From: Escherichia phage DK-13
DNA length: 64,000 bases
Sequence record: MT611523.1
Strand: one strand, 5' to 3'
This document shows positions 1 through 64,000 of the stretch, piece after piece. How positions within the stretch are numbered: the stretch's first letter is position 1; each line of letters opens with the position of its first letter. The position numbers and the translations under genes were made by a program. Under the pieces are notes generated by a model. The model was not told where the DNA came from and did no database searches. It worked only from the letters and a program-made list of their open reading frames with translations.

Positions 1-218
1 TCGAAGAAATTATGTACGAAGCATCAATTGAAGGCTTTATGGCTAAGATTGGTTCCTGTCAGACCATGGACGGTCTGAAGGAGTTGGAAGGCTATTATAA
101 GAAACGCAGCAAAGAAGCTGAACTGAAAGATTCCGATGATATCAGTGTTCGCGATGCTCTTGCCGGTAAACGCGCCGAGCTTGAGGATATGGACGACGAA
201 GAAGACGAAGATTTCTAA
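1..218 (+). CDS. hypothetical small acidic protein; 5' end may lie beyond the window (UvsW.1 position in the T4 map)
   Basis: Frame open from window start, first ATG at 12; acidic C-terminus DMDDEEDEDF; convergent with the uvsY-side genes. Confidence 0.4.
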   Translation, partial: EEIMYEASIEGFMAKIGSCQTMDGLKELEGYYKKRSKEAELKDSDDISVRDALAGKRAELEDMDDEEDEDF

Positions 219-252
219 ATAAAAAGGCCCCAACCAAAAGGAAGGGGCAAAA
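218..252 (-). terminator. rho-independent terminator for leftward transcripts
   Basis: On - strand: hairpin GCCCC-(12 nt loop)-GGGGC followed by CTTTTTATTT; lies just downstream of the 276..443 ORF. Confidence 0.6.
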
Positions 253-275
253 CCAAAAATGGTTAACAACACTAG

Positions 276-443
276 CTAAATTAAAAGTTGGGTCTCGTTC
301 AGTTGCTCTTCTGTATTTTCCGTAACTGGCAAACTCTGAACATAATTATAACAGGCGCCCGGATGCACCGGACCTTGGTCTGTATCCACAACCAATGCAG
401 AATCGATTGGAGTTTTACAGACAACACAAATCTTATCTGACAT
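276..443 (-). CDS. 55-aa CxxC...C zinc-ribbon-like protein (uvsY.-2 position); not in ORF track (<60 aa)
   Basis: ATG preceded by GAGGAGACAATC; translation MSDKICVVCKTPIDSALVVDTDQGPVHPGACYNYVQ...; stop TAG then terminator. Confidence 0.45.
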   Translation of the reverse strand: MSDKICVVCKTPIDSALVVDTDQGPVHPGACYNYVQSLPVTENTEEQLNETQLLI

Positions 444-582
444 GATTGTCTCCTCAGTTAAACTTACATATCTATTTAGTGCTCTTCATAATAGCAGCAC
501 GAGCTTTCATCTCATTAACAATTTCGGTTATTCGGTTTGCAGAGATAACCATCTCGTCGAGAATCTTACTAATATTTTTCAT

Positions 583-816
583 TTAATTTTCCTTAAAGTA
601 TCTCATACCAGTATCTATTCCCATATTGTGAGAATAGAACGCATCATCGATGTATCCTGCAAATTTACCTTTAACATAGATAACATCTTCACCACAAGGG
701 TGGTCAGCGCAGATACGAATATCTGCACGATTCAATTTCCATTCCTTCATCATATACTTAATTTCTTCTTCGAACTCTTCGTCTTGGTTAAACGCATCGT
801 CGATAGAATATCGCAT
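583..816 (-). CDS. hypothetical protein (uvsY.-1 position)
   Basis: 77-aa ORF; ATG overlaps uvsY stop (TAATG); GAGG 12 nt upstream. Confidence 0.55.
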   Translation of the reverse strand: MRYSIDDAFNQDEEFEEEIKYMMKEWKLNRADIRICADHPCGEDVIYVKGKFAGYIDDAFYSHNMGIDTGMRYFKEN

Positions 817-1250
817 TACTTGCCCGCCTCAAATTGTCTTATTTCTAACATATGTTTAAGTGCGAAACTTCGTGACTTAACACCATCTAATGCAGCGCTA
901 CAGAAGTCCTGGAGCAGTGTCCAATACTGAATTGACGTATCAATCTTCAGTACGCTTGAATCTGCGGCCATGACTGTTTTCAATTCTGACTTCTCGTACA
1001 CATCCATGCATACTTCTTCCCCTGGGTCACCCCTTCCTGTATAATGGTCTAGTCGTTTTTTCAGTGCAGTTTTCTTCTGAATCTCAAGACGCATTATTTC
1101 TTTCTTGCAGTTGGTATACAATCTCAACCATTTGCTATGCAACAAAACGTTGTTTTGTGTTTCATATTGAAGTTGTGTACCATCAATTTTTAAATCTGCA
1201 TCTAACTCATCCTGAAAGACTTCTAACTTATATTCAATCTCTGTTTTCAT
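816..1250 (-). CDS. uvsY: UvsY recombination mediator
   Basis: Matches remembered T4 UvsY (…KLQYE..NNV.L.SKWL…, …SLQYW..L.DFCS.ALD..KSR.FA.KH….FEAGK); start moved to internal ATG at 1250 because the tracker ATG (1280) overlaps the promoter -10. Confidence 0.85.
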   Translation of the reverse strand: MKTEIEYKLEVFQDELDADLKIDGTQLQYETQNNVLLHSKWLRLYTNCKKEIMRLEIQKKTALKKRLDHYTGRGDPGEEVCMDVYEKSELKTVMAADSSVLKIDTSIQYWTLLQDFCSAALDGVKSRSFALKHMLEIRQFEAGK

Positions 1251-1278
1251 AATGTATCCAATGTAAGGGTCTAGAACC

Positions 1279-1305
1279 ATTATACAGCCATAAAATTAAA
1301 GCATT
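1279..1305 (-). promoter_or_regulatory. MotA-dependent middle promoter upstream of uvsY
   Basis: On - strand: TTAATGCTTTA (MotA-box-like TGCTTTA), 12-nt spacer, TATAAT; overlaps gene 25 3' end. Confidence 0.5.
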
Positions 1306-1693
1306 AACCGTTTTGACTTAGCTGAATCCTGATTTGTTCGAGGGTATCAGGGTCATCAACAATGCTGAACTGAACTGTTACGATAATGGAGTTATCATCA
1401 TACATAGGGACAACTGCCACCTGTAGATTGCTTATCCTTGGTTCGAAGTTCCGCACCGCGGAGACGATGTTGCGTTTAATGGTATCTGTGATTAATGGAG
1501 TGATATTCTCGAAAAGCTGATTACTTATATCACATCCAAATTCAGGCATAAAAGGCCTTGACCCTTTTCTTGTGGTGATTATTCCCAAAAGACTGTTCTT
1601 AACAGACCTTGCACCAGTTACTTTAGCAACGTCTTTATCCCAACTTGTAGATAAGTCGGGAGACACATCGCTATACATTTTGTTTATATTCAT
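1304..1693 (-). CDS. 25: baseplate wedge protein gp25 (GPW/gp25 lysozyme-like family)
   Basis: 129 aa; MNINKMYSD... and ...GIITTRKGSRPF.PEFGCD... match remembered T4 gp25; synteny. Confidence 0.9.
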   Translation of the reverse strand: MNINKMYSDVSPDLSTSWDKDVAKVTGARSVKNSLLGIITTRKGSRPFMPEFGCDISNQLFENITPLITDTIKRNIVSAVRNFEPRISNLQVAVVPMYDDNSIIVTVQFSIVDDPDTLEQIRIQLSQNG

Positions 1694-2317
1694 TTACATA
1701 AACTTAAAGAATTCTTTAAGCCCCTTAATTACATGGACAGAATGTGCTCCGCACTCGCAAGAGATAGGAATAGCCATTTGGACCTGTGGCTTGAGAAGTT
1801 CTTCTGTTAGTGCATTTATATCATCGAGGGTAATTGCATTGTACAGGTCCTCGATTTCAGCTTCATTTAAGTCATCAACAACGATGCGCTCACCGCCTTC
1901 CGTGATAATATATTCGATACAACAAGCAATCATTTTTCCTTTATCACCATCTTCAAACAGTCCAGGATAACGGAATTTAATTTTAAACGCCCCGAAATCA
2001 CGAATAACTTCAGACTCATCCACGATGCTTGCGCGACTTATAGTCACAGGAATATCTTGTTCCTTTCCGCACTCACATACCCATGTATGCTCGACGTTAA
2101 CAGCTCCGAGACTATTTGCCCAGAGATTAATAAGAAGCAGCTCGGCTTCCTGTTTGTTTAACCCTTTAGCATCAGTGCATTTATTAAGCAGTTCAATTAT
2201 TGCAGGTTCCATACGCTTTTCTAATTTTGCCTGAAGCAAATCTTTGTATTCGCGCAAGGTAAAAGCCCTACAATTTATAGTTTTATTTTTAATTTGGACA
2301 ATAAATTCATAAGTCAT
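1694..2317 (-). CDS. 26: baseplate hub protein gp26
   Basis: Synteny (between 25 and divergent 51), size 207 aa from ATG with AAGGAG SD; tracker start at 2350 is TTG. Confidence 0.7.
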   Translation of the reverse strand: MTYEFIVQIKNKTINCRAFTLREYKDLLQAKLEKRMEPAIIELLNKCTDAKGLNKQEAELLLINLWANSLGAVNVEHTWVCECGKEQDIPVTISRASIVDESEVIRDFGAFKIKFRYPGLFEDGDKGKMIACCIEYIITEGGERIVVDDLNEAEIEDLYNAITLDDINALTEELLKPQVQMAIPISCECGAHSVHVIKGLKEFFKFM

Positions 2318-2334
2318 AATTTGCTCCTTTACTG

Positions 2335-2346
2335 TATTTATAAATA
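2335..2346. promoter_or_regulatory. overlapping divergent late promoters (TATAAATA on both strands) between genes 26 and 51
   Basis: + strand TATAAATA at 2339-2346; - strand TATAAATA at 2335-2342 (near-palindrome TATTTATAAATA). Confidence 0.6.
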
Positions 2347-2370
2347 TCAATAAAGATAAAAGGGGATTCT

Positions 2371-3123
2371 ATGGCCAATATCGTAAGATGTGAAATGCCA
2401 GACGGAGTTCATCGTTTCAAACCGTTTACAGTCGCTGATTACCGTGATTTACTGCTTGTGCGAAACGACATGAACAACAAACCCGTCGAAGAACAAAAAC
2501 AATTATTAGACGAACTGTTGGAAGATTATTTTGGAGAGTATCCAAAAGCATGGAGGCCTTACATATTTCTGAAGGTATTCACTTCCTCTATCGGTAAGAC
2601 AAAAGTCCCGGTAGCGTTTGAATGTCAAAAATGTAAAAAGACAAAGCAGACTTTGTTTAACCTGAATCAGGGTCCATTAGTAAATCCAACGATGGAAACC
2701 GCCGGGATAAAAATACAATTTAAGTTCCCTGAAGTGGAATATAAAGATAAGTCAGAGCTTGTCTTGAATACCATCCAGACTGTCGAAGACTCGGAACAAA
2801 AATACAATTGGGAAGACCTTCCTGAAGAAACAAAGATGCAGGTTATCGATGCAATTGATATAGAGAGTCTCGAAGCACTCCTTAAGAAAATGCATTCGGT
2901 TTATATTCCATTTACATATGGCTGTTGTGAAAAGCACAAAACCGAATACACTGACCTGCTTGACGTCTTTAAGCTTATCCTTAACCCGGATGAAGTCTTT
3001 GTATTTTATCAAATTAACCACTTGCTGGTAAAGAATCAATATTCGCTGGATAGCATCATGCATATGATTCCTATTGAACGAGGTATTGCTTTATCACTAG
3101 TTGAGAAGGACTTGAAAAAATGA
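2371..3123 (+). CDS. 51: baseplate hub assembly protein gp51
   Basis: 250 aa, late promoter upstream, position before gp27; synteny/size only. Confidence 0.65.
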
Positions 3124-4289
3124 CAGTTAAATCTATGCAGCGCGAAGGCTTTCCTAATATCAGCATCCGCCTTTACGAAGATTATGATGCATGGCTTGAG
3201 CACCGTTTTGTGGAACTAGCTGCTACCTTTACAACGTTAACCATGCGCGATTCCCTTTACGGAAGAAACGAGGGGCTCTTGCAATTCTATGATACGAAAA
3301 ACCTACATACAAAAATGAATGGTGAACAGGTTATTCAGATTTCTGTTAAGAATGCCAACTCTGACCGAACCCAATCTAGAATATATGGAAGTAAACACTT
3401 TGCCGTTTCCGTGGATTCAAAGGGTGATAACATAATTACAATTCAGCTGGCTCCTATTCACGAAATTGAAGACTTGAAATTTAGTCGTATGTTTTACCCG
3501 AGCGTACAGGAAACATTAGTCGAAATGACCGGGGTAATTTATCAAGATAGACCATTACTTTCCCCACCAATAAACGGCATAAACGTTTATGCTCCTAACG
3601 TTCCATGGTGTGATTCGATGAACCAATATATGGAATTCATAAGGGAAGTTGGCCTGTCGGTAGAAACTGATAAATTTGTTTTTGTATGGGAAGATATTGA
3701 TGGGATAAGTATCCAGGATTATGAATGGCTAACATCACAAGAGCCAATTAATTTTGTGGTGGGGGAACCTCGATTGGTTGGGCAATTTGTACAAAACCTG
3801 ACTACTCCTTTAGCCTTCGATTTTGAATGGTTAACAAAGGCAAACCAACACACAAGAAAACCATACGAAAACGCAACCGTGTATGCACATTCATTCCTTG
3901 ATAAGAACGCAACCAGAATAACTTTTGGGGAAGGACAAAACAGTATTCTGGTATCTCGTTCCGGTGGCTATGCAGATTACACATACCGAAATGGTTTCGA
4001 GGAAGCACAACGATTGATAACCATGTCACAATATGACGGTTACGCGCATTGCAAAACGTACGGGAACTTTGAATTAACTCCGGGCGATAAGATAAATTTC
4101 TTTGACCCTAAGAACCAATTCAAATATGATTTTTACGTAGACGAAGTTATTCATGAAGTGAGTAACAATACATCAATTACAAACCTCTATATGTTTACCA
4201 ATGGTAAGCCTATCGAAGTTGAAGAACCACCGAAGGTTAAAAATGAACTTAAAACTGATTCTGCCGACGAAGAAAATACAGCTGGGTGA
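3120..4289 (+). CDS. 27: baseplate hub protein gp27
   Basis: 389 aa; ATGA overlap with gene 51 stop; synteny and size (T4 gp27 about 391 aa). Confidence 0.8.
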
Positions 4290-4761
4290 TAAAGAGATTC
4301 ATGTTCCTAAGCTTGGTCTCAAGCATCACAATCTGATTAAAAACGAACCTAACCCATACGCTGCATTAAGAAAGATTATGCAATCGATATTCCCTAATCT
4401 TACAGCAGCCGAATCCGACTTTGTATCTTTACATCTCCTGGAATTCAATGGTAAGCTAAAAGACAAACGCGAGATTAATGGATTTACATATAAGCTGGAT
4501 GATGTTTATATCTGTCAGCGCCTTGAATTTTCTTATCAAGGAAAGACATTTAAATTCCGCTCCAATAAACCGTATGAAGAATTCGGACCAGTTGACAATC
4601 TCCTGGAGACCCTTTATCTTGGGGAAGATGTTCCAGACTTTCTGGATATGCCTGCTTTTGTTGCTAAGTGGGCAGACGATATCACAAGCACATTAGCAAT
4701 CCCGGGTCCGAATGGTCCTGTTAAGGGGTTACTGAAAATAATGGAACTCCTAAATGAATAA
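4243..4761 (+). CDS. 28: baseplate hub distal subunit gp28
   Basis: Start moved to ATG at 4243 (GAAGG SD); 172 aa; overlaps gp27 3' end; synteny. Confidence 0.65.
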
Positions 4762-6499
4762 AAACTCCGAACAAACGAGCTTCAGACGCGGTGGACCTAA
4801 TAAAAAGCTTATCGAAGAATTAGCACCACAAAGGAGGGCGGAAGCCCTCTCTGCTGAACAGAATGATGAATTATCGAATCTGAATACAACTCTTACAAAT
4901 ACTCAGGCGGCAACCGAACTTGTATCGGAAGCTATTGAGGATAAGGGTAATCAGATTATTGAGAATATCCAGACCAACAATGGAGTCCTCCAGGATATCA
5001 GTGCTGGGGTTGAACTGACGGCCGAAGCCACCGAGAAGACTCAACAAGGGATTAAAAACCTCACGGATATTCTCTCGGATAAGCTCGACAAACTCAGTGC
5101 AATGATAAGCGGTAAAATAGGCGTCACGTCTCCTGTGGCTGGTTCTGAAAGCCTTAAACCTGTGGAGGATGCACTACCAGAGCCTGAAGAGAATAAGCCC
5201 ACAGCGAGCGTTCCAGCGCTCATACCGCCAGAAGAAAAAAAGCCCGACGCTGACTTCATTCCGGAACCAGAACAGCCAAAAAACGATGCAGAAGGTAAAG
5301 AGACTAATACCTGGTCACTTGGTGATAAGCTTGATACCCTTTCGAAGATAACCGAAAAAGGATTTAAGGCATCGATTTCTGTAGCTGACCGAATCTCCGG
5401 GATGCTGTTCAAATATACAATTACGGCAGCAGCCGAAGCAGCCAAGCTTATTGGTGGATTATTGTTGTTGGTATTCGGTATCGATGCAATACGAGTTTAC
5501 TTCCAATATTTCATGAAGCAATTCGAAAAAGGCTGGGCCGAATTTAATGATAAGTTCAAAGAATGGGGTCCGTTGCTTGAAGGACTAATGACCTGGGCTA
5601 AGAACGCCGAAGCGATGTTTAGTGAAAGGAACTGGTTAGGATTAGCCGAAGCTATTATCCGTGGGATGGTCAACTTAACGAAGAACATGGCTCAACTTCT
5701 TATGCTTGGTATTTCAAAATTAATCTCGGCTATTTTAAGTAAAATCCCTGGGATGGGTGATTTAGCAGATAATGTGGAAGCCTCAGCTTTGATGTCTTAT
5801 CAGCAAAATACAGGGGCAACTCTGGATGATGAAGACCAAACCAAGATAGCAAAATATCATGACAAACGTTCGGCCGAAGCAATGGAAGCTGCAGAGAAGA
5901 TGAATAAGAAGTATAAGGATAAACCTGAACTAATTAATCAAGCCGAAAAATATGGTAACCTTACCAAGGAACAAGCTGACCAGCTTCGCGCGGGTGGGAT
6001 TGACACAAGCTTCAGAGACCTTCCGGAAGAAGAACGTCTGGACTATTTCAAGAAGCGTGACAAAGCACAGGCTGATATTATTCGTTTGACCCAAACTGCT
6101 GACAACCTAATGAAGCCAGACGCAACCGATAAAAAGAATGCGATGGAAATGAGAGCTAACATTGAAAAACAATTAGCTGACCCAGCTATGGCAAAAGGTG
6201 GAGCTCCGAAAGACCTGAATATGCGCACCCTGTTGGAAAAACTTGATAAGTCTCTCGAGAAGTTCAAAGACGAACCGAAAGTTAAACCGCCGGATGTTAA
6301 GACTTCTCCGGATGCACAACAAGCTGCGAAGGTTGACGAAGGTATGAAGGCCAAAGAAAATAAATACAAGGATGCACCAGCTCAGGCACAAATTAACACG
6401 GTCAATAATATTCAGAAGACTTCCAGGACGCAATACAATATGCCTCCTCAAAGTTCAACCCCTGCCCCTGGCATGAGACAGGCCACGAGAATTAACTAA
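4754..6499 (+). CDS. 29: baseplate hub / tail-length protein gp29
   Basis: 581 aa, coiled-coil/low-complexity centre, overlap with gene 28 stop; synteny/size. Confidence 0.75.
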   Translation: MNKNSEQTSFRRGGPNKKLIEELAPQRRAEALSAEQNDELSNLNTTLTNTQAATELVSEAIEDKGNQIIENIQTNNGVLQDISAGVELTAEATEKTQQGIKNLTDILSDKLDKLSAMISGKIGVTSPVAGSESLKPVEDALPEPEENKPTASVPALIPPEEKKPDADFIPEPEQPKNDAEGKETNTWSLGDKLDTLSKITEKGFKASISVADRISGMLFKYTITAAAEAAKLIGGLLLLVFGIDAIRVYFQYFMKQFEKGWAEFNDKFKEWGPLLEGLMTWAKNAEAMFSERNWLGLAEAIIRGMVNLTKNMAQLLMLGISKLISAILSKIPGMGDLADNVEASALMSYQQNTGATLDDEDQTKIAKYHDKRSAEAMEAAEKMNKKYKDKPELINQAEKYGNLTKEQADQLRAGGIDTSFRDLPEEERLDYFKKRDKAQADIIRLTQTADNLMKPDATDKKNAMEMRANIEKQLADPAMAKGGAPKDLNMRTLLEKLDKSLEKFKDEPKVKPPDVKTSPDAQQAAKVDEGMKAKENKYKDAPAQAQINTVNNIQKTSRTQYNMPPQSSTPAPGMRQATRIN

Positions 6500-6507
6500 G
6501 GAATAAC

Positions 6508-7602
6508 ATGAAAGTAAAAGAACTCGATATTGATATTGCGGGTTTATTTAACGGAGGTTCTAAGACCTCCGCTGGGCAGTCAAAAGCTGCCCAGACTCAA
6601 GCTACTATTGTGGCGCAATATCCAGCAGAACGAGCTTCCGGTAATGATTCTTCAGATGATATGCGAGTTAATGACCTTTATAAAAATGGTCTGTTATTCA
6701 CGGCATACAATTTCAGTTCAAGAACATCTCCGGAATTACGCTCAGACAGGTCAAGCCAATTGACTTCATTAAAGAAAGTTTCCAATGGTGCTTCATTTAA
6801 CCCGGTTAAAAGTTTAACATCTTTTGCTAAATCGAAATTAACCGGCGCTGGCTCAACCGGTAAAAGTTTTGATTCAAACGCTGTTGCAAATATCCTGTTG
6901 CCTCGTTCGAAGTCCGATGTAGAATCCGTATCGCATCGATTCAACGATGTTGGTGAGTCTCTTATTACGAAAGGTGGTGGCTCAGCTACAGGTATTCTTA
7001 GTAACATCGCATCGACTGCAGTTTTCGGCGCACTCGAATCAGTTACAAACGGTGTAATGGCCGACCATGGCGAACAGATTTACACAACGGCACGAAGCAT
7101 GTATGCTGGTCCAGACAACAGGACAAAAGTTTATACATGGGAAATGACTCCACGTTCGGCCCAGGACTTAATCCAGATAGTGAAGATATACGAGATTTTT
7201 AACTATTACTCCTATGGAGAAACCGGTAAAAGTTCGTTTGCTTCCGAGCTGAAAGATAAAATCGATACATGGTATAAATCCACCTTCAAAAAGGAAGCAA
7301 TCGATAACTTTGACGGCAAGTTGCTCGGTGAAGAGATAACAAGCTTCCTAACGAACGTTCTGGTGGTCTCTAACCCTACTATCTGGTATATCCGCAACTT
7401 CGGTGATACAAGCTCGTACGATGGCCGTGGGGAGCTATTTGGGCCGTGCCAGATTCAGAGCATAAGATTCGATAAATCCCCGGATGGTCATTTCGGTGGA
7501 TTAGCTATTGCTCCTAACCTGCCATCGACTTTTGTACTTGAAATCACTTTCCGTGAAATCATTACGCTTAACCGTGGCTCACTATATGCGGAAGGTTTCT
7601 AA
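6508..7602 (+). CDS. 48: baseplate tail-tube junction protein gp48
   Basis: 364 aa (same as T4 gp48), synteny. Confidence 0.75.
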   Translation: MKVKELDIDIAGLFNGGSKTSAGQSKAAQTQATIVAQYPAERASGNDSSDDMRVNDLYKNGLLFTAYNFSSRTSPELRSDRSSQLTSLKKVSNGASFNPVKSLTSFAKSKLTGAGSTGKSFDSNAVANILLPRSKSDVESVSHRFNDVGESLITKGGGSATGILSNIASTAVFGALESVTNGVMADHGEQIYTTARSMYAGPDNRTKVYTWEMTPRSAQDLIQIVKIYEIFNYYSYGETGKSSFASELKDKIDTWYKSTFKKEAIDNFDGKLLGEEITSFLTNVLVVSNPTIWYIRNFGDTSSYDGRGELFGPCQIQSIRFDKSPDGHFGGLAIAPNLPSTFVLEITFREIITLNRGSLYAEGF

Positions 7603-8561
7603 TGTTTACTTTACAAGAATTTCAAACACAAGCGATTAATATCGACTTGCAGAGGAATAACCTTTTTAGTGTGGTCTTCGCGACCACGCCTTCCTCTAAA
7701 TCTCAGAATCTTCTGGACCAGTTCGGGGGTGCATTATTCAGTAACCTTCCTGTTAACTCAGATTGGTTTGGATTAACACAAGGTGACTTAACTCAGGGGA
7801 TAACAACTCTTGTTACTGCCGGGACACAAAAGCTTATTCGCAAATCAGGGATAAGCAAATATCTTATCGGGGCAATGAGTAACCGTGTTGTGCAATCATT
7901 ATTGGGGGAATTTGAGGTTGGTACTTACCTGCTTGATTTCTTTAATATGGCATATCCAACGGCTGGTCTATTAGTTCACTCTGTTAAGCTTCCGGATAAC
8001 ACATTGAACTACGAAATGGACCTTAACCATAATGCACCAAATATCAAGATAACAGGGAGAGAATATTCTCCATTGGTATTGAGCTTCAGAATGGATTCAG
8101 AGGCAGGGAACTTTAGAGCATTTAACGATTGGGTCAACTCTGTACAGGACCCAGTTACCCAGCTAAGGGCCTTGCCTGAAGACGTTGAAGCTGATATTCA
8201 GGTTAACCTTCATTCGCGTAACGGATTGCCGCATACGGTTGTTATGTTAACTGGTTGTGTTCCTGTAAGTGTATCAGCGCCTGAATTGAGTTATGAAGGG
8301 GATAATCAGATAGCTACATTTGATGTAACTTTTGCTTATCGCGTTATGTCAACTGGTGCGGTGGGAAGAGCTGCGGCATTGGAATGGTTGGAAGATAAGG
8401 TTATTAAGGGTGTATCTGGTATTAGTTCAGATAACAACTTGAACTCAGAAGTTGCCAAATTGAGCCGCTTGTCTGGTGCTCAATCTGGATTAACAAGTCT
8501 ATACAATACGTTTACTGGTTCTGGGAGAACAGTCTCTGGTGGAAGTCAACGTATATTATAA
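7602..8561 (+). CDS. 54: baseplate tail-tube initiator gp54
   Basis: 319 aa, ATG overlaps gp48 stop, synteny; followed by terminator. Confidence 0.75.
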   Translation: MFTLQEFQTQAINIDLQRNNLFSVVFATTPSSKSQNLLDQFGGALFSNLPVNSDWFGLTQGDLTQGITTLVTAGTQKLIRKSGISKYLIGAMSNRVVQSLLGEFEVGTYLLDFFNMAYPTAGLLVHSVKLPDNTLNYEMDLNHNAPNIKITGREYSPLVLSFRMDSEAGNFRAFNDWVNSVQDPVTQLRALPEDVEADIQVNLHSRNGLPHTVVMLTGCVPVSVSAPELSYEGDNQIATFDVTFAYRVMSTGAVGRAAALEWLEDKVIKGVSGISSDNNLNSEVAKLSRLSGAQSGLTSLYNTFTGSGRTVSGGSQRIL

Positions 8562-8594
8562 AAAGAAAGGGACCCGAAGGTCCCTTTTTTATTT
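8560..8594. terminator. bidirectional rho-independent terminator between convergent gene 54 and the 8589..8879 ORF
   Basis: GGGACCCGAAGGTCCC hairpin flanked by A-run upstream and T-run downstream. Confidence 0.7.
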
Positions 8595-8879
8595 GCGGAA
8601 TGAAATGAAACCTGCTGCAGTCATTACAACTTCTTTCTTAGCAAAGACTGTAATTGCAATTGGTGCTTCAGATTCAAGTTGCCCAGTTACTACACCATTA
8701 AAAATATTTTCTGTTTGTTCAGAATTTACAAAGTTTTCAACAGGGCGAAGGTCAAACTTCTTATCTTCGCCAAACACGCGCCGCAGTTCATTACCCACCG
8801 CGCTGTCAAACTCTTCTGAAGCCGGGATAACATTCTCAACTACTAGTTCCTGACCATTAAAGCGAAAAGATGATTTCAT
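8589..8879 (-). CDS. hypothetical protein (alt-proximal small ORF)
   Basis: Start moved to ATG with GAGGAAAACAAA SD (MKSSFRFNGQ...); about 96 aa. Confidence 0.5.
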   Translation of the reverse strand: MKSSFRFNGQELVVENVIPASEEFDSAVGNELRRVFGEDKKFDLRPVENFVNSEQTENIFNGVVTGQLESEAPIAITVFAKKEVVMTAAGFISFRK

Positions 8880-8942
8880 TTTGTTTTCCTCATGTGCAAT
8901 TGATATGAACATTGTATCGCACTTCCTTGTGCTTGTAAACCC

Positions 8943-11003
8943 CTACGAAAGGAATTTAGGAGGAATAGCTTCCAAATTAATACAACTAGCAAGAATACCA
9001 AGACCTTGATTGACTTTCTTCGTTACCCCAGAGGATGCAAACGATGCAAAGTCAACAGATTCTACTGGCTCTTCTGTTTCCTCGCCCTGATAAACGACAA
9101 GCTCACCAGTTTCCATCAACACATCACCATCATAGATAACTGCATTTTCATCCAGTTGGTCCGTAGTCTGGATATCAGCTTCCAGCATTTTGACGTTCGC
9201 GTTTCCTTGATACGAAGCATCAGTAATTTTGGTAATCTTAACTACAGTCCCACGAGGAAGAATAACTTCCTGCTCGGATGGGTTGCCTGACAATTCCCCA
9301 GGAACAATTACGTTAATTAAGTCCGCTCCAGAAATTTTCCAACCAACATGCATCATTACGTGTTCGCGGCGTGCTTCCGGCATATCTGGTAAAACAATTT
9401 CGTCATCAGCCTGGAAAGATGTCCCATCACGATAGTCCTGATGAACTGCAGCCATAGCAACGTTCGCCACCCAGCCACCAAAGATAATCGGTTTAAACGA
9501 CGTTGATACATAGTTCCTGAAATAAAATAATTTAGATTTCTTAATTTTATCAAATGTAGGAACGTTTAAATATTGACCACGCCAAAGAGTTGTATTAGGT
9601 GGCAACTTATGTCCAATTTCAAAGGCCGAATCCAATTCCTTAATTGTTTCGACAACTCTGTCTAGATTTAGGAATTCAGCTTCTTCTTCATAATATTTGC
9701 CCATCAAATAATTATTAATATCGGCATAGTTTGCTCCACAATAATCTGCAATTGCTTCTCGCTGACCATAATGGAAACGGTTGTCAGTATACCCTGCTGT
9801 GAAATTAAGAGTATTTTCTGATGCTTCTTCAGCAAAGTCTTTAACTGCAACACGAATGGCGCTTGTGTATTCTTTTTCCCAGAGCGAGGCTGCATAAGTG
9901 GCTGCATCCACGTTAGGAGGAGCATCATTCATTTTTCTTTCGATAAATGCGGCTTTGCGAAGGTTAAGAATCTCTGCACATGATTCGGCAAAAATCTGCA
10001 TCTGCTTCATACTACCAACTGGAGCACGTTTAAGTTCGCGATGCATACGGTTAAAAATTGGGTCAGAGTCTTCAACACGAATTTCTTCTTTCCAAACACC
10101 ATTTGCTCGCATAGCCGTATCTGCTGCGCGCATACGAGCCATAGTATTCGTTTCGGAAGGTCGAACAAAAATTTCCAGTTCTTCATAATCATCGATAAGT
10201 TCTGCCGTAGCCGGTCGGCTAAACTTAGCAGCTTCTGCATCGATTTCGTCCCAACCTTCTGGCACGGAATCACTTGGAGCGTACTGGGCTTGTGCAATAG
10301 CTCGGCGACTGATTTTAGTTTTCTGGGCAACAGCAGCATCGGTCTTTTTGTTTGCTGCGTCAATCAGAATCTCGGCTGCAATTTCTTGTTTGGATACTTG
10401 TGCACCATTATCTTTATTGGTGAATACATCACCAACTTTAGTTTCGACTTTTTTATATTTCTCAGGGACTGGTGGCATACCATCGACTGAAAGCAGGTCA
10501 ACACCCCTTTTGTACATAATTACATAAGCGTTCTTTTTACCAATGCCAGAAGCATTCGGAAGAACATGATAACGTCCGCTGGTTTTCATTTGAATCAGTC
10601 GATTCATAATACGAATAATAGCTTGGTCTTGTCCTTTCATCTTTTTGGATGGGAAACGGAACAAGACTACATCAGGTTTGCCTAGTTTAATGCTTTCCCA
10701 GACTGTAGTAAAAATCAAGTTAATTGCATCAAGAGGTTTTTCACCTAAACCACCCTTCAGAGGAACAGCATGACCGTGTGAAGTTCCGGATAACAGGAAT
10801 ACCTCGGCAATTGCATCGCCGCGTTTATATTGTTTAACTGTTTCTTTGCCCGTGAATTGCATCAAACGGGCCATAAGAGAATTGGTCCCAGGAACACCGA
10901 ATTGCCAAACCTGTGGGACCTTGTATTTTGGATTCATATTAATGACAGGATAACCGAAGGTTTCGATATATTTGTCAAAGAGTTCATTTAATTGTTCAGA
11001 CAT
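8943..11003 (-). CDS. alt: Alt-like ADP-ribosyltransferase (packaged, modifies host RNA polymerase)
   Basis: 686 aa (T4 Alt about 682), directly downstream of DNA ligase, own late promoter; identity by synteny/size. Confidence 0.75.
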   Translation of the reverse strand: MSEQLNELFDKYIETFGYPVINMNPKYKVPQVWQFGVPGTNSLMARLMQFTGKETVKQYKRGDAIAEVFLLSGTSHGHAVPLKGGLGEKPLDAINLIFTTVWESIKLGKPDVVLFRFPSKKMKGQDQAIIRIMNRLIQMKTSGRYHVLPNASGIGKKNAYVIMYKRGVDLLSVDGMPPVPEKYKKVETKVGDVFTNKDNGAQVSKQEIAAEILIDAANKKTDAAVAQKTKISRRAIAQAQYAPSDSVPEGWDEIDAEAAKFSRPATAELIDDYEELEIFVRPSETNTMARMRAADTAMRANGVWKEEIRVEDSDPIFNRMHRELKRAPVGSMKQMQIFAESCAEILNLRKAAFIERKMNDAPPNVDAATYAASLWEKEYTSAIRVAVKDFAEEASENTLNFTAGYTDNRFHYGQREAIADYCGANYADINNYLMGKYYEEEAEFLNLDRVVETIKELDSAFEIGHKLPPNTTLWRGQYLNVPTFDKIKKSKLFYFRNYVSTSFKPIIFGGWVANVAMAAVHQDYRDGTSFQADDEIVLPDMPEARREHVMMHVGWKISGADLINVIVPGELSGNPSEQEVILPRGTVVKITKITDASYQGNANVKMLEADIQTTDQLDENAVIYDGDVLMETGELVVYQGEETEEPVESVDFASFASSGVTKKVNQGLGILASCINLEAIPPKFLS

Positions 11004-11028
11004 AATAGGTTCCTTATAAAATATGATG

Positions 11029-11036
11029 TATTTATA
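11029..11036 (-). promoter_or_regulatory. late promoter (TATAAATA) for alt
   Basis: - strand AGTATAAATACATC about 25 nt upstream of alt ATG, immediately after ligase terminator. Confidence 0.55.
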
Positions 11037-11040
11037 CTAA

Positions 11041-11060
11041 AAAAGGGCCGAAGCCCTTTT
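11041..11060 (-). terminator. rho-independent terminator after gene 30
   Basis: - strand AAAAGGGCTTCGGCCCTTTTTT right after ligase stop. Confidence 0.65.
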
Positions 11061-11061
11061 G

Positions 11062-12594
11062 TTATTTTAATCCAGTCTTTGACCAGTCGCCAAATACATC
11101 TTCGAATGTGTCTGCATGGTCTTTATCAAAACGGAACCCTTTAATAATCGGCAGGAACAATGCAACCGTATTATCTTTACGAGTCTCGGAAGTCAACCAA
11201 CCATTACATTCACAGTCGGCAATCATTCCAACCAATTCACCTTTACGTGCTTTAACCATCAAGGCTTCACGGTCCATTTCATGACGCTCCTCAATCGGAA
11301 TAGTAACCCATTTTTTGGTTTTCTTATCTTTGACTTGAGTTGTGTCTTTAAAACCAGAACCACAGTTATTCGTAATCTTACCACAAGAAGAACGAAGCAC
11401 CACACCGCCAATCTTATTCGGGTCTTTATCGTGCTCGTAATATCCAATGATTTCCATTGCAATGTCAATTACTTCTTTGAACTTATACAGGTTCTTTGAG
11501 CGCTTGTTTTCCCAAATCGATGCCATGTTTTTAAGGATAATACCTTCAAGGCCTTCATCTACATATTTCTTATAGATAACCTTCGCTTCATCGAGATTGT
11601 TAACAACATGGTTTTCAATCAGAATCATGCGGTCGAAACCATGTAGCACCACGTTATCTGCAATCATCTTTTCCAGAACAGCAAAACGCACATCATATTT
11701 CAGCGGATTGAGAATCTTAACATCAGAATAGACTTCAATCAGTGGAACATAATCCCAAACCTGGAATTTCATACAAGAAGCTTCTGCTGCAGAAATAGTT
11801 CCTTTCAATGATTTGTTTGCCAGACCATTTGAAAAGGTTCTTGATTCAGCAGTTTCTTTTGCAGGAGCAATCTCATCTGAATCGTCAAAAAGGAAGCCCA
11901 AACCGTCATTCTGGGGAGCTATTTTCTGTTCGTGATATACTAACTCGCCATCAATTAAAACGCCCTCAGGATGTCTCTCACGCGCTTCACGGGTGGCTTC
12001 AATCAATTCCTTCTTAAGGAGGTCAAGCTTGAGGTATTCGTTACCAGCTCGGGATAACAATCGAACATCATCCAACTCATCGCCACGAACTTCTGCAAAA
12101 CATCGGGCGCCGTCGGCTTTCAATTGTGCAAAGGCCGGGAACTTAATGTTCTTAGCAATGCCAGCTTCATCATAAGAAGAAGCGAGCATCTGCTGTTGTT
12201 CAGGAATTAAACCTTTCCAAACCTTATTCGCAATTGATACAGACGCACCACATTCCAGGTCACGCATCATCACGCGGCGCAAGACTTCAACATCTGCTTT
12301 TTTACCATCTGCAATATAGCCAGATAATTCCTCGATTGCAGCATTACCTGTTAATTTGCGCGCGGCTAATGTGAATTCTATAAAGTCAAGCATATCATCA
12401 ATATTCAACATGCCAAAGCTTTGAGACGTTGTACCAGGTTTAGGCCATTTCTTTATATAGAACTGGATGCCTTTGGAATATGTCAAACGATACACACGTT
12501 TGAGGGTTTCATTGTCAGAATACGATTCCAGAATAGCTTGTTTCTCTTTAGTGGAATCGGTTGCAGCAATTTCATTTAAAATATCTAAAATCAT
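11062..12594 (-). CDS. 30: ATP-dependent DNA ligase
   Basis: Near-identical to remembered T4 ligase over long stretches (ILNEIA..STK.KQAILE, KRVYRLTYS, IKKWPKPG, AFAQLKADGARCFAEVRGDELDDVRLLSRAGNEY, EGVLIDGELVYHEQ); start at third ATG of MIMILDIL. Confidence 0.95.
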   Translation of the reverse strand: MILDILNEIAATDSTKEKQAILESYSDNETLKRVYRLTYSKGIQFYIKKWPKPGTTSQSFGMLNIDDMLDFIEFTLAARKLTGNAAIEELSGYIADGKKADVEVLRRVMMRDLECGASVSIANKVWKGLIPEQQQMLASSYDEAGIAKNIKFPAFAQLKADGARCFAEVRGDELDDVRLLSRAGNEYLKLDLLKKELIEATREARERHPEGVLIDGELVYHEQKIAPQNDGLGFLFDDSDEIAPAKETAESRTFSNGLANKSLKGTISAAEASCMKFQVWDYVPLIEVYSDVKILNPLKYDVRFAVLEKMIADNVVLHGFDRMILIENHVVNNLDEAKVIYKKYVDEGLEGIILKNMASIWENKRSKNLYKFKEVIDIAMEIIGYYEHDKDPNKIGGVVLRSSCGKITNNCGSGFKDTTQVKDKKTKKWVTIPIEERHEMDREALMVKARKGELVGMIADCECNGWLTSETRKDNTVALFLPIIKGFRFDKDHADTFEDVFGDWSKTGLK

Positions 12595-12603
12595 AATCAC
12601 CTC

Positions 12604-12885
12604 TTAGTCGTTGGCTCTATTATATGCCACATCTTCCAAAAGCAAATCCAGACGCTTATGATAAGTGAACACAAATTTAGTCGCCCCATCCGGTTTCATT
12701 TTAGTCAGGAAGTGAACATAGATAAATCCTTGCTCAACACATTCCCGCCAGATTGGGTTATCCTTGGCCGGATTAATATCAAACGAGTAATTATGATTCA
12801 CATGACGAATAAACTGGTTAACATGACCGTAATCCATCGTGGTGGTTGGGCCACGGTCTGAAATAGTATGAACGACAAACATCAA
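12604..12885 (-). CDS. hypothetical protein
   Basis: 93-aa ORF, ATGA overlap with upstream gene stop. Confidence 0.5.
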   Translation of the reverse strand: MMFVVHTISDRGPTTTMDYGHVNQFIRHVNHNYSFDINPAKDNPIWRECVEQGFIYVHFLTKMKPDGATKFVFTYHKRLDLLLEDVAYNRAND

Positions 12886-13706
12886 TTACCCCCTTGTCCG
12901 CCGGTCGGTTGATTGTACCAATATTCAATGCCAGTACCTACACGCTGGCCATATTGATATGGATATGCTGGATTATATCCAGGAGTCCACGGTTGACCAG
13001 GCTGCCAGCCTTGTTGCATTTGTTGTTGAAGACGGCGAGTTTCACGAAACAGCTCATCCAGTTTACGGAGTTCATCTGGGGTGAATTCTGGTTTGACCGG
13101 TTCATCTTTGTGTTTCAGTTTAAGCTGTCCAGCAACATCGTCCCAGTTAAAAACTTTGGAAGCCGTCTTAGGAATAGCATCACGTTCGCCACGGGCCATC
13201 CAATAAACCGGGACTTCAAGGATTTCACTCGCATGGTCGCAATGGTGTGCAAGGTCATCAATATAACAAATGACATTATATTTGGTCTTCGCTTTCTGGA
13301 ATAACTCTTCTTTAGAGGCTGTATGGCCACACATCATCACTTCTTTAAATGCGCCAGGGAACAAAGCATTCAGGTTGAATTGACGATTCAGACGGGCATC
13401 AATGGAATCACCCAGAGCTGTAACGGCCACAAAATCATATTGCTCTTTGAGGTTATTAATAACCCTTAGCGCATCTGTGTAAGGAGACAAATAGCGAATA
13501 AAATCTGAACAGTTATATTTCTCAATCAACTGTGCTCCCAACTCTTCATCACAATTGAACAGTTTACCAGGGGTCACAAATTTTTCATCCTGAATCATCT
13601 TAAGGATATGTTCCAGGGGTAAATTATATTTTTGGGCGAAATAAGGCAAGCCAGACTGCCATGACAAACATACGCCATCAATATCTGTTAAAATAACGGG
13701 TTTCAT
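12882..13706 (-). CDS. HAD-superfamily phosphatase/nucleotidase-like protein with Q/G/P/Y-rich C-terminal tail
   Basis: N-terminal HAD motif I ILTDIDGV; C-terminal QQQMQQGWQPGQPWTPGYNPAYPYQYGQ...GGQGGN low-complexity tail. Confidence 0.55.
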   Translation of the reverse strand: MKPVILTDIDGVCLSWQSGLPYFAQKYNLPLEHILKMIQDEKFVTPGKLFNCDEELGAQLIEKYNCSDFIRYLSPYTDALRVINNLKEQYDFVAVTALGDSIDARLNRQFNLNALFPGAFKEVMMCGHTASKEELFQKAKTKYNVICYIDDLAHHCDHASEILEVPVYWMARGERDAIPKTASKVFNWDDVAGQLKLKHKDEPVKPEFTPDELRKLDELFRETRRLQQQMQQGWQPGQPWTPGYNPAYPYQYGQRVGTGIEYWYNQPTGGQGGN

Positions 13707-14170
13707 AATGCATCTCTCAATTGGTTAAGTATGTCAATAAATTCTTGTTCAGTCAATATTGTATCATGAACAGTAAGGTGGCTCGCCATCGAATGCTTTA
13801 AAACTTTGCCCTTTGTAGCTTGTAATGCGTCGCGGAACCCTTTGTTTTGGAGCGCTGCTTCAAAATAAACATTTGTATACAACTCTTTCCATGATGCAGA
13901 GTATCTTGAAAAGGGAATTCCAAGCCAGAAAAGCGTCCCACGGTCCGCAGCTCTTGCATAAGCTCTTCCACTTTGCTGGGCGGCCAATCCGGACATCCCA
14001 AATATACGTTTTTGTTGTTCATGATTTCTCACCTTACACCCTTGTAGGAAGCCTTCAAGACCTCCAAACTGGATGCCATCCATAACAAAAGGCCATTTAG
14101 CAAAGTTACTTAATGCACATGATGGCCATGGGAAATTGCTTCTGATTTCTAACTCAGACATCTTTGACAC
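13703..14170 (-). CDS. NADAR-like (YbiA/DUF1768-type) domain protein
   Basis: 155 aa; LSNFAKWPFVMDGIQFGGLEGFLQGCKV resembles the NADAR signature (SNF..PF..DG..F.S.E...Q..K); motif-level only. Confidence 0.5.
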   Translation of the reverse strand: MSKMSELEIRSNFPWPSCALSNFAKWPFVMDGIQFGGLEGFLQGCKVRNHEQQKRIFGMSGLAAQQSGRAYARAADRGTLFWLGIPFSRYSASWKELYTNVYFEAALQNKGFRDALQATKGKVLKHSMASHLTVHDTILTEQEFIDILNQLRDAL

Positions 14171-14366
14171 TTACTACATCAACGTTTGCCCAATGACCAT
14201 AACCAGGTAGACGGTCTTTAATAGATAATCCACCGTCAGATTTCAGCATTTTAATTGTTTTAGTATATGGTTCAATATTTCGGGCCCATGGACTCACGTC
14301 TGTTACGCGATAAGTAACTTCAACCATTTCTGTGCCCAAAATTTTCTGAATCAGTTTCTTAAACAT
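14154..14366 (-). CDS. hypothetical protein
   Basis: 70-aa ORF in operon-like tight packing. Confidence 0.45.
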   Translation of the reverse strand: MFKKLIQKILGTEMVEVTYRVTDVSPWARNIEPYTKTIKMLKSDGGLSIKDRLPGYGHWANVDVVSVKDV

Positions 14367-14367
14367 A

Positions 14368-14562
14368 TTATCCTCGCCTTAAACATTTGATTACAGACAG
14401 TTCACCGCTCATGCGAACGTCTTCAGTTCCGTCAACCCACAAGACTGCATATGCTTCTTTAATTTGGGTATTGTCTAATTTAAACGCAGGCAGGACCTTT
14501 GAAATCATTCCAGGAATACCCACACCTTTTAACTGAACTGTTTGTGATAAGAATAGTTGCAT
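14368..14562 (-). CDS. hypothetical protein
   Basis: 64-aa ORF. Confidence 0.45.
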   Translation of the reverse strand: MQLFLSQTVQLKGVGIPGMISKVLPAFKLDNTQIKEAYAVLWVDGTEDVRMSGELSVIKCLRRG

Positions 14563-14849
14563 TAGAACCTCATCTGAAAGCCGTGCGATTTAACATTGCC
14601 ACCATAGATGTCAGACGTATTAACTTCACGTGCAGCGCTCGGGTCGATATTGATATCATGGTTGAGCTTAGTGATTGCTAGGGTATCACGACCGTTAACA
14701 GTACGGAATTCTACCGGGCAAACTATATCCGCATAGTTTTTAATGGATTCTTTAGTTGGTTGCTTATCAGCAGGTACACCTGGACCAGCTTTAGAGAAAA
14801 CAACTTCACAGAAATTTTTACGTGTATCAAAGTAAGTAGTCATAAACAT
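14562..14849 (-). CDS. hypothetical protein
   Basis: Start moved to ATG after TTGAGGAAAATACT SD (MFMTTYFDTRK...); GNRA-loop hairpin GGGGCGAAAGCCCC just 5' of the SD. Confidence 0.5.
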   Translation of the reverse strand: MFMTTYFDTRKNFCEVVFSKAGPGVPADKQPTKESIKNYADIVCPVEFRTVNGRDTLAITKLNHDINIDPSAAREVNTSDIYGGNVKSHGFQMRF

Positions 14850-14947
14850 AGTATTTTCCTCAAGGGGCTTTCGCCCCATTTAAGATTAGATATCAAATTC
14901 ATTAAGAACTACATCAAAGATTGCTTCCAGGTGTTCAGTATGGAATC

Positions 14948-14977
14948 ATTATGCACTGGACAACCCCTGTTGTAAAC
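14948..14977 (-). promoter_or_regulatory. early promoter (GTTTACA, 17-nt spacer, CATAAT) directly downstream of terminator
   Basis: - strand GGGTTTACAACAGGGGTTGTCCAGTGCATAATGATTCCATACTGA; shares the 3' half CATAATGATTCCATACTGA with copies at 50092 and 53991. Confidence 0.5.
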
Positions 14978-14984
14978 CCTTTAT

Positions 14985-15016
14985 GGAAAATAAAAAAGGG
15001 ACTCCGAAGAGTCCCT
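14985..15016 (-). terminator. rho-independent terminator
   Basis: - strand GGGACTCTTCGGAGTCCC then TTTTTTATTTT, right after stop of the 15021..15182 ORF. Confidence 0.7.
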
Positions 15017-15020
15017 GAAC

Positions 15021-15182
15021 TTATGCTTTCGGCTTACCAAAGCAAGCTGCATCGGCACGCAATACCGCACGAGCACGAGCCTGAAGTTTATCAGTTACCT
15101 GATTGATTCGCTTGTTGGACGCACGCTTGTAACCAGCGCGTTTGGAGGAGCCATCAACAACTTTAACTTCTTTCTTAGCCAT
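15021..15182 (-). CDS. small basic protein (53 aa), not in ORF track
   Basis: ATG..TAA ORF MAKKEVKVVDGSSKRAGYKRASNKRINQVTDKLQARARAVLR...; weak SD; followed by terminator. Confidence 0.35.
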   Translation of the reverse strand: MAKKEVKVVDGSSKRAGYKRASNKRINQVTDKLQARARAVLRADAACFGKPKA

Positions 15183-15479
15183 ATTAAATTCTCTTTAAAA
15201 ATAGAATGCAGGACTTATTGACATTGCCTGCGCAAGCCCTCGAAGGGAACATTAGGTTTCGGATATTTAACGACAGGATAACCATAAACCTCGTCATCAT
15301 ACCAACCACGACTTAGACAGATAACCTTTTTCTGACGCGTGATAGTACAAAATACATTCAAGAGGTACACCATAAAACTGTCGGGGTCTTAAAACTATAA
15401 CGATTCGCAAATCATTAATCAGACAGTTCGATGGCTCCTCGATTTTCTAGCCGCACTAAGGTAGCGAATCACCTAAAAC

Positions 15480-15734
15480 TTACTTCAGGGTTACGACAAA
15501 ATGACGAACAGCTTTACGGGCAGCAGATGCCAGCGGCTTAGCAAATTTCAGTTCATCTTTTGCTTCGAGCACTGCGCGAAGGTCGGTTTGAATCGGGTTA
15601 AGATGTTTGAAATACTGCAGAATTTCCAGTGCTTCGGCTTCAACATCAATAGATGCGCCGTAGTTTTCGTGACCGTTATTCCATGCAGTGCGTTGCAGTT
15701 CAAGAGCGTGTTGTAATTGTTTGTTTAAAGACAT
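15480..15734 (-). CDS. probable rIII-position lysis-inhibition accessory protein (84 aa)
   Basis: Start moved to ATG with GAGG SD (MSLNKQLQ...); lies between gene 31 and the gene-30 cluster where T4 rIII maps; size close to T4 rIII; sequence not independently recognised. Confidence 0.45.
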   Translation of the reverse strand: MSLNKQLQHALELQRTAWNNGHENYGASIDVEAEALEILQYFKHLNPIQTDLRAVLEAKDELKFAKPLASAARKAVRHFVVTLK

Positions 15735-15905
15735 TTTAGAAGCCTCAATATGAGGTGAATATTTGGTGGACACGTTCTTCTGAATTTCACTTCCTTTCGG
15801 CAAGTCTCTCAGTTGTAGTCCACCGTTTAGGATTAGCTAACCCCATACACCAGCAAAGCTCTGTATGACATCAACCAATCCATATTATTATTTATAACGC
15901 TAATT

Positions 15906-16229
15906 TTACTTATAAAGACAAGGAACAGCTTTATAATGACAGGTCACAAATTTCTGCTTAACTTCTTTAGCCTGCTTAAGTCCCAGAGCAACCAGAGGAT
16001 GTGGAACGTTTGCAATCTTGCCAACCGGAAGAGGAGTCAAATCACCTACTTCACAGAAACCTTCAGGAACATCTGGACCAACCGAAAATACTTCACACAT
16101 CTCCGGGATTTCACCCTGATGAAGTTTTCCGATAACGATACCTGATGCCGTAGTTTCTTCATCACCAGCTTGCTTTGGCTCAGAAACCAAAATAATATAT
16201 TCACCTACTGCTTTAATTGGTAATTCCAT
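15906..16229 (-). CDS. 31: co-chaperonin gp31 (GroES functional analogue)
   Basis: Strong match to remembered T4 gp31 ([82 protein letters not shown]); start moved to second ATG (16229) because the first ATG abuts the promoter -10. Confidence 0.9.
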
Positions 16230-16259
16230 ATTTAATCCATGTTGTTTGGTCATGTATTA

Positions 16260-16286
16260 ATAATAACACGCACCGTTTGAAGCATT
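16260..16286 (-). promoter_or_regulatory. MotA-dependent middle promoter upstream of gene 31
   Basis: - strand TTAATGCTTCAA (MotA-box-like), 12-nt spacer, TATTAT. Confidence 0.5.
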
Positions 16287-16584
16287 AAAGGACAAGCAGT
16301 GTCTCGGTCTGCAGTCCATTCACGGAAATCAATTTATTGAAACAGAATGAACGCCATTCATTAAGCTTGGTATCAAATACCCGGATATAGCTAACTGGTT
16401 CTTTATGAGCTTCTGGTCCAGGGGCCTGGATTTCTTTATACGGTAGCAGGTCCAGGTCGCGAGTACAAGTCATACGACGAACGCTGCCATCTGCTTTTTC
16501 AAACAGAACTTCATGAAAGCCAACAGACAAGATAGTCTTGACTTTTTCACGAAGACGAATTGTTTCTTGTTCAGTTAAAATCAT
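16285..16584 (-). CDS. hypothetical protein
   Basis: 99-aa ORF. Confidence 0.5.
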   Translation of the reverse strand: MILTEQETIRLREKVKTILSVGFHEVLFEKADGSVRRMTCTRDLDLLPYKEIQAPGPEAHKEPVSYIRVFDTKLNEWRSFCFNKLISVNGLQTETLLVL

Positions 16585-16586
16585 AA

Positions 16587-16820
16587 TTATTCCAAAACAG
16601 TTTTAATAGTGGTTGCATTACGCTCTTTTAGAGCACGCAATAGATGGTGACAATTTTCAAGAATAGGCACCGTTTTATAGTTCGTTTCGGCGCGAACCCA
16701 CTCGGATTTATAGTACGATTTCCAGCGAGAGAAAAAGTACTTTTTGTATTCTACTGAATAGGCTACTAAGCTTTCGCCTTTTGAGTTTAGCCCTGAAAAT
16801 TTAACTAGACGAAATTTCAT
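16587..16820 (-). CDS. hypothetical protein
   Basis: 77-aa ORF. Confidence 0.5.
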   Translation of the reverse strand: MKFRLVKFSGLNSKGESLVAYSVEYKKYFFSRWKSYYKSEWVRAETNYKTVPILENCHHLLRALKERNATTIKTVLE

Positions 16821-17401
16821 TATTCACCACAAAATTCGTTAATGTTTTCCCAGTTCAATTTGTCTAGACTACGCTTAGGCACATTGAACACCTCAATTCC
16901 TGCATTCTTCAGGATATCATCCCAACCAGGAATATTCTTATCATACGTTTCACAGTAAACCAATTTCTTGATTCCTGATTGAGAAATTGCCTTTGCACAA
17001 TCAGGGCAAGGAGAAAGCGTCACATACATAGTAGCGCCTTCAATTGACGAACCCATTCTGGCTGCGAACAGAATTGCATTAAGCTCGGCATGAATTTCGT
17101 TGTTCTTTGACCAGGCCGAATGAGCTTCGCGATGAGCTTTCGCCAATACAAAACGGTCAACCTTACTGAATCTCACACATTCTGGCTTGTGACCAGGGAC
17201 GAGAACAGGTTTAGGTTTATTCAGTAACCAACCTTGCTCTTCCGCATGCTCGCAACAGTTGACCCCACCTGCAGGGGAACCATTATACCCTGTAGAAATA
17301 ATGCGGCCATTCTTTTCAATAACAGCTCCCACTTTCCAGGAGCAACATTTGGATTCTTGAGATACAAGGTATGCGATTTGCAGAACAGTAGTTGGTTTCA
17401 T
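16820..17401 (-). CDS. cd: dCMP deaminase
   Basis: 193 aa; cytidine/deoxycytidylate deaminase zinc motifs H(A)E...PCPDCAKAI; size equals T4 Cd. Confidence 0.9.
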   Translation of the reverse strand: MKPTTVLQIAYLVSQESKCCSWKVGAVIEKNGRIISTGYNGSPAGGVNCCEHAEEQGWLLNKPKPVLVPGHKPECVRFSKVDRFVLAKAHREAHSAWSKNNEIHAELNAILFAARMGSSIEGATMYVTLSPCPDCAKAISQSGIKKLVYCETYDKNIPGWDDILKNAGIEVFNVPKRSLDKLNWENINEFCGE

Positions 17402-17737
17402 TTACATCACCACGAGATAATTGGTTTTAATAGTTTCAACACGATATAATTCATGTCGCAATTTAGTAATGCTCTTAACATGTGTTGTAATTATACTATC
17501 ACCATCGCTGAAGCGTTTTTTCTTATCGTCAAAAATCACCCCAAACATTCGCTCACCAATTTCTACAGGAGCTTCTGTGATAACAACCGCATCATAATTA
17601 CTTGGGTGAATACTTTTAAACAGAGCATCATTCGCAAGCGTTACTTTGATAAATGCAGTTGTTTCTGGGTCCAACTTACGATGGTCACCTAAATCATTTT
17701 TAAGTGATTCTTTGAAAATATCCATTAAATTCATCAT
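17402..17737 (-). CDS. hypothetical protein
   Basis: 111-aa ORF (cd.1 position). Confidence 0.5.
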   Translation of the reverse strand: MMNLMDIFKESLKNDLGDHRKLDPETTAFIKVTLANDALFKSIHPSNYDAVVITEAPVEIGERMFGVIFDDKKKRFSDGDSIITTHVKSITKLRHELYRVETIKTNYLVVM

Positions 17738-17979
17738 TGAATATACACTCGCTGCGCTTCAACCAGACCATCAGAACCCAATTTCAGTTGGGTCAACTGG
17801 TCACCACCTTTTAGAGTAATTTTCGGATTAATGACAATCATAAAACTGCGTGCAGATTCCTGAATAACTTGCAAAGTCGCAGCAGGGAATCGCTGTGATA
17901 CGCGGTTAATCATCTCTTGAGCAAATGCCTTCACTTTTTCGTGGAACTCTTCAACAGTAATTGGGGTTTCGCTAAGCAT
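17734..17979 (-). CDS. hypothetical protein
   Basis: 81-aa ORF, ATGA overlap. Confidence 0.5.
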   Translation of the reverse strand: MLSETPITVEEFHEKVKAFAQEMINRVSQRFPAATLQVIQESARSFMIVINPKITLKGGDQLTQLKLGSDGLVEAQRVYIQ

Positions 17980-18521
17980 CAGATTGTCTCCTGTTTTACT
18001 TGTTTAACGATAGAAGCTTTTGTGATATCGCCTTTGATAATATAGCAATCTTCAACAGTACCACGGTTTAACAGACGCTCTGCTTCGCCTTCCGCATATT
18101 CTTTTGACACATGACGAGAGTTAATCTCAATCTTGCCATTTTTAACCACAAGCAATTTCCAAACTGATGCAAGTTTTACTGGCACAGGTTCAACTTCTGG
18201 CTTAACACCAACTTCTGCCTGGATGAAATAATCAAATTCATCAGACAATGGACCAGCAGAAACAAACATTGCCCCATGATGCCTGTTCTGTGTGCCAGAT
18301 ATTTTTGGCAAATCCACAAAATCATTTTCATCAATCAAACGAATCTCACAAACTTTTTTACCGCCGCTGATGTCATCGGATAAAATCTTAACTTCAAACG
18401 GAGTCATACCGATGTATCCAGCAATTTGGTAATTGGCTGCCCAGCCTCCGGCAATAAACTGTTTTTTGGCATTTTCAGATACAAATTTGTAAAACTTACC
18501 TTCTTCAAAGAAATCGCTCAT
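17979..18521 (-). CDS. hypothetical protein, member of an in-window paralog family (GKFY...AKKQFIAG N-terminus)
   Basis: 180 aa; N-terminus EEGKFYKFVSENAKKQFIAGG similar to the ORF at 31834..32202; own early promoter upstream. Confidence 0.55.
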   Translation of the reverse strand: MSDFFEEGKFYKFVSENAKKQFIAGGWAANYQIAGYIGMTPFEVKILSDDISGGKKVCEIRLIDENDFVDLPKISGTQNRHHGAMFVSAGPLSDEFDYFIQAEVGVKPEVEPVPVKLASVWKLLVVKNGKIEINSRHVSKEYAEGEAERLLNRGTVEDCYIIKGDITKASIVKQVKQETI

Positions 18522-18550
18522 TTTGTTTTCCTCATGTGTTGATGAAATTC

Positions 18551-18579
18551 ATTATACACCATCCATGGTGAAAGTAAAC
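18551..18579 (-). promoter_or_regulatory. early promoter (GTTTAC, 17 nt, TATAAT) with palindrome CACCATGGATGGTG in spacer
   Basis: - strand GTGTTTACTTTCACCATGGATGGTGTATAATG then SD GAGGAAAACAAA. Confidence 0.5.
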
Positions 18580-18581
18580 AC

Positions 18582-18860
18582 TTAAATTGCTTCGACAACT
18601 ACCGTTTGTTTCTGGAAGTCCATTTTGCATGAAATAGCCAAAATATGGTTATCAATTTTAAATGGAACAATTGCAAATGCTGCACCAGGCGTGAGTTGAA
18701 CAGTGATTGCATCAACTGCATCCGGGAACATGATTTCCAGAATAGCAGACAAACGACCGTGCACTTTTAGTTCAGTCGACACGTCGACGCTTTCGTATAG
18801 ATAATCAGATACAATCTGACTAAAAAGTACTTTAACAATTTCAGAATATGTAGGAAACAT
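18582..18860 (-). CDS. hypothetical protein
   Basis: 92-aa ORF. Confidence 0.5.
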   Translation of the reverse strand: MFPTYSEIVKVLFSQIVSDYLYESVDVSTELKVHGRLSAILEIMFPDAVDAITVQLTPGAAFAIVPFKIDNHILAISCKMDFQKQTVVVEAI

Positions 18861-18931
18861 TTCTTTTCTCGCTTAGTTATTGGGGTATCCAAAGGACCTA
18901 GACCCCATTATACCATAAAATTTTTAAAGCG

Positions 18932-19147
18932 TTAATGGACGGTATGCACCTTGACATTAACGATAAATCGGTCAATGACTTCAGTCAGCGGAACGAATTC
19001 AACATAATATTCGCCCTTGTACCGTTCGTTGATGTCATTACGCAGTGCAGCCAGGTTATTGATAAGAGCAGGAGACATATTCTGACCTACCAGTTTCTGA
19101 AGCTCTTTATAAGCTTCTTCTTCAACTTCATGGTGTTTGTTATACAT
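18932..19147 (-). CDS. hypothetical protein
   Basis: Start moved to internal ATG (MYNKHHEVEEE...) overlapping upstream stop by 8 nt; about 71 aa. Confidence 0.4.
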   Translation of the reverse strand: MYNKHHEVEEEAYKELQKLVGQNMSPALINNLAALRNDINERYKGEYYVEFVPLTEVIDRFIVNVKVHTVH

Positions 19148-19337
19148 AATGTTCTTCCAAGAAGGCCAAGAGTTCTGGAGCGGATTTAAAGATACCGCCA
19201 TCGACCTTGTCTTCATCTTTATAGTCCATTACATCCAGGCCAATACGTCCATCAGTTAAAGGCCATACGCTGAAAAAGTATTCGTAACGTTTTTCAATCT
19301 CTTCGATTGTGCGAAAAATCTTTTCAATGTTATTCAT
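19140..19337 (-). CDS. hypothetical protein
   Basis: 65-aa ORF. Confidence 0.45.
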   Translation of the reverse strand: MNNIEKIFRTIEEIEKRYEYFFSVWPLTDGRIGLDVMDYKDEDKVDGGIFKSAPELLAFLEEHYV

Positions 19338-19529
19338 AAGTTTTCCATGGTAATTGGATTCGAGTTTGTTTTACAGTAAGCTCGACCTCGGGATTCAATT
19401 TTTTCAATCGGAGACATTCTTCCCAGGCGTCTGATTCGTTACTGAACGTATAGAAACGGCCGTCAATAACTACAATCTTTTTCTGATTGGTAATATTAAC
19501 AATGGCCCAGGTATCGCAATAATAGCCCA

Positions 19530-19530
<1 letters not shown>
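19330..19530 (-). CDS. hypothetical protein
   Basis: 66-aa ORF abutting pseT stop. Confidence 0.45.
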
Positions 19531-20748
<1,218 letters not shown>

Positions 20749-20752
<4 letters not shown>

Positions 20753-21231
20753 ACACCAAGCTCCTTATAAAGTTCTTCGCGACAAGTTTTAAGGATTTTA
20801 CCAGTTTCATAAGCTGCGCTTTCAGAAACATCACCAAGTGTGGCGGCAGCTTGCATTTGACCATGGCGTTTAGCCGCATATTCAAAACTTTTTACCAGTT
20901 CACGAATACGTTCTTTTTCATTGTATTCTTCAATAAATTCTGGGTATTCCCAAACAGGTCGCATCATACGATACCAATGCTGAATAGTAATATAATTACT
21001 TCCATCCAGATTAATAATTTGCGAAGGCTTAATAGCGCCCGGGGCATAAAAAGTTACCTGTCTCACTACATCAATACCGTCCACAATAGCCCAAGCAAAA
21101 TTGAAAGTGGCCTTCTTTTCAATTGGTGTGCTTGCACAGGACCCTAATTTTAAGAGCTTTTGTAATACAGGAGATTTAACACCTGAAATGTATTCAGGCT
21201 TAGCCACAAAACTGTTATCACGTAATGTCAT
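20749..21231 (-). CDS. hypothetical protein with its own promoter cassette
   Basis: Start moved to ATG after GAGGAAATGATT (tracker start lies inside the promoter); about 160 aa. Confidence 0.5.
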
Positions 21232-21258
21232 AATCATTTCCTCAAATTTTATTATCCG

Positions 21259-21294
21259 TGGGAGCATTATACTCTGCTCCCATGAGTTTGTACA
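21259..21294 (-). promoter_or_regulatory. early promoter with inverted repeat spanning -10
   Basis: - strand TGTACA-aactcatGGGAGCAgag-TATAAT-gCTCCC; arms GGGAGCA/TGCTCCC. Confidence 0.5.
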
Positions 21295-21398
21295 CTATTT
21301 TCCAAAAAGACCTTGAATATGCAAAGTGGTCGCAATTCCAAAACAAAAACAGAATGCACCAAATCTAACAATATCCCAACCAAGGCTACAGGTCTCTA

Positions 21399-21689
21399 TC
21401 ATTTGCAACGTTCCTCTTTTAGTTCAGAACGATAATAACATAACATACCTTTTTGGTCATGTACATATCTTTTTACATCATTCATCCAAATCCTGAATTC
21501 TTGCGATGCCTCAAAAGGCATACCAACCCACGGCTGACCTTCAATTACCTTCACTTCCCATTGCTGCTTATAATCAGCCAATGCAGCAGGCCAATTAGGA
21601 TGAACTTGGATTGTGGGCTCCACAACGGGCTTCTGGGCGCACGAAACGAGCCCAATAGCCAAACATACTGCCATGATAGATTTCATCAT
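21399..21689 (-). CDS. o-spanin (outer-membrane lipoprotein spanin subunit)
   Basis: 96 aa, signal peptide with lipobox LVSC; ATGA overlap with upstream i-spanin. Confidence 0.65.
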   Translation of the reverse strand: MMKSIMAVCLAIGLVSCAQKPVVEPTIQVHPNWPAALADYKQQWEVKVIEGQPWVGMPFEASQEFRIWMNDVKRYVHDQKGMLCYYRSELKEERCK

Positions 21690-22039
21690 TTGGTGAGCTC
21701 CTGGAAGTCCTGGGCGAACTTATCAAAAGACTGATTAATCTGTTTTTCAACTAATTTAGGCTTCGCGGCCACAACCTTAGTACGTTTTGCATCTGCACGG
21801 AGTTTATCATTTTCCTTCTGCAGGTGTTCAACATATTCCTGACGTTGCTGGTCAAGGAGATTAATTTGATTAATCTGGTCTTTTACTGATTGTAGATTTT
21901 TCGCGTTATCTTCTGCGACTTTGGTGACTTCCGCCACCGCTGTCTTGAGATTATCCACTTTTGCTTTTAGATAGAAACCACTACCAGCAGTTACTACCAG
22001 GGCGAGCATAAGCCCTGCAGTGAGATTACTTATTTGCAT
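21686..22039 (-). CDS. i-spanin (inner-membrane spanin subunit)
   Basis: 117 aa, N-terminal TM helix then coiled-coil; immediately upstream of o-spanin. Confidence 0.65.
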   Translation of the reverse strand: MQISNLTAGLMLALVVTAGSGFYLKAKVDNLKTAVAEVTKVAEDNAKNLQSVKDQINQINLLDQQRQEYVEHLQKENDKLRADAKRTKVVAAKPKLVEKQINQSFDKFAQDFQELTK

Positions 22040-22533
22040 AACTTGATGATTACCTCAACAATATCATCCTGGGATAAACCATTCAGGAGGATGTGATTTG
22101 TGCTGTCAGATGCTGAAATGCGGAACTGATTACCAACTTCATCCGCCATATCATCCTGGGTTAACACTGGATGTTTAATTCCCAGGCGGTGTTGAAGTGT
22201 CAGGGGTTCAACCACAACATAACAAACACATCCATTGATATGTACATTAGGTTGGGTCTGGTTAATGAACACTTCTGCATCATATTTAACCAAATGGTTC
22301 TTTAAGAATTCAACCATTTCAGGAACAGATTCATGCAGTGCTTCTTTCCGCTCTTCTGATTTTTTATCGCGATATTCTTTTTGTTTCGCCTTCAACTTTT
22401 TGTTAGAGGCGAGTTTTTTCCGCAGGTCAGTCATAAGACCAATTTTCTTGGTCCCTTTATAGACATAAATTCCGTCATGACGGTCACCATATTCATTGAC
22501 AATCATTTCATTTGAAATCAGTTGCATATCCAT
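22030..22533 (-). CDS. hypothetical protein, candidate Alc (transcription-termination factor) by position and size
   Basis: Start moved to ATG after GAGGAAAATATT; 167 aa (same as T4 Alc); between spanin genes and rnlA; sequence not recognised. Confidence 0.4.
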   Translation of the reverse strand: MDMQLISNEMIVNEYGDRHDGIYVYKGTKKIGLMTDLRKKLASNKKLKAKQKEYRDKKSEERKEALHESVPEMVEFLKNHLVKYDAEVFINQTQPNVHINGCVCYVVVEPLTLQHRLGIKHPVLTQDDMADEVGNQFRISASDSTNHILLNGLSQDDIVEVIIKLCK

Positions 22534-22546
22534 AATATTTTCCTCA

Positions 22547-22780
22547 TTAGTAGCGGTTATAACCCCGGGGACCAAAAGAGTTGGCACCCAGGCGCTCATC
22601 TTTCTTTTTGGCTCTTGCTCTAAACCCAGAATCACCTGTTTGAGCTTTCAGTTCTTTTAACAATTTGGCCTTCAGGTCAGTAATGAAACCAATCCGGCGG
22701 TCTCCCTTATAGACATAGATTCCATCATTTCTGTCACCATATGCCTTTGTAACTCTGTCATTTGTAATTAAGTTTAACAT
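22547..22780 (-). CDS. hypothetical 77-aa protein, paralog of the N-terminus of the 22030..22533 protein
   Basis: YGDRNDGIYVYKGDRRIGFITDLKAKL vs YGDRHDGIYVYKGTKKIGLMTDLRKKL; own promoter. Confidence 0.5.
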   Translation of the reverse strand: MLNLITNDRVTKAYGDRNDGIYVYKGDRRIGFITDLKAKLLKELKAQTGDSGFRARAKKKDERLGANSFGPRGYNRY

Positions 22781-22811
22781 GTTTTGGTCCTCATCAGTAG
22801 TTGATGGAACC

Positions 22812-22850
22812 ATTATGTATAGAAAGAAGGGGCTTGTACACCCCTTTTTA
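22812..22850 (-). promoter_or_regulatory. compact terminator-promoter: -35 TGTACA sits in the loop of the rnlA terminator hairpin, -10 CATAAT
   Basis: - strand AAAAAGGGGTGTACAAGCCCCTTCTTTCTATACATAATGG. Confidence 0.5.
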
Positions 22851-23987
22851 TTATTCAGGAAGGATTACTTCCGCTTGGTAGTCTAACGGAATGTAAAGTT
22901 TATGATTTTTAAGGAAAACTTTATTGATTTGAGCAATCGTTTGTTCAGTTTCCTGTGGGCGTTGATAGGTGTTCATTAATACGGAGAACAATCCCGGGTA
23001 AGGTTTGCACAACTCTTGACCTTTAATCGCAAACTCGCGACGGTCTTTTCCTGCCAATTGTTTCTGAGCATCAAGCAACAATCCAAGAGTGTTGGACAGA
23101 TAATCCAGATGCGTTACAGTAAAGGCATTAACTTTTTCGCGAGCATAAGTATCGCCAGTAAACATGGCAATAACATCATCCGCCCCGCCAGCAACAACAA
23201 CTTCAAACAGTCGCTCATTATTATTAATGGAGTCTTTAGTATGATGCAGAGCACAATACCATTCTGTTTTCATCTTGAACTTCTGACCACTTGCCAACTC
23301 GTAGACGAAGCCTTCAATCTCTTTCATACCACGGACATTCTCAATGCTCGCCGGGTCATATGCTTCAACCAGGAAAGGACGGAGCGCAGCATCTTTGAAC
23401 AGTTCCTGATAAGGAATATATTCACCAGTTTCATTATGGCGAACGTTCAGTAAAATCAGGTCACGTTCCTGGTAAGGCAAAACAATGCGGTTGGTTGGTG
23501 CAACATATTCCATATTGCATGTATAACCAGCTTCAGTGATTTCAGTTACGCGAGTCCTGAATGCACTGCGATGCTCTTGTTTAAACACCTGCAAGGATTC
23601 AGCAGCTTGGGAGCTTTTGATTGACCCTTTGGATTTAAAGGCGATATTAGTCTGGTCCATATAAGTAGAAACCAAGCTACCATCAGCTTTTGCAGTAACC
23701 AGGACAACCTCATCAAGGTTAAGGTCCATGGTCATTGGATTCTCACCCAGATTAAAGAATTTTTCCATAGGACGGGCGGCAATGCGAACTGGACCATTGT
23801 CATCCATTTCAAACATAATGCCACGACACTCCAGCGCATCATCAAGGAGCCAATCACTATAGGAAGCATAGTTATAGCTAAAGATGCGGAACTTAGTTTC
23901 AAATGGAGAAACAAAATCCGTATAGAAAAACTTACCTTTATCGGATTCGGCGCAAAGCTTCATTAAGTTATCATATAATTCAATCAT
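22851..23987 (-). CDS. rnlA: RNA ligase 1
   Basis: 378 aa; FRIFSYNYASYSDWLL.DALECRGIMFEMD...RPMEKFFNL.ENP matches remembered T4 Rnl1 (gene 63). Confidence 0.9.
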   Translation of the reverse strand: MIELYDNLMKLCAESDKGKFFYTDFVSPFETKFRIFSYNYASYSDWLLDDALECRGIMFEMDDNGPVRIAARPMEKFFNLGENPMTMDLNLDEVVLVTAKADGSLVSTYMDQTNIAFKSKGSIKSSQAAESLQVFKQEHRSAFRTRVTEITEAGYTCNMEYVAPTNRIVLPYQERDLILLNVRHNETGEYIPYQELFKDAALRPFLVEAYDPASIENVRGMKEIEGFVYELASGQKFKMKTEWYCALHHTKDSINNNERLFEVVVAGGADDVIAMFTGDTYAREKVNAFTVTHLDYLSNTLGLLLDAQKQLAGKDRREFAIKGQELCKPYPGLFSVLMNTYQRPQETEQTIAQINKVFLKNHKLYIPLDYQAEVILPE

Positions 23988-24400
23988 TTCTTCACCTTAT
24001 GTTGGTAATTCCACGGGGGATTAAAAAGCTTGATGAACATCGGCTCTTCCAGAGACATCGTTTCGACTGACATTGTGCCAAGTTCATTGGTCATTGACAG
24101 ATTGAAACATTGACGTGCATAGAATACCACCTTTTTACCTTCTTGTAAAGCTTCATGTATCATCCGGGATTTGTTTGAATCACTCGTCTGTTCGATTCGG
24201 TTAATTGCAGTCCGGTAATAGTTGATACGCTTCTTAAGGTTGTTCGTCTTACCAATATACACTAGTTCATCATCAACTGAAATAGCATAGATAACATTTT
24301 TCTTGTTTGCGAGAGTAAGGATAGGGATTTTACCATCGACTAACTCTAACTCCGCGTATTTTATAAAACTGTATTCATCAGCGATTTGTTTCATGGGCAA
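23984..24400 (-). CDS. denA: endonuclease II (GIY-YIG family)
   Basis: 138 aa; GIY-YIG-like VIYAIS...LVYIGKTNNLKKR; position between nrdB and rnlA. Confidence 0.75.
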   Translation of the reverse strand: MPMKQIADEYSFIKYAELELVDGKIPILTLANKKNVIYAISVDDELVYIGKTNNLKKRINYYRTAINRIEQTSDSNKSRMIHEALQEGKKVVFYARQCFNLSMTNELGTMSVETMSLEEPMFIKLFNPPWNYQHKVKK

Positions 24401-24420
24401 AAAGGGCCGAAGCCCTTTCC

Positions 24421-25599
24421 TTATAGATATTTACGGAAACTAGCAAGAACATTCTCATCGACGTCATTGTCAATCTGGGCTACCAGGTAAGCAGACAACT
24501 CAACTTCTTGTGGTGCAGATTGCACATTATCAGAGTTAAGATATTCACGAATCCATGGAATCGGGTGCTTAGTAGATTCTAACACGATTTCACAAGGGAG
24601 ACCGCATTGCTTCATACGAGAAACCGTCAGGTAATCGATGAACCGGTTAAGAATCTCGACGCTCAGCCCAGGGAGTCCACCATCTTTAAACAGATGCACG
24701 GCCCATTCTTTTTCCTGGCGATTAACTTCCATGAAAATGGCTGCGGCTTCTGCTTCACATTCGTGAGCGATTTTAACCCATTCGTCACCGTCAACACCAG
24801 TTTGCAGCTGACGAAGAATATATTGGGTCCCCTTAAGGTGGAGCTGCTCATCACGGGCGATGAACTTCATTATCTTCGCATTACCTTCCATGATTTCCAT
24901 GTTCTTATGGAAGTTAAAGGTGCATGCGAAAGATACATAAAAACGAATAGCTTCCAGGGCGTTAATAACATGCAGGCAGAGATAAAGAGACTTCATCAAT
25001 GCTCGTTTGGCGATAGCTTCTTGTTTGATAGCTCGTTCCAAACGTTCGTCCGCTTCGGGAGTTTCTTTGGCCAGTTCAACAAAAGCAATCTGGTTTTGCC
25101 ATTGACGAGTTTTATTCAGAACATCATCATAGTAATGACCAATGGATTCTGCGCGCTTCATGATTGCATCATCTAACAGGATTTCGTCGAATACCTTCGC
25201 CGGGTCCGTATAGAGATTTCGCATGATGTGCGTATAAGAACGAGAGTGAATTGTCTCGCTGAATGTCCAGGTCTGAATCCATGTATCAAGACTCGGGTCG
25301 GAAACTAATGCGGCTAATGCTGCAGCTGGAGCACGTCCCTGGATACTATCCAGAAGTGATTGGTATTTCAGGTTATTGGTAAAAATATTTTGTTGATGTT
25401 CAGGAAGCTTATTAAATTGGGCTCCATCCATCATCAGGTTTACTTCCTCAGGTCGCCAGAAGTACGAGAGTTGACGCTCTGTCAACTCTTCAAACTGTTT
25501 GTGTCGCTGGATATCATAACGGGCGATGCCCAATCCAGAACCGAAGAACATCGGCTCGGCTAAAACATCCACCGGAGTGGTATTAAAAACTGTACTCAT
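24421..25599 (-). CDS. nrdB: ribonucleotide reductase small (beta) subunit, uninterrupted
   Basis: Diiron RNR beta features; start moved to MSTVFNTTPVDVL (ATG at 25597-25599); no intron. Confidence 0.9.
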   Translation of the reverse strand: MSTVFNTTPVDVLAEPMFFGSGLGIARYDIQRHKQFEELTERQLSYFWRPEEVNLMMDGAQFNKLPEHQQNIFTNNLKYQSLLDSIQGRAPAAALAALVSDPSLDTWIQTWTFSETIHSRSYTHIMRNLYTDPAKVFDEILLDDAIMKRAESIGHYYDDVLNKTRQWQNQIAFVELAKETPEADERLERAIKQEAIAKRALMKSLYLCLHVINALEAIRFYVSFACTFNFHKNMEIMEGNAKIMKFIARDEQLHLKGTQYILRQLQTGVDGDEWVKIAHECEAEAAAIFMEVNRQEKEWAVHLFKDGGLPGLSVEILNRFIDYLTVSRMKQCGLPCEIVLESTKHPIPWIREYLNSDNVQSAPQEVELSAYLVAQIDNDVDENVLASFRKYL

Positions 25600-26324
25600 T
25601 AATTTTTCCTCTTTAAAATTCTTCCACGTTTCCAACCTGAAGGTATAATACCACCCTTTTCTATAAGCGTACAAGATGAGCCATCATTAATCCAAATTTT
25701 ACCGCGTATTCCTTTATATGCTCGGTCCTTGACTTCTGCAAAGGTTGCATCCGGTTTATATGACCATCTGAATCCATATGCATATTGGAATTTCCCTTCT
25801 GCACAATATTTTAGATTTGATGCATTACCGTTAACATGCCGAGCAGCTTCGGCAATTGACTGGAAGCTTTCAATAAATTTTCCGGCTAAATCAAATTTGA
25901 AAATTTTAATTGATGGAACCGAAGTTCTATTTGCAATTGAAACTTGTTCTTTAGATTTATCGGAATGATGCTTACCTAACATTCCCTTTGGATGTGGATT
26001 ATTTTTAAAATATTCTTTCATATGTTTGGAAGAGGACTCTGCAAATCTAAGTCTATGCCATTCATATAATCGATTATTCAATCTATTACCAAATTTATCC
26101 GTACACATTAATGTAATAGCACAAAGTAATCCATGAGTTCTATATATTTTGTACAGTAATTGATGCGCAACGAAATGTTCTCGAGCTGATAATTTAACTA
26201 AATTGGATTTGTCATCTGTGCCGCCCATGCATTTGGGAATAATATGATGGGATTCGGTATAGCCTTCTAAAGGAGAGGCTTTCCGCCTCTCAATTAGAGA
26301 ATCATATATTTTCTTATAATTCAT
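25599..26324 (-). CDS. mobE: HNH homing endonuclease (MobE-like) inserted between nrdA and nrdB
   Basis: HNH motif ESHHIIPKCMGGTDDKSNLVKLSAREHFVAH; NUMOD-like GKHHSDKSKEQVS; ATG overlaps nrdA stop, stop overlaps nrdB ATG. Confidence 0.8.
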   Translation of the reverse strand: MNYKKIYDSLIERRKASPLEGYTESHHIIPKCMGGTDDKSNLVKLSAREHFVAHQLLYKIYRTHGLLCAITLMCTDKFGNRLNNRLYEWHRLRFAESSSKHMKEYFKNNPHPKGMLGKHHSDKSKEQVSIANRTSVPSIKIFKFDLAGKFIESFQSIAEAARHVNGNASNLKYCAEGKFQYAYGFRWSYKPDATFAEVKDRAYKGIRGKIWINDGSSCTLIEKGGIIPSGWKRGRILKRKN

Positions 26325-28579
26325 TACAGTTTACATGCCGAGCAATCATCTGCTTTTGGAACTTCAATTTCGTAATCATCTTGACCAGAACCATCACGAG
26401 AATTATGATAATATAAATTCTTGAGACCAAAATACCAACTGTACATCAAGTCGTCAAGCATAACTGACATCGGAACTTTTCCTTTCGGATAATTCTGTGG
26501 GTCATAATATGTATTGGCTGATGCTGACTGACAAATCCATTTCAACATAATCGCGACTTGTGTCAGATAAGGTTTGTTACCTTGCTTAGCTAGCACCCAT
26601 GCGTAATCGTACAATCCTTTATTGTGCTCAATATTGGGCACGACTTGATTAAAGGAACCCTCTTTTGACTCTTTAATAGAGACTGGTCCACGCGGAGGTT
26701 CGATACCGTTTGTACTGTTAGAAACTTGGGAAGATGACTCACAAGGCATAAGCGCTGATAATGTGCTATTACGGATGCCATGTTCAACCAGGTCTTCCCG
26801 CAACTGCGCCCAGTCACAAACGTAGTTTGGAGCTGCGATTTGGTCAATCTTTTTATTGTACCAGTCGATAGGTAATTCGCCTCGAGCCCAACGAGTGTCT
26901 GAATAATATTCGCAAGGTCCTTTTTCTTTGGCGAGCTTGATTGATGCTCGGATAAGGCCATATTGTAATCTCTCGAACAGTTCATGCGTTAAATCGTTTG
27001 CATCAGCATAGGAAGCGAAATTGCTTGCCAGCCATGCAGCATAGTTAGTAACCCCAACACCCAGGTTGCGCCGTTTTTTGGCTTTCAGAGCTTCTTTAAC
27101 CGGATAACCCTGGTAGTCCAACAGGTTATCAAGAGCACGAACTTGTACTTCGGCCAACTCGTTAATCTTATCTTGGTCCTGCCAGTCAAAACTATCCAGA
27201 ACAAATGCAGACAATGTGCACAATCCGATTTCAGCGTCTTCGCTGTTCACATCAGTAGTCGGGATTGCAATTTCGCAGCAAAGGTTTGATTGACGAATCG
27301 GAGCCTTATCACGGATGAACGGAGTGTAGTCATTCACGTTATCGACGAACTGCGGATAAACCCTGGCCGTACCGGAACGTTCGGTCATGAATAATTCAAA
27401 TACATCTTTTGCTTTGATGCGCTTCTTACGAACCGTCGGGTCTTTTTCTAAGGCTTCATATAACTCGCGGAATTTATCCGGGTTATCAAAATATGAATAA
27501 TACAATTCACCGCCAGCTTCGTGCGGACTAAACAGAGTGATGTAATCATTCTTAGCCAGTCGTTCCATCATCAGGTTATTCAGCTGGACACCATAGTCCA
27601 TATGTCTGATGCGGTTTTCTTCAACGCCCTTGTTGTTCTTCAGAACGAGTAAATTTTCAACTTCCAAATGCCAAATAGGATAATAAGCAGTAGCAGCGCC
27701 GCCACGGATTCCACCTTGTGAACATGATTTAACAGCCGTTTGGAAATGTTTCCAGAACGGAATAACACCAGTATGCTTGACTTCGCCCATACCGATTTTC
27801 GAACCTTCAGCACGAATCATGCCAACGTTGATACCGATACCTGCACGCTTACTGATATATTCGATGATTGAATTAGCAGTCTTATTAATTGACTTCAGGG
27901 AGTCAGCCGCTTCGATAACCACACAGGAACTGAACTGCCTGGTAGGTGTTCTGGCGCCCGCCATGATAGGTGTGGGCAACGAAACCTGTTGCGTGGATAC
28001 TGCATCATAAAAACGGCAAACGTGTTTCAGGCGGTCCGCTGGTTCATCCTGGTGCAGTGCCATGCCAATGGCCATGATAGCGAACTGTGGAGTCTCATAG
28101 ATTTTCCCAGTGGTTTTATCTTTAACCAGGTATTTCTCTTTAAGTTGCATCGCGCCTGCATAAGTCAGGTCAAAATCGCGTTCGTGCTTAATACGAGATT
28201 CCAGGTAAGTAATCTCTTCAGCTGAGTAGCTTGACAACAGCTCTGGGTCATATTTACCTTCATTAACACAATAAGAAATCTGGTCAATAAAAGAACGTGG
28301 CTCAAATTGTCCATAAACATCTTTACGCAGAGCAAACATTGTAGCTTTGGCTGCAACATATTGGTAATCTGGTTCTTCAACCGAAATAAGCCCAGCGGAT
28401 ACTTTGATGATAACCGTCTGAATATCGCGAGTAGTCATGCCATCGCGCAGATGCGGTTTGATTGTTTCGTATAATTCATACGGGTCGATATTAGTTCCTT
28501 CACATGACCAGGAAAGAACTTTAATAATTTTTTGGCCATCAAAATCTTGAGATACACCACTACTTTTTTGTACTTGCAT
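26324..28579 (-). CDS. nrdA: ribonucleotide reductase large (alpha) subunit
   Basis: 751 aa class Ia RNR alpha; active-site region NLCCEIAIPT. Confidence 0.95.
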   Translation of the reverse strand: MQVQKSSGVSQDFDGQKIIKVLSWSCEGTNIDPYELYETIKPHLRDGMTTRDIQTVIIKVSAGLISVEEPDYQYVAAKATMFALRKDVYGQFEPRSFIDQISYCVNEGKYDPELLSSYSAEEITYLESRIKHERDFDLTYAGAMQLKEKYLVKDKTTGKIYETPQFAIMAIGMALHQDEPADRLKHVCRFYDAVSTQQVSLPTPIMAGARTPTRQFSSCVVIEAADSLKSINKTANSIIEYISKRAGIGINVGMIRAEGSKIGMGEVKHTGVIPFWKHFQTAVKSCSQGGIRGGAATAYYPIWHLEVENLLVLKNNKGVEENRIRHMDYGVQLNNLMMERLAKNDYITLFSPHEAGGELYYSYFDNPDKFRELYEALEKDPTVRKKRIKAKDVFELFMTERSGTARVYPQFVDNVNDYTPFIRDKAPIRQSNLCCEIAIPTTDVNSEDAEIGLCTLSAFVLDSFDWQDQDKINELAEVQVRALDNLLDYQGYPVKEALKAKKRRNLGVGVTNYAAWLASNFASYADANDLTHELFERLQYGLIRASIKLAKEKGPCEYYSDTRWARGELPIDWYNKKIDQIAAPNYVCDWAQLREDLVEHGIRNSTLSALMPCESSSQVSNSTNGIEPPRGPVSIKESKEGSFNQVVPNIEHNKGLYDYAWVLAKQGNKPYLTQVAIMLKWICQSASANTYYDPQNYPKGKVPMSVMLDDLMYSWYFGLKNLYYHNSRDGSGQDDYEIEVPKADDCSACKL

Positions 28580-28612
28580 GTTTTCCTCTATAGTTCAAAA
28601 GGGTTGGGAACC

Positions 28613-28858
28613 TTAAATTGTCTCTGGTAGTTCCGAAGTCATTTCATCATTATATTCTTCTTCTGACTGGACAGTGATGTCAAAATATGACTGGACGTCA
28701 CCGGCTGAATCATGACAGTAGACACGTTCATGTCGTTTGGCCAGAAATTTGATTCCGTCAATAGTGATATAAGAATTTGGTGCAGGTAAATCCTGTTCGG
28801 TAAATTGTGGCATTTCAAAAATGACTTCGCCTGACTGGCGTTTAAATCGTAAATTCAT
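28613..28858 (-). CDS. hypothetical protein
   Basis: 81-aa ORF (nrdA.1 position). Confidence 0.5.
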   Translation of the reverse strand: MNLRFKRQSGEVIFEMPQFTEQDLPAPNSYITIDGIKFLAKRHERVYCHDSAGDVQSYFDITVQSEEEYNDEMTSELPETI

Positions 28859-28917
28859 AATTTCCTCTCATTAAATTTTAAATAATTATATCACGGTGCC
28901 CTGAAGCGGAATCGTAT

Positions 28918-29217
28918 TTATGTACCCAAATCCTCGAGCGAAAAGGTGTCTTTGAAAAGTTTGTTAACGACCAGAGCGATAACATCGCCATGACATGCTT
29001 TCGGTTTACATGTACAGGCTAATCGCATTCCGCGAAGGGTTTCAAGGTGTTCTCTTTTGATTTCACCCGATTTAATCTTTGATATGAAATATTCTTTAAA
29101 GTTCTTTATGTTTTCTTCTCGGGTACCATCTTTATATGGATTTCCCCACATGGTACCCCGTTGAATATTCACATCAAAGTCGGATTGATATTTGTTAACA
29201 ACCCGACAGGCTTTCAT
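28918..29217 (-). CDS. hypothetical protein with CxC...CHGD cysteine motif
   Basis: 99-aa ORF; LACTCKPKACHGDVI. Confidence 0.5.
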   Translation of the reverse strand: MKACRVVNKYQSDFDVNIQRGTMWGNPYKDGTREENIKNFKEYFISKIKSGEIKREHLETLRGMRLACTCKPKACHGDVIALVVNKLFKDTFSLEDLGT

Positions 29218-29278
29218 AGTAGGAAGTTAAGCCCGACCATTATGGCCAGAAATAAAAGGCCAGCAATTTGAATTTTCA

Positions 29279-29475
29279 TTAGACCTCAACAATAAACCAG
29301 ATAGACCGATTGAAATCATCATATTCATACGATTTAATCACACGCATAACATAAAGTTCTTTGTTCTGGACAAAAATCGTTGTTTTCTCTTTAGGCAGTT
29401 CATCGAGACTTATATTCATTTTTTCAAACAGCACCTCATTGGTGCCGTATCTATTGTTTACTATACGAATATTCA

Positions 29476-29476
<1 letters not shown>
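29279..29476 (-). CDS. hypothetical protein
   Basis: 65-aa ORF. Confidence 0.45.
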
Positions 29477-31252
<1,776 letters not shown>

Positions 31253-31262
31253 TATATTTTCC

Positions 31263-31502
31263 TCACGCTTTCTTAGCGACTTTCCAGTCAGCTTTAAATT
31301 GGTCAACGTCAGAGTGATGAATCCAGAAACCAGATGAGCTACCATCTTCATAAAGAGGACAACCATCACACTCATCTTTCCAACCCATTGCACACAAAGT
31401 TTCTTCAGCTTTTTCCAGAGCTTCTGGATTGTTACCCTGGATTGTGAAATACCATTTGCCTTTAACTTCTGAATCTTTGATGCTCTCACGTTGTAATTTC
31501 AT
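31263..31502 (-). CDS. hypothetical protein
   Basis: Tracker start is TTG inside the promoter; ATG start after CTGGAGAATAAA gives 79 aa (MKLQRESIKD...). Confidence 0.5.
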   Translation of the reverse strand: MKLQRESIKDSEVKGKWYFTIQGNNPEALEKAEETLCAMGWKDECDGCPLYEDGSSSGFWIHHSDVDQFKADWKVAKKA

Positions 31503-31541
31503 TTTATTCTCCAGTTTTGTTGTGTAACTCAATATGGGACC

Positions 31542-31570
31542 ATTATGTCATAGCCCCATTTGGTTGTACA
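31542..31570 (-). promoter_or_regulatory. early promoter (TGTACA, 17 nt, CATAAT)
   Basis: - strand AAAAAGTAGTGTACAACCAAATGGGGCTATGACATAATGGTCCCATATTGAG. Confidence 0.45.
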
Positions 31571-31577
31571 CTACTTT

Positions 31578-31832
31578 TTAAATTTTATCAAGCCATTTTC
31601 CAAGTTTAGTCATTTCCTTGGTGGCTTTTTCCATACTTCTGAATTTAATTAATAAAGGATAGGTATCTACACCCATCACCAGATTGGTTGCAAGACTATG
31701 TTCACCAACAAGCCATAATGAGTATGTTTGAACATCCAGACCATAATTTCTGTCTTTATGTAAACGTACACCCATCACTTCAAATTGTTCACTGGCTTTT
31801 TCCACTGCATTCAGGAAATCATCTTTAGTCAT
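31578..31832 (-). CDS. hypothetical protein
   Basis: 84 aa from first ATG (tracker start is TTG). Confidence 0.45.
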   Translation of the reverse strand: MTKDDFLNAVEKASEQFEVMGVRLHKDRNYGLDVQTYSLWLVGEHSLATNLVMGVDTYPLLIKFRSMEKATKEMTKLGKWLDKI

Positions 31833-31833
31833 A

Positions 31834-32202
31834 TTAGACCCCAAAAGTTGCTTTAATCAGTGCAATGACTTCTGCGGCATTTTTGTGATTGACTTGCACA
31901 TGAATGGTTTGGGTATCAACATCAGGAGCATCGCCATCAACTTCCAGGAAGTGACAGAATTCCCATTCAGCGAGTTCAAAGTACTCATCAACATCACCCA
32001 TACTATTCAGGATGGTACCATCTTTCATTTCAACTTTTTCAACAAAATAATCACCTTCAATATAACACATATCCAGGACTTTGAAGGAACTACCATGTTG
32101 TTCCATCAACTTGACCATGCACGAATTATCATCAGGACTACCAGCGATGAATTGTTTTTTAGCAGCAGGGTCTAATACGTAAAATTTACCAGTTTCCATC
32201 AT
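31834..32202 (-). CDS. hypothetical protein, paralog family member
   Basis: Start moved to ATG after GAGGAAATTAAA; 122 aa; similar to 32550..32912 over full length and to 17979..18521 at N-terminus. Confidence 0.5.
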   Translation of the reverse strand: MMETGKFYVLDPAAKKQFIAGSPDDNSCMVKLMEQHGSSFKVLDMCYIEGDYFVEKVEMKDGTILNSMGDVDEYFELAEWEFCHFLEVDGDAPDVDTQTIHVQVNHKNAAEVIALIKATFGV

Positions 32203-32225
32203 TTTAATTTCCTCATTTTTGTTGA

Positions 32226-32260
32226 GGGAACATATTATCATGTTCCCGTTGGTTTGTATA
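32226..32260 (-). promoter_or_regulatory. early promoter with perfect palindrome GGGAACAT/ATGTTCCC around -10
   Basis: - strand TATACAAACCAACGGGAACATGATAATATGTTCCC. Confidence 0.45.
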
Positions 32261-32488
32261 CTAAGCTTGAATCAAGCCCATATAAAATTCAGCGTCTTCC
32301 GGGTGCATCCCTTCGCAATATTCATTTTGCATAAAGCGGGTAAGGTCTTCAAGAGGACCTTGAACTTCAATTTGAATACTAAAGAATTGGGTATCTTTAA
32401 TGTAAGTCATACACAAAGAAGGATACCGATTACGAATAACTTCGTAAGTGTATTCAAAATCAACGATATCAATATTAACCTTAGCCAT
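32261..32488 (-). CDS. hypothetical protein
   Basis: 75-aa ORF, SD GAGGAAAATAAA. Confidence 0.5.
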
Positions 32489-32517
32489 TTTATTTTCCTC
32501 ATGTAGTTGATAGGTCT

Positions 32518-32547
32518 ATAGTATCTCAACCATAGACCGTTGTAAAC
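32518..32547 (-). promoter_or_regulatory. early promoter (GTTTACA, 17 nt, TACTAT) with inverted repeat GGTCTAT/ATAGACC
   Basis: - strand AGTTTACAACGGTCTATGGTTGAGATACTATAGACC. Confidence 0.45.
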
Positions 32548-32549
32548 TG

Positions 32550-32912
32550 CTATTTGAAAGCTTTTTGTAGAAGTTCAATGATTTGGTCGACGTTATTAGC
32601 ATCTACAACACAATTAATAGAAACCGCCCCCGAAGGTGTTTTTGTATAATTGGAGTATTCACGGAAGCAATAAAACTCTTCTTCACTAAGTTCAAAATAA
32701 TCATCACCCATGCCATCATCATTATAGATTGCACCATTAGCACAAATGATTTCGGTTACATAATCATAGCCGTCTAAACTTGATATTGATTTAACTTCAA
32801 ACCAACCGCCATTTTCTTGGATGATGTCGACCATACTAGCATTCGATGAACTAATATCAATGAAAGATTTAATACGATGTGGATTGAACTCATATTTTTT
32901 GCCGATTTCCAT
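32550..32912 (-). CDS. hypothetical protein, paralog family member
   Basis: 120 aa; shares DxYFEL.E.EF motif and overall pattern with 31834..32202. Confidence 0.5.
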   Translation of the reverse strand: MEIGKKYEFNPHRIKSFIDISSSNASMVDIIQENGGWFEVKSISSLDGYDYVTEIICANGAIYNDDGMGDDYFELSEEEFYCFREYSNYTKTPSGAVSINCVVDANNVDQIIELLQKAFK

Positions 32913-32950
32913 TTTTATTTCCTCAGTTGTTATCAGTAGTTGATGGAATC

Positions 32951-32979
32951 ATTATGCCTTAGCTCAAGGGGATTGTACA
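32951..32979 (-). promoter_or_regulatory. early promoter (TGTACA, 17 nt, CATAAT) fused to gene 32 terminator
   Basis: - strand ...TTTTTATTTTAAAAAAGTAGTGTACAATCCCCTTGAGCTAAGGCATAATGATTCCATC. Confidence 0.5.
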
Positions 32980-32984
32980 CTACT

Positions 32985-33016
32985 TTTTTAAAATAAAAAA
33001 GGGACCCGAAGGTCCC
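32985..33016 (-). terminator. rho-independent terminator after gene 32
   Basis: - strand GGGGACCTTCGGGTCCC then TTTTTATTTT. Confidence 0.7.
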
Positions 33017-33022
33017 CTTATA

Positions 33023-33934
33023 TTAAAGGCCAGCCAGAAGGTCGTCAAGACCATCATCAGAAGGCTCTGGAGTGCTTGGAGCAGTCGCAGTGCGTTCAGA
33101 CTTAGCAGGTTTGCTGGAAGTGAAGTCTTCCATATCTTTATCAAAATCGTCCAGGTCAGCACCCAGTTTATCGGCTTGTGCAGCGGCTTTAGAAGCAGCA
33201 CCACCGAGAGCAGCCGTACCCATTACTTTAGAGAATTTCTTCTGATTCTCTTCAAGGGATTTAAACACCAGCAATTCATTCAGGTCAGACATTTCGTCCC
33301 AAAGTTTTTTCTGGAATGCTTCATCATTGATACCAGCGATTTCAGACTGGTTCATGAATTTGGAATCATCGTAGTTTTTATAACCGGAAACCATTTTAGA
33401 TTTCAGTACGAAGTTCGCACCTTCAAACGGACAAGTTACATCGATAGCAGTTTCACCCATGTCAACATCGACTTCAACCATCTGGTTGATTTTGTCCATG
33501 ATTTTCTTACCAAAGCGATATTTGAATACTTGGCCTTCGTTAGACGGAACTGCAGGGTCTTTAATGACCAGGATGTTAGCCCAGTAAGAAGTATTACGCT
33601 TCAGTTTACGATATTCGGATTCGTTTGTATTGTACAGGTCATTCTTATTCATGTACGCACACACAGGGCAGTTTTCATAATCGCCGTGAGTAGAAGTACA
33701 GTTTTCAATATACCATTGACCAGCATTTTTAAAGCCGTGGTTAACGAGCTTGATGAATGGAGATGGATTTTCTTCATTCTTAGAAGGCAGGAAACGAATA
33801 ACCGCAGAGCCGACACCATCAGTATCTTTCAGTTTCCATTCTTTTTTATCGTCAGAAGAGAAACCAGCACCACCTTTCAGTGCATTAAGGGAAGCAGCCA
33901 GGTCAGCAGGGTTTTTACGTTTAAACATAGACAT
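33023..33934 (-). CDS. 32: single-stranded DNA-binding protein gp32
   Basis: 303 aa; [58 protein letters not shown], acidic C-terminal tail ending DDLDDLL. Confidence 0.95.
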
Positions 33935-33983
33935 ATGATTTTCCTTAGATTATTTGATTTTTAGCAGTTGTTTTGATTACGTA

Positions 33984-34622
33984 TTAATTATACTTCAAAG
34001 TGATTGAAGCGATAAACTTTTGAAATTCAGAATCAAGATGGGGATTCCATCCTAATTTGAATTTATTTATAATGGAAATACCGGTCGTGTGTGTACACGG
34101 TAAACCAGTTTCTCTTGCCATAATAACTGGACCAAGTCTGGAAGTTCTATGCGGTCCTATATACCAGTCATAATATATTCCAGCATTTAACCAAACTAAA
34201 TGAGCACCTTTAGCTATTGTATTAGGATGTTCCCAAGGCAATAAACCTTTAAGGTGAGAATTTAATTTCATATTTATTTTATGTGATTCTGATTTTGGTT
34301 TACCTTTTAATGAAGACTTAAAGGTTCCACGAGCACTCGCCTTATTGAAAAACAATGGCGATTTAACCACATTATAGTGTTGATGGTAAAACTCTTCTTC
34401 TGACAACACATCGTCACACACATGCAGAATTTTAACGGTTGGTTTTTCAGACAATGCCTCAATAAAACGAGATTGTTTGCATGAAGACCAGTATTCTTTA
34501 TTATGTGAATCAATTATAACACCATTTTCAAAAGCACAATTATGCTTTGACCCAATGTAAAAATAAGGAGGCGTTTTATTTTTCAGACGAGTTTCAAATG
34601 TAAACCAATATACAACATTCAA
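33984..34622 (-). CDS. homing-endonuclease-like ORF (GIY-YIG/NUMOD-like, SegG position between 32 and 59); no ATG start, possibly degenerate
   Basis: Tracker start codon is TTG; first in-frame ATG only at codon about 118; N-terminus VVYW...YFYIGSK resembles a GIY..YIG motif pair; GKPKSESHKINMKLNSHLKG resembles NUMOD3. Confidence 0.4.
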   Translation of the reverse strand: MNVVYWFTFETRLKNKTPPYFYIGSKHNCAFENGVIIDSHNKEYWSSCKQSRFIEALSEKPTVKILHVCDDVLSEEEFYHQHYNVVKSPLFFNKASARGTFKSSLKGKPKSESHKINMKLNSHLKGLLPWEHPNTIAKGAHLVWLNAGIYYDWYIGPHRTSRLGPVIMARETGLPCTHTTGISIINKFKLGWNPHLDSEFQKFIASITLKYN

Positions 34623-35272
34623 AACTTACACCCTTTAACAGTCTCGATGAACAATTTACGGGCTTCAAGAGAATCGATATTTAAGATTTTCTTATAAGCA
34701 TTTAGTTTAGTTGAATACTTTTCCCAAACCAAGTCGTTAGTCTGTTCATCATGTTGGTCTATTATACCTAAAAATGAATCAAGCAAACAAAACGTTTCAA
34801 ATGAAATAACATTCGATTGGAGAAGTTTGAAAATATAACTTGTATTCACTTTAGTATTATACTCGAAAATCTCTTGGAGCGATTTGACTTCGACTTTCTT
34901 ACTGAAGTAATAGATGTTCTTTATATCATCTTCGTATACTTGTCTAATTCTTTTAAGTCGGCCAATGTATTCTCTATAAAATATCAGAGCATCGGCATCA
35001 CTTATATCGCCTATCCATGCATCCTGGTTCGCAACCAGGTTTGACATGAATATTAACGTTAATTCTTTAAGAGTGTACTTATCGCTAAGCTTTTCGAAAA
35101 AATACTTATCGCGACGTTTTTGATAAGCACTATCGGAGATTCGCATGGTCCAGTTATATTTGATAATATCATAACGACCCGAAAAATGCTGTTTGATGGA
35201 TAAGTACAGTTGGTATACTGATTTACCATTTATATATCGGTTGTTATTTGGAGGCATGCGAATCGTAATCAT
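34619..35272 (-). CDS. 59: helicase loader gp59
   Basis: 217 aa (same as T4 gp59), position between 33 and 32; ATGA overlap with gene 33. Confidence 0.8.
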   Translation of the reverse strand: MITIRMPPNNNRYINGKSVYQLYLSIKQHFSGRYDIIKYNWTMRISDSAYQKRRDKYFFEKLSDKYTLKELTLIFMSNLVANQDAWIGDISDADALIFYREYIGRLKRIRQVYEDDIKNIYYFSKKVEVKSLQEIFEYNTKVNTSYIFKLLQSNVISFETFCLLDSFLGIIDQHDEQTNDLVWEKYSTKLNAYKKILNIDSLEARKLFIETVKGCKF

Positions 35273-35562
35273 AACAAAAAGTCCAGCGTATTAGTTTTCT
35301 GTGTACGAGACATACTTGGGCGAAGCAGGTTATCATCATATGCTTCATTCATAATCTTATCAATGATTCCCGCAGGAATGTATCGTGCAAAATTACCTTC
35401 AGGAATTCCACGTTCTTCCAACCAGGCGGTCGCAGCTTCCAGATAAGACATTTCAGTTGACTCAACCATGGCTTCAATATCAAGCCCATTTTGCTGCTTA
35501 CTAATCGCCCCGGAAGGCGATTCAGTTTTCTGTGTATCGAAATTAACTAAAGAGGACATCAT
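35269..35562 (-). CDS. 33: late transcription co-activator gp33
   Basis: Start moved to ATGATG after GTGGAG SD, overlapping dsbA 3' end; C-terminal ...LLRPS...KTNTLDFLL resembles T4 gp33. Confidence 0.7.
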   Translation of the reverse strand: MMSSLVNFDTQKTESPSGAISKQQNGLDIEAMVESTEMSYLEAATAWLEERGIPEGNFARYIPAGIIDKIMNEAYDDNLLRPSMSRTQKTNTLDFLL

Positions 35563-35812
35563 AGAGCTCCACAGCTTCGGTTTTTTCATCTTCAAAACGT
35601 TCACGAGTGCCTTTATGATACAGGCCGAGCTGTGTATTGAACATCTTACCGTCAACGCCTAATTCAGTTTTTGCCTTATCTTTAAGGTCTTTAATTTCGT
35701 CTGCATATGCTTCCATTTTTAATTTGGTATCGGAAGCAGCTTTAATCAGCTTGGCTAGTTCAGCACCATGAGTATCAGGACAAAATTCAACTTTCACTTT
35801 TTTCTCTTTCAT
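35543..35812 (-). CDS. dsbA: double-stranded DNA-binding protein DsbA
   Basis: 89 aa (same as T4 DsbA), position between rnh and 33. Confidence 0.75.
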   Translation of the reverse strand: MKEKKVKVEFCPDTHGAELAKLIKAASDTKLKMEAYADEIKDLKDKAKTELGVDGKMFNTQLGLYHKGTRERFEDEKTEAVELYDVLFS

Positions 35813-35820
35813 AATATACC

Positions 35821-36765
35821 TTAATAAAATTCAGCAATATTTGCAGTTAGTTTAGACAGACCAGACTTAACAAAGTAAGGATAAACTTTACTTTTGGCTG
35901 GGATAACGTAGTTATTATATCGTTCTAATATTGAAGCGGATATTTCCGTTGGGATAAAGTCCATATCAATCAACAATTGGTTTTCACAGAATCTATTATA
36001 TTGCTCTTCTGTTAAAAGCGTTTTCAAAACGTCATGGTCGTAATAGTTGAGTGCAATTTGTTCAAGCTCAGCTGCACGGGTTGGCGGAGTACGTTCACCT
36101 TCTTCATGAGTGTAATAAAAATCACCACGAACCTTGATGCTCGACACGTTATCTTTTTTGTCGCCTTTAACAACCTTTGTCACGCAATCCATAAGGGCAT
36201 CGCCTGATTTAGTTTTGACATATTTTTTCTGCATCGGGGACCATTGTTTCACCCCAGGGAATTTATGCAACTGGGTAAAGTCACCATCCGAAGAAACAAC
36301 CATAACCGGATGTCCGAGACTGGTGAGCAACTTCGTTAATACTGCAATATGGTCGTCTGCCTCGACTTTATCAATATTCATCACGATGTAAGGCATGTAT
36401 TTTTCCATTTCATCGATGATGATGTGCATGGCAGCATGTAGACCTTCCCAATCGAATTGAGACTCTTCACGAGCCTTTGCACGGTTTTTCTTATAATAAT
36501 AAGATTTAGTCCGGCGCCAATAGCCATTCTTCGAGTTATCAACACAAATAATTGGAATTGTATAACCAAGCTTTTTGAACTGTACGATATTTTTTCGGAT
36601 AGAGTTCAGAACCAAGTGTCTGGTCATTGCAGTTGTTACTTTCGGAAAGCCTGCGTCTTTGCCGAATTCCTGAAAGGCTGCAGCCATGATAAGCTGACTA
36701 AAATCGAGTAACTGAAAACCTTCTTTTTGACGGTCTTCTTCAGGGAGTAAAAAATCTAAATTCAT
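35821..36765 (-). CDS. rnh: RNase H (5'-3' exonuclease, FEN-like)
   Basis: 314 aa; LGY....C.DN...GYWRR....YYKKNR.KAREES.WDWEG and SSDGDFTQLHK..VKQWSPM.KK match remembered T4 RNase H. Confidence 0.9.
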   Translation of the reverse strand: MNLDFLLPEEDRQKEGFQLLDFSQLIMAAAFQEFGKDAGFPKVTTAMTRHLVLNSIRKNIVQFKKLGYTIPIICVDNSKNGYWRRTKSYYYKKNRAKAREESQFDWEGLHAAMHIIIDEMEKYMPYIVMNIDKVEADDHIAVLTKLLTSLGHPVMVVSSDGDFTQLHKFPGVKQWSPMQKKYVKTKSGDALMDCVTKVVKGDKKDNVSSIKVRGDFYYTHEEGERTPPTRAAELEQIALNYYDHDVLKTLLTEEQYNRFCENQLLIDMDFIPTEISASILERYNNYVIPAKSKVYPYFVKSGLSKLTANIAEFY

Positions 36766-36822
36766 ATGAACCTCTGTTCAATTAGTTGACTCGATTATAT
36801 TAGCATAAAAATTTTAAAGCAA

Positions 36823-36830
36823 TATAAATA
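36823..36830 (+). promoter_or_regulatory. late promoter (TATAAATA) for gene 34
   Basis: TATAAATA about 30 nt upstream of gene 34 ATG. Confidence 0.6.
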
Positions 36831-36861
36831 CACATATACCAAATCAATAAGGATAAAGCAC

Positions 36862-39800
36862 ATGGCCGATATTTTAAAACCAGCATTCAGAGCAACATCC
36901 GGTCTCGATGCTGCTGGTGAGAAAGTCATTAATGTCGCAAAAGCTGATTACTCAGTTTTATCAGACGGCGTTAACGTAGGTTTCTTTATAGAAGAAAACA
37001 CAATTCAACAATATGATGCGACGCGCGGATACAAAAAGAACTTTGCGGTTATTAATGATAACCGTATTTGGGTTGCTCAACGTGATATTCCGGCACCAGC
37101 TGGAGCATTTACCCCTCAGTATTGGTTAGCAACTCGTACTGACCCTAAATGGGAAACTGTTGCATCTCCAACTCGTCAGCTTAGCTCCGGGGAATTTATC
37201 GCAGTCGACTCAGCTGCAAGCTTTACCACATTTACATTGCCTCCGAACCCGACTGATGGTGATACCATCGTTATTAAAGATATCGGCGGTAATACCGGTT
37301 ATAATGAAATTAAAGTTCAATCGAGCAATGTGCCTGGTCAAGGTAACCAAAAGATTGTTCGCTTTGGTAATCAGTATTCAGAAGTTTTAATTACCAAACC
37401 ATTCTCTTATAACATGCTTATCTTTTCAAACCGCTTATGGCAATTTTGGGAAGCAGGTAACGAAGAACGTGGTATCAGAGTAGAACCGTCGACCGGACGT
37501 TTCCATGCACAAGCTGGCGACTTTATTATGCGTCGTTATACAACTGGTGCACCGATTACTTTCATTCTTCCTAAGTATGCAAACCAGGGTGATATTGTCA
37601 AATCTGTTGATATCGATGGTATGGGACCAACGTTCCACCTGATGGTTGAAACCTTTGACACTAGTTCCAGTCTTGATAAAGCTGGTCAGCATCAAATGGA
37701 ATTCCGCACCACAGGTGATGGTTTCTTCGTTTATGATGCTGCCGAAAAACTCTGGCATGTTTGGGACGGTGATTTTAAAACTCGTCTTCGCGTTATTCGC
37801 GACAGCGTTAAACTTTTACCAAACGAAAGTGTCATTGTATTTGGCGAAGATAACTCAACTCCGGCAACGATTAATATCGATTTGCCAACTAATGTTTTGC
37901 AAGGCGATATTGTTAAGATTGCGCTGAACTATCTCCGTAAATCGCAGACTGTTAATATAAGAGCTGCTGTTGGCGATAAGATTGCAACTGACATTAAATT
38001 GCTGCAATTCCCTAAACGTTCCGAGTATCCACCAGATACAACTTGGGTGATGGTTGATTCATTGACCTTTAATGGCAACATCAGTTATACTCCGGTTATT
38101 GAATTATCATATGCAGAAGATGCAGTGTCTGGAACAAGTTATTGGGTTGTCGCTCAGAACGTCCCGACTGTCGAACGAGTTGACTCATTAAATGATTCCA
38201 CGCGTACACGTCTTGGTGTTATTGCTCTGGCAAACCAGACTCAGGCAAACGTTGACCATGAAAATAACCCAGAAAAAGAACTCGCAATTACCCCTCAGAC
38301 TTTAGCCAACCGTGTTGCTAAAGAGAACCAACGAGGCATTGCCAGAATCGCAACGACTGCCCAAGTAAATCAGAACAGTGATTTTGCATTTGTTGATGAT
38401 GTAATTATTTCTCCGAAAAAACTCAATGAACGTACGGCAACAGAAACGAGACGCGGGCTCGCAGAACTCGCCACACAGCAAGAAACCAATGCGGGTGTAG
38501 ATGATACCACAATTATAACTCCAAAGAAACTGCAAGCTCGCCAGGGCTCAGAATCGCTATCCGGTATTGTAACTTACGTTTCAACAACCGGTGCAACTCC
38601 TGCTGCTTCGCGTGAATTAAATGGTACAAACGTTTATAATAAAAATACGGTTAATCTGGTTGTTTCTCCGAAAGCTCTTGACCAGTACAAAGCTACTTAC
38701 ACCCAACAAGGTGCGGTTATTCTTGCGGTTGAAAGTGAAGTAATTGCTGGTACTTCTCAATCTGGCTGGGCAAACGCAGTCGTTACTCCAGAAATGTTGC
38801 AGCGCAAAACTGCTCTTGATTCCCGTATCGGTTTAATCGAGATTGCAACTCAAGTAGAAACAGATGCAGGAACCGATTATACCAGAGCTGTGACTCCTAA
38901 AACGTTAAATGACCGTAAAGCATCAGAAACGTTAACCGGCATAGCCGAGATTGCTACGCAATCAGAATTTGATACTGGAACTGATGATACTCGTATCTCA
39001 ACTCCATTAAAAATTAAAACTAGATTTAATAATACTGCTCGCACTTCTGTTAATGCATTAAGTGGTTTAGTAGAAACAGGGACGCTCTGGGACCATTATA
39101 GCCTGAATATTCTTGAAGCAAATGAGACTCAACGCGGTACGGCAAGATTAGCAACTCAGGGTGAAGTCAATACCGGCACTGACGATAAAACAATCGTTAC
39201 TCCGCTTAAATTGATGTCGAAAAAAGCCACTGAAAATGCCGAAGGTATTGTTCGCATCGCGACAAACGCAGAAGCAACAGCAGGCACATCAAAAGTCTTG
39301 GCCATCAGTCCGTCGGCGCTGAAATATATTGCACAAACGGAAACAACCTGGGAATCATCTGAAACACTGCGTGGATTTGTTCGTTTATCTTCTGGTACAG
39401 CTACTTCGGCCGCAACTACAACGACTGGTGCAGGATTTACATATGCAAATGGTGTGTATACTCCGGACCCAAGTAAACTGGTTAGCTATTCAAAATCTGG
39501 TTATGCAGTTTCACCTTACGAATTAAACCGCGTATTGCAAAACTTCTTACCGATAAATGCGATGGCTGTTAATGCTGAAAAACTGGATAACCTTGATTCG
39601 ACCCAGTTTATTCGTCGTGATATTGCTCAGACTGTTGAAGGTGTGTTAACTCTTACTAAACAGACAAATATATCTGCTCCGGTTGTATCGACGAGCACTG
39701 CAGTGTTTACTGATGTAACGGCTGGCACTTCGACGTTCGGAACTGTGAATGTTGTTAACGGAACTAACAAGTGGAAAATCACCGCTCCTTCCGCCGGAAC

Positions 39801-40818
39801 GACAATGACTATTGGCGATACGACTAACGTATTGACATTAAACACCGCCTCGGGTAATGCTGCTGTATTGAACAACCTTAGTGCCGGAAATGATGTTCAA
39901 GCCAAAAATAATTACGTTCTAAATGGTCGTACTATCGCAACCACAACGGGTGAAGCTTCTGGCGCAACTCTGGCTCTGGGTGATAACTCGCAGAATTTAG
40001 TGCTTAAAACTCTTGATGCTGGCAATATCATAGCAAATGGTGGCGGCGCATTTAAAGTCCTGACCGAGAAAAACGCTGTTGAGATTGTAGATAGAAACTT
40101 TGTTAACCAAGCCGGTGATACAATGTCTGGTGTGCTCCGTGTGAATGCTCCGGTCCGTGTATTCGGTACGAAACCAAGTCTTATCGCACAAGCTCCGACT
40201 GCAGATACTGTTGGCTTCTGGTCTGTCGATATCAATGATGAACCGACTTATAGCCAGTTCCCTGGTTATTGGACAATGAAGTTAAAACGTCAGGTAAACA
40301 TTGATACAGTTCAAACTAAACCTGCTGGGGTAACTGATGAAGTTTGGAATGCTTCTGGTTGGTTAACTGAAAATGGAACTTTCGCCTCGCCTGTTATTCG
40401 TTATCGTAATGACGATGGTACACTCGGTGATGAAGTATTAGGTAGCTCTGGCCAAAAACTGCGCGGAACCTGGTTTGACTATTCGGTTCGTGATAAGGAA
40501 GTTAAATACCCTGGTACGTTAACTCAGTTTGGTAATACATTGGATTCATGTTATCAGGATTGGGTGTGTTATCCAACTGGATTGAACGGTGGTACTATTC
40601 GTTATACTCGTACATGGCAGAAAAATAAATCTGCATGGACGACTTTTGCAATGGTTTACACCGCGGATAACCCTCCGTCTGCAGAGGATGTTGGTGCATT
40701 ACCGGCCGACAACACAACAATGGGGAACTTAACCATTCTCGATTGGTTGCGTATCGGTAACGTGCGCATCATCCCAGACCCGACCACTAAATCCGTTAAG
40801 TTTGAATGGGTTGAATAA
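36862..40818 (+). CDS. 34: long tail fibre proximal subunit gp34
   Basis: 1318 aa; first of the 34-35-36-37-38 block; internal repeat units ...E(T/S)xRGxAxxATxxExxxGTDDxxxxTPxKL. Confidence 0.9.
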   Translation: MADILKPAFRATSGLDAAGEKVINVAKADYSVLSDGVNVGFFIEENTIQQYDATRGYKKNFAVINDNRIWVAQRDIPAPAGAFTPQYWLATRTDPKWETVASPTRQLSSGEFIAVDSAASFTTFTLPPNPTDGDTIVIKDIGGNTGYNEIKVQSSNVPGQGNQKIVRFGNQYSEVLITKPFSYNMLIFSNRLWQFWEAGNEERGIRVEPSTGRFHAQAGDFIMRRYTTGAPITFILPKYANQGDIVKSVDIDGMGPTFHLMVETFDTSSSLDKAGQHQMEFRTTGDGFFVYDAAEKLWHVWDGDFKTRLRVIRDSVKLLPNESVIVFGEDNSTPATINIDLPTNVLQGDIVKIALNYLRKSQTVNIRAAVGDKIATDIKLLQFPKRSEYPPDTTWVMVDSLTFNGNISYTPVIELSYAEDAVSGTSYWVVAQNVPTVERVDSLNDSTRTRLGVIALANQTQANVDHENNPEKELAITPQTLANRVAKENQRGIARIATTAQVNQNSDFAFVDDVIISPKKLNERTATETRRGLAELATQQETNAGVDDTTIITPKKLQARQGSESLSGIVTYVSTTGATPAASRELNGTNVYNKNTVNLVVSPKALDQYKATYTQQGAVILAVESEVIAGTSQSGWANAVVTPEMLQRKTALDSRIGLIEIATQVETDAGTDYTRAVTPKTLNDRKASETLTGIAEIATQSEFDTGTDDTRISTPLKIKTRFNNTARTSVNALSGLVETGTLWDHYSLNILEANETQRGTARLATQGEVNTGTDDKTIVTPLKLMSKKATENAEGIVRIATNAEATAGTSKVLAISPSALKYIAQTETTWESSETLRGFVRLSSGTATSAATTTTGAGFTYANGVYTPDPSKLVSYSKSGYAVSPYELNRVLQNFLPINAMAVNAEKLDNLDSTQFIRRDIAQTVEGVLTLTKQTNISAPVVSTSTAVFTDVTAGTSTFGTVNVVNGTNKWKITAPSAGTTMTIGDTTNVLTLNTASGNAAVLNNLSAGNDVQAKNNYVLNGRTIATTTGEASGATLALGDNSQNLVLKTLDAGNIIANGGGAFKVLTEKNAVEIVDRNFVNQAGDTMSGVLRVNAPVRVFGTKPSLIAQAPTADTVGFWSVDINDEPTYSQFPGYWTMKLKRQVNIDTVQTKPAGVTDEVWNASGWLTENGTFASPVIRYRNDDGTLGDEVLGSSGQKLRGTWFDYSVRDKEVKYPGTLTQFGNTLDSCYQDWVCYPTGLNGGTIRYTRTWQKNKSAWTTFAMVYTADNPPSAEDVGALPADNTTMGNLTILDWLRIGNVRIIPDPTTKSVKFEWVE

Positions 40819-40826
40819 GAGGTAAT

Positions 40827-41957
40827 ATGGAAAAATTTATGGCAGAGTTTGGACAAGGATACGTCCAAACGCCAGTTATATCAGAAAATAATGCCGTTAA
40901 ATTTAAAATGAGTATAGCAGGGAGCTGTACTCTTTCCACGGTGAAATCGTATATCAAATTTCAGGATGAACAAATCGGACCAACTACTTTTGGCAATGGT
41001 TTGACTCTATTAGAAATTGATACAACTACGAATAAAATTGTTAACACGAAAAACTATTCATTGACCAGCACACATGATGTAATCAGTCAGGCATTAATCA
41101 CCTTTGTGGAATCTGTTCCAGCTGGAAGATTGATTGCTTTTATTTCTTCTGGGAAACTAAATGCCTCGCAAACATTAATTGACTGGCTTCGTAAATGTGG
41201 CTCAAGAGCATTCCCCGAGAAATGGTTGATTGATAAAGTTGATACATCGTACTCGGCTTTTTACATAACCGGCCGGAACGTAATTGTTTCGGAGCATGTT
41301 AAGTATAATGACGGAATGTTAGTTGAGGATGTTTCAACTCCGCTTGAAGTCATTTATGATACCTTTAGTGATATAGGAGCAACAGGCTATCCTGTGCGCA
41401 TAACGGAAGACGAGAGCACGTATTCATCAACAGGTGATGGAACATCAACCGCGATTAGAAGGTTCCCCACAGAGGACCTGGTGACTCCTATGAGCACCTA
41501 TAACCTTTTACCTTTGGATGTGCTTTACTTGAAGTTTCAGATGTCATTTGACGCTGCACTGAAAGCCGCCGGGACTGTAAGGACTTCGGTTCGATTCTTT
41601 AAAAGCCCCAGCACTTCTCCAATATCAAATACAAACATCGATATTGCAGCGAACGTTCCAGCTGGTGCATGGGCAAGTTTCGAAAGATATGTCGAGATTC
41701 CAGCGGAAGCCGATGGCTTTACGGTAGTAACATCAAGGACTGTAGCTGTGGGAACTGGGTCAATACGTAATATTGTTATTGGTGAGATAACCAGAGGTGA
41801 CTCGGCATTCAAACCAGCTGAATTTGGTGTCAACGGCATAAGGATGTCATATGCAAACGATACAACAAATACAGGCAATACAATTGTAACATTACCAGAT
41901 GCGCAAGCTCCGAGAGCCGGCAAGATATATGCGGCCGAACTACGAGAAAAACAATAG
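40827..41957 (+). CDS. 35: long tail fibre hinge (knee) protein gp35
   Basis: 376 aa, synteny. Confidence 0.8.
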   Translation: MEKFMAEFGQGYVQTPVISENNAVKFKMSIAGSCTLSTVKSYIKFQDEQIGPTTFGNGLTLLEIDTTTNKIVNTKNYSLTSTHDVISQALITFVESVPAGRLIAFISSGKLNASQTLIDWLRKCGSRAFPEKWLIDKVDTSYSAFYITGRNVIVSEHVKYNDGMLVEDVSTPLEVIYDTFSDIGATGYPVRITEDESTYSSTGDGTSTAIRRFPTEDLVTPMSTYNLLPLDVLYLKFQMSFDAALKAAGTVRTSVRFFKSPSTSPISNTNIDIAANVPAGAWASFERYVEIPAEADGFTVVTSRTVAVGTGSIRNIVIGEITRGDSAFKPAEFGVNGIRMSYANDTTNTGNTIVTLPDAQAPRAGKIYAAELREKQ

Positions 41958-41978
41958 GACTCTTCGGAGTCCTTTTTT
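41957..41978 (+). terminator. rho-independent terminator after gene 35
   Basis: GGACTCTTCGGAGTCC then TTTTTT, followed by late promoter. Confidence 0.6.
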
Positions 41979-41981
41979 CGT

Positions 41982-41989
41982 TATAAATA
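41982..41989 (+). promoter_or_regulatory. late promoter (TATAAATA) for genes 36-38
   Basis: TATAAATA about 35 nt upstream of gene 36 ATG. Confidence 0.6.
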
Positions 41990-42024
41990 CAAAATATCAT
42001 ATGCCGGTTGAAGAGGACTTATAA

Positions 42025-42672
42025 ATGGCAGATTTAAAACTAGGCTCAACAGCCGGAGGTTCGGTCCTCTGGCACCAAGGTAATTTCCCATTAACACCAG
42101 TCAGTAATGACTTATATTTCAAAACTTATAAAATTTATTCCGAATATAACAAGCCACAAGCAGTCGATAACGATTTCGTTTCTAAAGCTCTTGGCGGTAA
42201 TTATAAAGCAAATGTATATTTCGAACAAGGCTTGACATTTAACGATTCAAATGGTTATGGAATTAAGTTGGGAGCGAGAACGGGCGGTGCACCATTTACA
42301 GCATCTTTCCGTATTAAAGGACCGTTTGGATTTGAGACTGAAACGGGAACACCATTCGTTATTTTTGACCCTGACACTACAACAGGAGCAAAACGTCTTA
42401 CTGTTATGGGTGATACGTTAGCTCGACAAATTTATGATGAAACAGGTCGTGTATTTTCTCCAGGAAATACTCCGTCAAAAGCTCAAGTTGGTCTTGGTAA
42501 TGTAACTAACCAGCGACAGGTGGAACTAAATAATAGTACATTGCAAACAATGACAGGTAACTTGTCAGCACCTAATTTCTTCTCTAGGAACCCAGCATCA
42601 GACCCGGCCCACGTGCCCCGTTTTGACCAAATCGTTCTTAAAGACTCCGTACAAGATTTTGGATATTATTAA
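42025..42672 (+). CDS. 36: long tail fibre distal connector gp36
   Basis: 215 aa, synteny. Confidence 0.8.
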   Translation: MADLKLGSTAGGSVLWHQGNFPLTPVSNDLYFKTYKIYSEYNKPQAVDNDFVSKALGGNYKANVYFEQGLTFNDSNGYGIKLGARTGGAPFTASFRIKGPFGFETETGTPFVIFDPDTTTGAKRLTVMGDTLARQIYDETGRVFSPGNTPSKAQVGLGNVTNQRQVELNNSTLQTMTGNLSAPNFFSRNPASDPAHVPRFDQIVLKDSVQDFGYY

Positions 42673-42680
42673 GAGGCATT

Positions 42681-45600
42681 ATGGCTACTTTAAAACAAAT
42701 ACAATTTAAAAGAAGTAAGGTTGCCGGCGTTCGTCCGGCGCCAACAGTTCTTGCTGAAGGTGAACTGGCTATCAACCTGAAAGACCGCTTACTTTTTACT
42801 AAAGATGACACCGGCGCCATCATCGACCTTGGCTTTGCTAAAGGTGGTAATATTGACGGTAACGTTATTCATAAAGGAAATTACAATCAAACCGGCGCCT
42901 ATACTATAGCCGGAGATATTTCACAAACGTCTGGACATTTTACTACTACTGGTAATATAACAGCAAATGGTGATATTACTGCAAAAGCCCGTTTAATGAC
43001 AGATAACGGTGAAGTTCTTGTACGAGGTACAGGAACCACTCATGTTCGATTCCAGGATTTGGCTGATGCTCGCGAAAGAGGTATAATTTATTCTCAAAAC
43101 CGTACTGGGGATACCAAGCAAATCTTGAACGTTCGTGTCCAGGATTACACTAATTCAACATCTAATATTTTTGCATTCAACGGCGACGGTTTATTTTATG
43201 CTCCATCTATTTCCGGTGGAACATCGGTAAAATCTCCGGTAATTTATACTAATACCGTTGATACCGGTAATAAATCAGCTCTTGATTATGATATATCTTC
43301 ATTAGCAAATAATAATCCTGCAAGTTCAAGCGCAACAGCTATTAACTATCTTAGAATAAGTAGACACGCTGTCGATGGAATTAGGTATCGTGAACTTAAT
43401 AATGTAAATGGTATTTCATGGCATTCTATTTCTACAGCCGGAACAGCTAAGTATCTTTGGTCATTTAATGCAGATGGAGATGTCAAAACATCAAATTCTC
43501 TTTCCGTTGGCCTACCTGGGGATAGCTCAGGATACTCAACATTAGGTCCGTCTGCTATCGCACTTGGCGACAATAACACAGGTTTGAAATGGAGACAAGA
43601 CGGCCAGTTCCATATAGTTAATAATGGAGCTTATACTTTACTTACAACTCCGACTGAAGTTACAAGCCTTAAACAGTTAGTTGCGGGTTATTCAACCAAC
43701 GGTTCTGATTTAATTCTCCCTACAACCCAAAACTATCCATTAGTTATTGTTAATACTACTAATGATAAAAACGGCTTCGGTGACGGTCAAACTCTTTTAG
43801 GATATCACCAAAGCGGCAAATATCACCATTATTTTCGTGGCAAAGGTGTAACAAACGTTAACACCGATGGTGGGTTGTTGGTTACTCCTGGTAACGTTGA
43901 AGTCCGTGGTGGTTCGGTTAATATTGATGGTCTCAGTAATGCTTCGACAGTGCTTTTTAAAGGAAATACTACAGGTTCTAGTTCAGTTGATAATATAGAG
44001 CTCAAAGTTTGGGGTGACACTTTTAATACGGTAGATGGTTCTCGTAAAAACGTAATGGAAACATCTGATGCTACCGGCTGGATGCATTATATTCAACGAA
44101 CTACAGCAGGTAAAGTCGAATCCTATTTAAATGGTACCATGAATGTAATTGAAGGATTGACTGTCAATCAAGATACATCCTTAAAACGCAATCTGTATGT
44201 TTCTAATGAAATTAAAGTTCGCGCTGCTAGTGGTCTTCGTATTTGGAACGATAAGTACGGTGTTATTTTTCGAAATTCGGAAGACCAGCTGCATATTATC
44301 CCGACCAATGTTAATGCCGGCGAAAGTGGCGGATTAGGCCCATTACGCCCATTAAGTATTACGTTAGACACTGGTCAAGTTAAAATCCCTAATTTAGCGG
44401 CTGACCAAGTTTCTTTTATTGCTAACAGCGTATTAGAATTCCCTGCTGGTAATGGTGCATCTTATGCCAACCAGAATACGACTAAAGCTCCGTTGTATCA
44501 AACACTTGGTGCAGCAACCCAAGCATTCTATCCAATTACCAAGCAGAAAAATACAGTTTCTAATGTAACTATTACTCAAGGTATGGACCGCGCTACGAGC
44601 GAATACCGAATTGTTGCTCAAGGTGATTTGCTTGGTAATGGTGATGTTACAGGATTAAAATACTGGCGCTTTACCAAAGAAGGTAACTTCATAGCTCAGA
44701 ACCGCTTATATGCCGGTACAGCTTATATGAATACCGATGGTAATATTGCAGGTTCTATTTGGAAAAAGTATAGCGGTGCTACTAACCTTGATTCTGCGGT
44801 GAATACTCGTGTAGGTAAAGGCGGCGATACAATGACAGGCCGTTTAACTCTTAATGCAAACTCGGATGCTATTGTTATTAACAGTGCTGCAACCGAATCT
44901 GGTTATATGAAAGGACAAAAAGCTGGTATTGATAACTGGTATGTAGGTAACGGCGGTGCCGATAATGCTGTATCAATTTATAGTTTTCAAACTAATTCAG
45001 GTGTTAATATTAATGCAGGTGGTGATATTGCTTTAAACCCACAAGGTTCAGCCACTTTTAATTTTAATAGGGACAGACTTTTTATTAATGGCTCTGTCTG
45101 GGCGGCTCACCAAGCTGGCGATTGGGGAACCCAATGGAAGCAAGAAGCTCCGGTATTTGTAGATTTTGGTAATGTTGGTAATGATAGTTATTATCCGATT
45201 ATCAAAGGAAAATCTGGTATTACTAATGAAGGATATGTATCGGGTGTTGATTTCGGTATGCGTCGTATTACTAATACATGGGCCCAAGGTATTATTCGTG
45301 TAGGTAACCAGGAAAACGGTTCCGACCCACAAGCTATATATGAATTCCACCACAATGGAGTTATGTATGTTCCTAACATGGTTAAAACTGGAGCAAGATT
45401 ATCAGCTGGTGGTGGTGACCCTGTATGGACCGGCCCGTGTCTTGTTATTGGTGATAATGATACAGGATTAGTTCATGGTGGTGACGGCCGAATCAATATG
45501 GTTGCCAATGGTATGCATATTGCATCTTGGTCTAGCGCTTATCATATCCATGAAGGTCTTTGGGATACCAATGGTGCTTTGTGGACTGAGCAAGGAAGAG

Positions 45601-46010
45601 CTATTATGTCTTATGGTCATCTTGTTCAGGCAAACGACAGCTATTCTACATATGTTCGAGATGTTTATGTCCGTTCTGATATTCGTGTTAAAAAAGACCT
45701 TGTTAAATTTGAAAATGCTTCTCAGAAGCTTTCTAAAATCAACGGTTACACTTATATGCAGAAACGTGGCCTGGATGAAGAAGGTAATCAGAAATGGGAA
45801 CCTAACGCTGGTTTAATTGCTCAAGAAGTTCAATCTATTTTACCTGAATTGGTTGAAGGCGACCCTGATGGTGAAGCTTTACTTCGTTTAAACTATAACG
45901 GTGTAATTGGTTTAAATACAGCTGCAATCAATGAGCATACTGCAGAAATTGCAGAACTTAAGTCAGAGATTGAAGAACTTAAAGCATTAATTAAATCATT
46001 GTTAAAATAA
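42681..46010 (+). CDS. 37: long tail fibre distal subunit gp37 with C-terminal intramolecular chaperone (S74-like) domain
   Basis: 1109 aa; C-terminal about 110 aa begins at the S-D-x-R-x-K-type motif [10 protein letters not shown] and ends in a coiled coil. Confidence 0.9.
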
Positions 46011-46016
46011 TAAGAG

Positions 46017-46030
46017 GGGCTTCGGCCCCT
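46017..46030 (+). promoter_or_regulatory. UUCG-loop hairpin immediately 5' of the gene 38 Shine-Dalgarno
   Basis: GGGGCTTCGGCCCC followed by TTGGAGGTTTATATG. Confidence 0.45.
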
Positions 46031-46839
46031 TGGAGGTTTATATGGCAGTAGTAGGACCATGGGTTGGAGGGTCTGCAGTAGCTAATACAGGACAAAACTG
46101 GATGGGTGGCGCGGCCCAACGATTAAGAATGGGTGCTCCGTTTTGGATGAGCAATATGATAGGTCGGTCTGTTGAAGTAATTCATACTTTAGGTGGAGAC
46201 CATAACTTTAATGGGCAATGGTTTAGAGACCGTTGTTTTGAAGCCGGCGCTGCGCCTATTGTGTTTAATCTTACAGATACATTAGTATCTTATACCCCTG
46301 ATGTTCCATTGTTCTTTATGTATGCGGATACTCCAAACGAATACGTTGTTTTGAATATTCATGGTGGGGTTCATATGTGGGGACGTGGTGGTCACGGCGG
46401 TTGGACCCACTCAGGTGGAGACGGTAACGGCCAACGGGGTGGTGATTGTATAGTCAACCATATAGGTCATAGACTACGTATTTGGAACTATGGGGTTATC
46501 TGCGGCGGTGGCGGAGGCGGAGGCGGTATTGCTTATCGACCTCACTCAGGTGCTAACTGGCAAGATATCGGCGGTGGCGGCGGACGTCCATTTGGTCCAG
46601 GTGGTGGTGGCGGGTATTCCGGCGGCGGCGCTTCTTATGAAAGCCCTGGCGGTGGATACGATTATGGTAACGCCCACTCAGGTCGTGGCGGGGATGCCGG
46701 CGGTGCAGGCCAGAACGCATGGTCTGATGGTGGTAAAGTTCTAAAAGTCGGAGCCGGTGGCGGTTCTGGAGCTGCTGTTGCCGGTTATGCTCCTGCATGG
46801 GGCGCGACAGGTACGATTTACGGTCCTTGGCTTAGTTAA
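46030..46839 (+). CDS. 38: T2-type tail fibre adhesin gp38 with glycine-rich motifs
   Basis: 269 aa; poly-Gly tracts [48 protein letters not shown]. Confidence 0.85.
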
Positions 46840-46844
46840 GAACT

Positions 46845-46852
46845 TATAAATA
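46845..46852 (+). promoter_or_regulatory. late promoter (TATAAATA) for holin gene t
   Basis: TATAAATA about 22 nt upstream of t ATG. Confidence 0.6.
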
Positions 46853-46874
46853 TCTTTAAAGTTAAGGAGAAAGT

Positions 46875-47528
46875 ATGGAACCAAAAGTAGGAATATCAAT
46901 ACCCGACCTACTTTTTGGACTTCTTGATAGAATTTTTAAAGATAATGCGACCGGGAAAGTTGTTTTTTCCCGGGTACTAGTTATTGTTCTATTATTTTTA
47001 ATGGCGGTAATCTGGTATAAAGGTGATGCAATTTTAGATGCGTACAGGGATGCTTCATATGCCTCGTACACAGAAATGATAAGGCAAGACCAGGATAACA
47101 GATTTAAAATTGCAGCTATCGAGCAAATCCAGATAGTCCACTCGTCAAGTGGAGCAGACTTTACAGCAATATATTCTTTTAGACCAACTAACCTTAACTA
47201 CTTTGTGGATATGGTGGGATATGAGGGGATATTGCCTGATACTGTCGACGAAAAAAATTTGGGTGGGTTTCCAATAGATAAAACTTCAGCAGAATATTTG
47301 GCGGGGGTTAATGGTAATTATTTTGAATCCAGTACGGAATCTGTATTCTTACCAACAAAGAAAAAAAGCAGCTTCTCATATATGTTCAGCTGCCCATTCT
47401 TTAATTTGGAAAACGTTTATGCAGGTACAGTCTCGCTGTACTGGTATAAGCAAAAACCTATCCTTGGTTTTGATAGGCTTTCTGCTATGTGTGGACAAGC
47501 AGGTCGTACGCTTGGGCGTACACGTTAG
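46875..47528 (+). CDS. t: holin T
   Basis: 217 aa; N-terminal FG.LDR.FKDNATGKV..SRV.V..LLF.MA..WY plus single TM; conserved C-terminal periplasmic domain resembling T4 T. Confidence 0.9.
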   Translation: MEPKVGISIPDLLFGLLDRIFKDNATGKVVFSRVLVIVLLFLMAVIWYKGDAILDAYRDASYASYTEMIRQDQDNRFKIAAIEQIQIVHSSSGADFTAIYSFRPTNLNYFVDMVGYEGILPDTVDEKNLGGFPIDKTSAEYLAGVNGNYFESSTESVFLPTKKKSSFSYMFSCPFFNLENVYAGTVSLYWYKQKPILGFDRLSAMCGQAGRTLGRTR

Positions 47529-47800
47529 AATCCGGAGGTATACATCATAAGATAACGGTGTATATCTTCGAATCCTTCGTTAAATTGTTCAATGATTTGT
47601 TCAATTTCATCTTCAGATAAACTTTTAAACAACTTGTTAAACGATACATTGTTTAACTCATTCCCATTCTCATTCCGTAATCCTAACTCATTCAAAAACG
47701 CGATAAACACATCACGCTTCATCGTAATATCTTCCCGGTCGGTTTTAATCAAAATTGAAGTTACAGTAACAATTTCAGAAACGATTTCAAATTTAGTCAT
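47525..47800 (-). CDS. asiA: anti-sigma70 factor AsiA
   Basis: 91 aa; EIVTVTSILIK..REDI...R..FIAFLNE.G......L....F.K....L...........F.EGFE...RYL.MYT matches remembered T4 AsiA. Confidence 0.85.
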   Translation of the reverse strand: MTKFEIVSEIVTVTSILIKTDREDITMKRDVFIAFLNELGLRNENGNELNNVSFNKLFKSLSEDEIEQIIEQFNEGFEDIHRYLMMYTSGF

Positions 47801-47858
47801 TTTAATTTACTCAAGTATTCAATAAGACATTCAATTATTCAGTAAGGATATTGTACTA

Positions 47859-48023
47859 TTATTCCTCTGGGTTGTACACATGATTTTTCATCTGTACAAC
47901 ATATTCCTGATACATCTGTTCAACTGGTTCCTGGAACTTAAAATCAGCTCCAAGGAATTCCTCAAAGCAAGACTGTTCGTGTGTACGCTGGCCAGTAATG
48001 GTGTTCTCTAAGTTATGACTCAT
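47859..48023 (-). CDS. small hypothetical protein (54 aa), not in ORF track
   Basis: ATG after AAGGGGAATCGTT SD; MSHNLENTITGQRTHEQSCFEEF... Confidence 0.3.
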   Translation of the reverse strand: MSHNLENTITGQRTHEQSCFEEFLGADFKFQEPVEQMYQEYVVQMKNHVYNPEE

Positions 48024-48132
48024 AACGATTCCCCTTGTGCTTCTGCTTACGTTTGGACTGCATTTCAGTTTTCTTCTTATCCTTATGGACAGACGCCTTA
48101 TTGAAATCGTGCTTAGCTACCAGATTGTTCAT
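48013..48132 (-). CDS. small basic hypothetical peptide (39 aa), not in ORF track
   Basis: ATG after AAGGAAATTGC SD; lysine-rich; overlaps 3' end of 48113..48391 and 5' end of the next ORF. Confidence 0.25.
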   Translation of the reverse strand: MNNLVAKHDFNKASVHKDKKKTEMQSKRKQKHKGNRYES

Positions 48133-48391
48133 GCAATTTCCTTAATTGATATTCAAGAGAACTGATAATTTCTTTATTAGTTGCAATATACATATCACGT
48201 AGGAAGGGTTTCAGACCTTCTCTAACTCTATACGTGTTATCACTAATATCCTTTATATATTCATGGTCTAAAGCATCCCAAGCCGGCTGGTTAACATAAG
48301 TTCCCCAGTTGTCTTCCATCATAGTGTTCAGACGTTTGATATGATTGATATGAGTTTCGATTGCATCAATCTGGAGTTGTTTAAGGTTCAT
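48113..48391 (-). CDS. hypothetical 92-aa protein, candidate Arn (anti-restriction) by position and size
   Basis: 92 aa equals T4 Arn length; between asiA and motA; sequence not independently recognised. Confidence 0.4.
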   Translation of the reverse strand: MNLKQLQIDAIETHINHIKRLNTMMEDNWGTYVNQPAWDALDHEYIKDISDNTYRVREGLKPFLRDMYIATNKEIISSLEYQLRKLHEQSGS

Positions 48392-48888
48392 TAATAAAGG
48401 TCCTCTGAATAAAGTTCTTTTTCACTACCGCCACGACGTTCAATACGCACTTGATTTGCATAAGTCGCAATAATCATTGCTTCTTCGCGGGTCCAGTAAT
48501 TGCTGTACTGGTCAATGAATCCTTGATTATCACCACAAACATGGTCTGACACAAGTTTATCACTTACTTGGTCAAGCACTTCTGCCATATCCTTGGAATA
48601 ATGTCTGGCACCAGGAATAACCAGAGTCCCACCATCTTTTAACTTAAATCGGTTGGCTGCACATACAATCCGTCGCTGATATTTTTCATTATTGTTCCAA
48701 TGAGCAATCTGCCAACAGATTTCAGGAACTTCTTCTAAAACATCCTCTTCCGTATATTCGGTGTATCCATAAGCCTGTAATTTAGCTGCTAGACTTTCTA
48801 GAGTTTCACGAGAAAGAGCTTTATCTAATAAAGCCATACGGTCTTTAAAGGATAATTCTTTACCTTTTAATGGATTCATTTGAACCAA
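48391..48888 (-). CDS. hypothetical protein
   Basis: 165-aa ORF; motif RIVCAANRF...[11 protein letters not shown]. Confidence 0.5.
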
Positions 48889-49208
48889 CCTTTAACACGT
48901 TGCCACAGACTTTTCTGTTGAGCTTTATTAACACCAATTGAGCGAATAACTGGTTGTGATTCCTGGTATTCTTTGTAGTCAGCTTTATATACTTCATATG
49001 CTGCTGGAACAAAGGCACCAATCGCTGCCATGAAGTTCTTGCGTGCACCAAACGGAGCTACTGCATCATCCTGACGATGGATAAGATACTGACCAGCTTT
49101 GACCTTGACAATAGTTCCAAGGTAAGCGCCATGATACCAAACATCCCAACCCTCTTGAGTAGGTTCTACACAAGCGCGCAATTCATTAACAATATTCAGC
49201 TTATTCAT
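48876..49208 (-). CDS. hypothetical protein
   Basis: 110-aa ORF. Confidence 0.5.
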
Positions 49209-49215
49209 AATTTCC

Positions 49216-49824
49216 TCACTTTAAGATGTTAATAACATGTTGAATGTTTTCAGTTGACATAACATTGTCAATGTAGGTATTCAATCCACCCACTTTAACG
49301 CTAAATCCCACATCTGTAAACTGTTTTACTATCTTTTGTTCAGTATTATACGCATGTACGCGAATCTGACCATCACGCCGCACATCAATCTGTTTTAATG
49401 TCTTGATACGCTTGAACTTCACAATCAGATTGCTGCGGTCTTCTGAAATGCTCTTAAAGTCAATACCAATAGACAATAATTGCTCTTTGATATATTCTGC
49501 AGTCGCTTCCATTTCATCAGTAACACCGCGTTTTGTTCTTGTCTTCTTCACTTCCAGAAGGTCGGGATTATTTTCATTCGCCCAAAGTTCAGCTGCATCC
49601 AGAATAAGGTCAACACCCTTTTCTGTAATCATCAAACCATCACCAGAAGCTTCAACATAGTTGTTATTCAACAATGTCTGCACGCTATCAATTGACGTGT
49701 TCTGCTGGCCTAAAACAACCTCAGGACGCACGAAGTTGTTTTTGTATACAAACACCAGAGCATTAACATCAGTCTCATGTAGAGCGTTCTGGGAGCATTT
49801 AACGATATAATTTAACTTGTTCAC
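49216..49824 (-). CDS. motA: middle-transcription activator MotA
   Basis: 202 aa; GDGL.IT..G.D.I and KQFTDVGFS resemble remembered T4 MotA; position next to 52. Confidence 0.75.
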   Translation of the reverse strand: MNKLNYIVKCSQNALHETDVNALVFVYKNNFVRPEVVLGQQNTSIDSVQTLLNNNYVEASGDGLMITEKGVDLILDAAELWANENNPDLLEVKKTRTKRGVTDEMEATAEYIKEQLLSIGIDFKSISEDRSNLIVKFKRIKTLKQIDVRRDGQIRVHAYNTEQKIVKQFTDVGFSVKVGGLNTYIDNVMSTENIQHVINILK

Positions 49825-49826
49825 AA

Positions 49827-50042
49827 TTATCCCTTAATAGATTTCATATAATTTGATGCATATGATTGTACCACAGTACGTTTCATATGGGAAGTAGAAA
49901 CAATCACATCAATCGCTTGTTTACGTTCTTCTTTAGAGTTTGCCAGTTTGAACATGTCAAAGTAGTAATAACAAGCTTCTTTATTAGATTTGAATTTAGC
50001 GTTAATGTATTCTTGACCTTCATTCTGTTGTGCAGTAAACAT
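49827..50042 (-). CDS. hypothetical protein
   Basis: Start moved to ATG after GGAGAATAAA (MFTAQQNEGQ...); about 71 aa. Confidence 0.45.
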   Translation of the reverse strand: MFTAQQNEGQEYINAKFKSNKEACYYYFDMFKLANSKEERKQAIDVIVSTSHMKRTVVQSYASNYMKSIKG

Positions 50043-50091
50043 TTTATTCTCCAAAGTTTTTGTGATTCATTGTGTAACTCAGTATGGAATC

Positions 50092-50120
50092 ATTATGCAG
50101 CGGGTCAAGGGGATTGTACA
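50092..50120 (-). promoter_or_regulatory. early promoter (TGTACA, 17 nt, CATAAT) fused to terminator
   Basis: - strand AAAAAAAGTAGTGTACAATCCCCTTGACCCGCTGCATAATGATTCCATACTGAGTTAC. Confidence 0.5.
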
Positions 50121-50130
50121 CTACTTTTTT

Positions 50131-50158
50131 TAAAATAAAAAAGGACCCCGAAGGGTCC
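50131..50158 (-). terminator. rho-independent terminator downstream of gene 52 and the 32-aa ORF
   Basis: - strand GGACCCTTCGGGGTCC then TTTTTTATTTT. Confidence 0.7.
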
Positions 50159-50256
50159 TAGTCTTTATCTATCTTATTACCAATAAACATACCAACAATC
50201 ACACCTGCGATTGCCGCGAAAATACAAAGCAATGCAAACTCAACTCCAAAACTCAT
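50158..50256 (-). CDS. 32-aa hydrophobic membrane peptide, translationally coupled to gene 52 (ATGA)
   Basis: MSFGVEFALLCIFAAIAGVIVGMFIGNKIDKD; SD TGGAGG inside gene 52 3' end; not in ORF track. Confidence 0.35.
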   Translation of the reverse strand: MSFGVEFALLCIFAAIAGVIVGMFIGNKIDKD

Positions 50257-51632
50257 AGAGCCTCCAGGTCATTAAGGTATTCAGTTTTAACATCAGTTGT
50301 CTTCCAGTACTCATGCTCAGCTTTCTTAGCCTTTGCTTCGTCTGCAAGCTTCTTGGCTTCATCAGAGGTCATATGGTAGATGTTCATCGCCACTAACTTC
50401 TCTGCATAATCGCCATATATTTCACTCGCCTGGAGTTCCTCAATCAACTTCTTACGAGGTTTCCCCTGGATAACAACCTTGCCATCAATCACTTCTTTAA
50501 TAAAGAAGACTTTTGCTCGGGCCAGTTTAAATGCTGCTTCAGTTTCTTTAATCTTACTGTCAATTCGCACTTGAACATAAGTCTTACGGACATCAACGAA
50601 ATCGCGAATCAGGTCAAGCGTGTTTGTGTATTCAGCCAGCTTGCCTTTGTGATTAAGCACTGTTAAGTTCTGGGAGAGCTTCTCAATCAGACCAAAGTCT
50701 TTCATGATTTTCTCATGATTTTCTTCTTCAGTACCATCCAACTTGTATTCTTTGCGGAATTTAATCTTAAACCCAAAACCATGCTCGCCACAGTTATCTT
50801 TCCAGGTGATAAAACCTTTCTCTTCCAGCGGGTCCAGGATTTTACTTGTATACTTTTCCAGGTTCCATTGGACCGGGATTTCAGTAATTTCCATTTGGGT
50901 CCTGGAAGTCATTTTGTATGTGCCATGAAGCTCATACTTACCAGGCTCTTCCAGCTCAACCACTTTACCGCGGAATTCTGGATATTTTACTTTCGGAGCA
51001 ACCGGCTCCCGACCTTCCACGATAGCTTTAACAGCTTCCTTGACGTCCTGGAACGAATGAGGAAGAATATCAGTAGCGAAGCCAACAGCAATCCCAGAAG
51101 TGGCGTTAAGTAATACAGTAGGAATAACAGGAAGATAAAAAGCAGGAGGCTTATGTTCTTCATCAGGATGGACCGGAGCATATTCTGTATCCTTAAACAA
51201 GTTATAAAAGTTCTTTGAAACCCTTGCGAATACATAACGAGCTGATGATGCTTCTGGAACCATTCTGGAACCAAAGTTACCTTGCCCATCAAACATGGGG
51301 TATTCATTTTTATATGTTGCGACCAAACCAGAAGTTGCTTCTTCCGCTGATGCTTCGCCATGGTGATAACCATAATCAGCTACGCCACCTGCAATGGAGG
51401 CAACCTTATGGAATTTATTCTTATCGCCACGAGCCAGGTCTAATGCTCTCGCCATAACAAATCTGTGAACTGGTTTAAAACCATCAATCATGTTTGGGAT
51501 GGCACGACCTTCCACAGTGTAGATAGCATATGACAATGCTTCCACATCAATAATGTCTTTTAGACTGCGTGGGTTAAGGGACCCCATGGAATCACTGAAC
51601 TGTTTGGACATCATACTTAAAACGTCAGACAT
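50253..51632 (-). CDS. 52: DNA topoisomerase II medium subunit gp52 (GyrA-like)
   Basis: 459 aa; GyrA/ParC-type N-terminal region DGFKPVHRFVMARALDL; synteny. Confidence 0.9.
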   Translation of the reverse strand: MSDVLSMMSKQFSDSMGSLNPRSLKDIIDVEALSYAIYTVEGRAIPNMIDGFKPVHRFVMARALDLARGDKNKFHKVASIAGGVADYGYHHGEASAEEATSGLVATYKNEYPMFDGQGNFGSRMVPEASSARYVFARVSKNFYNLFKDTEYAPVHPDEEHKPPAFYLPVIPTVLLNATSGIAVGFATDILPHSFQDVKEAVKAIVEGREPVAPKVKYPEFRGKVVELEEPGKYELHGTYKMTSRTQMEITEIPVQWNLEKYTSKILDPLEEKGFITWKDNCGEHGFGFKIKFRKEYKLDGTEEENHEKIMKDFGLIEKLSQNLTVLNHKGKLAEYTNTLDLIRDFVDVRKTYVQVRIDSKIKETEAAFKLARAKVFFIKEVIDGKVVIQGKPRKKLIEELQASEIYGDYAEKLVAMNIYHMTSDEAKKLADEAKAKKAEHEYWKTTDVKTEYLNDLEAL

Positions 51633-51640
51633 ATATCACC

Positions 51641-51781
51641 TTACCAGATTAACGAATGTACTGCCATTATAGCATCAGAAATAAAAAGCACAACCTGTAC
51701 TAATGCAAACATAACTCCATAATACAACGCTACCAATAAGGTAGCAAGGGCTAACGAGTAGCCCAAGATTTTCTTAATCAT
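51641..51781 (-). CDS. 46-aa hydrophobic membrane peptide
   Basis: MIKKILGYSLALATLLVALYYGVMFALVQVVLFISDAIMAVHSLIW; ATG overlaps upstream stop (ATGA); not in ORF track. Confidence 0.4.
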   Translation of the reverse strand: MIKKILGYSLALATLLVALYYGVMFALVQVVLFISDAIMAVHSLIW

Positions 51782-51942
51782 TTATTAATAGCCGATTCAA
51801 GAAATTTAACTAAGGCATCCAGTACAAACCATGTGCAAATAAATCCTGCAAAAAGAGTACTTGGGACCCATACACCTGTAGCAAAAAGAGTCACAGCAAC
51901 GATAACAGCTACGAGCCAGATAAAAGTAAAAACTGATTGCAT
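51778..51942 (-). CDS. 54-aa membrane protein (possible Ac-like)
   Basis: Start moved to ATG after GAGGAAAAC; MQSVFTFIWLVAVIVAVTLFATGVWVPSTLFAGFICTWFVLDAL... Confidence 0.45.
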   Translation of the reverse strand: MQSVFTFIWLVAVIVAVTLFATGVWVPSTLFAGFICTWFVLDALVKFLESAINK

Positions 51943-52031
51943 GTTTTCCTCACAGGCGTCCAAAGACGCCAGTTAATTTCAGATTATGACGATGCCATTG
52001 CATCACATGTTCGTTATGGAAATTACTCATA

Positions 52032-52481
52032 TTAATAGCTCTGTAAAATGAATTTAAAGTTATCAGCAAGCATGCGATTCATTTCTGAAAGGGTCTGGCA
52101 ATCAGAACTATGTGAGCGAGTGAACGCCATCGCAATTTGACCTTTACCATAACCAGTTGTCAGAGGTTTCATTTTAGAAACTGGGACAAACAGGACTTCA
52201 TAGATAACCCCATTGTTCGCCATTGTGCGAGACAGTTGCGAACGCTGTTTGCGGATGTGACTTAATACAGTGTCAAACCCTTGTTGTGAACGTTGGTTAC
52301 CAACATAAAAACGTGCGGCAACAATACGTGATTCGCCTTCACCTTTGACCACGAAATAAAAACCTGGTTGGGTGACAGCTTCTTTAGTTGGACGCCCTGC
52401 AACATAATTGCCATTATGGATGTGAGCAACAGTGGTAGCGCCAGCATTCAGTACGTCACGACGGGTCATGTAAGTAGTCAT
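52032..52481 (-). CDS. hypothetical 149-aa protein, candidate Ndd (nucleoid disruption) by position and size
   Basis: Between gene 52 and rIIB, size close to T4 Ndd; sequence only vaguely familiar. Confidence 0.4.
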
Positions 52482-52520
52482 ATTAATTTCCTCAGTAAGT
52501 TAAAGTTTTGTGCTCCAGTG

Positions 52521-52555
52521 GGGGTCATTATACTCTGACCCCAAGAGTTTGTACA
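52521..52555 (-). promoter_or_regulatory. early promoter with inverted repeat spanning -10
   Basis: - strand TGTACA-aactcttGGGGTCAgag-TATAAT-gACCCC; arms GGGGTCA/TGACCCC. Confidence 0.5.
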
Positions 52556-52900
52556 CTATTTTTGAAGTTGTTCTAAAATAAATCCGCTGGTGTAAAGGCT
52601 TGCATTATACAGGCGGTCAAGAGACAACGAATCCAATCCATAAGCTTCGCGAATTGCATTGATAACACTCTCATAACTTGTATAATAAACATCACGATAA
52701 TCGCGGTCCATAGTCATGCGGAACTTAATAAATTTGTAGAAACCAGTTTCAGGGTCCTGATAGAATGCAAATTCTGCAGACATCAAATTTTTAAGGTTAA
52801 CAGCTTTTGTACCACCTGAATAACTTAAATCAAATGCTTCTGATATGCTAATCTGTTTAAAGAACATAATGTTGCGATTACCAAAAAATACTTTAGACAT
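52556..52900 (-). CDS. hypothetical protein
   Basis: 114-aa ORF with own promoter. Confidence 0.5.
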   Translation of the reverse strand: MSKVFFGNRNIMFFKQISISEAFDLSYSGGTKAVNLKNLMSAEFAFYQDPETGFYKFIKFRMTMDRDYRDVYYTSYESVINAIREAYGLDSLSLDRLYNASLYTSGFILEQLQK

Positions 52901-52932
52901 AATATTTTCCTCAATTAAATTTTATTATCCAC

Positions 52933-52967
52933 GGGAACATTATACTCTGCTCCCAAGAGTTTGTACA
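52933..52967 (-). promoter_or_regulatory. early promoter with inverted repeat spanning -10
   Basis: - strand TGTACA-aactcttGGGAGCAgag-TATAAT-gTTCCC; arms GGGAGCA/TGTTCCC (one G-T wobble position). Confidence 0.5.
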
Positions 52968-53213
52968 CTATTCTACATCTACTGCGCCATCCCACAAGTC
53001 AACTTCTTCTGATGATTCCATCAGTTCATCAACTGTGAAGCACTCAGTATTATTTTCAATTGCAAAACGCTTCTGATAAAAAGGATAATCCAAACAGTTT
53101 TCAGTGCGCACGGGGCGTTCACTGTTATCCATTAAAGGCGAAATGCGAATCAGTTGTTGACCATTACCCAGGACAAATTTTTCACCAACTGCAATGTCTT
53201 TAAAAAGTTTCAT
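52968..53213 (-). CDS. hypothetical protein
   Basis: 81-aa ORF. Confidence 0.5.
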   Translation of the reverse strand: MKLFKDIAVGEKFVLGNGQQLIRISPLMDNSERPVRTENCLDYPFYQKRFAIENNTECFTVDELMESSEEVDLWDGAVDVE

Positions 53214-53416
53214 TGCTTAGCTCCATTCCAAATTACATCAACAACAGACTTCAAACCATTATCCTGGATTTGTGTGAATACTTCAGCAGCAATCCAGAGC
53301 TGGAAACCAATCATTGCAATGGCACCAATGAAAATCAGGATAATCATTGCCACAATAAACTTGAACATAAAGTCAAAGCGACGATTGGATTTCTGAAAGT
53401 GTGAATTGTAATTCAT
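53210..53416 (-). CDS. small membrane protein (68 aa)
   Basis: Start moved to ATG after TTGAGGATAATATT; hydrophobic segment FMFKFIVAMIILIFIGAIAMIGFQLWIAA. Confidence 0.45.
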   Translation of the reverse strand: MNYNSHFQKSNRRFDFMFKFIVAMIILIFIGAIAMIGFQLWIAAEVFTQIQDNGLKSVVDVIWNGAKQ

Positions 53417-53426
53417 AATATTATCC

Positions 53427-53543
53427 TCAAAAGAAATAGTTAAAGTAAACACGCACATGGTCAATCATAAAAACAATTGGGAAAATGCTCAGGACAACAA
53501 ACAGTACAAACATGTTCCAAATGGCTTTAAGTAACTTTTTCAT
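53427..53543 (-). CDS. 38-aa hydrophobic peptide, not in ORF track
   Basis: MKKLLKAIWNMFVLFVVLSIFPIVFMIDHVRVYFNYFF after SD CTGGAGATGATT. Confidence 0.3.
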   Translation of the reverse strand: MKKLLKAIWNMFVLFVVLSIFPIVFMIDHVRVYFNYFF

Positions 53544-53688
53544 AATCATCTCCAGTAGTTGATAGGTTCATTATACTACAACCACTGGAGATGTATACTC
53601 TTTTATGCAAGTTTCATTAATAATAAACTAAAACAAACGCAAATTACTGGGATACACAATATCCAGATAAGACACCAGGTTTTGCTGC

Positions 53689-53955
53689 TCAAAATATCAC
53701 CTCTTTGATTTCAATCAGACCACGGTGCAATGCAGTGCGAAGGTCATAAAGAATATCTATGCCATCAACATTATCCAGTTTTCCATCAATAAGCTTTTTT
53801 AAATCACGCTTTGATGCAACTAGCGGGCGAAGAAATTTACATTCAGAAAGAGACAACTCTGTAGTAACATCATCACCATCACCTGACGCATCATACATGG
53901 CGGCAACAACCATACCTGTAACTTTGTGCTTGGCGTAATATAATTTGATATCCAT
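53689..53955 (-). CDS. hypothetical protein
   Basis: 88-aa ORF, SD GGAGAAACAAA. Confidence 0.5.
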   Translation of the reverse strand: MDIKLYYAKHKVTGMVVAAMYDASGDGDDVTTELSLSECKFLRPLVASKRDLKKLIDGKLDNVDGIDILYDLRTALHRGLIEIKEVIF

Positions 53956-53974
53956 TTTGTTTCTCCAGTTTGGT

Positions 53975-54019
53975 AACTCAGTATGGAATCATTATACATA
54001 GACTCCATACTGATGTACA
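53975..54019 (-). promoter_or_regulatory. early promoter with 10-bp inverted repeat flanking -10
   Basis: - strand TGTACA-TCAGTATGGA-gtctatg-TATAAT-gat-TCCATACTGA. Confidence 0.5.
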
Positions 54020-54030
54020 CTACTTTTTAA

Positions 54031-54306
54031 TTAATTTTGCATTTGTTCTTTAACTTCTTTATATGCGCCAACTGCATTCACGACCCCAGTAAAATCTGCA
54101 GTCCCACGATAGAGATAGAAAGCAATTTCAGTCAGGTGGTAGACTTCAAATTCTGAAAGATAAACGATAACGTCATAATATGCAACTTGACCCTGGACTT
54201 CGTTGAATACCACATCAAAAATTTCATGGGTTGGAAAATTGATGTTGTTGTTTTTGAGTGCTTGGATAAGAATTTGTTTGATGTTGTGAGTAGTAACGTG
54301 TTCCAT
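54031..54306 (-). CDS. hypothetical protein
   Basis: Start moved to ATG after hairpin-embedded SD (MEHVTTHNIKQ...); 91 aa. Confidence 0.5.
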   Translation of the reverse strand: MEHVTTHNIKQILIQALKNNNINFPTHEIFDVVFNEVQGQVAYYDVIVYLSEFEVYHLTEIAFYLYRGTADFTGVVNAVGAYKEVKEQMQN

Positions 54307-54312
54307 GATAAT

Positions 54313-54338
54313 GTCCTCATTTGTTGGTATGAGGACAT
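54313..54338 (-). promoter_or_regulatory. hairpin sequestering the Shine-Dalgarno of the 54031..54306 gene
   Basis: - strand TGTCCTCA-taccaacaaa-TGAGGACA then TTATCATG; SD GAGGA lies in the 3' arm. Confidence 0.45.
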
Positions 54339-54367
54339 TATTACACAGTTGGTTCAGCTTGTAAACC
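54338..54367 (-). promoter_or_regulatory. early promoter (GTTTACA) inside the 3' end of the upstream gene
   Basis: - strand GGTTTACAAGCTGAACCAACTGTGTAATAATG. Confidence 0.4.
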
Positions 54368-54947
54368 GGTGATAGGGAAATTTTTCTTCTGAACAAGAAC
54401 GGAGGTACCAGCCATCCCCTTGTGACTTCTGCACAAGACCAGACTCAGGAACGAAAGCACCAGGCCCAGCAAGGAATTTTGGTTTAAATCTATAACCTTT
54501 GAGAGTCTCTTTTACATCGAGCATAATCATAAGGTCAGCAAGTTTGTGTTGCATAAAGGGACCAAGATTAACCCCGTAACCATGTGGATAATCGCCCTGG
54601 TGACCAGTATGCACGGATATCCATTTGGAACCAGACTGGTGGGTCTTGACTTCGATTCTTACCCCTTCCTTCGAAACTACATCAAATGCAAAGGAATAAG
54701 GATTATCGTAATCTTCATCACCGCCACATAAAAAACCGGAGGTCCATTTGGCAATAGCTTGTTCAGCCATTGTGGCCACCATACATCTTTGCATGACTTG
54801 CTCACGGTCCTGACCTGGGTCTTTACGCAATGAATACCGGGCAGTGTCTACAATCTTTTGCAGGGATTCGGGGGTTAAGTCTTCCTTTGTATAAAGGAAG
54901 GAGGGCATCTTTTTCAGATGCTCCCATGTTTTACTCTTCTGAATCAT
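54354..54947 (-). CDS. PD-(D/E)xK-like nuclease candidate; possibly DenB (endonuclease IV) by position
   Basis: Start moved to ATG after AAAGGATGAGCTG; motif AFDVV...RIEVKT (D...E.K); about 197 aa near rIIB. Confidence 0.4.
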   Translation of the reverse strand: MIQKSKTWEHLKKMPSFLYTKEDLTPESLQKIVDTARYSLRKDPGQDREQVMQRCMVATMAEQAIAKWTSGFLCGGDEDYDNPYSFAFDVVSKEGVRIEVKTHQSGSKWISVHTGHQGDYPHGYGVNLGPFMQHKLADLMIMLDVKETLKGYRFKPKFLAGPGAFVPESGLVQKSQGDGWYLRSCSEEKFPYHRFTS

Positions 54948-54951
54948 CAGC

Positions 54952-55272
54952 TCATCCTTTAAAATACATATCGGATTTTTCGACAATATCCAAAGAATTT
55001 TGCTCAGCTTGCTCTTGATAATCACTGCCAATATAAACTTTGTCTACATGAACGACGCCATAATAAATTCTGGCACTTTCGGCTAGAGTAGAATGGTCCA
55101 GACTACGAAGTTCTTCTTTCGTTGCAAGAATGATGTCTCTCGCATATAACCGGCCAGTTGACTTTGTAGAAGCATAATGACAATCAACACAATAAACAAT
55201 ATCCGCAACATGATTACCATGCAACCGAATTTCATTAATAGATTCATCGCCAACGTTCATATAGTTAATCAT
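54952..55272 (-). CDS. hypothetical protein
   Basis: 106-aa ORF. Confidence 0.5.
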   Translation of the reverse strand: MINYMNVGDESINEIRLHGNHVADIVYCVDCHYASTKSTGRLYARDIILATKEELRSLDHSTLAESARIYYGVVHVDKVYIGSDYQEQAEQNSLDIVEKSDMYFKG

Positions 55273-55275
55273 AAT

Positions 55276-55473
55276 TTATTCACCAAAATAAGAGATACGA
55301 GTTGCCAGAATATGAGCATATGCGCCCATCGCATCTAACTGGGCAATCAAAAGACCTTGTTGACGAGCATCGAGAGTTTCAAAAACACCACCCTTAATAA
55401 ATTCTTCAAGAGCATTGATTTTCAAAACCAGCTGGTCATGTTCTTCAACTACACGTGCTTGGAAACCTAACAT
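55276..55473 (-). CDS. hypothetical protein
   Basis: 65-aa ORF; GGGGCTTCGGCCCC hairpin immediately 5' of its SD. Confidence 0.5.
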   Translation of the reverse strand: MLGFQARVVEEHDQLVLKINALEEFIKGGVFETLDARQQGLLIAQLDAMGAYAHILATRISYFGE

Positions 55474-55506
55474 AAAGCCTCATTAGGGGCCGAAGCCCCG
55501 ATTAAT

Positions 55507-56481
55507 TTAGAATTGTTCAGTTACATCGTCAAGGACTAAGTAACCACAGACCCGCATTTTGGAATCATTATAATCCACCGGGATACTTACAACATCACGC
55601 GGGTGAACTTTACAGGATACGATGCGTCCATCACCATGACCAAAACCACTTCCGATATAACCTTTAGAGCAAACATGCAGCCCGGTTGAACAGGTCTGTT
55701 CGTCATTATCGTTCACACGAGAGCGCGGCATTTTAACATATTGGCCAGGGCTGTTGTCGAATGTATTTGAGTGACAATCTTTGTAAGTTGCACGAACCAT
55801 TTTCCATGTGATGAAATGACCGTCTTCGGTGATTTCAATATCGTTCGCAACCAGGAAGTCAAACAAACGCTGTACAGCTTTTTCACTCGGGTTCTCAAGG
55901 AGATTCTCAAGGAACGGCAGATAGAATTCAAAGTCTTCGCCATTTTGCATTGAATCAATGATACGAGTAACCAGGCCGGAGCGCAGTTCAATTCCCTGAT
56001 AGAACAAACTACCACCTTCAATACGCACATCACCTTTCACATATTTTTGTACTGCAGCTTTGATTGAGATAAACTCGATAGCATCATCAAAACGAGATTC
56101 TTTGAGTGCCTGAATAATATCATCAAAGTGTTTATGGTCTTTTGTTGCGTTCCAGACTGTACGACCTTCAGTGATGGAAACGAATTTGCTTGATGCGTTC
56201 CATACGATTTCTGGACGGCTACCGCCGATTGTATCTTCAACAACCGGGACTTCAACCGTTACTGTCACCGGAGCATTAATCGCCACCCCGACAGCGGCTT
56301 TCAATGATGCAGAAATGGTTTTAGATAATTTTGATTCTTTATCATTTTTCAAAACACGGCGAATGGTGTCAACCGATACACCGAAATTATCTGCTAGTTC
56401 CTGTTGGGTATAATTACCAGTTTTATAAAGAGAAACTACCTGGTTTTGGTCAAATTTGGATAAAGCTTTAATATTAAACAT
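55507..56481 (-). CDS. rIIB: rIIB lysis-inhibition/membrane-integrity protein
   Basis: 324 aa directly downstream of rIIA; sizes and order as in T4. Confidence 0.8.
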   Translation of the reverse strand: MFNIKALSKFDQNQVVSLYKTGNYTQQELADNFGVSVDTIRRVLKNDKESKLSKTISASLKAAVGVAINAPVTVTVEVPVVEDTIGGSRPEIVWNASSKFVSITEGRTVWNATKDHKHFDDIIQALKESRFDDAIEFISIKAAVQKYVKGDVRIEGGSLFYQGIELRSGLVTRIIDSMQNGEDFEFYLPFLENLLENPSEKAVQRLFDFLVANDIEITEDGHFITWKMVRATYKDCHSNTFDNSPGQYVKMPRSRVNDNDEQTCSTGLHVCSKGYIGSGFGHGDGRIVSCKVHPRDVVSIPVDYNDSKMRVCGYLVLDDVTEQF

Positions 56482-56482
56482 A

Positions 56483-58717
56483 TTATTCCTTATTGGCCGC
56501 TTCCACGGCCTTCATGATTTGAGCAACGTTCTGTACTTGTTCAGTTGACATGGCGTTACGGTTATATAAAAAGTGTGAAACAATCGGGTGATTCTTTTCA
56601 AATTCAAAAACCATTTTATCGCTTGTTACCGAAGCGTTTTTGGTCAGGTCGTCATAAATCTTATTACAAAGGACCAGAGTTTCCTGCATGGTCTTATCAA
56701 CTGTTCCACTGTTATATGCATTATAAGCAAAGAACTTATTGAACTGCATTAGTTCAGCATAGTCAGTGTTCACATCTTTCTGAACATCTTTCGCATAAAA
56801 ATACTTGAACATAAAATTCAGTTCTGCATATTCAGACAGGATAGGAATATAATAACGCGAACGGCTTGAAGCGGCAATGTACTGGTCCGCATCAACTGAA
56901 TCAATCAATTCCACATAACCATTGACTGCAGCTTCAATCAGACAATCACACTGCGCCAGCTTGGTAACCTTTTTCTGAAGCTGTGGACGAATAACACAGA
57001 ATTCATTGATTTCCAACAGGTTTGCCAGTTTACACAATGTCTGGGTCCCGAAGGTCGTGGTGCCATATTCTTGATTCAACGGGGAAATGCTGCTGCGGTT
57101 AATGAATACAGCATAACCATCGATTTCCTCTGCATCAGCAGCACACGTAAATTCTTCAACAGCCTGCCATCGACCATTGGTTTTAGTCCAACGAATCACC
57201 GATGGAGTCTTTGACTTAACACGCTCTTTCGGGTCCGCAACCGGAATCCAGTCTTTTACAAGGGCGGTCAGTTCAGACGTACGATAGATATTAACTGTAT
57301 CGCCTTTAAATCGTTCTTGAAGTTGAACCATCAGACGTGTTTGAATTTCGCTGGTTGGGTCAACGAACAATAGACTACTACCCTGCACAGTCGGAACTTT
57401 ACCAGATGCTTTGAGCTTTTTGGCTTTCGCGCTGGTGTCATACAGCATTGAACTGATACCACGAATCATCGCAATTCGCCCTTTAGCATCGTCAATAACA
57501 ATATTCAAGGTATCATTATGAATACCAAACATGCTTGTCAGGCTTGCAGTATTCGTGTTCGAGCTTGAGTTACGCAGACGTTTCAGACGGGTGGTGCTAT
57601 AGATATCATAGACAACCCCGGCATTAATAAGGTCTTTGTCCAGCTCGAACATTTCGTACATCTGGTTAAAAGTCAATTGTGATTTTGTAAATTTCGTTTC
57701 AGCATTACGAGCTTTCAGAAAATTACGAGCTTCATAACTCAGACTCTGCAATTCGCGATACGTATGGCGGATACATTCTGATTCCTGCCATTTCTTACAA
57801 TCATCTTCCATGACCTTCTTATCAAGCGATTCAATACGTTCAACGATATTTGCGACCGTACGTTTGTCCAGTGATAATGCTTCGCGAGAAGGTGCAATAT
57901 CCAACGAACCCATCGGGAACTTAATAAAGACAACATCATTTTTGGCAGTCATCCAGGTTTTCTTTGTATAACCATCACCAATCGGATAAACAATACCGCC
58001 GTAAATTGCATAAAGTCCATAACGTTCTGGGCTGCTATAATCAATACGCGCTGGAGCATAATAATCATCAAATTCTGGGAAGTAATTAATTTCGCCTACG
58101 CCTTGCACTTCAGCCAGTCCAGCAAATGGACGCATGATATACGCAATCTCGTAGCGGAACTTACCAAAATCATTACTATCAACCGGGACAACAACTTCAA
58201 TCCCTGTGCGGTCACCAGGTTTCATTGGTTCGCTAAAGGTTGGCTTAATCTGTGGACCATCGCCGTCCATATAAGCGACATATCCATTAACTTGACCATC
58301 ATGATATGAAATCAGGCTAAACGTCTCGGTATAACTGAACGGAGATTTAGAACCCAGACCAAAGCCACCAATAAAATCATTGGATTCAGCCTTGGATGAT
58401 GCAAAGAAACTGTTATACAGACCTGGAGTGTTTTCATCACCACGAATCTGGAAATCACTCATACCTGGACCAAAGTCACGACACACAAAACGTGGGTCCA
58501 GTTCACCAGGAGCTTGAACAATGAATTTATCCTGACAGCCATTGAGCATATGAGCATCAATCATATTGGTAATCAACTCACGAACAACTGCACGCACCTT
58601 ATTTGTGTAAAGGTCGCTGGTCAGAATCTTAAACACCTTTGGAGATGCCTGGATTGTGAATGCTGATGCCTTGGCACCATTACCAAGGATTGTTTCCTTT
58701 TCAGTTTCTAAAATCAT
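56483..58717 (-). CDS. rIIA: rIIA protein (GHKL-type ATPase-like N-terminus)
   Basis: 744 aa; N-terminal histidine-kinase-like ATPase signature (ELITNMIDA..., GGFGLGSKS); position between 39-side genes and rIIB. Confidence 0.85.
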   Translation of the reverse strand: MILETEKETILGNGAKASAFTIQASPKVFKILTSDLYTNKVRAVVRELITNMIDAHMLNGCQDKFIVQAPGELDPRFVCRDFGPGMSDFQIRGDENTPGLYNSFFASSKAESNDFIGGFGLGSKSPFSYTETFSLISYHDGQVNGYVAYMDGDGPQIKPTFSEPMKPGDRTGIEVVVPVDSNDFGKFRYEIAYIMRPFAGLAEVQGVGEINYFPEFDDYYAPARIDYSSPERYGLYAIYGGIVYPIGDGYTKKTWMTAKNDVVFIKFPMGSLDIAPSREALSLDKRTVANIVERIESLDKKVMEDDCKKWQESECIRHTYRELQSLSYEARNFLKARNAETKFTKSQLTFNQMYEMFELDKDLINAGVVYDIYSTTRLKRLRNSSSNTNTASLTSMFGIHNDTLNIVIDDAKGRIAMIRGISSMLYDTSAKAKKLKASGKVPTVQGSSLLFVDPTSEIQTRLMVQLQERFKGDTVNIYRTSELTALVKDWIPVADPKERVKSKTPSVIRWTKTNGRWQAVEEFTCAADAEEIDGYAVFINRSSISPLNQEYGTTTFGTQTLCKLANLLEINEFCVIRPQLQKKVTKLAQCDCLIEAAVNGYVELIDSVDADQYIAASSRSRYYIPILSEYAELNFMFKYFYAKDVQKDVNTDYAELMQFNKFFAYNAYNSGTVDKTMQETLVLCNKIYDDLTKNASVTSDKMVFEFEKNHPIVSHFLYNRNAMSTEQVQNVAQIMKAVEAANKE

Positions 58718-58724
58718 GTTTTTC

Positions 58725-58928
58725 TCACTTTATGTTACGTTTGATTAATTCTGCAACTTCAAGAAGTTCATCCTTTGTTGCGGTGTCTGAAGCTATTTTA
58801 ATACGGATTTCTTTGAAGCGTTCTTTAAACTCTTCAGCTTCTCTTATATCAAAAAATCGTTGGATAACACGGTATTCTTTATGGACGGCTTTATCAAACA
58901 GTTCCATATTCACTTTGAAGTTCGTCAT
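58725..58928 (-). CDS. hypothetical protein (rIIA.1 position)
   Basis: Start moved to ATG after CAGGAGATTGGAA (tracker start is TTG); 67 aa; overlaps upstream gene by about 35 nt. Confidence 0.5.
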   Translation of the reverse strand: MTNFKVNMELFDKAVHKEYRVIQRFFDIREAEEFKERFKEIRIKIASDTATKDELLEVAELIKRNIK

Positions 58929-59193
58929 TTCCAATCTCCTGCAATATTTTTCTCATACTACGCATGGTAGCTTTATGTTCTTGGTCATGGTATATCAATG
59001 CAAGGAGTGCTTCAATTCGCTCCTCAGGGACCTTCTGGCCAGCCTTAATGCTCATGGCTGTTGCTCTTACAGCCAACAAGTAACTTCGCTTCCTGTCGCT
59101 ATCTGGGAGCTCCTGTACCTTCCTCAGGCCTGCTTCCATAATACAACGAGCAACATTCTGCAGATTAACTAAACTTCCATCAGACATAATCAT
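58894..59193 (-). CDS. hypothetical protein
   Basis: 99-aa ORF after SD GAGGTGAAAAT; own promoter and terminator upstream. Confidence 0.5.
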   Translation of the reverse strand: MIMSDGSLVNLQNVARCIMEAGLRKVQELPDSDRKRSYLLAVRATAMSIKAGQKVPEERIEALLALIYHDQEHKATMRSMRKILQEIGNDELQSEYGTV

Positions 59194-59210
59194 ATTTTCA
59201 CCTCAAAGAC

Positions 59211-59239
59211 ATCTTAACGCAATTTTTATGGCTTGTACA
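59211..59239 (-). promoter_or_regulatory. early promoter (TGTACA, 17 nt, TAAGAT)
   Basis: - strand TTATGTACAAGCCATAAAAATTGCGTTAAGATG. Confidence 0.4.
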
Positions 59240-59242
59240 TAA

Positions 59243-59264
59243 TAAAAAAGGACCCGAAGGTCCT
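59243..59264 (-). terminator. rho-independent terminator
   Basis: - strand AGGACCTTCGGGTCCT then TTTTTTATTAT. Confidence 0.65.
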
Positions 59265-59269
59265 TTTGG

Positions 59270-59422
59270 CTACTCAACTTTATAGACTTGCCCATACGCG
59301 GTATAGTATTCACCATCCCAGGTCTCGCACATAATGGTGACAAAGGATGCAAACAGGGGTTTAGTATCGGCCCACAGATAACCGTATTCGCCATTTGACA
59401 ACGTAACCCACCACTTTTTCAT
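59270..59422 (-). CDS. small hypothetical protein (50 aa), not in ORF track
   Basis: ATG after TAGGAGAAGTCC; MKKWWVTLSNGEYGYLWADTKPLFASF...; preceded by palindrome GGGAGAATATTCTCCC just after gene 39 stop. Confidence 0.35.
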   Translation of the reverse strand: MKKWWVTLSNGEYGYLWADTKPLFASFVTIMCETWDGEYYTAYGQVYKVE

Positions 59423-59464
59423 GGACTTCTCCTATAAGACGGGAGAATATTCTCCCACATCTAT

Positions 59465-61297
59465 TTATAGCGTCGCATTCATCCAGTCTTTACGCTGCTG
59501 GGAATCTTTACCGAATAGCATTTCGAACAGTTCTTTCCAGTTGTCGGGCAATTGAACAACTTCGAATACCGGTTCGAGCAATACACGTTTATACTCGGCA
59601 TCTTCCAGAGAACCAAGCCCCTTGATATATCGGATGGTGTGCTTCGGAAGTTTATCCTTAGCTTCTTCATAGTCAGGGAGAGAATAGAACCATTCTTGTT
59701 TATCTTTGAGCTGTGCAATAATAACAGGAGTTTTCACAAAGCGAATTCGTCCTTCATGGAACAACTCTGGCCAGTTACTGAAAAACGCCAATAATGATGG
59801 ATAGATACTACCGACACCATCCACATCCGCATCTGTCATGATAGCAATGTTTCGGTAATTCATATTCTCGGCCGGTTGTCCAATCGTTAATCCAGTAATT
59901 GCACACACATCAAAGGCTTCAGCGTTCTTCATAACTTCAACAGCTTTCAGACCCCATGTGTTTTTAAACTTACCACGTAATGGATAAGCACCTTGCAATT
60001 CACGGTCACGAACCTTGATAAATGGACCGGTTGCAGAATCACCTTCAGTCAGGAACAGAGTTGTTTCCAACTTATCATTGCCCCATTCGTTGGCTTTGAT
60101 ATGCTTTTGTACCTTGGCCTTTGAAGCTTTCTTATTTGCTTTAGTCTCTGCTGCTTTCTCTGCAGCCAATTTACGGGCTAATGCAGCTTCAACAATCGGC
60201 ATAATCAGCGGTTCATTTTTCAGAATAGCTTGCGCGATTTTCTTGGCATCAATCTTAATGTGATTTCGAATTTCGCCAGCCGGAGAAGTCAATCGCTCCT
60301 TGGTCTGGGAATCAAATCGCATGTTGCTCATATCGCGGATGAACATAAGCATGGTGAGACATTCTTTAACTCGTGCCTTGGTCACCTCGATGCCTTTATA
60401 TTTGCGCTTAATCGCAGGCTGAAGGTATTCACAGATATCATCCATAACACATTCAACGTGGTGTCCGCCATTCTTTGTATGAATATTGTTGACATAAGTC
60501 AGCTGACGGAAACCGTCCGGGCTGGTCGTAAAGGCCATCGATACTGTATCAGTTTCCTGGATAACAACTTCAGTTCCGAATTGCTTGGAGAACTTCTTGA
60601 AATTACCATCAACCTTTTTACCATTAAAGGTGAACTGAATATCCGGATAAACAACCGCGAGAGTCTGTAAACGGTCTAATGTAATATCCAGATAAATCTG
60701 GGACAGACTATTTTCTTCAAAGTGACTAAAATCTGGAACAAATATAACAGTTGTACCTTTGCCCTTAGATTTCTTGGTGGACCAACCTTTGTTTTCCATA
60801 CCGTTGGAGCAGTTAACAGTAATTTCATTTGTCCCATCAGCGGTAATCCCGGTGAACAATACAGAGAAAATATTGGTCAGAGAAGACCCGACACCATTCA
60901 TCCCGCCAGTTTTACGTTCAGCATCATCACCGAAGTTGCCACCGGCTTTTGGAATAGTCCATGCTGCAACAGGGCCAGGGATTTGTTCACCGTTTTGGTC
61001 TGTAACCATTGCTTGTGGAATACCACGGCCATTATCAGAAACCGAAATCTGATTATCTTTAATTTGGACATCAATTTTATTGGCAAATTTAAAACTGGTG
61101 CGAATTGCTTCATCAACAGAGTTATCGATAATTTCATCAATCAGTTTTACAATACCAGGAACATAGCTTACGGACTTATATTCACCAAACAAGAATCGCT
61201 CATGCGCTTCATTTGAACTGGAACCAATATACATCCCGGAACGTTTTTTGATATGCTCGACGTCCGAGAGTACTTTAATTTCATTATTAATCATCAT
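59465..61297 (-). CDS. 39: DNA topoisomerase II large subunit gp39 (GyrB-like ATPase), unsplit
   Basis: 610 aa; GHKL ATPase motifs (...DNGRGIP..., GGMNGVGSS) plus TOPRIM-type C-terminal region; single continuous ORF, no gene-60 split. Confidence 0.9.
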   Translation of the reverse strand: MMINNEIKVLSDVEHIKKRSGMYIGSSSNEAHERFLFGEYKSVSYVPGIVKLIDEIIDNSVDEAIRTSFKFANKIDVQIKDNQISVSDNGRGIPQAMVTDQNGEQIPGPVAAWTIPKAGGNFGDDAERKTGGMNGVGSSLTNIFSVLFTGITADGTNEITVNCSNGMENKGWSTKKSKGKGTTVIFVPDFSHFEENSLSQIYLDITLDRLQTLAVVYPDIQFTFNGKKVDGNFKKFSKQFGTEVVIQETDTVSMAFTTSPDGFRQLTYVNNIHTKNGGHHVECVMDDICEYLQPAIKRKYKGIEVTKARVKECLTMLMFIRDMSNMRFDSQTKERLTSPAGEIRNHIKIDAKKIAQAILKNEPLIMPIVEAALARKLAAEKAAETKANKKASKAKVQKHIKANEWGNDKLETTLFLTEGDSATGPFIKVRDRELQGAYPLRGKFKNTWGLKAVEVMKNAEAFDVCAITGLTIGQPAENMNYRNIAIMTDADVDGVGSIYPSLLAFFSNWPELFHEGRIRFVKTPVIIAQLKDKQEWFYSLPDYEEAKDKLPKHTIRYIKGLGSLEDAEYKRVLLEPVFEVVQLPDNWKELFEMLFGKDSQQRKDWMNATL

Positions 61298-61319
61298 CTT
61301 TCCTCTTGTGTATGGAGGT

Positions 61320-61346
61320 ATTATAAGTCACATATTTTAAAGCAAA
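61320..61346 (-). promoter_or_regulatory. MotA-dependent middle promoter upstream of gene 39
   Basis: - strand TTTGCTTTA (MotA-box-like), 12-nt spacer, TATAAT; overlaps T-run of upstream terminator. Confidence 0.5.
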
Positions 61347-61362
61347 AAGGCCCGAAGGCCTT
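61343..61362 (-). terminator. rho-independent terminator
   Basis: - strand AAAGGCCTTCGGGCCTTTTT right after stop of the 61363..61761 gene. Confidence 0.65.
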
Positions 61363-61761
61363 TTATTTGAATCGAAGCTGCTCTAACATTTTAATAGCTT
61401 GTAGACGTCCGGCTTCAGTTTTAACCGTAATAATAACATCACCGCCGGTAACAACGATATCCTCTTTTGATTCCTGTTCGGTTATTTCAGAATCACATTC
61501 CGGGACTTCTTCAAAATATTTAAATTCATCACCAAAAATAAGACCGGTTCCATTACGACTATGGAAAGAAAACCCAGTTCCATCGATAGTACTAAATTCC
61601 GTAACAACATTTGCTTCCATCTTAGTGACTGAAAACTCTTTGGTAGTAACCAAATCAATGATAGAGGTTCCTTGTTGGTTCAAAATGCTACCAGGCATAC
61701 CGACATGTTTAAGGAAGCCATCTAAATCTTTAATGCAATAACTCTTTCCAATTTTAAACAT
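61363..61761 (-). CDS. hypothetical protein
   Basis: Start moved to ATG after GAATGAGGATATT; about 132 aa. Confidence 0.5.
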   Translation of the reverse strand: MFKIGKSYCIKDLDGFLKHVGMPGSILNQQGTSIIDLVTTKEFSVTKMEANVVTEFSTIDGTGFSFHSRNGTGLIFGDEFKYFEEVPECDSEITEQESKEDIVVTGGDVIITVKTEAGRLQAIKMLEQLRFK

Positions 61762-61768
61762 AATATCC

Positions 61769-62029
61769 TCATTCGAATCGGATGGTTGAATTCTTAAACA
61801 GCAATCCAGAACAAACGGTTCCTTCAACTTTCTTACCAGTTGGGCCCACGGCTGTAAAACCTGTGTGTTGAAAATCATCTTTACCACAAGAGAACCAGTT
61901 ATAACCGGTGATTTGGATTTGCTCATAGCCGTTTGCATCTAATACACGAATGGCATTATCTGCATCAGTACAACCAGCCAATGAAACCGCCAGTACCAGT
62001 GCTGCAATAGAACGATTAATGTATTTCAT
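61769..62029 (-). CDS. predicted lipoprotein
   Basis: 86 aa; signal peptide with lipobox LAGC (MKYINRSIAALVLAVSLAGCTDA...). Confidence 0.55.
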   Translation of the reverse strand: MKYINRSIAALVLAVSLAGCTDADNAIRVLDANGYEQIQITGYNWFSCGKDDFQHTGFTAVGPTGKKVEGTVCSGLLFKNSTIRFE

Positions 62030-62035
62030 AATTCC

Positions 62036-62212
62036 TCACTTAGTCAGCAGGTCGTAAAAACCGCCATTAACATGTTTAGGAGCCGAGACTAACCGAACAG
62101 CCAGCCGATGGCAATCAGGACAAACATCATTATCTCTTTCAGAGATTTTCTTGATTTTTTCGTATTCTTTTGCGCAGTCATTGGATTGGCATTTGTAATC
62201 ATAAAGTGGCAT
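62036..62212 (-). CDS. FmdB-type zinc-ribbon protein (58 aa), not in ORF track
   Basis: MPLYDYKCQSNDCAKEYE...DNDVCPDCH; SD AAGGAATAAC. Confidence 0.5.
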   Translation of the reverse strand: MPLYDYKCQSNDCAKEYEKIKKISERDNDVCPDCHRLAVRLVSAPKHVNGGFYDLLTK

Positions 62213-62213
62213 G

Positions 62214-62588
62214 TTATTCCTTAAAATGTGCTTTCAACATCTGGTACACGGTCCAGGCTTCAGAGTTATTAGAAATTGTGATTTTAGTCAAAGGGAATTC
62301 GCTTGGTTCAAATGCTTCATCAGCGTCTTCGCATTCATCTTCAGTATCGTCATCTTTTTCTTCTTCAAAGAAACGACGCTCATCTTCCTTTATGAATATT
62401 CTCTCTATTCCACCGGTCGAAAATTCTATCCGATATACATCACCACCTTCAATTCCGACTGGTCTAAATCCTTCACCATTGATTATAGCATCAGCTATAT
62501 TATCATTATCAGAGCATAACAAACGAAATCTGCTTTCAGCAACATTATCTTTAAAATAATACCATTTATCAGTTTCAAATTTCAACAT
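62214..62588 (-). CDS. hypothetical protein with strongly acidic segment
   Basis: Start moved to ATG after GGAAGGAGACTTATC; about 124 aa; EEEKDDDTEDECEDADEAFE. Confidence 0.5.
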   Translation of the reverse strand: MLKFETDKWYYFKDNVAESRFRLLCSDNDNIADAIINGEGFRPVGIEGGDVYRIEFSTGGIERIFIKEDERRFFEEEKDDDTEDECEDADEAFEPSEFPLTKITISNNSEAWTVYQMLKAHFKE

Positions 62589-62805
62589 GATAAGTCTCCT
62601 TCCAAAAATCTGTACCATCTTCTGATTCTTCGCGGAACAGCGCATAGCTAGGTAATTCCGCACCTTCATACGCATACACATAAATGATATCAGTGGTGCA
62701 AAGAAATTCATTGATGTTTTTCTTAACAATCACTTTATCACTTTCAGCGGTTTCCCAGAACTCTTCAGCGGTCAGGGAAGTGGTCACACAATCTTCATTA
62801 AACAT
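62575..62805 (-). CDS. hypothetical protein
   Basis: Start moved to ATG after CAATGAGGAGAATATT; about 76 aa. Confidence 0.45.
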   Translation of the reverse strand: MFNEDCVTTSLTAEEFWETAESDKVIVKKNINEFLCTTDIIYVYAYEGAELPSYALFREESEDGTDFWKETYHVEI

Positions 62806-62850
62806 AATATTCTCCTCATTGATAGGGCAAAACCCTATCATTTTTATAAT

Positions 62851-63342
62851 TTAGGCACGATGAATATCAGCATACTCAACGATAAAGCTTTCAGGAACCA
62901 CCTTAAAGGTTCCAAGGAACACGATGTTATAGAGCTTAACGCCTTTTTCAACCCACTGGTCTGTGATGTAACCAGACATGCTAGTGGTTTCATAAGTACC
63001 AAAAGGTTCGTCAACATATTCAAACGGTTTAGGTGAAACAAAAAAGACACCTTTGCCCAATTTCCATTTAAAATCAACCCCAACATGAGACTGGTCAATG
63101 GTTTCAACTTCTTCGGTCACAGGAGCGATGTACCCAGTAAATTCGGTTGATTCCAGGAATTTAGGATGTACATAAGCCAATTGAGTTTCAGTCTGGCCAT
63201 TTTTAGGAATAATACGCACTTTAACTTCTTTAATTCCACCTACTAAATTAGTGCGAAGACCCACAACCTCAACAAAACGACCAGCAGCTTTAGAACGAGA
63301 TTCTTTAGAAACACGTGCAATATCACCAACTTCAACTTTCAT
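62851..63342 (-). CDS. hypothetical protein; candidate MotB-like by position/size; paralog of the next gene
   Basis: 163 aa; basic beta-rich N-terminus MKVEVGDIARVSK...; C-terminus ...GYITDQWVEKGVKLYNIVFLGTFKVVPESF similar to 63419..63889. Confidence 0.4.
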   Translation of the reverse strand: MKVEVGDIARVSKESRSKAAGRFVEVVGLRTNLVGGIKEVKVRIIPKNGQTETQLAYVHPKFLESTEFTGYIAPVTEEVETIDQSHVGVDFKWKLGKGVFFVSPKPFEYVDEPFGTYETTSMSGYITDQWVEKGVKLYNIVFLGTFKVVPESFIVEYADIHRA

Positions 63343-63378
63343 AATTTTCTCTCTTGGTTAATAAGTTTATTCTCCAGT

Positions 63379-63413
63379 GGGGCCATTATACTCCGGCCCC
63401 AAGAGTTTGTACA
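63379..63413 (-). promoter_or_regulatory. early promoter with inverted repeat spanning -10
   Basis: - strand TGTACA-aactcttGGGGCCGgag-TATAAT-gGCCCC. Confidence 0.5.
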
Positions 63414-63418
63414 CAAAT

Positions 63419-63889
63419 TTAATTAAAAATTTCAACAGCCATGGAACGTGGTACAACAGTAAATTCACCAGCATGGACAACGTTCAGGAGTTCAACACCA
63501 TCTTCAATCCACTGGTCTGTTACCCAACCACAAATGGAACTATTAAATGGACGTTTGATTTGAACTGGTTTACACAACAAGTCAATAGGGTCACCCAGCT
63601 CGCTAACTTCTTCCAGCAGTACAGATTCACGCGGATAAAGGATAGCTTCAAGATTGTCACCTGATTCATTGACTGCAGTAAATTCAAAAATGCTTTGGTG
63701 ATTGTGGTACTTAACTGTTTTAACGGTAAATGGAGCAAATCCAAAAATACCTTTCAGTACCCGCCAACCGGCATTCAATGCATTAGTATTATCAAAATCA
63801 CCATATCCAACAAGTTGATAGGTTTTGTCAACTTTGATAGGAGTTTCTTCAACTTCTTTGAAGAGTTCAATCTCAGCTTCATAAACCAT
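63419..63889 (-). CDS. hypothetical protein, tandem paralog of 62851..63342; reading frame stays open upstream to the window end
   Basis: C-terminus ...CGWVTDQWIEDGVELLNVVHAGEFTVVPRSM; no in-frame stop between 63890 and 64000, so the true start may lie outside the window. Confidence 0.45.
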   Translation of the reverse strand: MVYEAEIELFKEVEETPIKVDKTYQLVGYGDFDNTNALNAGWRVLKGIFGFAPFTVKTVKYHNHQSIFEFTAVNESGDNLEAILYPRESVLLEEVSELGDPIDLLCKPVQIKRPFNSSICGWVTDQWIEDGVELLNVVHAGEFTVVPRSMAVEIFN

Positions 63890-64000
63890 AATTTTTTCTA
63901 CTTCATTTGTATCAAGGCGACGTGCATGTAGAATATATGCTTTATCAAACCAGTTACTTTTTACAAAAGTTTCAACAATAAATTCACCTTCACCTAAAGC

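What the first reader, a model, noticed from the sequence alone, without database searches (positions are those of the whole stretch)
12882..14170. NADAR-like protein and HAD-like phosphatase next to the Alt ADP-ribosyltransferase
The 155-aa ORF carries an NADAR/YbiA-like signature (SNF..PF..DG..F.S.E...Q..K). NADAR domains are predicted or shown to process ADP-ribose adducts, and I recall reports of ADP-ribosylated guanine in DNA being reversed. Beside it is a HAD-type hydrolase (ILTDIDGV). Both lie within about 3 kb of alt. A phage NADAR could counter host ADP-ribosylating defence such as DarT-type toxins, or feed NAD/ADP-ribose metabolism.
Basis: partly seen in the sequence, partly recalled or inferred. 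Interest (0 to 1): 0.5.

Follow-up and report, generated by a model that had tools for sequence, protein, structure and literature searches.

The report
Known phage anti-DarT NADAR plus HAD phosphatase

Summary
Both ORFs are real. The window is a T-even phage of the genus Gaprivervirus, with the standard T4 gene order alt-30-30.1-30.2-30.3-30.4.

**30.3 (NADAR).** The gene is 13703-14161 on the minus strand and encodes 152 aa from the ATG, not 155 aa from the GTG. It is 85% identical to T4 gp30.3, which is AdfN. It matches Pfam Phage_30_3 at E=5e-64. It keeps E36, K43, the phage-specific H123 and the C-terminal helix. Its model matches only NADAR structures. T4 AdfN is published as a guanine-ADP-ribose DNA glycohydrolase that defeats DarTG1.

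**30.2 (HAD).** The gene is 12882-13706 on the minus strand and encodes 274 aa. It has a capped HAD fold with all four catalytic motifs invariant across its family. It is loosely similar to 5'(3')-deoxyribonucleotidases, and its substrate is unknown.

**No functional link.** I found no evidence tying 30.2 or alt to the NADAR. Only 17 of 80 NADAR loci carry 30.2 nearby and only 13 carry alt. In a published T4 transposon screen on DarTG1, 30.3 collapses (log2FC -7.25) while 30.2 (-0.12) and alt (-0.01) are unaffected.

**Verdict.** Two things remain open: the substrate of gp30.2, and a mild DarTG1-specific depletion of the upstream gene 30.4.

The parts
13703..14161 (-). Gene 30.3 / adfN: 152-aa phage-type NADAR, a DNA guanine-ADP-ribose glycohydrolase. 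The mechanical ORF extends to the GTG at 14170.
   Evidence: Pfam PF08010 E=5e-64. 85% identity to T4 gp30.3 over 152 aa. AF2 pLDDT 95.6. Foldseek top three hits are YbiA 2b3w, PnNADAR 8bau and G. lovleyi NADAR 8bat. 27 of 90 relatives hit Pfam NADAR PF08719.
14054..14056 (-). Codon for E36, the catalytic glutamate of AdfN
   Evidence: GAA=E. Invariant in 90 relatives. E36A impairs T4 AdfN (PMC11825919).
14033..14035 (-). Codon for K43, the catalytic lysine of AdfN
   Evidence: AAG=K. At least 90% conserved. K43A impairs T4 AdfN.
13793..13795 (-). Codon for H123, the histidine that replaces the YbiA-type glutamate and marks phage (gp30.3) NADARs
   Evidence: CAT=H. Invariant. It follows the last strand, E120-122, in the model. 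The hallmark is described in PMC11125620 and PMC11543638.
13703..13750 (-). C-terminal helix of AdfN (residues about 138-151) plus stop codon. It is intact here; its loss inactivates the RB69 allele.
   Evidence: Helix H138-151 in the model. The protein ends ...EQEFIDILNQLRDAL* at full length.
12882..13706 (-). Gene 30.2: 274-aa C1-capped HAD-superfamily phosphatase of unknown substrate. Its start overlaps the 30.3 stop by 4 nt (ATGA).
13677..13685 (-). HAD motif I, D8-I-D10: the nucleophile Asp and the general acid/base Asp
   Evidence: Codons verified. Both invariant in 108 relatives.
13419..13421 (-). HAD motif II, T96
   Evidence: At least 90% conserved.
13311..13313 (-). HAD motif III, K132
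   Evidence: Invariant.
13254..13259 (-). HAD motif IV, D150-D151 (Mg2+ ligands)
   Evidence: Both invariant.
12885..13109 (-). gp30.2 C-terminal extension (residues about 200-274): a helix at 210-232, then a Q/G/P/Y-rich disordered tail ending in the conserved motif GTGIEYWYNQPT
   Evidence: pLDDT falls to 52-74 after residue 235. The tail is absent in about half of the family. The GTGIEY..QPT motif is shared with T4 and with Klebsiella and Enterobacter T4-like phages.
14154..14366 (-). Gene 30.4 (70 aa, unknown function), immediately upstream of adfN and overlapping it. Context only.
   Evidence: phrog_2042 E=6e-33. In T4 it is the only other DarTG1-conditional gene (log2FC -1.79, adjusted p 0.014). 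It is restricted to T-even phages, in 717 records.
12604..12882 (-). Gene 30.1 (DUF3045). Its start overlaps the 30.2 stop by 1 nt (TGATG). Context only.
   Evidence: Pfam PF11243 E=1.7e-18. Sequence.
8943..11003 (-). alt, the packaged protein ADP-ribosyltransferase. Context only; no functional link to 30.2 or 30.3 was found.
   Evidence: Pfam PF03496 E=1.2e-19. alt lies near the NADAR in only 13 of 80 loci. T4 alt log2FC is -0.01 on DarTG1.

Best explanation
The region holds two adjacent but functionally independent early genes of a T-even phage.

**Gene 30.3 (13703-14161, minus strand).** This is the orthologue of T4 adfN. It encodes a stand-alone NADAR-fold N-glycosidase. When the host DarT1 toxin of a DarTG1 system ADP-ribosylates guanines in phage DNA to block replication, the enzyme hydrolyses the guanine-ribose bond. 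That releases ADP-ribose and restores unmodified DNA. It uses E36, K43 and the phage-specific H123, and needs its C-terminal helix. It is in effect an orphan DarG1-like antitoxin carried by the phage. The identity, fold and residues are shown here. The chemistry and the anti-DarTG1 role are shown in the literature for the T4 protein, which is 85% identical, and are inferred for this allele.

**Gene 30.2 (12882-13706, minus strand).** This is a Mg2+-dependent HAD phosphomonoesterase with a helical C1 cap. That architecture is typical of small-molecule phosphatases. The most likely substrate class is a (deoxy)nucleoside monophosphate or a similar small phosphoester. The fold and catalytic motifs are shown here. 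The substrate and role are inferred and remain unknown.

**Arrangement.** The closeness of the two genes to each other and to alt is conserved T-even gene order. It is not a functional module.
For: **Phage identity.** The nucleotide sequence is 94-97% identical to Gaprivervirus phages, and the gene order is the same as in T4.

**gp30.3**
- Pfam Phage_30_3 at E=5e-64.
- 85% identity to T4 AdfN.
- E36 and H123 are invariant and K43 is at least 90% conserved in 90 relatives.
- The AF2 model has pLDDT 95.6.
- The only meaningful Foldseek PDB hits are the three NADAR structures, with probability 1.00 each.
- The family profile hits YbiA at E=0.031.
- 27 of 90 relatives hit Pfam NADAR, best E=1.5e-7.

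**Published function of T4 gp30.3/AdfN**
- In vitro removal of ADP-ribose from guanine (PMC11125620).
- Genetic necessity and sufficiency against DarTG1, impaired E36A and K43A mutants, and reduced activity without the C-terminal helix (PMC11825919).
- Transposon screen log2FC -7.25 on DarTG1.

**gp30.2**
- D8, D10, K132, D150 and D151 are invariant and T96 is at least 90% conserved in 108 relatives.
- The model has pLDDT above 90 over residues 1-200, with helices at 16-86 inserted straight after motif I, which is a C1 cap.
- NT5C is the Pfam family hit by the most relatives, 25 of 108, all below threshold.

**Independence of the two genes**
- Only 17 of 80 NADAR loci have 30.2 within 6 kb, and only 13 have alt.
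- No neighbouring gene family is shared by more than 17 of the 80 loci.
- T4 30.2 log2FC is -0.12 on DarTG1, 0.00 on DarTG2 and -0.10 in LB versus M9. alt is -0.01 on DarTG1.
Against: - This particular allele has not been assayed. It differs from T4 AdfN at 23 of 152 positions.
- The window protein itself does not reach Pfam NADAR PF08719. The link is through relatives, the profile and the fold.
- T4 AdfN fails to neutralise DarT1 in uninfected cells and only partly rescues non-T-even phages. The mechanism therefore has an unidentified T-even-specific component.
- For gp30.2, no Pfam or NCBIfam model reaches threshold.
- No phenotype is known for gp30.2 under any tested condition, so the nucleotidase assignment is a best guess.
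- 30.2 and 30.3 do co-occur at genome level across about 1,450-1,500 T4-like phage records, with near-identical host distributions. In T-evens they are translationally overlapped. Some shared selective context cannot be excluded.
Confidence: 0.88

Rival explanations
1. gp30.2 and gp30.3 form a two-enzyme module. The HAD phosphatase either processes a product or cofactor of the NADAR reaction, or it is the unidentified T-even factor that AdfN needs for full activity.
For: The 30.3 stop and 30.2 start overlap by 4 nt (ATGA), and adjacency is conserved in all close T-even relatives. Both genes occur in about 1,450-1,500 phage records with matching host distributions. PMC11825919 states that an unknown T-even factor is required.
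Against: In the T4 transposon screen on DarTG1, 30.2 shows log2FC -0.12 (p=0.61, 71 sites) against -7.25 for 30.3. Only 17 of 80 NADAR loci have 30.2 within 6 kb. AdfN alone removes ADP-ribose from DNA in vitro. The product, ADP-ribose, is not a phosphomonoester, so it is not a natural substrate for a HAD phosphatase.
Confidence: 0.05
2. The NADAR acts like E. coli YbiA. On this reading it is a housekeeping N-glycosidase on riboflavin-pathway or NAD-derived small molecules, and the HAD gene is a companion phosphatase.
For: YbiA is the best structural and sequence match in the PDB. There is a weak NCBIfam hit to the riboflavin-intermediate N-glycosidase domain, E=0.056, 13.7 bits against a cut-off of 73.7. 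One gp30.2 relative is labelled FMN phosphatase YigB by JGI.
Against: The YbiA-defining glutamate is replaced by histidine in the whole phage family. The T4 orthologue has a specific, strong DarTG1 phenotype and DNA de-ADP-ribosylation activity. Neither 30.2 nor 30.3 shows a phenotype in minimal medium.
Confidence: 0.03
3. The NADAR is functionally tied to the phage's own ADP-ribosyltransferase Alt. It would erase or proof-read ADP-ribose placed by Alt, which would explain why the two genes lie within 3 kb.
For: The two genes are close in this window and in T4.
Against: alt lies within 6 kb of the NADAR gene in only 13 of 80 loci. The T4 record describes Alt as a mono-ADP-ribosyltransferase delivered with the infecting DNA, and established knowledge has it modifying arginine on host proteins. 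Tested NADARs act on guanine and not even on thymine adducts. alt insertions have no DarTG1 phenotype, log2FC -0.01.
Confidence: 0.02
4. gp30.2 is a nucleic-acid end-healing 3'-phosphatase, like the HAD domain of T4 polynucleotide kinase. It would work with the neighbouring DNA ligase gp30 in repair.
Against: gp30.2 has a roughly 70-residue helical C1 cap over the active site. From established knowledge, the Pnkp phosphatase and other macromolecule-directed HAD enzymes lack a cap. T-even phages already encode PseT.
Confidence: 0.08

Closest known systems
T4 gp30.3 = AdfN (anti-DarT factor NADAR); Pfam PF08010 Phage_30_3
   Same: It is the orthologue: 85% identity over the full 152 aa. It occupies the same position between 30.4 and 30.2, with the same overlapping start and stop codons. 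It has the same E36, K43 and H123 and an intact C-terminal helix.
   Different: 23 substitutions, none at the known catalytic positions. This Gaprivervirus allele has not itself been tested.
DarG1, the NADAR antitoxin of DarTG1 (for example G. lovleyi NADAR, PDB 8bat)
   Same: Same fold (Foldseek probability 1.00). By the T4 data it carries out the same reaction, removing ADP-ribose from guanine in DNA.
   Different: There is no adjacent DarT toxin, so it is an orphan. It lacks the N-terminal extension. It has His where DarG1 has the catalytic Asp. T4 AdfN does not neutralise DarT1 in uninfected cells.
E. coli YbiA (PDB 2b3w), NADAR/YbiA subfamily
   Same: It is the best structural match (E=2.4e-5, TM 0.62-0.68, 19% identity) and the only sequence-level PDB hit. 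It shares the SNF...W/P...DG...E...Q..K block.
   Different: YbiA is a housekeeping N-glycosidase for riboflavin intermediates, with Glu at the position where the phage family has His. It gives no DarT1 protection.
5'(3')-deoxyribonucleotidases cdN/mdN and the S. epidermidis NT5C-like protein 3bwv (Pfam PF06941 NT5C). The phage precedent is the PBS1 dTMP phosphatase (PMC12697855).

Membership tests
Phage NADAR (gp30.3/AdfN family, PF08010) within the NADAR superfamily | Match to the family HMM above the curated cut-off | tested here: met
   PF08010 at 214.7 bits against a cut-off of 36, E=5e-64, covering profile positions 2-138 of 138.
Phage NADAR (gp30.3/AdfN family, PF08010) within the NADAR superfamily | NADAR fold | tested here: met
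   AF2 pLDDT 95.6, pTM 0.89. The top three Foldseek PDB hits are YbiA, P. nicotianae NADAR with ADP-ribose bound, and G. lovleyi NADAR, each at probability 1.00. The next hit has E=2.9.
Phage NADAR (gp30.3/AdfN family, PF08010) within the NADAR superfamily | Catalytic Glu and Lys (T4 E36 and K43) | tested here: met
   Both are present in the motif LEGFLQGCK. E36 is invariant and K43 is at least 90% conserved in 90 relatives. Their role was established by mutagenesis in T4.
Phage NADAR (gp30.3/AdfN family, PF08010) within the NADAR superfamily | Histidine in or just after the last strand, replacing the Glu of YbiA and the Asp of DarG1 | tested here: met
   H123 is invariant and follows strand 120-122 in the model. 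The criterion comes from PMC11125620 and PMC11543638.
Phage NADAR (gp30.3/AdfN family, PF08010) within the NADAR superfamily | Sequence-level link to the general NADAR model PF08719 | tested here: inconclusive
   The window protein itself gives no PF08719 hit at E<=0.1. 27 of 90 family members do, best E=1.5e-7. The family profile hits YbiA at E=0.031.
Phage NADAR (gp30.3/AdfN family, PF08010) within the NADAR superfamily | Full-length C-terminal helix, which is lost in the inactive RB69 allele | tested here: met
   The ORF runs to ...ILNQLRDAL* and aligns to the last residue of T4 AdfN. Helix 138-151 is present in the model.
Phage NADAR (gp30.3/AdfN family, PF08010) within the NADAR superfamily | Hydrolysis of guanine-linked ADP-ribose on DNA, and protection from DarTG1 | not testable with these tools
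   This is shown only for the T4 orthologue and inferred here from 85% identity.
DarTG1 toxin-antitoxin system | A NADAR gene encoded next to a DarT1 ADP-ribosyltransferase toxin | tested here: not met
   The flanking genes are 30.4 (phrog_2042) and 30.2 (HAD). The only ART domain nearby is Alt, an exoenzyme-type protein ART. The gene is an orphan and not a TA system.
HAD (haloacid dehalogenase-like) superfamily phosphatases | Rossmannoid HAD core fold | tested here: met
HAD (haloacid dehalogenase-like) superfamily phosphatases | Motif I DxDx(T/V), with the second Asp that marks phosphatases and mutases rather than dehalogenases | tested here: met
   D8-I-D10-G-V, with D8 and D10 invariant in 108 relatives.
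HAD (haloacid dehalogenase-like) superfamily phosphatases | Motif II Thr/Ser, motif III Lys, motif IV DD | tested here: met
   T96 is at least 90% conserved. K132, D150 and D151 are invariant.
HAD (haloacid dehalogenase-like) superfamily phosphatases | Match to a curated HAD HMM above its cut-off | tested here: not met
   The best hit is HAD_2 at E=0.12, 12.9 bits against a cut-off of 23.8. There are no NCBIfam hits. Membership therefore rests on fold and motifs, not on an existing HMM.
NT5C-type 5'(3')-deoxyribonucleotidases (PF06941) | Match to the NT5C HMM above its cut-off | tested here: not met
   There is no hit for the window protein. 25 of 108 relatives give sub-threshold hits, best E=0.002.
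NT5C-type 5'(3')-deoxyribonucleotidases (PF06941) | A C1 helical cap carrying aromatic residues that stack on the base | tested here: inconclusive
   A C1 cap is present, with helices at 16-86. W16, F43 and Y64 are conserved and align to F, F and Y of mouse cdN in the HMMER alignment. That these cdN residues stack on the base is from my memory; a literature search did not confirm it.
NT5C-type 5'(3')-deoxyribonucleotidases (PF06941) | Structurally closer to NT5C than to other HAD families | tested here: inconclusive
NT5C-type 5'(3')-deoxyribonucleotidases (PF06941) | dNMP phosphatase activity | not testable with these tools
   No biochemical data exist for gp30.2. No paper in the library contains 'gp30.2'.

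The most novel reading that the evidence does not exclude
The block around adfN may be more than one enzyme. The small upstream gene 30.4 (14154-14366) overlaps the adfN start and is confined to the same T-even clade. In T4 it is the only other gene significantly depleted on DarTG1, with log2FC -1.79 and adjusted p 0.014, and it shows no effect on DarTG2 or in minimal medium. It could be the unidentified T-even-specific factor that AdfN needs for full activity, rather than a polar effect on adfN. Separately, gp30.2 could be a nucleotide-directed phosphatase with a counter-defence or nucleotide-pool role that has not been discovered, tethered through its conserved C-terminal GTGIEY..QPT motif.
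Probability: 0.15. Interest if true: 0.55.

Novelty: already known. Interest (0 to 1): 0.15.

Why it matters
The main point is settled in the literature. Phage NADARs of the gp30.3 family (AdfN) remove ADP-ribose from guanine and defeat DarTG1. This window adds one more orthologue with all functional residues intact.

The practical value is in annotation. The listed phage records label both 30.3 and 30.2 'hypothetical protein', apart from a few HAD labels on 30.2. They could be annotated as 'AdfN, anti-DarTG1 NADAR DNA ADP-ribosylglycohydrolase' and 'HAD-family phosphatase'.

gp30.2 is still open. It is a near-core gene of T4-like phages, found in about 1,440 records, and is catalytically intact. 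It has no known substrate, and it shows no phenotype in any of the T4 screen comparisons read here.

Tried and rejected
- **HMM searches for gp30.2.** Pfam and NCBIfam gave nothing above threshold. Scanning all 108 relatives gave only sub-threshold NT5C, Hydrolase and HAD_2 hits.
- **PDB sequence searches.** Single-sequence and profile searches gave only weak hits: YbiA at E=1.2 and 0.031, and cdN at E=0.33 and 0.47.
- The first job was rejected because the alignment contained the T4 sequence. I rebuilt the alignments without it.
- **A conserved partner of phage NADARs.** I clustered all ORFs within 2.5 kb of the NADAR gene in 80 viral loci. No family occurs in more than 17 loci, and those are the T-even relatives only. 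I therefore rejected a general NADAR-HAD or NADAR-Alt module.
- **gp30.2 as the AdfN helper.** I rejected this on the T4 transposon data.
- **Literature.** No paper contains 'gp30.2'. A search for '30.2' with 'phage T4' and 'HAD' gave nothing relevant except a phage NT5C-like dTMP phosphatase precedent. A search to confirm the cdN base-stacking residues found nothing.
- **Bacterial relative.** The look-up of genomic context for the PF08010 protein from Methylocystis (P0053) failed.
- **Promoter scan.** Promoter-like sites were no more frequent than in shuffled sequence, 13 against 13.6. I make no transcription-unit claim beyond one strong terminator-like hairpin.
- **Apparent truncation.** Many relatives match only residues 1-144 in tblastn. 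Gene extraction in the close relatives I checked showed full-length 459-nt genes, so this is alignment trimming and not truncation.
Full report
**Where we are.** The window is a T-even phage genome. The 1.9-kb stretch around the finding is 94-97% identical to Escherichia and Shigella phages such as TH41, UPEC01, vB_EcoM_VR20 and SP18. SP18 is classified in Straboviridae; Tevenvirinae; Gaprivervirus. On the minus strand the gene order is alt (8943-11003), DNA ligase 30 (11062-12600), 30.1, 30.2, 30.3, 30.4, 30.5, 30.6 ... 31 ... cd. This is the order in T4 itself.

**Checking the observation.** Both ORFs exist at the stated coordinates.
- The 155-aa ORF is the mechanical GTG-to-stop reading. 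The biological start is the ATG at 14161, giving 152 aa. It overlaps the 30.4 stop by 8 nt (ATGTCTGA). T4 and SP18 are annotated the same way.
It matches once a single extra residue of spacing is allowed, as SNFAKWPFVMDGIQFGGLEGFLQGCK. The 'S' before the Glu belongs to E. coli YbiA, not to this protein.
- ILTDIDGV is present at residues 5-12 of the 274-aa ORF.
- alt lies about 1.9 kb from 30.2 and about 2.7 kb from 30.3.

**The NADAR-like gene is 30.3/adfN.**
- The protein matches Pfam PF08010 (Phage_30_3) at E=5e-64.
- It is 85% identical over its whole length to T4 gp30.3.
- In an alignment of 90 relatives, E36, H123 and eleven other positions are invariant, and K43 is at least 90% conserved.
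- The AlphaFold2 model is very confident: pLDDT 95.6, pTM 0.89.
- Its only meaningful matches among solved structures are the three NADAR structures. They are E. coli YbiA (E=2.4e-5), Phytophthora NADAR with ADP-ribose, and the Geobacter lovleyi DarT1-associated NADAR, each at probability 1.00. The next hit has E=2.9.
- At the sequence level the link is weak for this protein alone: YbiA at E=1.2, or 0.031 with the family profile. It is firm through relatives, because 27 of 90 hit Pfam NADAR PF08719, best E=1.5e-7.

**What is already known about this family.**
- The phage gp30.3 proteins were recognised bioinformatically as a NADAR subfamily. In them a histidine replaces the glutamate of YbiA-type and the aspartate of DarT-associated NADARs (PMC11543638 and PMC11125620). 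That histidine is H123 here.
- T4 gp30.3 hydrolyses ADP-ribose from guanine, not thymine, in vitro (PMC11125620).
- Johannesman et al. (Nat Commun 2025, PMC11825919) renamed it AdfN. They showed that it is necessary and sufficient for T-even resistance to DarTG1. E36A and K43A impair it. The RB69 allele lacks the last 15 residues, the C-terminal helix, and that loss explains RB69's sensitivity.
- A T4 transposon screen (bioRxiv 10.1101/2025.11.20.689424) found 30.3 insertions lost on a DarTG1 host, log2FC -7.25.
- The window's allele has E36, K43, H123 and a full C-terminal helix. I therefore infer the same activity.

**The HAD-like gene is 30.2.**
- The protein is 66% identical to T4 gp30.2. 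The first 190 or so residues are much more conserved than the rest.
- It belongs to PHROG 420, of unknown function, and reaches no Pfam or NCBIfam threshold.
- In 108 relatives the four HAD motifs are conserved. D8 and D10 (motif I, DxD), K132 (motif III) and D150-D151 (motif IV) are invariant, and T96 (motif II) is at least 90% conserved.
- The model is confident over residues 1-200. It shows a Rossmann-like core with a helical insertion at residues 16-86 directly after motif I, which is a C1 cap.
- Foldseek returns 103 HAD structures at E<=1e-3. NT5C-type 5'(3')-deoxyribonucleotidases are among the top hits and have the lowest rmsd: mouse and human cdN, mdN, and S. epidermidis 3bwv.
- At the sequence level, mouse cdN is the only HAD-fold chain among the three weak PDB sequence hits. 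In that alignment the conserved W16, F43 and Y64 pair with aromatic residues of cdN.
- NT5C is the Pfam family that most relatives touch, 25 of 108, all below threshold.
- A DxD motif with a C1 cap points to a phosphatase acting on a small molecule. A nucleoside monophosphate is my best guess, at roughly even odds.
- There is a precedent for phage NT5C-like nucleotidases in the PBS1 dTMP phosphatase (PMC12697855).
- Nothing has been published on gp30.2.

**Is there a functional link between 30.2, 30.3 and alt?** I tested this in three ways.
1. *Synteny.* Among 80 viral contigs encoding a gp30.3 relative, only 17 have a gp30.2 relative within 6 kb and only 13 have alt. These are the close T-even relatives plus a few others. 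Clustering every ORF within 2.5 kb of the NADAR found no neighbour family shared by more than 17 loci.
2. *Genome-level occurrence.* gp30.3 relatives occur in 1,509 phage records and gp30.2 relatives in 1,438, with near-identical host distributions. Both are near-core genes of T4-like phages, so their co-occurrence carries little information.
3. *Published genetics in T4.* On a DarTG1 host exactly two genes are significant: 30.3 (log2FC -7.25) and 30.4 (-1.79, adjusted p 0.014).
   - 30.2 is unaffected (-0.12, p=0.61, 71 insertion sites).
   - alt is also unaffected (-0.01).
   - 30.2 shows no effect on DarTG2 (0.00) or in minimal versus rich medium (-0.10). It is fully dispensable on K-12, with 72 of 72 sites hit.

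I conclude that the arrangement is inherited T-even gene order. gp30.2 is not the helper that AdfN is reported to need.

**Mechanism, with what is shown and what is inferred.**
- Shown here: gene identities, folds, catalytic residues, gene overlaps and synteny statistics.
- Shown in the literature for the T4 orthologue: DarT1 ADP-ribosylates guanine in phage DNA, and AdfN removes the adduct enzymatically without binding the toxin. AdfN is specific for guanine adducts and works fully only during T-even infection.
- Inferred: this allele does the same, and gp30.2 is an active Mg2+-dependent phosphomonoesterase on a small, probably nucleotide-like, substrate with a role unrelated to DarTG1.

**Rivals.** I weighed four alternatives and gave each low confidence, for the reasons listed in their entries:
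- a NADAR-HAD module;
- a YbiA-like metabolic role;
- an Alt-erasing role;
- a DNA end-healing 3'-phosphatase role for gp30.2.

**Novelty and score.** The central claim is already known. It was bioinformatic from 2012 to 2023, biochemical in 2024, and genetic in 2025. A specialist would not be surprised, so interest is low.

Three things remain open:
- the substrate and role of gp30.2;
- the function of its variable tail with a conserved GTGIEY..QPT end;
- whether the DarTG1-specific depletion of 30.4 is polarity on adfN or marks the missing T-even potentiating factor. 30.4 is confined to the same clade, with 717 records against about 727 records carrying a T4-type AdfN at 80% identity or more.

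Noticed in passing
window 14154-14366 (minus strand), gene 30.4: This 70-aa gene of unknown function overlaps the adfN start by 8 nt. In the published T4 transposon screen it is the only gene besides 30.3 that is significantly depleted on DarTG1 (log2FC -1.79, adjusted p 0.014). It shows no effect on DarTG2 (-0.03) or in LB versus M9 (-0.05). It is restricted to T-even phages, in 717 records, about the same set that carries a T4-type AdfN. This is either a polar effect on adfN or a candidate for the unknown T-even factor AdfN needs.
   Followed up: partly
window 13798-14022 (minus strand), inside gene 30.3 in the +1 frame: This 74-aa overlapping ORF corresponds to T4 30.3', annotated there as an internal out-of-frame translation. 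The frame is open in all 14 T-even relatives I checked, but in 3 of them the first 21 or so codons are lost. Its sequence diverges much faster than 30.3 does. Evidence that it codes for a protein is weak.
   Followed up: partly
window 12885-13109 (minus strand), gp30.2 residues about 200-274: A variable C-terminal extension: a confident helix at 210-232, then a Q/G/P/Y-rich disordered stretch ending in a conserved GTGIEY(L/W)xxQPT motif. The motif is shared by T4 and by Klebsiella, Enterobacter and Salmonella T4-like phages. About half of the family, including Acinetobacter and several Serratia and Citrobacter phages, has no tail at all. It looks like a short docking motif with an unknown partner.
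   Followed up: partly
window 14997-15016 (minus strand) and 14948-14976: A strong terminator-like hairpin (AGGGACTC-TTCG-GAGTCCCT followed by a T run) lies after the small ORF 15021-15182. A promoter-like site (10 of 12 matches) follows it, just upstream of 30.6. This may mark the start of the 30.6-to-30 transcription unit. Promoter-like sites in the region as a whole are not above chance.
   Followed up: no
protein P0053, Methylocystis bryophila chromosome, 4.5-Mb contig: A phage-type (PF08010) NADAR, 40% identical to the window protein, sits in a bacterial chromosome. It could lie in a prophage or be a stand-alone bacterial copy. The context look-up returned nothing.
   Followed up: no
loci L005-L009, L012 and L016 (relatives), downstream of alt: Several T-even relatives carry two tandem alt paralogues next to each other. 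I found only one full-length alt (8943-11003) between 9000 and 18500 in this window, and T4 has one plus the alt.-1 and alt.-2 remnants.
   Followed up: no
window 12594-12606 and 12880-12885 (minus strand): The mechanical ORF starts of ligase (GTG at 12600) and of 30.1 (TTG at 12885) are probably wrong. The likely starts are the ATG at 12594 (MILDILNEIA, preceded by GAGG) and the ATG at 12882 (MFVVHT), which overlaps the 30.2 stop by 1 nt as in T4.
   Followed up: partly

Follow-up and report, generated by a model that had tools for sequence, protein, structure and literature searches.

Gene 30.2 of Escherichia phage DK-13 encodes a HAD-like protein with a predicted disordered C-terminal tail that may act as a docking arm

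The HAD-like protein gp30.2 of Escherichia phage DK-13 ends in a low-complexity tail. We interpret it as a genuine translated extension, a fast-evolving disordered arm that may dock the enzyme to a partner protein, and put the probability of this reading at roughly one half. The window, the whole stretch of DNA analysed here, is 64,000 nucleotides of sequence record MT611523.1. The tail peptide, RRLQQQMQQGWQPGQPWTPGYNPAYPYQYGQRVGTGIEYWYNQPTGGQGGN, is the exact C-terminus of gp30.2 (aa 224-274) and is encoded at 12885..13037 on the minus strand. Gene 30.2 runs on the minus strand, which puts the tail at the low-coordinate end of the gene; the original prediction had placed it at 13500..13706, positions that encode the N-terminus with HAD motif I (aa 1-69).

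The gene (12882..13706, minus strand) translates to 274 aa, a HAD-like protein with a C-terminal extension, followed by a TGA stop. The genome is that of a Gaprivervirus, an SP18/VR7-like relative of T4, and its gene 30.2 is 95-96% identical in nucleotide sequence to the corresponding region of SP18, VR7, UPEC01, and their relatives. Gene 30.2 is flanked by 30.3 and by 30.1/ligase. The stop of the upstream gene, 30.3 (Phage_30_3; 13703..14170, minus strand; Pfam PF08010, E 5e-64), overlaps the 30.2 start, and the downstream gene, 30.1 (DUF3045; 12604..12882, minus strand; Pfam PF11243, E 1.7e-18, as in the SP18 and VR7 annotations), is translationally coupled. The protein matches PHROG 420 over residues 1-268 (E 7.5e-79) and is conserved across T4-like phages, with matches in 1,438 phage records of the collection searched. 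A literature search found neither a described function nor interaction data for gp30.2, and it matched none of the PADLOC families of known defence and anti-defence proteins.

The first 200 residues (13107..13706, minus strand) form a HAD-fold core, modelled by AF2 with pLDDT >90 throughout. This agrees with the original description of the protein as HAD-like. The core carries motif I (D8-I-D10-G-V), motif II (T96), motif III (K132), and motif IV (D150-D151) of HAD phosphatases; in 89 homologues T96 is conserved to at least 90%, and D8, D10, K132, D150, and D151 never vary. Both the AF2 model and the PDB matches point to a Rossmann-like HAD fold. There are 114 PDB matches at E <=1e-3, the best 50 of which are all HAD-superfamily structures, and the highest Foldseek ranks go to 5′(3′)-deoxyribonucleotidases, both cytosolic and mitochondrial (2jao, E 2.9e-8), along with further HAD hydrolases. 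The mammalian cdN and mdN enzymes (PDB 2jao, 2i7d, 1q92), the best structural matches, share the HAD fold and the DxD nucleophile motif, but identity is only 16-17% and the matched chains (about 190-200 residues) are about as long as the gp30.2 core alone. We rejected membership of the 5′(3′)-deoxyribonucleotidase (NT5C) sequence family, as the likeness is at the level of fold (17% identity). No Pfam or NCBIfam family scored above threshold for the core, and no solved structure was a significant sequence relative (phmmer against 2jao, E 0.33). From the conserved motifs and the model, the catalytic core of this early-region protein is intact and appears phosphatase/nucleotidase-like.

The tail is compositionally extreme, as originally claimed. 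Gln, Asn, Gly, Pro, and Tyr make up 0.71 of its 51 residues, about 6.7 sd above the mean (0.22, sd 0.07) and the highest value among 22,335 51-aa windows taken from all stop-to-stop ORFs of at least 80 aa within the window. Its Shannon entropy is 3.29 bits, compared with about 4.0 for the core. Between core and tail, AF2 predicts a low-confidence linker (aa 201-209) and an amphipathic helix, aa 210-232 (PDELRKLDELFRETRRLQQQMQQ; 13011..13079, minus strand), with pLDDT of about 85-90 in a first run; in a second run the helix spans aa 210-230. This helix matches the coiled-coil-like segment that had been noted ahead of the tail.

The remaining residues, aa 233-274 (12885..13010, minus strand), are predicted to be intrinsically disordered on the basis of AF2, FoldIndex, and composition. 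They include nine aromatics (W234, W240, Y244, Y248, Y250, Y252, Y262, W263, and Y264), 10 Gly, 6 Pro, 6 Gln, 3 Asn, one acidic, and one basic residue. In the first AF2 run, which used a deep alignment, pLDDT is <50 over approximately aa 233-274. In the second, aligned with carriers of a conserved tail motif only (motif B, below), it is <50 except at 261-265, where it stays <70; the sole element is a low-confidence four-residue helix at 261-264. The tail has a FoldIndex of -0.17, and the charged fraction of the last 45 residues is 0.04. The globular HAD enzyme genuinely bears a low-complexity appendage, as originally described.

Substitution patterns indicate that the tail is genuine coding sequence under protein-level selection in Gaprivervirus. 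Comparison of nine Gaprivervirus genes gave a pN/pS of 0.064 over aa 224-274, 0.034 over the core, and 0.185 over aa 191-223, values summed from non-independent pairs of a few genomes. For aa 224-274 the pairwise differences comprise 389 synonymous and 88 nonsynonymous changes (pS 0.34, pN 0.022). The Gaprivervirus genes are 813, 816, 825, or 849 nt long, differing by multiples of 3, and no indel breaks the frame; phages P479 and 212 carry the YNPAYPYQ unit (aa 244-251; 12954..12977, minus strand) as a 24-nt in-frame tandem duplication. The pN/pS of 0.064 and the in-frame indels rule out an origin by recent frameshift or from non-coding sequence, an explanation the original prediction had allowed for. 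Because the tail is real coding sequence, an ORF on the opposite strand (12894..13304, plus strand) is spurious.

Constraint differs in another genus. In Tequatrovirus, pN/pS is 0.355 for the tail and 0.016 for the core (again non-independent pairs from few genomes), which indicates weak constraint, and the tails contain NPY/HPY repeats. From these sequences, a composition-dependent or partly relaxed function would fit Tequatrovirus better than a strict motif.

Tails are also unevenly distributed. They are missing in about half of the homologue clusters, and 57 of 117 sequences have <40 post-core residues. The sister genus Dhakavirus has no tail (AnYang, 212 aa), nor do many distant T4-like phages. 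The concern that the tail might be absent or unconserved in orthologues therefore holds for Dhakavirus and those clusters but not within Gaprivervirus, where it is conserved. Gln/Gly richness is specific to Gaprivervirus; other genera have Pro/aromatic tails of different sequence with no Gln/Gly enrichment. Nearly all tail classes have a proline fraction of 0.11-0.17, against 0.04 in the core, together with a slight excess of aromatics. This is a cautionary case, in which a makeup that appears prion-like in one genus becomes a general Pro/aromatic disordered tail once orthologues are compared.

Two short islands within the disordered segment are semi-conserved. Motif A, W234-Q-P-G237 (WxxPG; 12996..13007, minus strand), aligns with WRTPG, WVNPG, or WK(A/S)PD elsewhere, WRTPG being the form in Tequatrovirus and Mosigvirus tails. 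Motif B, G257-T-G-I-E-Y-W-Y-N-Q-P-T268 (12903..12938, minus strand), recurs in 17 clusters with 46-66% identity to the query, where (G)TG[IVL]E[YW][LYW]xx[QR]PT lies 6-10 residues before the C-terminus. In 19 clusters of motif-B-type orthologues (46-70% identity), E261 is 100% conserved and W234, Y262, P267, and T268 are each at least 90% conserved. Codons for motif B differ between genera, so conservation is at the protein level. As in a tether that carries short linear motifs, W234, E261, Y262, P267, and T268 are kept, the flanks are unalignable, and the segment is predicted to be disordered. Neither motif was found in the other proteins of the window. When viral contigs were scanned for the motifs, all matches were to gp30.2 in T4-like genomes about 170 kb long; bacteria and archaea, each species represented by a single genome, gave zero matches.

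We propose that gp30.2 has four parts: the core (aa 1-200), the linker and helix up to aa 232 (helix 210-232), a disordered stretch some 42 residues long, and the two islands inside that stretch. The tail would act as a flexible tether of the enzyme, with its aromatics and islands engaging a partner protein weakly or as short linear motifs. Such contact could place or regulate the enzyme within the infected cell. Candidate partners are a component of phage replication, repair, or nucleotide metabolism, or a host protein. The tail evolves quickly by in-frame gain or loss of short Tyr/Pro units, and the whole of it can be lost while the enzyme remains. Among the roles first suggested for the tail, protein docking appears the best supported. 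Natural loss of motif B, which has eroded to PGDAGY-FNR(L/F)T in two Tequatrovirus isolates and is missing from Mosigvirus tails, counts against this reading, as do the weak constraint on Tequatrovirus tails and the failure to find either motif in another protein of the window. Deletion and tail-swap mutants, together with peptides of the two islands, offer a concrete experimental handle on the enzyme's place and partners in the infected cell.

Known systems resemble the tail in part. T4 gp33, gp55, and gp43 carry C-terminal clamp-binding peptides, and gp33 in the window ends in ...TNTLDFLL at its extreme C-terminus. Like motif B, these peptides place a short hydrophobic-acidic-aromatic-Leu island (LDFL compared with IEYW/IEYL) near the C-terminus after a flexible segment, and they and gp30.2 are early or middle proteins of the T4 family. 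Unlike them, motif B is 6-10 residues from the end, the likeness covers four residues, and some isolates have lost it, so the analogy may serve as a lead and not as membership. We rejected motif B as a gp45 clamp-binding C-terminal peptide, which would sit at the extreme C-terminus. Bacterial SSB consists of a folded domain, a Gly/Gln/Pro-rich disordered linker, and a conserved docking tip. The gp30.2 arrangement is similar, in that a disordered Gly/Gln/Pro-rich linker of repeat-dependent length follows a folded domain and bears a short conserved element with a putative docking role, but the gp30.2 tail has no acidic tip and contains far more Tyr and Trp. When the tail was compared with E. coli SSB by BLASTP, no match was obtained. 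Searching with a tail-only profile revealed no further protein family with a convincing version of the tail.

The reading originally favoured, a sticker-and-spacer or prion-like domain, holds that Tyr and Trp spread evenly through Gly/Gln/Pro/Asn drive self-association, condensates, or amyloid-like assembly, with tandemly duplicated Tyr/Pro units adjusting the valence. We consider it unlikely. It would account for nine aromatics and two charged residues in 42, for composition but not sequence being kept across genera, and for the in-frame Tyr-rich duplications (YNPAYPYQ in P479 and 212, NPY/HPY in Tequatrovirus), and the amphipathic helix ahead of the tail could add oligomeric valence. The tail also combines predicted disorder with few charged or aliphatic residues, as is required of a prion domain. 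The Michelitsch-Weissman criterion asks for at least 30 Gln+Asn per 80-residue window, and the default core length of PLAAC is about 60 residues. No 80-aa window of gp30.2 has more than 14 Gln+Asn, the biased segment is about 42-51 aa, and the Gln/Gly enrichment occurs in one genus only. The tail is short for autonomous phase separation, and a purely compositional function would need no conserved islands. By its Gln+Asn count, the tail falls short of the formal definition of a prion domain, and the label prion-like is not supported.

A survey of phage prion-like domains points the same way. In the portion of the PLAAC survey available to us (Tetz and Tetz 2017, PMC5694896), which used a very permissive LLR cutoff of 0.003, the entries for VR7, VR20, VR25, and VR26 are tail-fibre and baseplate proteins only, and gp30.2 is not on that list. 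The domains catalogued in that portion resemble the tail in low complexity, few charges, Gln/Asn/Gly/Tyr content, and disorder, but differ from it in that the Gln/Asn density and length of the tail are below threshold and its character is not kept in orthologues.

Low-complexity domains of the aromatic sticker-spacer type, as in FUS and hnRNPA1, are 130-200 residues long. They resemble the tail in having regularly spaced Tyr and Trp in a polar Gly/Gln/Asn/Pro background and in varying in repeat number; the gp30.2 tail is about 42 residues and has conserved islands. Elements of this type could also be joined with docking. The tail would then be a phage-evolved, valence-tunable aromatic arm by which a phosphatase acting on nucleotides or DNA ends is drawn into a compartment, membrane-less or close to the membrane, for replication and nucleotide metabolism in cells infected by T4-type phages, a proposal we regard as rather improbable. 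If it were true, the WxxPG and GIEYL islands would act alongside Tyr/Trp contacts, and tandem gain or loss of YNPAYPYQ and NPY/HPY would adjust partitioning between lineages.

The tail-coding DNA also appears to carry signals for its neighbours. A Shine-Dalgarno-like AAGGGGG lies in codons Q271-G273, within CAAGGGGGTAATTGATG (12880..12896, minus strand), where the 30.2 TGA overlaps the 30.1 ATG; the last tail codons thus double, as read from the DNA, as the putative ribosome-binding site of gene 30.1. A counterpart, CCAAGGAGCATTCTAATG, is invariant in seven Tequatrovirus genes. There is also a sigma-70-like site at 12972..12999 (minus strand), with a -35 TGGTCA, a 16-nt spacer, and a -10 TATAAT in the Tyr244-Asn245 codons (10/12 match). 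Among the genes tested, its score is 9-11/12 throughout Gaprivervirus and 10/12 in RB32, and it is missing from Mosigvirus, Karamvirus-like, and Dhakavirus genes. The count of such sites in the region is not above that in shuffles, and this one is possibly incidental.

These signals raise the alternative that the tail is a near-neutral appendage, whose 3′ part is kept for expression of 30.1 and 30 (ribosome-binding site, start overlap, possible internal promoter) and whose peptide has little function. The stop/start overlap in the last codons, the perfect TATAAT in Gaprivervirus and RB32, the common tail-less orthologues, and an invariant terminal 25 nt in Tequatrovirus, upstream of which the tail drifts, would fit it. 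We nevertheless consider it quite unlikely. The Gaprivervirus pS of 0.34 against a pN of 0.022 is a signature of protein-level and not DNA-level constraint, and motif B is kept across genera despite scrambled codons. Mosigvirus and Karamvirus-like genes keep tails that lack the promoter-like site, and the signals would require about 20-90 nt, not about 190.

Anchoring at the membrane is very unlikely. A Trp/Tyr/Pro segment could enter the inner-membrane interface and hold the enzyme close to machinery for replication or nucleotide synthesis that is associated with the membrane; membrane interfaces are favoured by aromatic residues, and most tail-bearing clades are rich in Trp, Tyr, and Pro (FPWNTTWRTPGFNPY in T4-type phages, PWWTIQNF in Mosigvirus). 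Against this, aa 233-274 contain no amphipathic or hydrophobic stretch, and the Gaprivervirus tail is almost devoid of basic residues for anionic lipid. That motif B folds back onto the core, for instance over the active site or a dimer interface, and gates activity is highly improbable, for although islands in disordered tails are also typical of autoinhibitory pseudo-substrate segments and the HAD cap region is variable, neither AF2 run gave a confident tail contact or structure, even with the alignment of motif-B carriers, and the catalytic residues are all kept in tail-less orthologues.

The tail-only profile also matched small metagenomic ORFs of 76-81 aa that end in GTGIEYLxRQPTSK (E 0.26-1.5). 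Both ends of this small-ORF module are invariant at synonymous sites and complementary to each other, and the same termini (the CTTGACTGGTGGG...CCCACCAGCAAG element) bound a multi-copy repeat in Chloroflexota genomes, the interior of which is non-coding. The exhaustive reciprocal search, with a profile of the small ORFs, yielded no gp30.2 at E <=1e-3. The tail DNA of the window has no inverted repeat like that of the module, only two 9-nt pairs of 89% complementarity, and a DNA or RNA element in the gp30.2 tail was rejected for this reason. We likewise rejected a portable C-terminal motif common to gp30.2 and the small ORFs. In view of the weak E-values, the failed reciprocal search, the complementary invariant ends, and the Chloroflexota repeat termini, the resemblance is probably coincidental and the chance of a real relationship appears small. 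Scans of DNA found further small ORFs with a GTGIEYLxRQPTSK-like end.

The Gln/Gly/Pro/Tyr-rich peptide belongs to gene 30.2, a 274 amino acid ORF on the minus strand (12882..13706), in which nucleotides 12885..13037 (minus) code for the 51-residue tail (aa 224-274). The original prediction placed the tail at 13500..13706, but given the strand of the gene this interval encodes the N-terminus of gp30.2 (MKPVILTDIDGV...). The DNA of the region is 93-96% identical to that of SP18, VR7, VR20, UPEC01 and similar phages (genus Gaprivervirus, Tevenvirinae), where the gene is annotated as 30.2. It is flanked by gene 30.3 (Pfam Phage_30_3; 13703..14170) and, on the other side, by gene 30.1 (DUF3045; 12604..12882), followed by DNA ligase. 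A putative 74 amino acid ORF in another frame within gene 30.3 (13798-14022, minus) corresponds to the feature annotated 30.3′ in VR7 and VR25. Pfam and NCBIfam searches returned no family for gp30.2 and literature searches found nothing on it; the protein is placed in PHROG 420 (labelled “unknown function”), and 1,438 phage records have a tblastn match. One short metagenomic contig (L052:234-1142) encodes a 302 amino acid protein (P0021) in which a tail-less gp30.2 core is joined in frame to a gp30.1 (DUF3045) domain. This fusion could be read as a Rosetta-stone hint of joint action by 30.2 and 30.1, or as an assembly or sequencing error.

The protein was correctly labelled HAD-like, based on fold matches and conserved motifs. 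Residues 1-200 are modeled with pLDDT >90 (AlphaFold2, 89 homologues), and the Foldseek matches listed from the PDB (the best 50 of 114) are solely HAD hydrolases. The closest are cytosolic and mitochondrial 5′(3′)-deoxyribonucleotidases (2jao, E 2.9e-8, 17% identity); membership of gp30.2 in that family is not established. All four HAD motifs are kept, with D8, D10, K132, D150 and D151 invariant and T96 at least 90% conserved.

The tail is genuinely biased in composition. Of its 51 residues, 71% are Q, N, G, P or Y, a share that ranks first among 22,335 same-size windows from all long ORFs in the 64-kb window (mean 22%, sd 7%). Within the window, only the extremely glycine-rich ORF at 46030..46839 (+), especially ~46290-46830, contains a tract of comparable bias. 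This ORF comes after a 1109 amino acid gp37-like gene, and the tract probably represents the glycine-rich motifs found in tail-fibre adhesins of the gp38 type.

Across nine Gaprivervirus genes the tail has pS 0.34, pN 0.022 and pN/pS 0.064 (0.034 for the core and 0.185 for aa 191-223). Gene lengths in the genus are 813, 816, 825 and 849 nt and all indels are in frame: QQQ is deleted, QR is deleted, the final two codons are lost, or 24 nt are duplicated in tandem (YNPAYPYQ repeated). The few nonsynonymous and many synonymous changes, together with the in-frame indels, exclude a recent frameshift into non-coding DNA, and the tail is genuine coding sequence under purifying selection.

Orthologues retain the tail in part: it is present within Gaprivervirus but missing in the sister genus Dhakavirus, although the Dhakavirus core is nearest to that of DK-13 (73-81% identity). 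Fewer than 40 residues follow the core in 57 of 117 sequences (DK-13 plus 116 homologue clusters), including Acinetobacter, Salmonella, Serratia, Citrobacter and Shewanella phages, and tblastn matches in Aeromonas phages stop near residue 175. Gene 30.2 of Dhakavirus AnYang (L024:786-1424; 639 nt, 212 amino acids, ending ...AALESLRNNAAVEWIARG, 32-nt overlap with 30.1) is a natural tail-less form usable as a control. Tailed forms fall into several classes by ending (GIEYLxxQPT, LRAYY, YxLLN, ALLGM, LRASF). Proline is at 0.11-0.17 in nearly all classes (0.08 in LRAYY) versus 0.04 in the core and aromatics are slightly enriched in most, with no general enrichment of Gly or Q/N (0.09-0.13). The DK-13 tail has Q/N 0.24, Gly 0.22 and charged residues 0.04, a composition peculiar to Gaprivervirus.

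Two islands recur. The Trp of WxxPG (W234 in DK-13) is found across genera: T4-type phages and Mosigvirus have WRTPG, and phages of Klebsiella and Enterobacter have WVNPG or WKAPD. In 17 clusters of 46-66% identity, the second island, motif B (G257-T268; (G)TG[IVL]E[YW][LYW]xx[QR]PT), is positioned 6-10 residues before the C-terminus. Motif B is absent from Mosigvirus tails and is dispensable. In the Tequatrovirus phages Paracelsus (L049) and EPIMAM01 (L051) it is eroded through point changes and a 3-nt deletion; the final ~90 nt of 30.2 encode PGDAGY-FNR(L/F)T in place of motif B (PGGIEYLYNRPT), plus extra NPYYTHPY repeats. These phages are natural motif-B knock-outs for comparison. The tail is weakly constrained in seven Tequatrovirus genes (pN/pS 0.355 versus 0.016 for the core) and varies through NPY/HPY repeats that stay in frame, with protein lengths of 278-287 amino acids.

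The tail lies in translated-frame DNA under purifying selection, is modular and losable, has two semi-conserved islands, and overlaps 30.1 expression signals. It is predicted to be disordered: in the AlphaFold2 model residues 210-232 form a helix (pLDDT ~85-90) and 233-274 are unstructured (about 38-56), and FoldIndex is +0.14 for the core versus -0.17 for 233-274. We propose, at a probability of about 50%, that the tail would serve as a flexible interaction arm that docks or tethers gp30.2 to a partner. A weak lead is the gp45 sliding clamp. A gp33-like ORF (35269-35655, minus) ends in ...TNTLDFLL, and TLDFLL is a C-terminal peptide of the kind bound by the clamp. Motif B has the same hydrophobic-acidic-aromatic pattern (IEY[L/W]), but the likeness spans four residues only and motif B stops short of the extreme C-terminus.

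The first-ranked alternative, homotypic association or condensate behavior, is unlikely. The looser grammar of aromatic stickers in a polar spacer fits the tail, as does its repeat-number variation, so it may have a role in self-association. The description as prion-like was an overstatement. The classical cutoff is at least 30 Q/N per 80-residue window; the richest such window here has 14, far fewer, the biased stretch is 42-51 residues, and the composition is not conserved beyond Gaprivervirus. In a PLAAC survey of phage proteomes (LLR cutoff 0.003; Tetz and Tetz, PMC5694896), the entries listed for VR7, VR20, VR25 and VR26 are tail-fibre and baseplate proteins only, and the absence of gp30.2 among them is supportive but not conclusive evidence against a prion-like reading. 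The tail is a genuine feature of an ordinary type: a low-complexity C-terminal extension, predicted disordered, on an uncharacterised enzyme.

Somewhat more doubtful is retention of the tail DNA at the nucleic acid level with little peptide function. A Shine-Dalgarno-like AAGGGGG and the stop/start overlap (12880-12896, minus) lie in codons CAA GGG GGT AAT TGA TG: Q271-G-G-N-stop holds AAGGGGG, and TGATG overlaps the 30.2 stop with the 30.1 ATG. The Tequatrovirus counterpart CCAAGGAGCATTCTAATG (AAGGAG ... TAATG) is invariant in seven genes while the upstream tail drifts, so the terminal “QG” residues are partly set by the 30.1 ribosome-binding site. A sigma-70-like site (TGGTCA, 16 nt, TATAAT; 10/12) at 12972..12999 (minus), ~90 nt upstream of 30.1, has the Tyr244-Asn245 codon pair as its -10 box. 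The site is conserved across Gaprivervirus and also occurs in RB32, is absent from Mosigvirus, Karamvirus-like and Dhakavirus 30.2 genes, and is possibly incidental; such sites are no commoner in the tail region than in shuffled sequence. Motif B is spelled with different codons in different genera and is thus conserved as protein.

Association with a membrane interface is improbable, and intramolecular regulation by the tail is least probable of all: in a second AlphaFold2 run, with an alignment limited to 19 sequences sharing the C-terminal motif and so favouring intramolecular docking, the tail still lacked structure (pLDDT 34-45), and the one exception was a 4-residue helix at 261-264 of low confidence.

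A tail-only profile also retrieved small ORFs (76-81 amino acids) ending GTGIEYLxRQPTSK. Back-translated motif scans found five further carriers in metagenomes, matched gp30.2 alone in viral contigs, and gave zero matches in 185,579 species genomes. We rejected a portable docking motif common to both: profile E-values are 0.26-1.5, the small-ORF profile, searched exhaustively in the reciprocal direction, returned 24 small proteins and no gp30.2, and the module ends CTTGACTGGTGGG...CCCACCAGCAAG are invariant, mutually complementary and without synonymous variation. We conclude that the module is a nucleic-acid-level repeat element belonging to an unrelated host lineage, and that the likeness of its peptide to motif B is most likely a coincidence.

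The same ends border a multi-copy 95-nt repeat with a non-coding interior in Chloroflexota (Anaerolineae) genomes, with at least five copies on scaffold JAIOOU010000003.1; neither an Rfam family nor a tRNA match was found. The ~95-nt element (ends GC[G/T]TGCACTTGACTGGTGGG ... CCCACCAGCAAGTAA[C/A]GC) occurs at L009:792-885, L011:750-843 and L012:373-466 (+), at L019:3130-3223, L020:2206-2299, L021:458-551 and L022:8268-8361 (minus; L022 is a tailed-phage contig), and in genome records L027-L045. A variant on uncultured phage-like contigs makes up the final 31 codons and stop (...LTGGILPPSEPLSxPxxGTGIEYLxHQPTSK*) of many small ORFs whose N-termini are unrelated, and some ORFs with a common N-terminus part ways precisely at the element boundary. 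The element could be a palindromic repeat, a MITE-like element or a structured RNA that supplies C-termini; its stem has one compensatory change (G-C to U-A) between the two versions.

What the first reader, a model, noticed from the sequence alone, without database searches (positions are those of the whole stretch)
20749..21294. Cassette-borne 160-aa gene inserted between the pseT-proximal ORF and the spanin pair
Compared with my recollection of the T4 order (pseT, pseT.1, o-spanin, i-spanin, alc) there is one extra gene here, carrying its own promoter with inverted repeat, the hallmark of the mobile cassettes. It is therefore a candidate accessory gene.
Basis: partly seen in the sequence, partly recalled or inferred. 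Interest (0 to 1): 0.4.

Follow-up and report, generated by a model that had tools for sequence, protein, structure and literature searches.

The report
Conserved early gene missing from T4
The 160-codon gene is real and T4 lacks it, but it is an old, strongly conserved early gene of unknown function found at this same spot in most T4 relatives, not a recently inserted mobile cassette.

Summary
A 160-aa ORF lies on the minus strand at 20749-21231. It sits between a 106-aa ORF next to pseT and the spanin pair, and a promoter-like TGTACA-17-TATAAT (21294-21266) precedes it, with a 7-bp inverted repeat straddling the -10. T4 and RB69 lack the gene.

The "inserted cassette" reading is not supported. 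Orthologues occupy the same slot, directly after the o-spanin, in 11 Tevenvirinae genera (262 phage records). dN/dS is 0.06-0.09. T4's pseT.1 sits just downstream of this gene in several genera, so T4 most likely lost the gene.

The newer part is the promoter. Other genera have a C(UUCG)G hairpin at that spot with the same leader. Only Gaprivervirus and Dhakavirus carry a -35 and a TATAAT inside the loop, as part of a module repeated in this genome.

The protein belongs to PHROG 4482 (function unknown). Its predicted structure is a basic N-terminal domain with no significant solved-structure match, plus an acidic C-terminal helical hairpin. No Pfam, PDB or bacterial relatives were found. Against JS98 the gene is mosaic, with the breakpoint at the domain boundary.

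Function remains unknown. My guess is a non-enzymatic early protein that binds a host macromolecule. Interest is low to moderate.

The parts
20749..21231 (-). orf160: 160-aa early gene, PHROG 4482, orthologue of VR7ORF239c. Residues 1-96 form a basic alpha/beta N-domain; residues 97-160 form an acidic antiparallel helical hairpin.
   Evidence: ORF and start codon. Orthologues. dN/dS 0.06-0.09. AF2 pLDDT 90. Domain pI 9.4 and 5.1, no TM segment.
21239..21243 (-). Shine-Dalgarno GAGGA, 7 nt before the ATG at 21231
   Evidence: Sequence. Conserved as GAGGA(A/T) in all relatives examined.
21260..21294 (-). Early-promoter-like element: -35 TGTACA (21294-21289), 17-nt spacer, -10 TATAAT (21271-21266). 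The inverted repeat GGGAGCA (21281-21275) / TGCTCCC (21266-21260) places the -10 in the loop.
   Evidence: Nearly invariant in Gaprivervirus and Dhakavirus loci.
21244..21304 (-). 61-nt repeated regulatory module (promoter, inverted repeat and leader CGGATAATAAAATTT). Other copies lie at 52917-52977 (90% identical), 52505-52565 and 63363-63423.
   Evidence: Repeat family D3 and the wider 10-copy family D1. The stems differ between copies while keeping complementarity.
21295..21402 (-). 35-aa hydrophobic micro-ORF (MIETCSLGWDIVRFGAFCFCFGIATTLHIQGLFGK). Its ATG overlaps the o-spanin stop (ATGA) and its stop abuts the -35. It fills most of the apparent intergenic gap.
   Evidence: Conserved in frame, length and ends in 9 Gaprivervirus/Dhakavirus loci. 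PHROG 23289, E = 1e-15. KD19 maximum 1.65.
20432..20752 (-). orf106 (PHROG 2364). It overlaps orf160 by 4 nt at its start and pseT by 4 nt at its end. Not homologous to T4 pseT.1.
   Evidence: 93% aa identity to JS98, 76% to VR7, 58% to RB69 ORF231c region.
19530..20435 (-). pseT (polynucleotide kinase/phosphatase), the downstream gene of the same apparent transcription unit
21399..21689 (-). o-spanin (pseT.2 homologue), the upstream neighbour
   Evidence: PHROG 812, E = 1e-40
21686..22039 (-). i-spanin (pseT.3 homologue)
   Evidence: PHROG 739, E = 6e-37

Best explanation
orf160 is an old, vertically inherited early gene of the Tevenvirinae. It sits in a fixed slot directly downstream of the o-spanin gene and upstream of a small variable set of ORFs that ends at pseT. 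The T4 (Tequatrovirus) and RB69 (Mosigvirus) lineages lack it and keep only pseT.1 and other small ORFs, so it looks extra only when T4 is the reference.

Shown: in most genera the gene is preceded by a C(UUCG)G hairpin and a conserved leader, with no evident promoter. In Gaprivervirus and Dhakavirus the same position holds a -35 and a TATAAT inside the loop of the hairpin, as part of a module repeated in the genome.

Inferred: in the other genera the gene is read through from the alc/spanin transcript. In Gaprivervirus and Dhakavirus the module gives orf160, orf106 and pseT their own early start. The gene was not brought in by the promoter; the promoter came to the gene.

Shown: the protein is soluble and has two predicted domains. 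The first is a basic alpha/beta N-domain whose weak fold matches are mostly SH3-like barrels and which carries the family signature IK..LRKL..GS..TPLEKK. The second is an acidic antiparallel helical hairpin. Against JS98 the gene is mosaic, with the breakpoint at the domain boundary.

Inferred: the protein most likely acts without catalysis, by binding a host macromolecule (or possibly a phage one) soon after infection as part of host takeover or counter-defence. The hairpin would serve as an oligomerisation or partner-binding module. The molecular target is unknown.
For: Position and age:
- The order rnlA-alc-pseT.3-pseT.2-(micro-ORF)-orf160-(0-4 small ORFs)-pseT holds in Gaprivervirus, Dhakavirus, Jiaodavirus, Moonvirus, Tegunavirus, Kanagawavirus, Winklervirus, Marfavirus, Gelderlandvirus, Karamvirus and Kagamiyamavirus.
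- 262 phage records carry a homologue. All extra viral-contig loci are phage genomes of about 155-178 kb.
- T4 and RB69 have no match in this region, and 498 records have the uninterrupted T4 junction.
- pseT.1 homologues lie immediately after orf160 in CHI14, JD18, MY02 and Pet-CM3-4, and further downstream in EcS1.

Selection: dN/dS is 0.06-0.09.

Regulation:
- Hairpin plus the leader CGGATAATAAAATTTGAGGA, with no evident -35/-10 by eye, in seven genera. Five different stems keep complementarity.
- Gaprivervirus and Dhakavirus instead have GT(G/T)TACA-N17-TATAAT with the stem GGGAGCA/TGCTCC(C/T).
- The module is repeated in the window.
- T4 early promoters are strong UP/-35/TGn/-10 sigma-70 promoters (PMC2988021).

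Protein:
- AF2 mean pLDDT 90, with helices 97-131 and 137-158.
- N-domain pI 9.4, hairpin pI 5.1, no TM segment.
- No Pfam, NCBIfam or PADLOC hit above noise. No PDB sequence hit.
- Only 23 representative clusters match among 1.84 billion proteins. No relative was found in bacterial genomes.

Mosaic: against JS98, codons 1-108 are 35% identical (pN 0.50, pS 0.69). Codons 109-160 are 92% identical (pN 0.033, pS 0.48), the same as neighbouring orf106.

Paralogues and stand-alone hairpin ORFs exist: phiR1-RT g223, EcS1 ORF241, P0044 and P0047.
Against: - No experiment or homology ties the protein to any target. "Binding, not catalysis" rests only on small size, the absence of any recognisable catalytic fold and the helical hairpin.
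- Conserved polar residues (K19, E38, K40, H123, R151, Y155) could equally serve a small enzyme or a nucleic-acid binder.
- Loss in the T4/RB69 lineage is inferred from distribution, not from a reconciled phylogeny. Several independent gains are not formally excluded.
- Promoter activity is inferred from consensus and repetition only. No transcript data were available.
- Absence of a promoter in the other genera was judged by eye, not by scan or experiment.
Confidence: 0.6

Rival explanations
1. One reading: a recently acquired mobile promoter-stem-loop (PeSL-type) cassette carrying a strain-variable accessory or anti-defence gene, inserted into the T4 gene order.
For: The gene is absent from T4 and RB69. 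A repeated promoter and inverted-repeat module lies directly upstream, with a 90% identical 61-nt copy at 52917-52977. PeSLs are described as recombination sites flanking ORFans (PMC2839356, PMC4122927). The region between the o-spanin and pseT does vary in gene content between genera.
Against: The gene is present at this position in every Gaprivervirus record found and in ten other genera, with dN/dS 0.06-0.09. No module lies on its downstream side, where it overlaps orf106. Orthologues in other genera lack the promoter. The next copy of the promoter family in the direction of transcription is at 14940-14985.
Confidence: 0.08
2. A Gre/DksA-like factor. The C-terminal coiled-coil hairpin with an acidic tip (G133-D-V-S-E137-S-A-A-Y141, compare E. 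coli GreA G40-D-L-K-E44-N-A-E-Y48) would enter the RNA polymerase secondary channel and modulate host or phage transcription.
For: The predicted hairpin of 35 + 22 residues has this motif at its tip. Weak hits point to GreA models: NCBIfam GreA E = 0.09 on residues 121-145, and Pfam GreA_GreB_N E = 0.011 for 1 of 26 members. The gene lies near alc, another transcription modulator. The GreA sequence was read from E. coli K-12.
Against: hhalign of the family profile against GreA gives probability 0.8% and BLASTP gives E = 0.17. No Gre or DksA structure appears in PDB profile searches. The tip motif is present in only 6 of 26 diverse family members. The domain order is reversed, and the globular domain does not match the Gre C-terminal domain.
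Confidence: 0.05
3. A lysis-related accessory protein that works with the adjacent spanins and the membrane micro-ORF.
Confidence: 0.05
4. An RNA-binding accessory of the PseT/Rnl1 tRNA-repair pathway, or another nucleic-acid-binding early regulator, acting through the basic N-domain.
Confidence: 0.12

Closest known systems
PHROG 4482 / VR7ORF239c (YP_004063920) and its unnamed orthologues in Gaprivervirus, Dhakavirus, Karamvirus, Jiaodavirus and others
   Same: Full-length profile match with E = 2e-72. It is 96% identical to the VR7 protein, with the same position and length.
   Different: Nothing material. This is the same uncharacterised family. 172-aa ORF calls in the protein collection (P0001, P0003-P0005, including Yersinia phage vB_YenM_P8) start 12 codons too early.
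PeSL regulatory cassettes of T4-type phages (Arbiol et al. 2010, PMC2839356; Comeau et al. 2014, PMC4122927)
   Same: A repeated composite of a sigma-70-type early promoter and a G/C-rich stem-loop, lying in a variable region of non-essential early genes. The copies are similar enough (90% over 61 nt) to serve as recombination substrates.
   Different: The stem straddles the -10 instead of forming a separate terminator next to the promoter. Only one side of the gene carries a module. The gene is not an ORFan and does not vary between close relatives.
C(UUCG)G intercistronic hairpins of T4 (Tuerk et al. 1988; recalled from my own knowledge, not checked here)
   Same: In seven genera a GC stem with a UUCG loop sits at exactly this position, before the same leader and ribosome-binding site. 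The stems differ but stay complementary.
   Different: In the window the loop is 8 nt and contains TATAAT, and a -35 lies 17 nt upstream, so the element doubles as a promoter.
T4 pseT.1 (PHROG 2347)
   Same: It occupies the same interval between pseT.2 and pseT. It is a small helical protein. A profile-profile alignment of its first helix to the first helix of the orf160 hairpin gives P = 3e-4 and probability 39%.
   Different: No BLASTP similarity. hhalign with the shallow profile finds nothing. Both genes co-exist, adjacent in four genera and further apart in EcS1, so they are not alleles of one gene.
Gre-factor N-terminal coiled coil
   Same: A long antiparallel helical hairpin with a G-D-x-x-E-x-A-x-Y motif at the tip.
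   Different: The similarity is not significant. The motif is not conserved across the family. The domain order and the globular domain both differ.

Membership tests
PHROG 4482 (uncharacterised T4-like phage protein family) | Full-length match to the family profile | tested here: met
   E = 2.1e-72. Residues 13-172 of the long ORF align to profile positions 1-162 of 162.
PHROG 4482 (uncharacterised T4-like phage protein family) | Same genomic position as other members (after the o-spanin, before pseT) | tested here: met
   Eleven genera.
PeSL mobile regulatory cassette | Sigma-70-type early promoter consensus | tested here: met
   TGTACA-17-TATAAT scores 10 of 12, with an A/T-rich upstream region, and belongs to a 10-copy family. 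Activity was not tested.
PeSL mobile regulatory cassette | Adjacent stable G/C stem-loop acting as a terminator or attenuator | tested here: inconclusive
   A 7-bp stem is present but it straddles the -10 and has no T-run. The fold of the whole gap is not better than shuffles, z = -0.39. Terminator function is not testable here.
PeSL mobile regulatory cassette | Modules flank the ORF on both sides, so that recombination can excise or insert it | tested here: not met
   No module lies downstream. orf160 overlaps orf106, which overlaps pseT. The next family copy in the direction of transcription is at 14940-14985.
PeSL mobile regulatory cassette | The cargo is an ORFan present or absent between close relatives | tested here: not met
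   52 records are 90-99% identical and the gene is present in 262 records overall. dN/dS is 0.06-0.09.
T4 pseT.1 family (PHROG 2347) | Detectable sequence homology to pseT.1 | tested here: inconclusive
   BLASTP finds nothing. hhalign of A1 against T4 pseT.1 gives probability 0.15%. Hairpin profile against pseT.1 profile gives P = 3e-4, probability 39%, over 33 columns.
Gre/DksA-type secondary-channel factors | Significant match to GreA_GreB_N or DksA models | tested here: not met
   NCBIfam GreA scores 12.6 bits against a cutoff of 145. No Pfam hit for the window protein. hhalign probability is 0.8%.
Gre/DksA-type secondary-channel factors | Conserved acidic residues at the coiled-coil tip across the family | tested here: not met
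   The GD.xE..xY motif occurs in 17 of 22 close relatives but only 6 of 26 diverse members.
Gre/DksA-type secondary-channel factors | Binding to RNA polymerase | not testable with these tools
   Needs a pull-down, a two-hybrid assay or a complex prediction.
Spanin / lysis proteins | Signal sequence, lipobox or TM segment | tested here: not met
   The maximum 19-residue Kyte-Doolittle mean is 0.97, and there is no lipobox.
Known anti-defence or defence proteins | Match to a catalogued defence-related family | tested here: not met
   The only PADLOC hit is SduA at E = 0.024 and 12 bits, which is noise. PADLOC holds defence systems, not anti-defence proteins, so this test is partial.

The most novel reading that the evidence does not exclude
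The family is a phage-encoded transcription factor of a new architecture. The globular domain comes first and a coiled-coil hairpin with an acidic tip comes last. In the Gaprivervirus, Dhakavirus and Kanagawavirus/Karamvirus-type members the tip carries a Gre-like G-D-x-x-E-x-A-x-Y motif and would reach the RNA polymerase active site through the secondary channel. Because T4 lacks the gene, it was never met in classical T4 genetics. A less specific version, a new host-takeover or counter-defence effector family conserved in most non-T4 Tevenvirinae, is more probable (about 0.3) but less novel.
Probability: 0.05. Interest if true: 0.75.

Novelty: new member of a known kind. Interest (0 to 1): 0.25.

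Why it matters
This matters mainly as a correction. Using T4 as the reference makes an ancient, widely conserved gene look like an insertion. The gene is one of the steadiest uncharacterised early genes of the pseT-alc region in the Tevenvirinae genera often isolated for phage therapy (Gaprivervirus, Dhakavirus, Karamvirus, Jiaodavirus and others). Its absence from T4 explains why nothing is known about it. Three features make it a reasonable but not urgent target for a deletion and pull-down study: a basic domain with no solved-structure match, a hairpin that also occurs as separate ORFs, and a recombination breakpoint at the domain boundary. The change of an intercistronic UUCG hairpin into a promoter-in-hairpin module shows how these phages can add an early start in front of an existing gene.

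Tried and rejected
- Sequence homology gave no function. Pfam, NCBIfam, PADLOC and PDB searches with the single sequence and with two profiles found nothing above noise.
- An exhaustive HMM search of 1.84 billion representatives found only 23 clusters, all of the same size class.
- A pattern scan of 185,579 bacterial and archaeal genomes found no relative.
- BFVD returned only uncharacterised T4-like phage proteins.
- The AlphaFold database library was not available.
- I tested whether T4 pseT.1 is a diverged copy. BLASTP and shallow hhalign were negative. A deeper profile-profile run was suggestive for one helix only, so I left it as inconclusive.
- I tested Gre-factor similarity and rejected it as unsupported.
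- I considered the 172-aa reading frame and rejected it.
- I considered the whole 167-nt gap as a structured RNA or terminator. It folds no better than shuffles, z = -0.39, and most of it is a coding micro-ORF.
- Literature searches for the gene, its accession and its PHROG found nothing.
- The search for related loci with the diverse alignment failed for lack of a conserved stretch.

Full report
What is there.

All genes in this part of the window are on the minus strand. In the direction of transcription the order is:
- rnlA (22851-23987)
- a 77-aa ORF resembling the N-terminus of Alc (22547-22780)
- alc (22030-22533)
- i-spanin (21686-22039)
- o-spanin (21399-21689)
- a 35-aa hydrophobic micro-ORF (21295-21402)
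- a promoter-like site (21294-21266)
- the 160-aa ORF of the finding (20749-21231)
- a 106-aa ORF (20432-20752)
- pseT (19530-20435)

The window comes from a Gaprivervirus-type T4 relative. The region is 96% identical to phages EAWsc9, TH22 and UPEC07, and 87% identical to VR7.

The gene is real.

- It matches PHROG 4482 over the whole profile, E = 2e-72. The alignment begins at residue 13 of the longer 172-aa ORF.
- Most homologues are 160 aa and begin MTLR.
- The upstream ATG at 21267 lies inside the -10 hexamer and is out of frame in three close relatives. The gene therefore starts at 21231, behind GAGGA.
- Against seven Gaprivervirus orthologues there are 17-36 synonymous and 6-15 non-synonymous differences, giving dN/dS of 0.06-0.09.

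The promoter and inverted repeat are real features of the sequence.

- The element is TGTACA, 17 nt, TATAAT, with GGGAGCA and TGCTCCC on either side of the -10, so that TATAAT lies in the loop.
- A generic promoter scan of 8 kb is at chance level (23 found, 21.4 expected).
- This 35-nt sequence, however, recurs at 52933-52967 with two mismatches where none is expected.
- It belongs to a family of ten early-promoter-like sequences in the window. Four of these share a 61-nt module that includes the leader, and the copy at 52917-52977 is 90% identical.
- In those four copies the stems differ (AGCA/TGCT, GTCA/TGAC, GCC/GGC) but stay complementary.
- T4 early promoters are known to be strong UP/-35/TGn/-10 sigma-70 promoters (PMC2988021).

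Comparison with T4.

- T4 has pseT, pseT.1 (75 aa), pseT.2, pseT.3 and alc, with overlapping or abutting reading frames.
- Neither the 160-aa nor the 106-aa protein resembles T4 pseT.1 by BLASTP.
- Local tblastn finds no trace of orf160 in the T4 or RB69 regions.
- 498 phage records have the uninterrupted T4 junction.

Distribution.

- tblastn finds the protein in 262 phage records from Klebsiella, Escherichia, Enterobacter, Serratia, Salmonella, Citrobacter, Yersinia and other hosts.
- I checked the annotation around eleven of them. In Gaprivervirus VR7, Dhakavirus JS98, Jiaodavirus JD18, Moonvirus Moon, Tegunavirus phiR1-RT, Kanagawavirus Q7622, Winklervirus CHI14, Marfavirus MY02, Gelderlandvirus STML-198, Karamvirus Pet-CM3-4 and Kagamiyamavirus EcS1, the homologue lies directly after the o-spanin gene. 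Between zero and four small, variable ORFs separate it from pseT.
- In CHI14, JD18, MY02 and Pet-CM3-4 the ORF right after it is a homologue of T4 pseT.1. EcS1 has both genes as well.

The simplest history is an ancestral order of o-spanin, orf160, pseT.1 and others, then pseT. T4 and RB69 lost orf160 from this order, and the Gaprivervirus/Dhakavirus lineage lacks pseT.1. The variable part of the interval is what lies between orf160 and pseT, not orf160 itself.

The upstream region.

Most of the 167-nt gap is not intergenic. A 35-aa ORF starts with an ATG overlapping the o-spanin stop and ends one base before the -35.
- It is kept in frame, length and termini in nine Gaprivervirus/Dhakavirus loci despite many substitutions and one in-frame codon loss.
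- It matches PHROG 23289 and is hydrophobic enough for a membrane helix.
- Other genera have unrelated tiny hydrophobic ORFs of 22-33 aa at the same place.

Between that ORF and orf160, seven genera carry a GC stem with a UUCG loop, followed by the leader CGGATAATAAAATTTGAGGA and the start codon.
- The stems are GGGC/GCCC, GAGGGC/GCCCTC, AGAGCC/GGCTCT, GAGGCC/GGCCTC and GTGAGGC/GCCTCAC, so they change while staying complementary.
- I saw no credible -35/-10 pair in those sequences.
- Gaprivervirus and Dhakavirus have the same leader, but the stem is GGGAGCA/TGCTCC(C/T), the loop holds TATAAT, and GT(G/T)TACA lies 17 nt upstream.

The hairpin position is therefore old, and the promoter is a later addition in one lineage, in the form of a module found elsewhere in the genome. 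This is the opposite of a gene arriving with its promoter. No second module lies on the downstream side, because orf160, orf106 and pseT overlap by 4 nt each. The features that define a PeSL cassette (PMC2839356, PMC4122927) are only partly met.

The protein.

- AlphaFold2 with a 22-sequence alignment gives mean pLDDT 90. It predicts a short strand, two helices (12-17, 21-29), a conserved loop, a long beta-hairpin (42-62), two more strands and a helix, then two long antiparallel helices (97-131, 137-158).
- BFVD returns only uncharacterised proteins of T4-like phages.
- The N-domain is basic (pI 9.4) and the hairpin is acidic (pI 5.1). There is no membrane segment.
- Across 26 diverse members the most conserved positions are V9, K19, L23, G30, L37, K40, V59, P64, A119, G124 and G144.
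- The family is small and confined to these phages. Only 23 representative clusters match among 1.84 billion proteins. No relative was found in bacterial genomes by pattern scan. All further viral contigs are phage genomes of about 155-178 kb.

Mosaic structure.

- Against JS98, DNA identity is about 80-85% through the end of the o-spanin, the micro-ORF and the promoter.
- It drops to 40-50% over the first 108 codons of orf160.
- It returns to about 90% from 20905 onward, through the hairpin, orf106 and pseT.
- In codon terms, residues 1-108 are 35% identical (pN 0.50, pS 0.69). Residues 109-160 are 92% identical (pN 0.033, pS 0.48), the same values as orf106.

The breakpoint coincides with the domain boundary. 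I read this as replacement of the N-domain segment by a distant allele, using the conserved promoter/leader and the hairpin-coding sequence as flanks. Over the whole family the N-domain is not less conserved than the hairpin, so I do not claim diversifying selection.

The hairpin also occurs as a separate ORF: EcS1 ORF241, which matches the C-terminal third of PHROG 4482, and P0044 and P0047. phiR1-RT has a second full-length paralogue, g223. A profile of the hairpin aligns to the first helix of the pseT.1 family with P = 3e-4 and probability 39%. This is suggestive but unproven.

Function.

Nothing found here fixes it. I commit to the following as most likely, and it is inference. The protein is a soluble early protein that acts by binding rather than catalysis, on a host macromolecule or possibly a phage one. 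The hairpin would be an oligomerisation or partner-binding module. It would belong to the large set of non-essential early genes thought to tune the phage to its hosts (PMC2988021). I put the anatomy and history at about 0.9 and the mode of action at about 0.3.

One specific lead failed its test. The hairpin tip reads GDVSESAAY, close to GDLKENAEY at the tip of the GreA coiled coil (GreA read from E. coli K-12), and two model libraries give weak GreA hits.
- The profile comparison is not significant (probability 0.8%; BLASTP E = 0.17).
- No Gre structure is found with profiles.
- The motif is present in only 6 of 26 diverse members.

I keep this only as the most novel reading not excluded.

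Verdict.

The gene is an already catalogued, uncharacterised family member. Interest is low to moderate.

Noticed in passing
window 21295-21402 (minus); also L003 2315-2422, L008 1856-1954, L005 2389-2457, L006 2397-2474: A 35-aa hydrophobic micro-ORF is translationally coupled to the o-spanin stop (ATGA). It is conserved in Gaprivervirus and Dhakavirus and matches PHROG 23289. Other genera carry unrelated 22-33-aa hydrophobic ORFs at the same site, and EcS1 has two in tandem. This may be a small membrane protein linked to lysis or exclusion.
   Followed up: partly
window 21260-21281, 31534-31579, 52519-52564, 52931-52976, 63377-63422 (minus strand): At least five of the ten early-promoter-like sequences in the window have an inverted repeat that places the -10 hexamer in a hairpin loop. 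The stems differ between copies but stay complementary. The role of this promoter-in-hairpin design is unknown (transcript 5' processing, read-through control or recombination).
   Followed up: partly
window 22547-22780 (minus) and repeat 22454-22518 / 22704-22768: A 77-aa ORF (PHROG 17715) duplicates the N-terminal third of Alc and sits just upstream of the full alc gene, with 75% DNA identity over 65 nt. It is also annotated in VR7 (VR7ORF243c) but absent from T4 and JS98.
   Followed up: no
window 22812-22849 (minus): A composite terminator and promoter lies between rnlA and the Alc-N-like ORF. The stem AAGGGG/CCCCTT encloses the -35 TGTACA and is followed by CATAAT. This is closer to the published PeSL layout than the element in front of orf160.
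   Followed up: no
window 20607-20725 (orf106): orf106 is 93% identical in protein to JS98 (Dhakavirus) but only 76% identical to VR7 (Gaprivervirus). A 120-nt stretch is 55-58% identical to VR7 and 90% identical to JS98. This is a second small mosaic patch, next to the one in orf160.
   Followed up: partly
window 19710-19946 (3' part of pseT); L001 2489-3214: DNA identity to both VR7 and JS98 falls to 42-68% in the last third of pseT. VR7 carries a MobE-like homing endonuclease gene immediately after pseT that the window lacks. The divergent tract may be a trace of homing-associated exchange.
   Followed up: no
L006 3195-3701 (phiR1-RT g223); L013 2483-2662 (EcS1 ORF241): phiR1-RT has a second full-length paralogue of orf160 three genes downstream. 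EcS1 has an extra ORF encoding only the hairpin, right after its full-length copy.
   Followed up: partly
L007 5320-5616 (RB69): tblastn aligns all 106 residues of orf106 to RB69, but the annotated RB69ORF231c covers only 78 codons. The RB69 gene may be annotated too short at its start.
   Followed up: no

Follow-up and report, generated by a model that had tools for sequence, protein, structure and literature searches.

AlcB of Escherichia phage DK-13, an old domain-sharing paralogue of Alc encoded directly upstream of alc

Escherichia phage DK-13 (sequence record MT611523.1) carries, directly upstream of alc, a small gene of 77 codons, alcB, whose product shares the N-terminal head of Alc and ends in a tail of its own. 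AlcB is a domain-sharing paralogue of Alc and is not itself an Alc. The function favoured here, to which we give slightly more belief than disbelief, is that of a selected paralogue, expressed together with Alc, which acts on whatever the Alc head targets. The stretch of DNA analysed, 64,000 nucleotides from this record, is referred to below as the window.

Alc of phage T4 terminates transcription by Escherichia coli RNA polymerase on cytosine DNA and not on modified DNA, by a mechanism that is unknown, and how this 19-kDa protein discriminates between cytosine DNA and modified phage DNA is not understood (PMC2988021). T4 Alc binds RNA polymerase, and the paf mutations that block Alc affect beta-subunit residues R368 and P345/P372, where the main channel opens (PMC2939025). 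From the paf site, bound Alc could read the cytosine C5 position in downstream or non-template DNA (PMC2939025).

The AlcB paralogue is already present in the databases, so that it is not new as an annotation, and it is uncharacterised. In the record of phage SP18 (GQ981382, 2010) the pair is named alca and alcb, where alcb (ADO19581) carries the note 'similar to N-terminal region of bacteriophage JS98 Alc'; the corresponding gene of phage VR7 is ORF243c (ADR32618), and the family is held as PHROG 17715 (phrog_17715), a profile of 77 positions. All are the same gene as alcB of the window (95-100% identity). These records give a similarity-based name only and analyse neither selection and the tail motif nor the age, operon and function of the gene, and no paper discussing alcb or ORF243c was found in the literature searched. 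RefSeq labels both alcB and alc as 'inhibitor of host transcription', a name that is unsupported for the 77-aa AlcB. Here we add the evidence for selection, the tail motif, the antiquity of the gene and its single origin, the layout of the operon with its probable coupling, the rejection of an extended Alc, and a modular model of Alc.

Locus and features

The window belongs to a Gaprivervirus (VR7/SP18-like) and shares 97.9% identity over 3.2 kb with Escherichia phage PSD2001 and 91-95% with VR7 and SP18. On the minus strand the order is nrdB, denA, rnlA, a hairpin, alcB, alc, pseT.3 and pseT.2, which matches the T4 order denA-rnlA-alc-pseT.3-pseT.2 with a single additional small gene, alcB. 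The features are listed below.

23984-24400, minus strand: denA
22851-23987, minus strand: rnlA (Pfam RNA_lig_T4_1 and T4_Rnl1_C)
22827..22846, minus strand: GC-rich, terminator-like hairpin directly 3' of the rnlA stop, overlapping the -35 element
22812..22840, minus strand: sigma-70-type early promoter of the alcB-alc operon, predicted by consensus scan (-35 TGTACA, 17-nt spacer, -10 CATAAT)
22788..22792, minus strand: alcB Shine-Dalgarno sequence GAGGA, 7 nt 5' of the ATG, read from the sequence
22547..22780, minus strand: alcB, 77 aa (ATG at 22780, stop 22547-22549); head, short helix and basic tail
22631..22777, minus strand: part of alcB homologous to Alc, codons 2-50 (hhalign E 1e-22)
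22550..22594, minus strand: family-specific AlcB C-terminal motif, residues 63-77, RLGANSFGPRGYNRY
22541..22546, minus strand: alc Shine-Dalgarno sequence TGAGGA, adjoining the alcB stop, 7 nt 5' of the alc ATG
22030..22533, minus strand: alc, 167 aa, inhibitor of host transcription (ATG at 22533); head 1-33, long helix 34-80, C-domain 87-166
22381..22527, minus strand: part of alc homologous to alcB, codons 3-51 (BLASTP and profile-profile comparison)
21686-22039, minus strand: spanin gene pseT.3
21399-21689, minus strand: spanin gene pseT.2

The minus-strand T-run of the hairpin is weak (CTTTCT), hence its termination efficiency is uncertain.

Homology of Alc and AlcB

The 167-aa protein matches the Pfam family ALC (PF17527) with 164.9 bits against a cut-off of 25 bits (E 1.8e-48), end to end, with residues 1-166 covering positions 1-176 of the 177 in the profile, and it matches PHROG 1253 with an E-value of 1.6e-73. 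Its gene occupies the map position of alc, between rnlA (gene 63) and pseT.3/pseT.2, with an early promoter upstream. Profile and position identify it as a genuine Alc, the orthologue of T4 Alc; the initial annotation had described it as an Alc-sized protein in the Alc map position.

The initial annotation, whose coordinates and quoted peptides are correct, had also described a block common to the two proteins and a similarity that extends to the DNA. The common block is confirmed by a significant pairwise alignment (BLASTP, 31 of 64 residues identical, E 6e-17) and by profile-profile comparison with hhalign, in which AlcB 2-50 is equated with Alc 3-51 over 49 columns with a probability of 99.5% and an E-value of 1e-22. 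At the level of DNA the similarity is real but modest, with 73% identity over 97 nt (E 3e-11) and, in an ungapped comparison, 62% over 123 nt.

AlcB scores 40.3 bits against Pfam ALC (cut-off 25), with residues 2-59 on profile positions 3-62 only, and it matches PHROG 17715 over its entire length (residues 1-77 on profile positions 1-77, E 9.1e-54). All residues of the Alc head that are invariant in the Alc family are kept in AlcB (I, G, D-G-I, G and D-L), and therefore the function of the head is probably kept as well. Beyond Alc residue 51 no homology of AlcB was found in any reading frame with an Alc-only HMM and hhalign. AlcB lacks the complete Alc architecture of stalk helix, C-terminal alpha/beta domain and invariant F..N..QPN motif.

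Remnants of alc in the alcB tail were considered and rejected, since the Alc-only HMM, run over three frames of positions 22500-22850, matches only profile positions 3-61, in the frame of alcB, and nothing in the other two. A MAFFT pairing of 'NSFGP' of AlcB with 'NQTQP' of Alc is judged to be due to chance, as it is backed by neither profile method.

Tail motif and distribution of the family

The initial annotation had regarded the short protein as a stand-alone copy of one domain. This holds for the head but does not describe the whole protein, since residues 51-77 are a separately conserved, basic tail. The four AlcB lineages share the head M.NLI....(4)YG...D.IY..G..R.GF..DL, followed by a basic stretch and the family-specific C-terminal motif R..G.AN(S/T)FGP.G.N(K/R)(F/Y). 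The tail residues R63, N67, F69, G70, P71 and N75 are invariant across the four lineages, and the proteins end in K/R-F/Y. AlcB, a protein of 8.8 kDa, has a pI of 10.1 and carries a net charge of about +8.5. No second copy of the tail motif occurs within the window, and the motif has no match in Alc (hhalign).

A full-length match to alcB was found by tblastn in 34 phage records; some 760 further records with Alc carry a single copy. The closest Alc proteins from outside Gaprivervirus (P0006 and P0005, 76-77% identity) originate from metagenomic contigs (L015-L017) in which rnlA and alc are likewise separated by an ALC-domain gene of 77-78 aa. A fourth AlcB lineage (P0037 on contig L024) emerged from a profile search. 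In the next Alc lineage out (P0007, 64% identity) rnlA is followed directly by alc, and there is no alcB. Wherever alcB was found it lies directly upstream of alc, never elsewhere or alone.

Clustered at 90% identity, the AlcB members among 5.8 billion proteins fall into five clusters, and all tests of the family rest on this narrow set. An exhaustive phmmer search of 1.84 billion representatives delivered no further stand-alone Alc heads; the matches comprised AlcB, a few Alc proteins and low-complexity repeat proteins, of which the last were rejected as Alc heads because their Pfam hits are scattered and spurious. The 63-aa protein P0031 was likewise rejected as an AlcB, being a T4-type Alc shortened by a frameshift.

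In the metagenomic contig L021 a deletion of 35 nt frameshifts and destroys the alcB tail, so that either alcB can be lost or the assembly of this contig is wrong.

Age and origin of the duplication

Residues 1-45 of AlcB share 40-60% identity with the Alc heads of all genera tested and are about equally far from each of them; the neighbouring Alc stands at 53% and T4-type Alc at 60%. Neighbour joining on the first 64 residues placed the AlcB sequences in a single clade with 94% bootstrap support, which joins the neighbouring Alc sequences in merely 0.5% of the replicates; with about 60 alignable residues the branching point of this clade is limited in resolution. At the nucleotide level alcB and its neighbour alc are 60-63% identical in each locus, so that gene conversion is not ongoing. 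On this constant value, and because the neighbour is no closer to AlcB than T4-type Alc is, we reject a duplication of recent date as well as conversion by the alc next to it. Judged by these comparisons, alcB is an old paralogue that appears to have a single origin, in an ancestor shared by Gaprivervirus and a small number of uncultured relatives.

The leaders before alcB and alc are nearly identical (CTACTGATGAGGA and CTACTAATGAGGA, 12 of 13 bases), and a similar resemblance is visible in L015-L017. These leaders fit a tandem duplication of a unit that starts upstream of the ribosome-binding site. A single old event would have copied the alc leader, the ribosome-binding site and the first ~50 codons. 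The tandem partial duplication proposed in the initial annotation thus stands as an origin, but not as a recent one.

Expression signals

In an alignment with the divergent loci L015-L017 the columns T.TAC of the -35 element and A..AT of the -10 element are invariant; the promoters of these loci read TTTACA-17-TAGTAT and TTTACT-17-CATAAT, and in T4 the corresponding site, immediately before alc, is GTTTACA-17-TATAGT. The predicted promoter upstream of alcB is accordingly described here as the ancestral early promoter of alc, which would serve both genes. A consensus scan detected no promoter-like site inside alcB or between alcB and alc; no MotA-box core (TGCTT) was seen on reading the alcB sequence, and there is no MotA box between the genes. 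Because of these absences the promoter is taken to be that of the operon and not private to alcB. The promoter and Shine-Dalgarno sequence that had been assigned to the short gene as its own therefore differ in outcome: the Shine-Dalgarno sequence (GAGGA, 7 nt) belongs to alcB, but the promoter is common to both genes.

GAGGA is located 7 nt 5' of the ATG in both alcB and alc. The intergenic distance is 10-13 nt, and in VR7 and L015-L017 the alcB stop TGA forms the first three bases of the alc TGAGGA. From this layout alcB is the predicted first cistron of an alcB-alc early transcript. Since the alcB stop abuts or overlaps the alc Shine-Dalgarno sequence, translational coupling of the two genes is likely. 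The conservation of the last two or three alcB codons may partly reflect the overlapping translation-initiation region of alc.

Purifying selection on alcB

The gene is intact in all 15 Gaprivervirus loci compared (the window and L001-L014), always 234 nt long and free of internal stops. Pooled Nei-Gojobori dN/dS is 0.117 for alcB, against 0.106 for alc, 0.074 for rnlA, 0.092 for pseT.3 and 0.162 for pseT.2. In tail codons 46-77, which have no homology to Alc, it falls to 0.045, with nine codons showing synonymous changes only and two a change of residue. Across four lineages that are only 45-51% identical the length remains at 77-78 codons, and all indels separating the lineages are multiples of three. 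TGAGG at the alcB Shine-Dalgarno sequence is invariant in six of six aligned loci. From purifying selection, conserved length and in-frame indels it follows that alcB is very probably translated, and the substitution pattern marks it as a real gene and not debris.

Structure models

The AF2 model of Alc (pLDDT 92) consists of a head with a helix (8-15) and a hairpin (23-33), one long helix of 47 residues (34-80), rich in lysine and glutamate in its first half, and an alpha/beta domain (87-166). Residues 1-80 of Alc are basic and residues 81-167 acidic. The model of AlcB, built from a rather shallow set of AlcB sequences, reaches a pLDDT of 73 overall and ~90 for residues 11-40; it shows an Alc-like head and a helix (33-53), followed by a tail predicted to be disordered. 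Prediction of both structures thus gives a common head and an AlcB without the C-domain. The common head comprises a short helix, a beta-hairpin with the signature G-D-x-x-D-G-I ... G-F-x-x-D-L and the start of the stalk helix. A comparison of the AlcB model with the PDB gave no meaningful match.

The modelled C-domain of Alc shows a weak, putative resemblance to the DNA-binding domain of T4 MotA, a match that comes from a model and not from an experimental structure; the Alc sequence has no hit to MotCF (PF09158) at E-values up to 0.1. The resemblance would suggest which part of Alc reads DNA.

Proposed function and alternatives

Should the MotA-like C-domain be what reads DNA, the head of Alc is likely to be a docking module. 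Through its own head AlcB would then bind whatever the Alc head binds. The likeliest partner is host RNA polymerase, in the region of the paf positions of the beta subunit; Alc itself is a less likely one. AlcB may tune or complement Alc-dependent termination on unmodified cytosine DNA, and its tail may make a second contact, with nucleic acid or polymerase. Both the binding partner and the antagonistic or cooperative sign of the effect are what we infer. Transcription termination by AlcB itself cannot be assumed, because ~70% of Alc is absent and the tail is unrelated. The RNA polymerase-binding domain of Alc could also be the C-domain, in which case the head would have another role.

The Alc head occurs within the genus in two allelic forms, which do not co-vary with the variants of AlcB, and hence a specific head-to-head complex finds no support.

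The roles that the initial annotation put forward for a stand-alone domain, as decoy, regulator or dominant-negative partner, are plausible. AlcB might be a pure competitive antagonist with no activity of its own, which acts as a dominant-negative or decoy at the docking site of Alc on RNA polymerase or caps Alc. We regard this as unlikely. It would agree with a protein that keeps the head, lacks the putative DNA-reading C-domain, is co-expressed with alc and is confined to a lineage with non-T4 cytosine modification, where tuning of Alc could matter. A decoy needs only the head, however, yet the tail with its invariant N..FGP...N is the most constrained part of AlcB, which disfavours a pure decoy, and an inhibitor made ahead of its target and coupled to it on the same mRNA would provide no temporal control.

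The conserved, family-specific tail, the strongly basic composition and the old, monophyletic clade with its own evolutionary path would agree with an independent effector that arose by neofunctionalisation, in which the head is an address label for RNA polymerase and the basic peptide acts on DNA, RNA or polymerase. This we consider quite improbable: AlcB has no similarity to any known effector, and its gene is invariably linked to alc, directly upstream and coupled, which disfavours full independence.

That alcB is a non-functional remnant of a partial duplication or of recombination between alc alleles, open by chance or a mere leader of alc, is very improbable. The gene is short, unstudied and restricted to one small phage group, and one contig carries the frameshifting deletion, but neither the low dN/dS, overall and above all in the tail, nor a length and frame kept across lineages with ~50% amino-acid divergence, nor the conserved Shine-Dalgarno sequence, the 15 intact loci and the 34 full-length matches are expected of debris.

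That Alc carries additional N-terminal residues, or is fused to AlcB through +1 frameshifting, is hardly credible and is rejected: upstream of alc its frame stays open over 37-38 codons in the window, VR7, SP18, L015 and L016, and GenBank records and clusters with an Alc of 188-189 aa exist, but the open stretch is not conserved (only 7 codons in L017, 17 in L021 and, in loci without alcB, 5 in T4 and 11 in L018), the extension has no match in the Alc profile, and a strong TGAGGA is conserved 7 nt before the canonical start, at which Alc proteins across the family begin. The 188-189-aa Alc annotations in some records are thus over-extended.

AlcB can be seen as evolution's own domain dissection of Alc, with the head kept as a separate, selected protein that is co-expressed with full-length Alc. 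Identification of the target of AlcB, for which RNA polymerase, Alc and nucleic acid are candidates, would reveal the role of the Alc head.

DNA modification context

Gaprivervirus genomes contain alc, denA, denB and gene 56 and have no known hydroxymethylase, so that they must use an unknown base (PMC8056088, PMC12115623). The DNA of VR7 contains modified, unglycosylated cytosines according to restriction analysis (PMC6326788). In VR7 gene 42 and b-gt are missing from their syntenic site, the interval from uvsX to 42.1, and a-gt is missing from its site behind gene 47. The paper on 5-hydroxycytosine makes no mention of Gaprivervirus, VR7 or SP18 (PMC13326640).

The confinement of alcB to Gaprivervirus and near relatives is a single evolutionary co-occurrence with the loss of the modification genes, and as such a lead and not evidence. 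It allows a wider and, in our view, doubtful proposal: AlcB would be a head-only Alc that competes or cooperates at the dock on RNA polymerase and that evolved in the one T4-like lineage to have lost gene 42, a-gt and b-gt and to use a different, unglycosylated cytosine modification, re-tuning there the discrimination by Alc between host and phage DNA. If this were true, Alc would be modular, with an RNA polymerase-docking head, a helical spacer and a MotA-like DNA-reading domain, and AlcB would open a first way into the mechanism of a terminator that has lacked an explanation since 1993. The restriction of alcB to phages that have modified cytosines but none of the known hydroxymethylase and glucosyltransferases makes it a candidate for an adaptation of host shut-off to another kind of DNA modification.

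Comparison with known systems

Alc of the window is 55% identical to T4-type Alc (P0014) and resembles it in map position and in the early promoter upstream. From AlcB ~70% of T4-type Alc is absent, namely most of the stalk helix and the entire C-terminal alpha/beta domain, and the tail of AlcB, unlike anything in T4 Alc, is unrelated, conserved and basic.

T4 MotA is a two-domain factor associated with RNA polymerase, whose N-domain binds sigma-70 and whose C-terminal 'double-wing' domain binds DNA. The head of Alc is unlike the MotA N-domain, and Alc and MotA have no sequence similarity.

MicroProtein-type truncated paralogues regulate their full-length relatives. By analogy with such dominant negatives, AlcB would consist of an interaction module without the remainder of the protein, and it is co-expressed with its full-length paralogue, but its strongly conserved extra tail exceeds what a simple inhibitor made of the interaction domain alone would possess.

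Two allelic forms of the Alc N-terminus

Within the genus, represented by the window and the 14 Gaprivervirus loci L001-L014, the N-terminal ~50 residues of Alc (22381-22533 in the window and the corresponding stretch in each locus) occur in two allelic forms, MDMQ..NEY..TKKIGLM versus MNMQ..DVY..SKNVGFL. In this N-terminal part pS is 0.32 and 11 of the 45 codons carry residue changes, whereas the other 122 codons are nearly invariant, with a pS of 0.096 and 4 changes. Judged from these sequences, alc looks like an internal recombination mosaic. No co-variation between the N-terminal alleles of Alc and the variants of AlcB, the 77-aa head-only paralogue, was found in the window and L001-L014.

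Alc start site and a deletion in the alcB tail

In several GenBank records and protein clusters Alc is given as 188-189 aa, with the start placed at an upstream ATG within alcB.

Long Alc annotations
L007 (Gaprivervirus locus), 731-1300
L014 (Gaprivervirus locus), 829-1398
Proteins P0003 (189 aa) and P0004 (188 aa)

Such start calls are over-extended: the upstream extension is not conserved, with only 7 open codons in the divergent metagenomic locus L017, and the true alc start is preceded by a strong TGAGGA 7 nt upstream. On the Gaprivervirus-like contig L021 (metagenome ERZ27275844 k141_9694; 2440-2667) the alcB tail carries a 35-nt deletion, which results in a frameshifted product of 75 aa (P0002) reading into the region where alc starts. 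Either this is a natural variant that has lost the tail, or the assembly is wrong.

Other proteins matching AlcB

The 63-aa protein P0031 from the representative library begins as an Alc head of the T4 type and continues with unrelated residues (MMDLQLITTEMVVEAYGDTTDGISVFKGNRRVGYITDLKKDLAKQVKR and then VLLKVLEWNICSVSS). P0031 is no AlcB; probably it comes either from faulty assembly or from a frameshifted alc such as laboratory alc mutants carry. Six long (645-1833 aa), repetitive proteins, P0027, P0029, P0030, P0032, P0033 and P0035, match AlcB with E-values of 1e-11 to 7e-4 over at most 12 stretches each. Their Pfam matches are scattered over unrelated families, and no single stretch passes alone; these six were judged to be composition or repeat artefacts.

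Cytosine modification genes in VR7

In the VR7 record (12000-40000) gene 42 and b-gt are absent between uvsX and 42.1/imm/43 and a-gt is absent after gene 47, while gene 56 (dCTPase) is retained. The absences agree with the description of Gaprivervirus as lacking a known hydroxymethylase (PMC8056088, PMC12115623) and of the cytosines in VR7 DNA as modified but unglycosylated (PMC6326788).

Hairpin and promoter upstream of alcB

A hairpin 3' of rnlA, the gene upstream of alcB, overlaps the promoter shared by alcB and alc at its -35 element (window 22812-22846), the -35 hexamer TGTACA forming the loop and stem flank. The better T-run of the hairpin lies on the plus-strand side, where there is no converging gene. 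T4 has the promoter without the post-rnlA hairpin, whereas the window has both.
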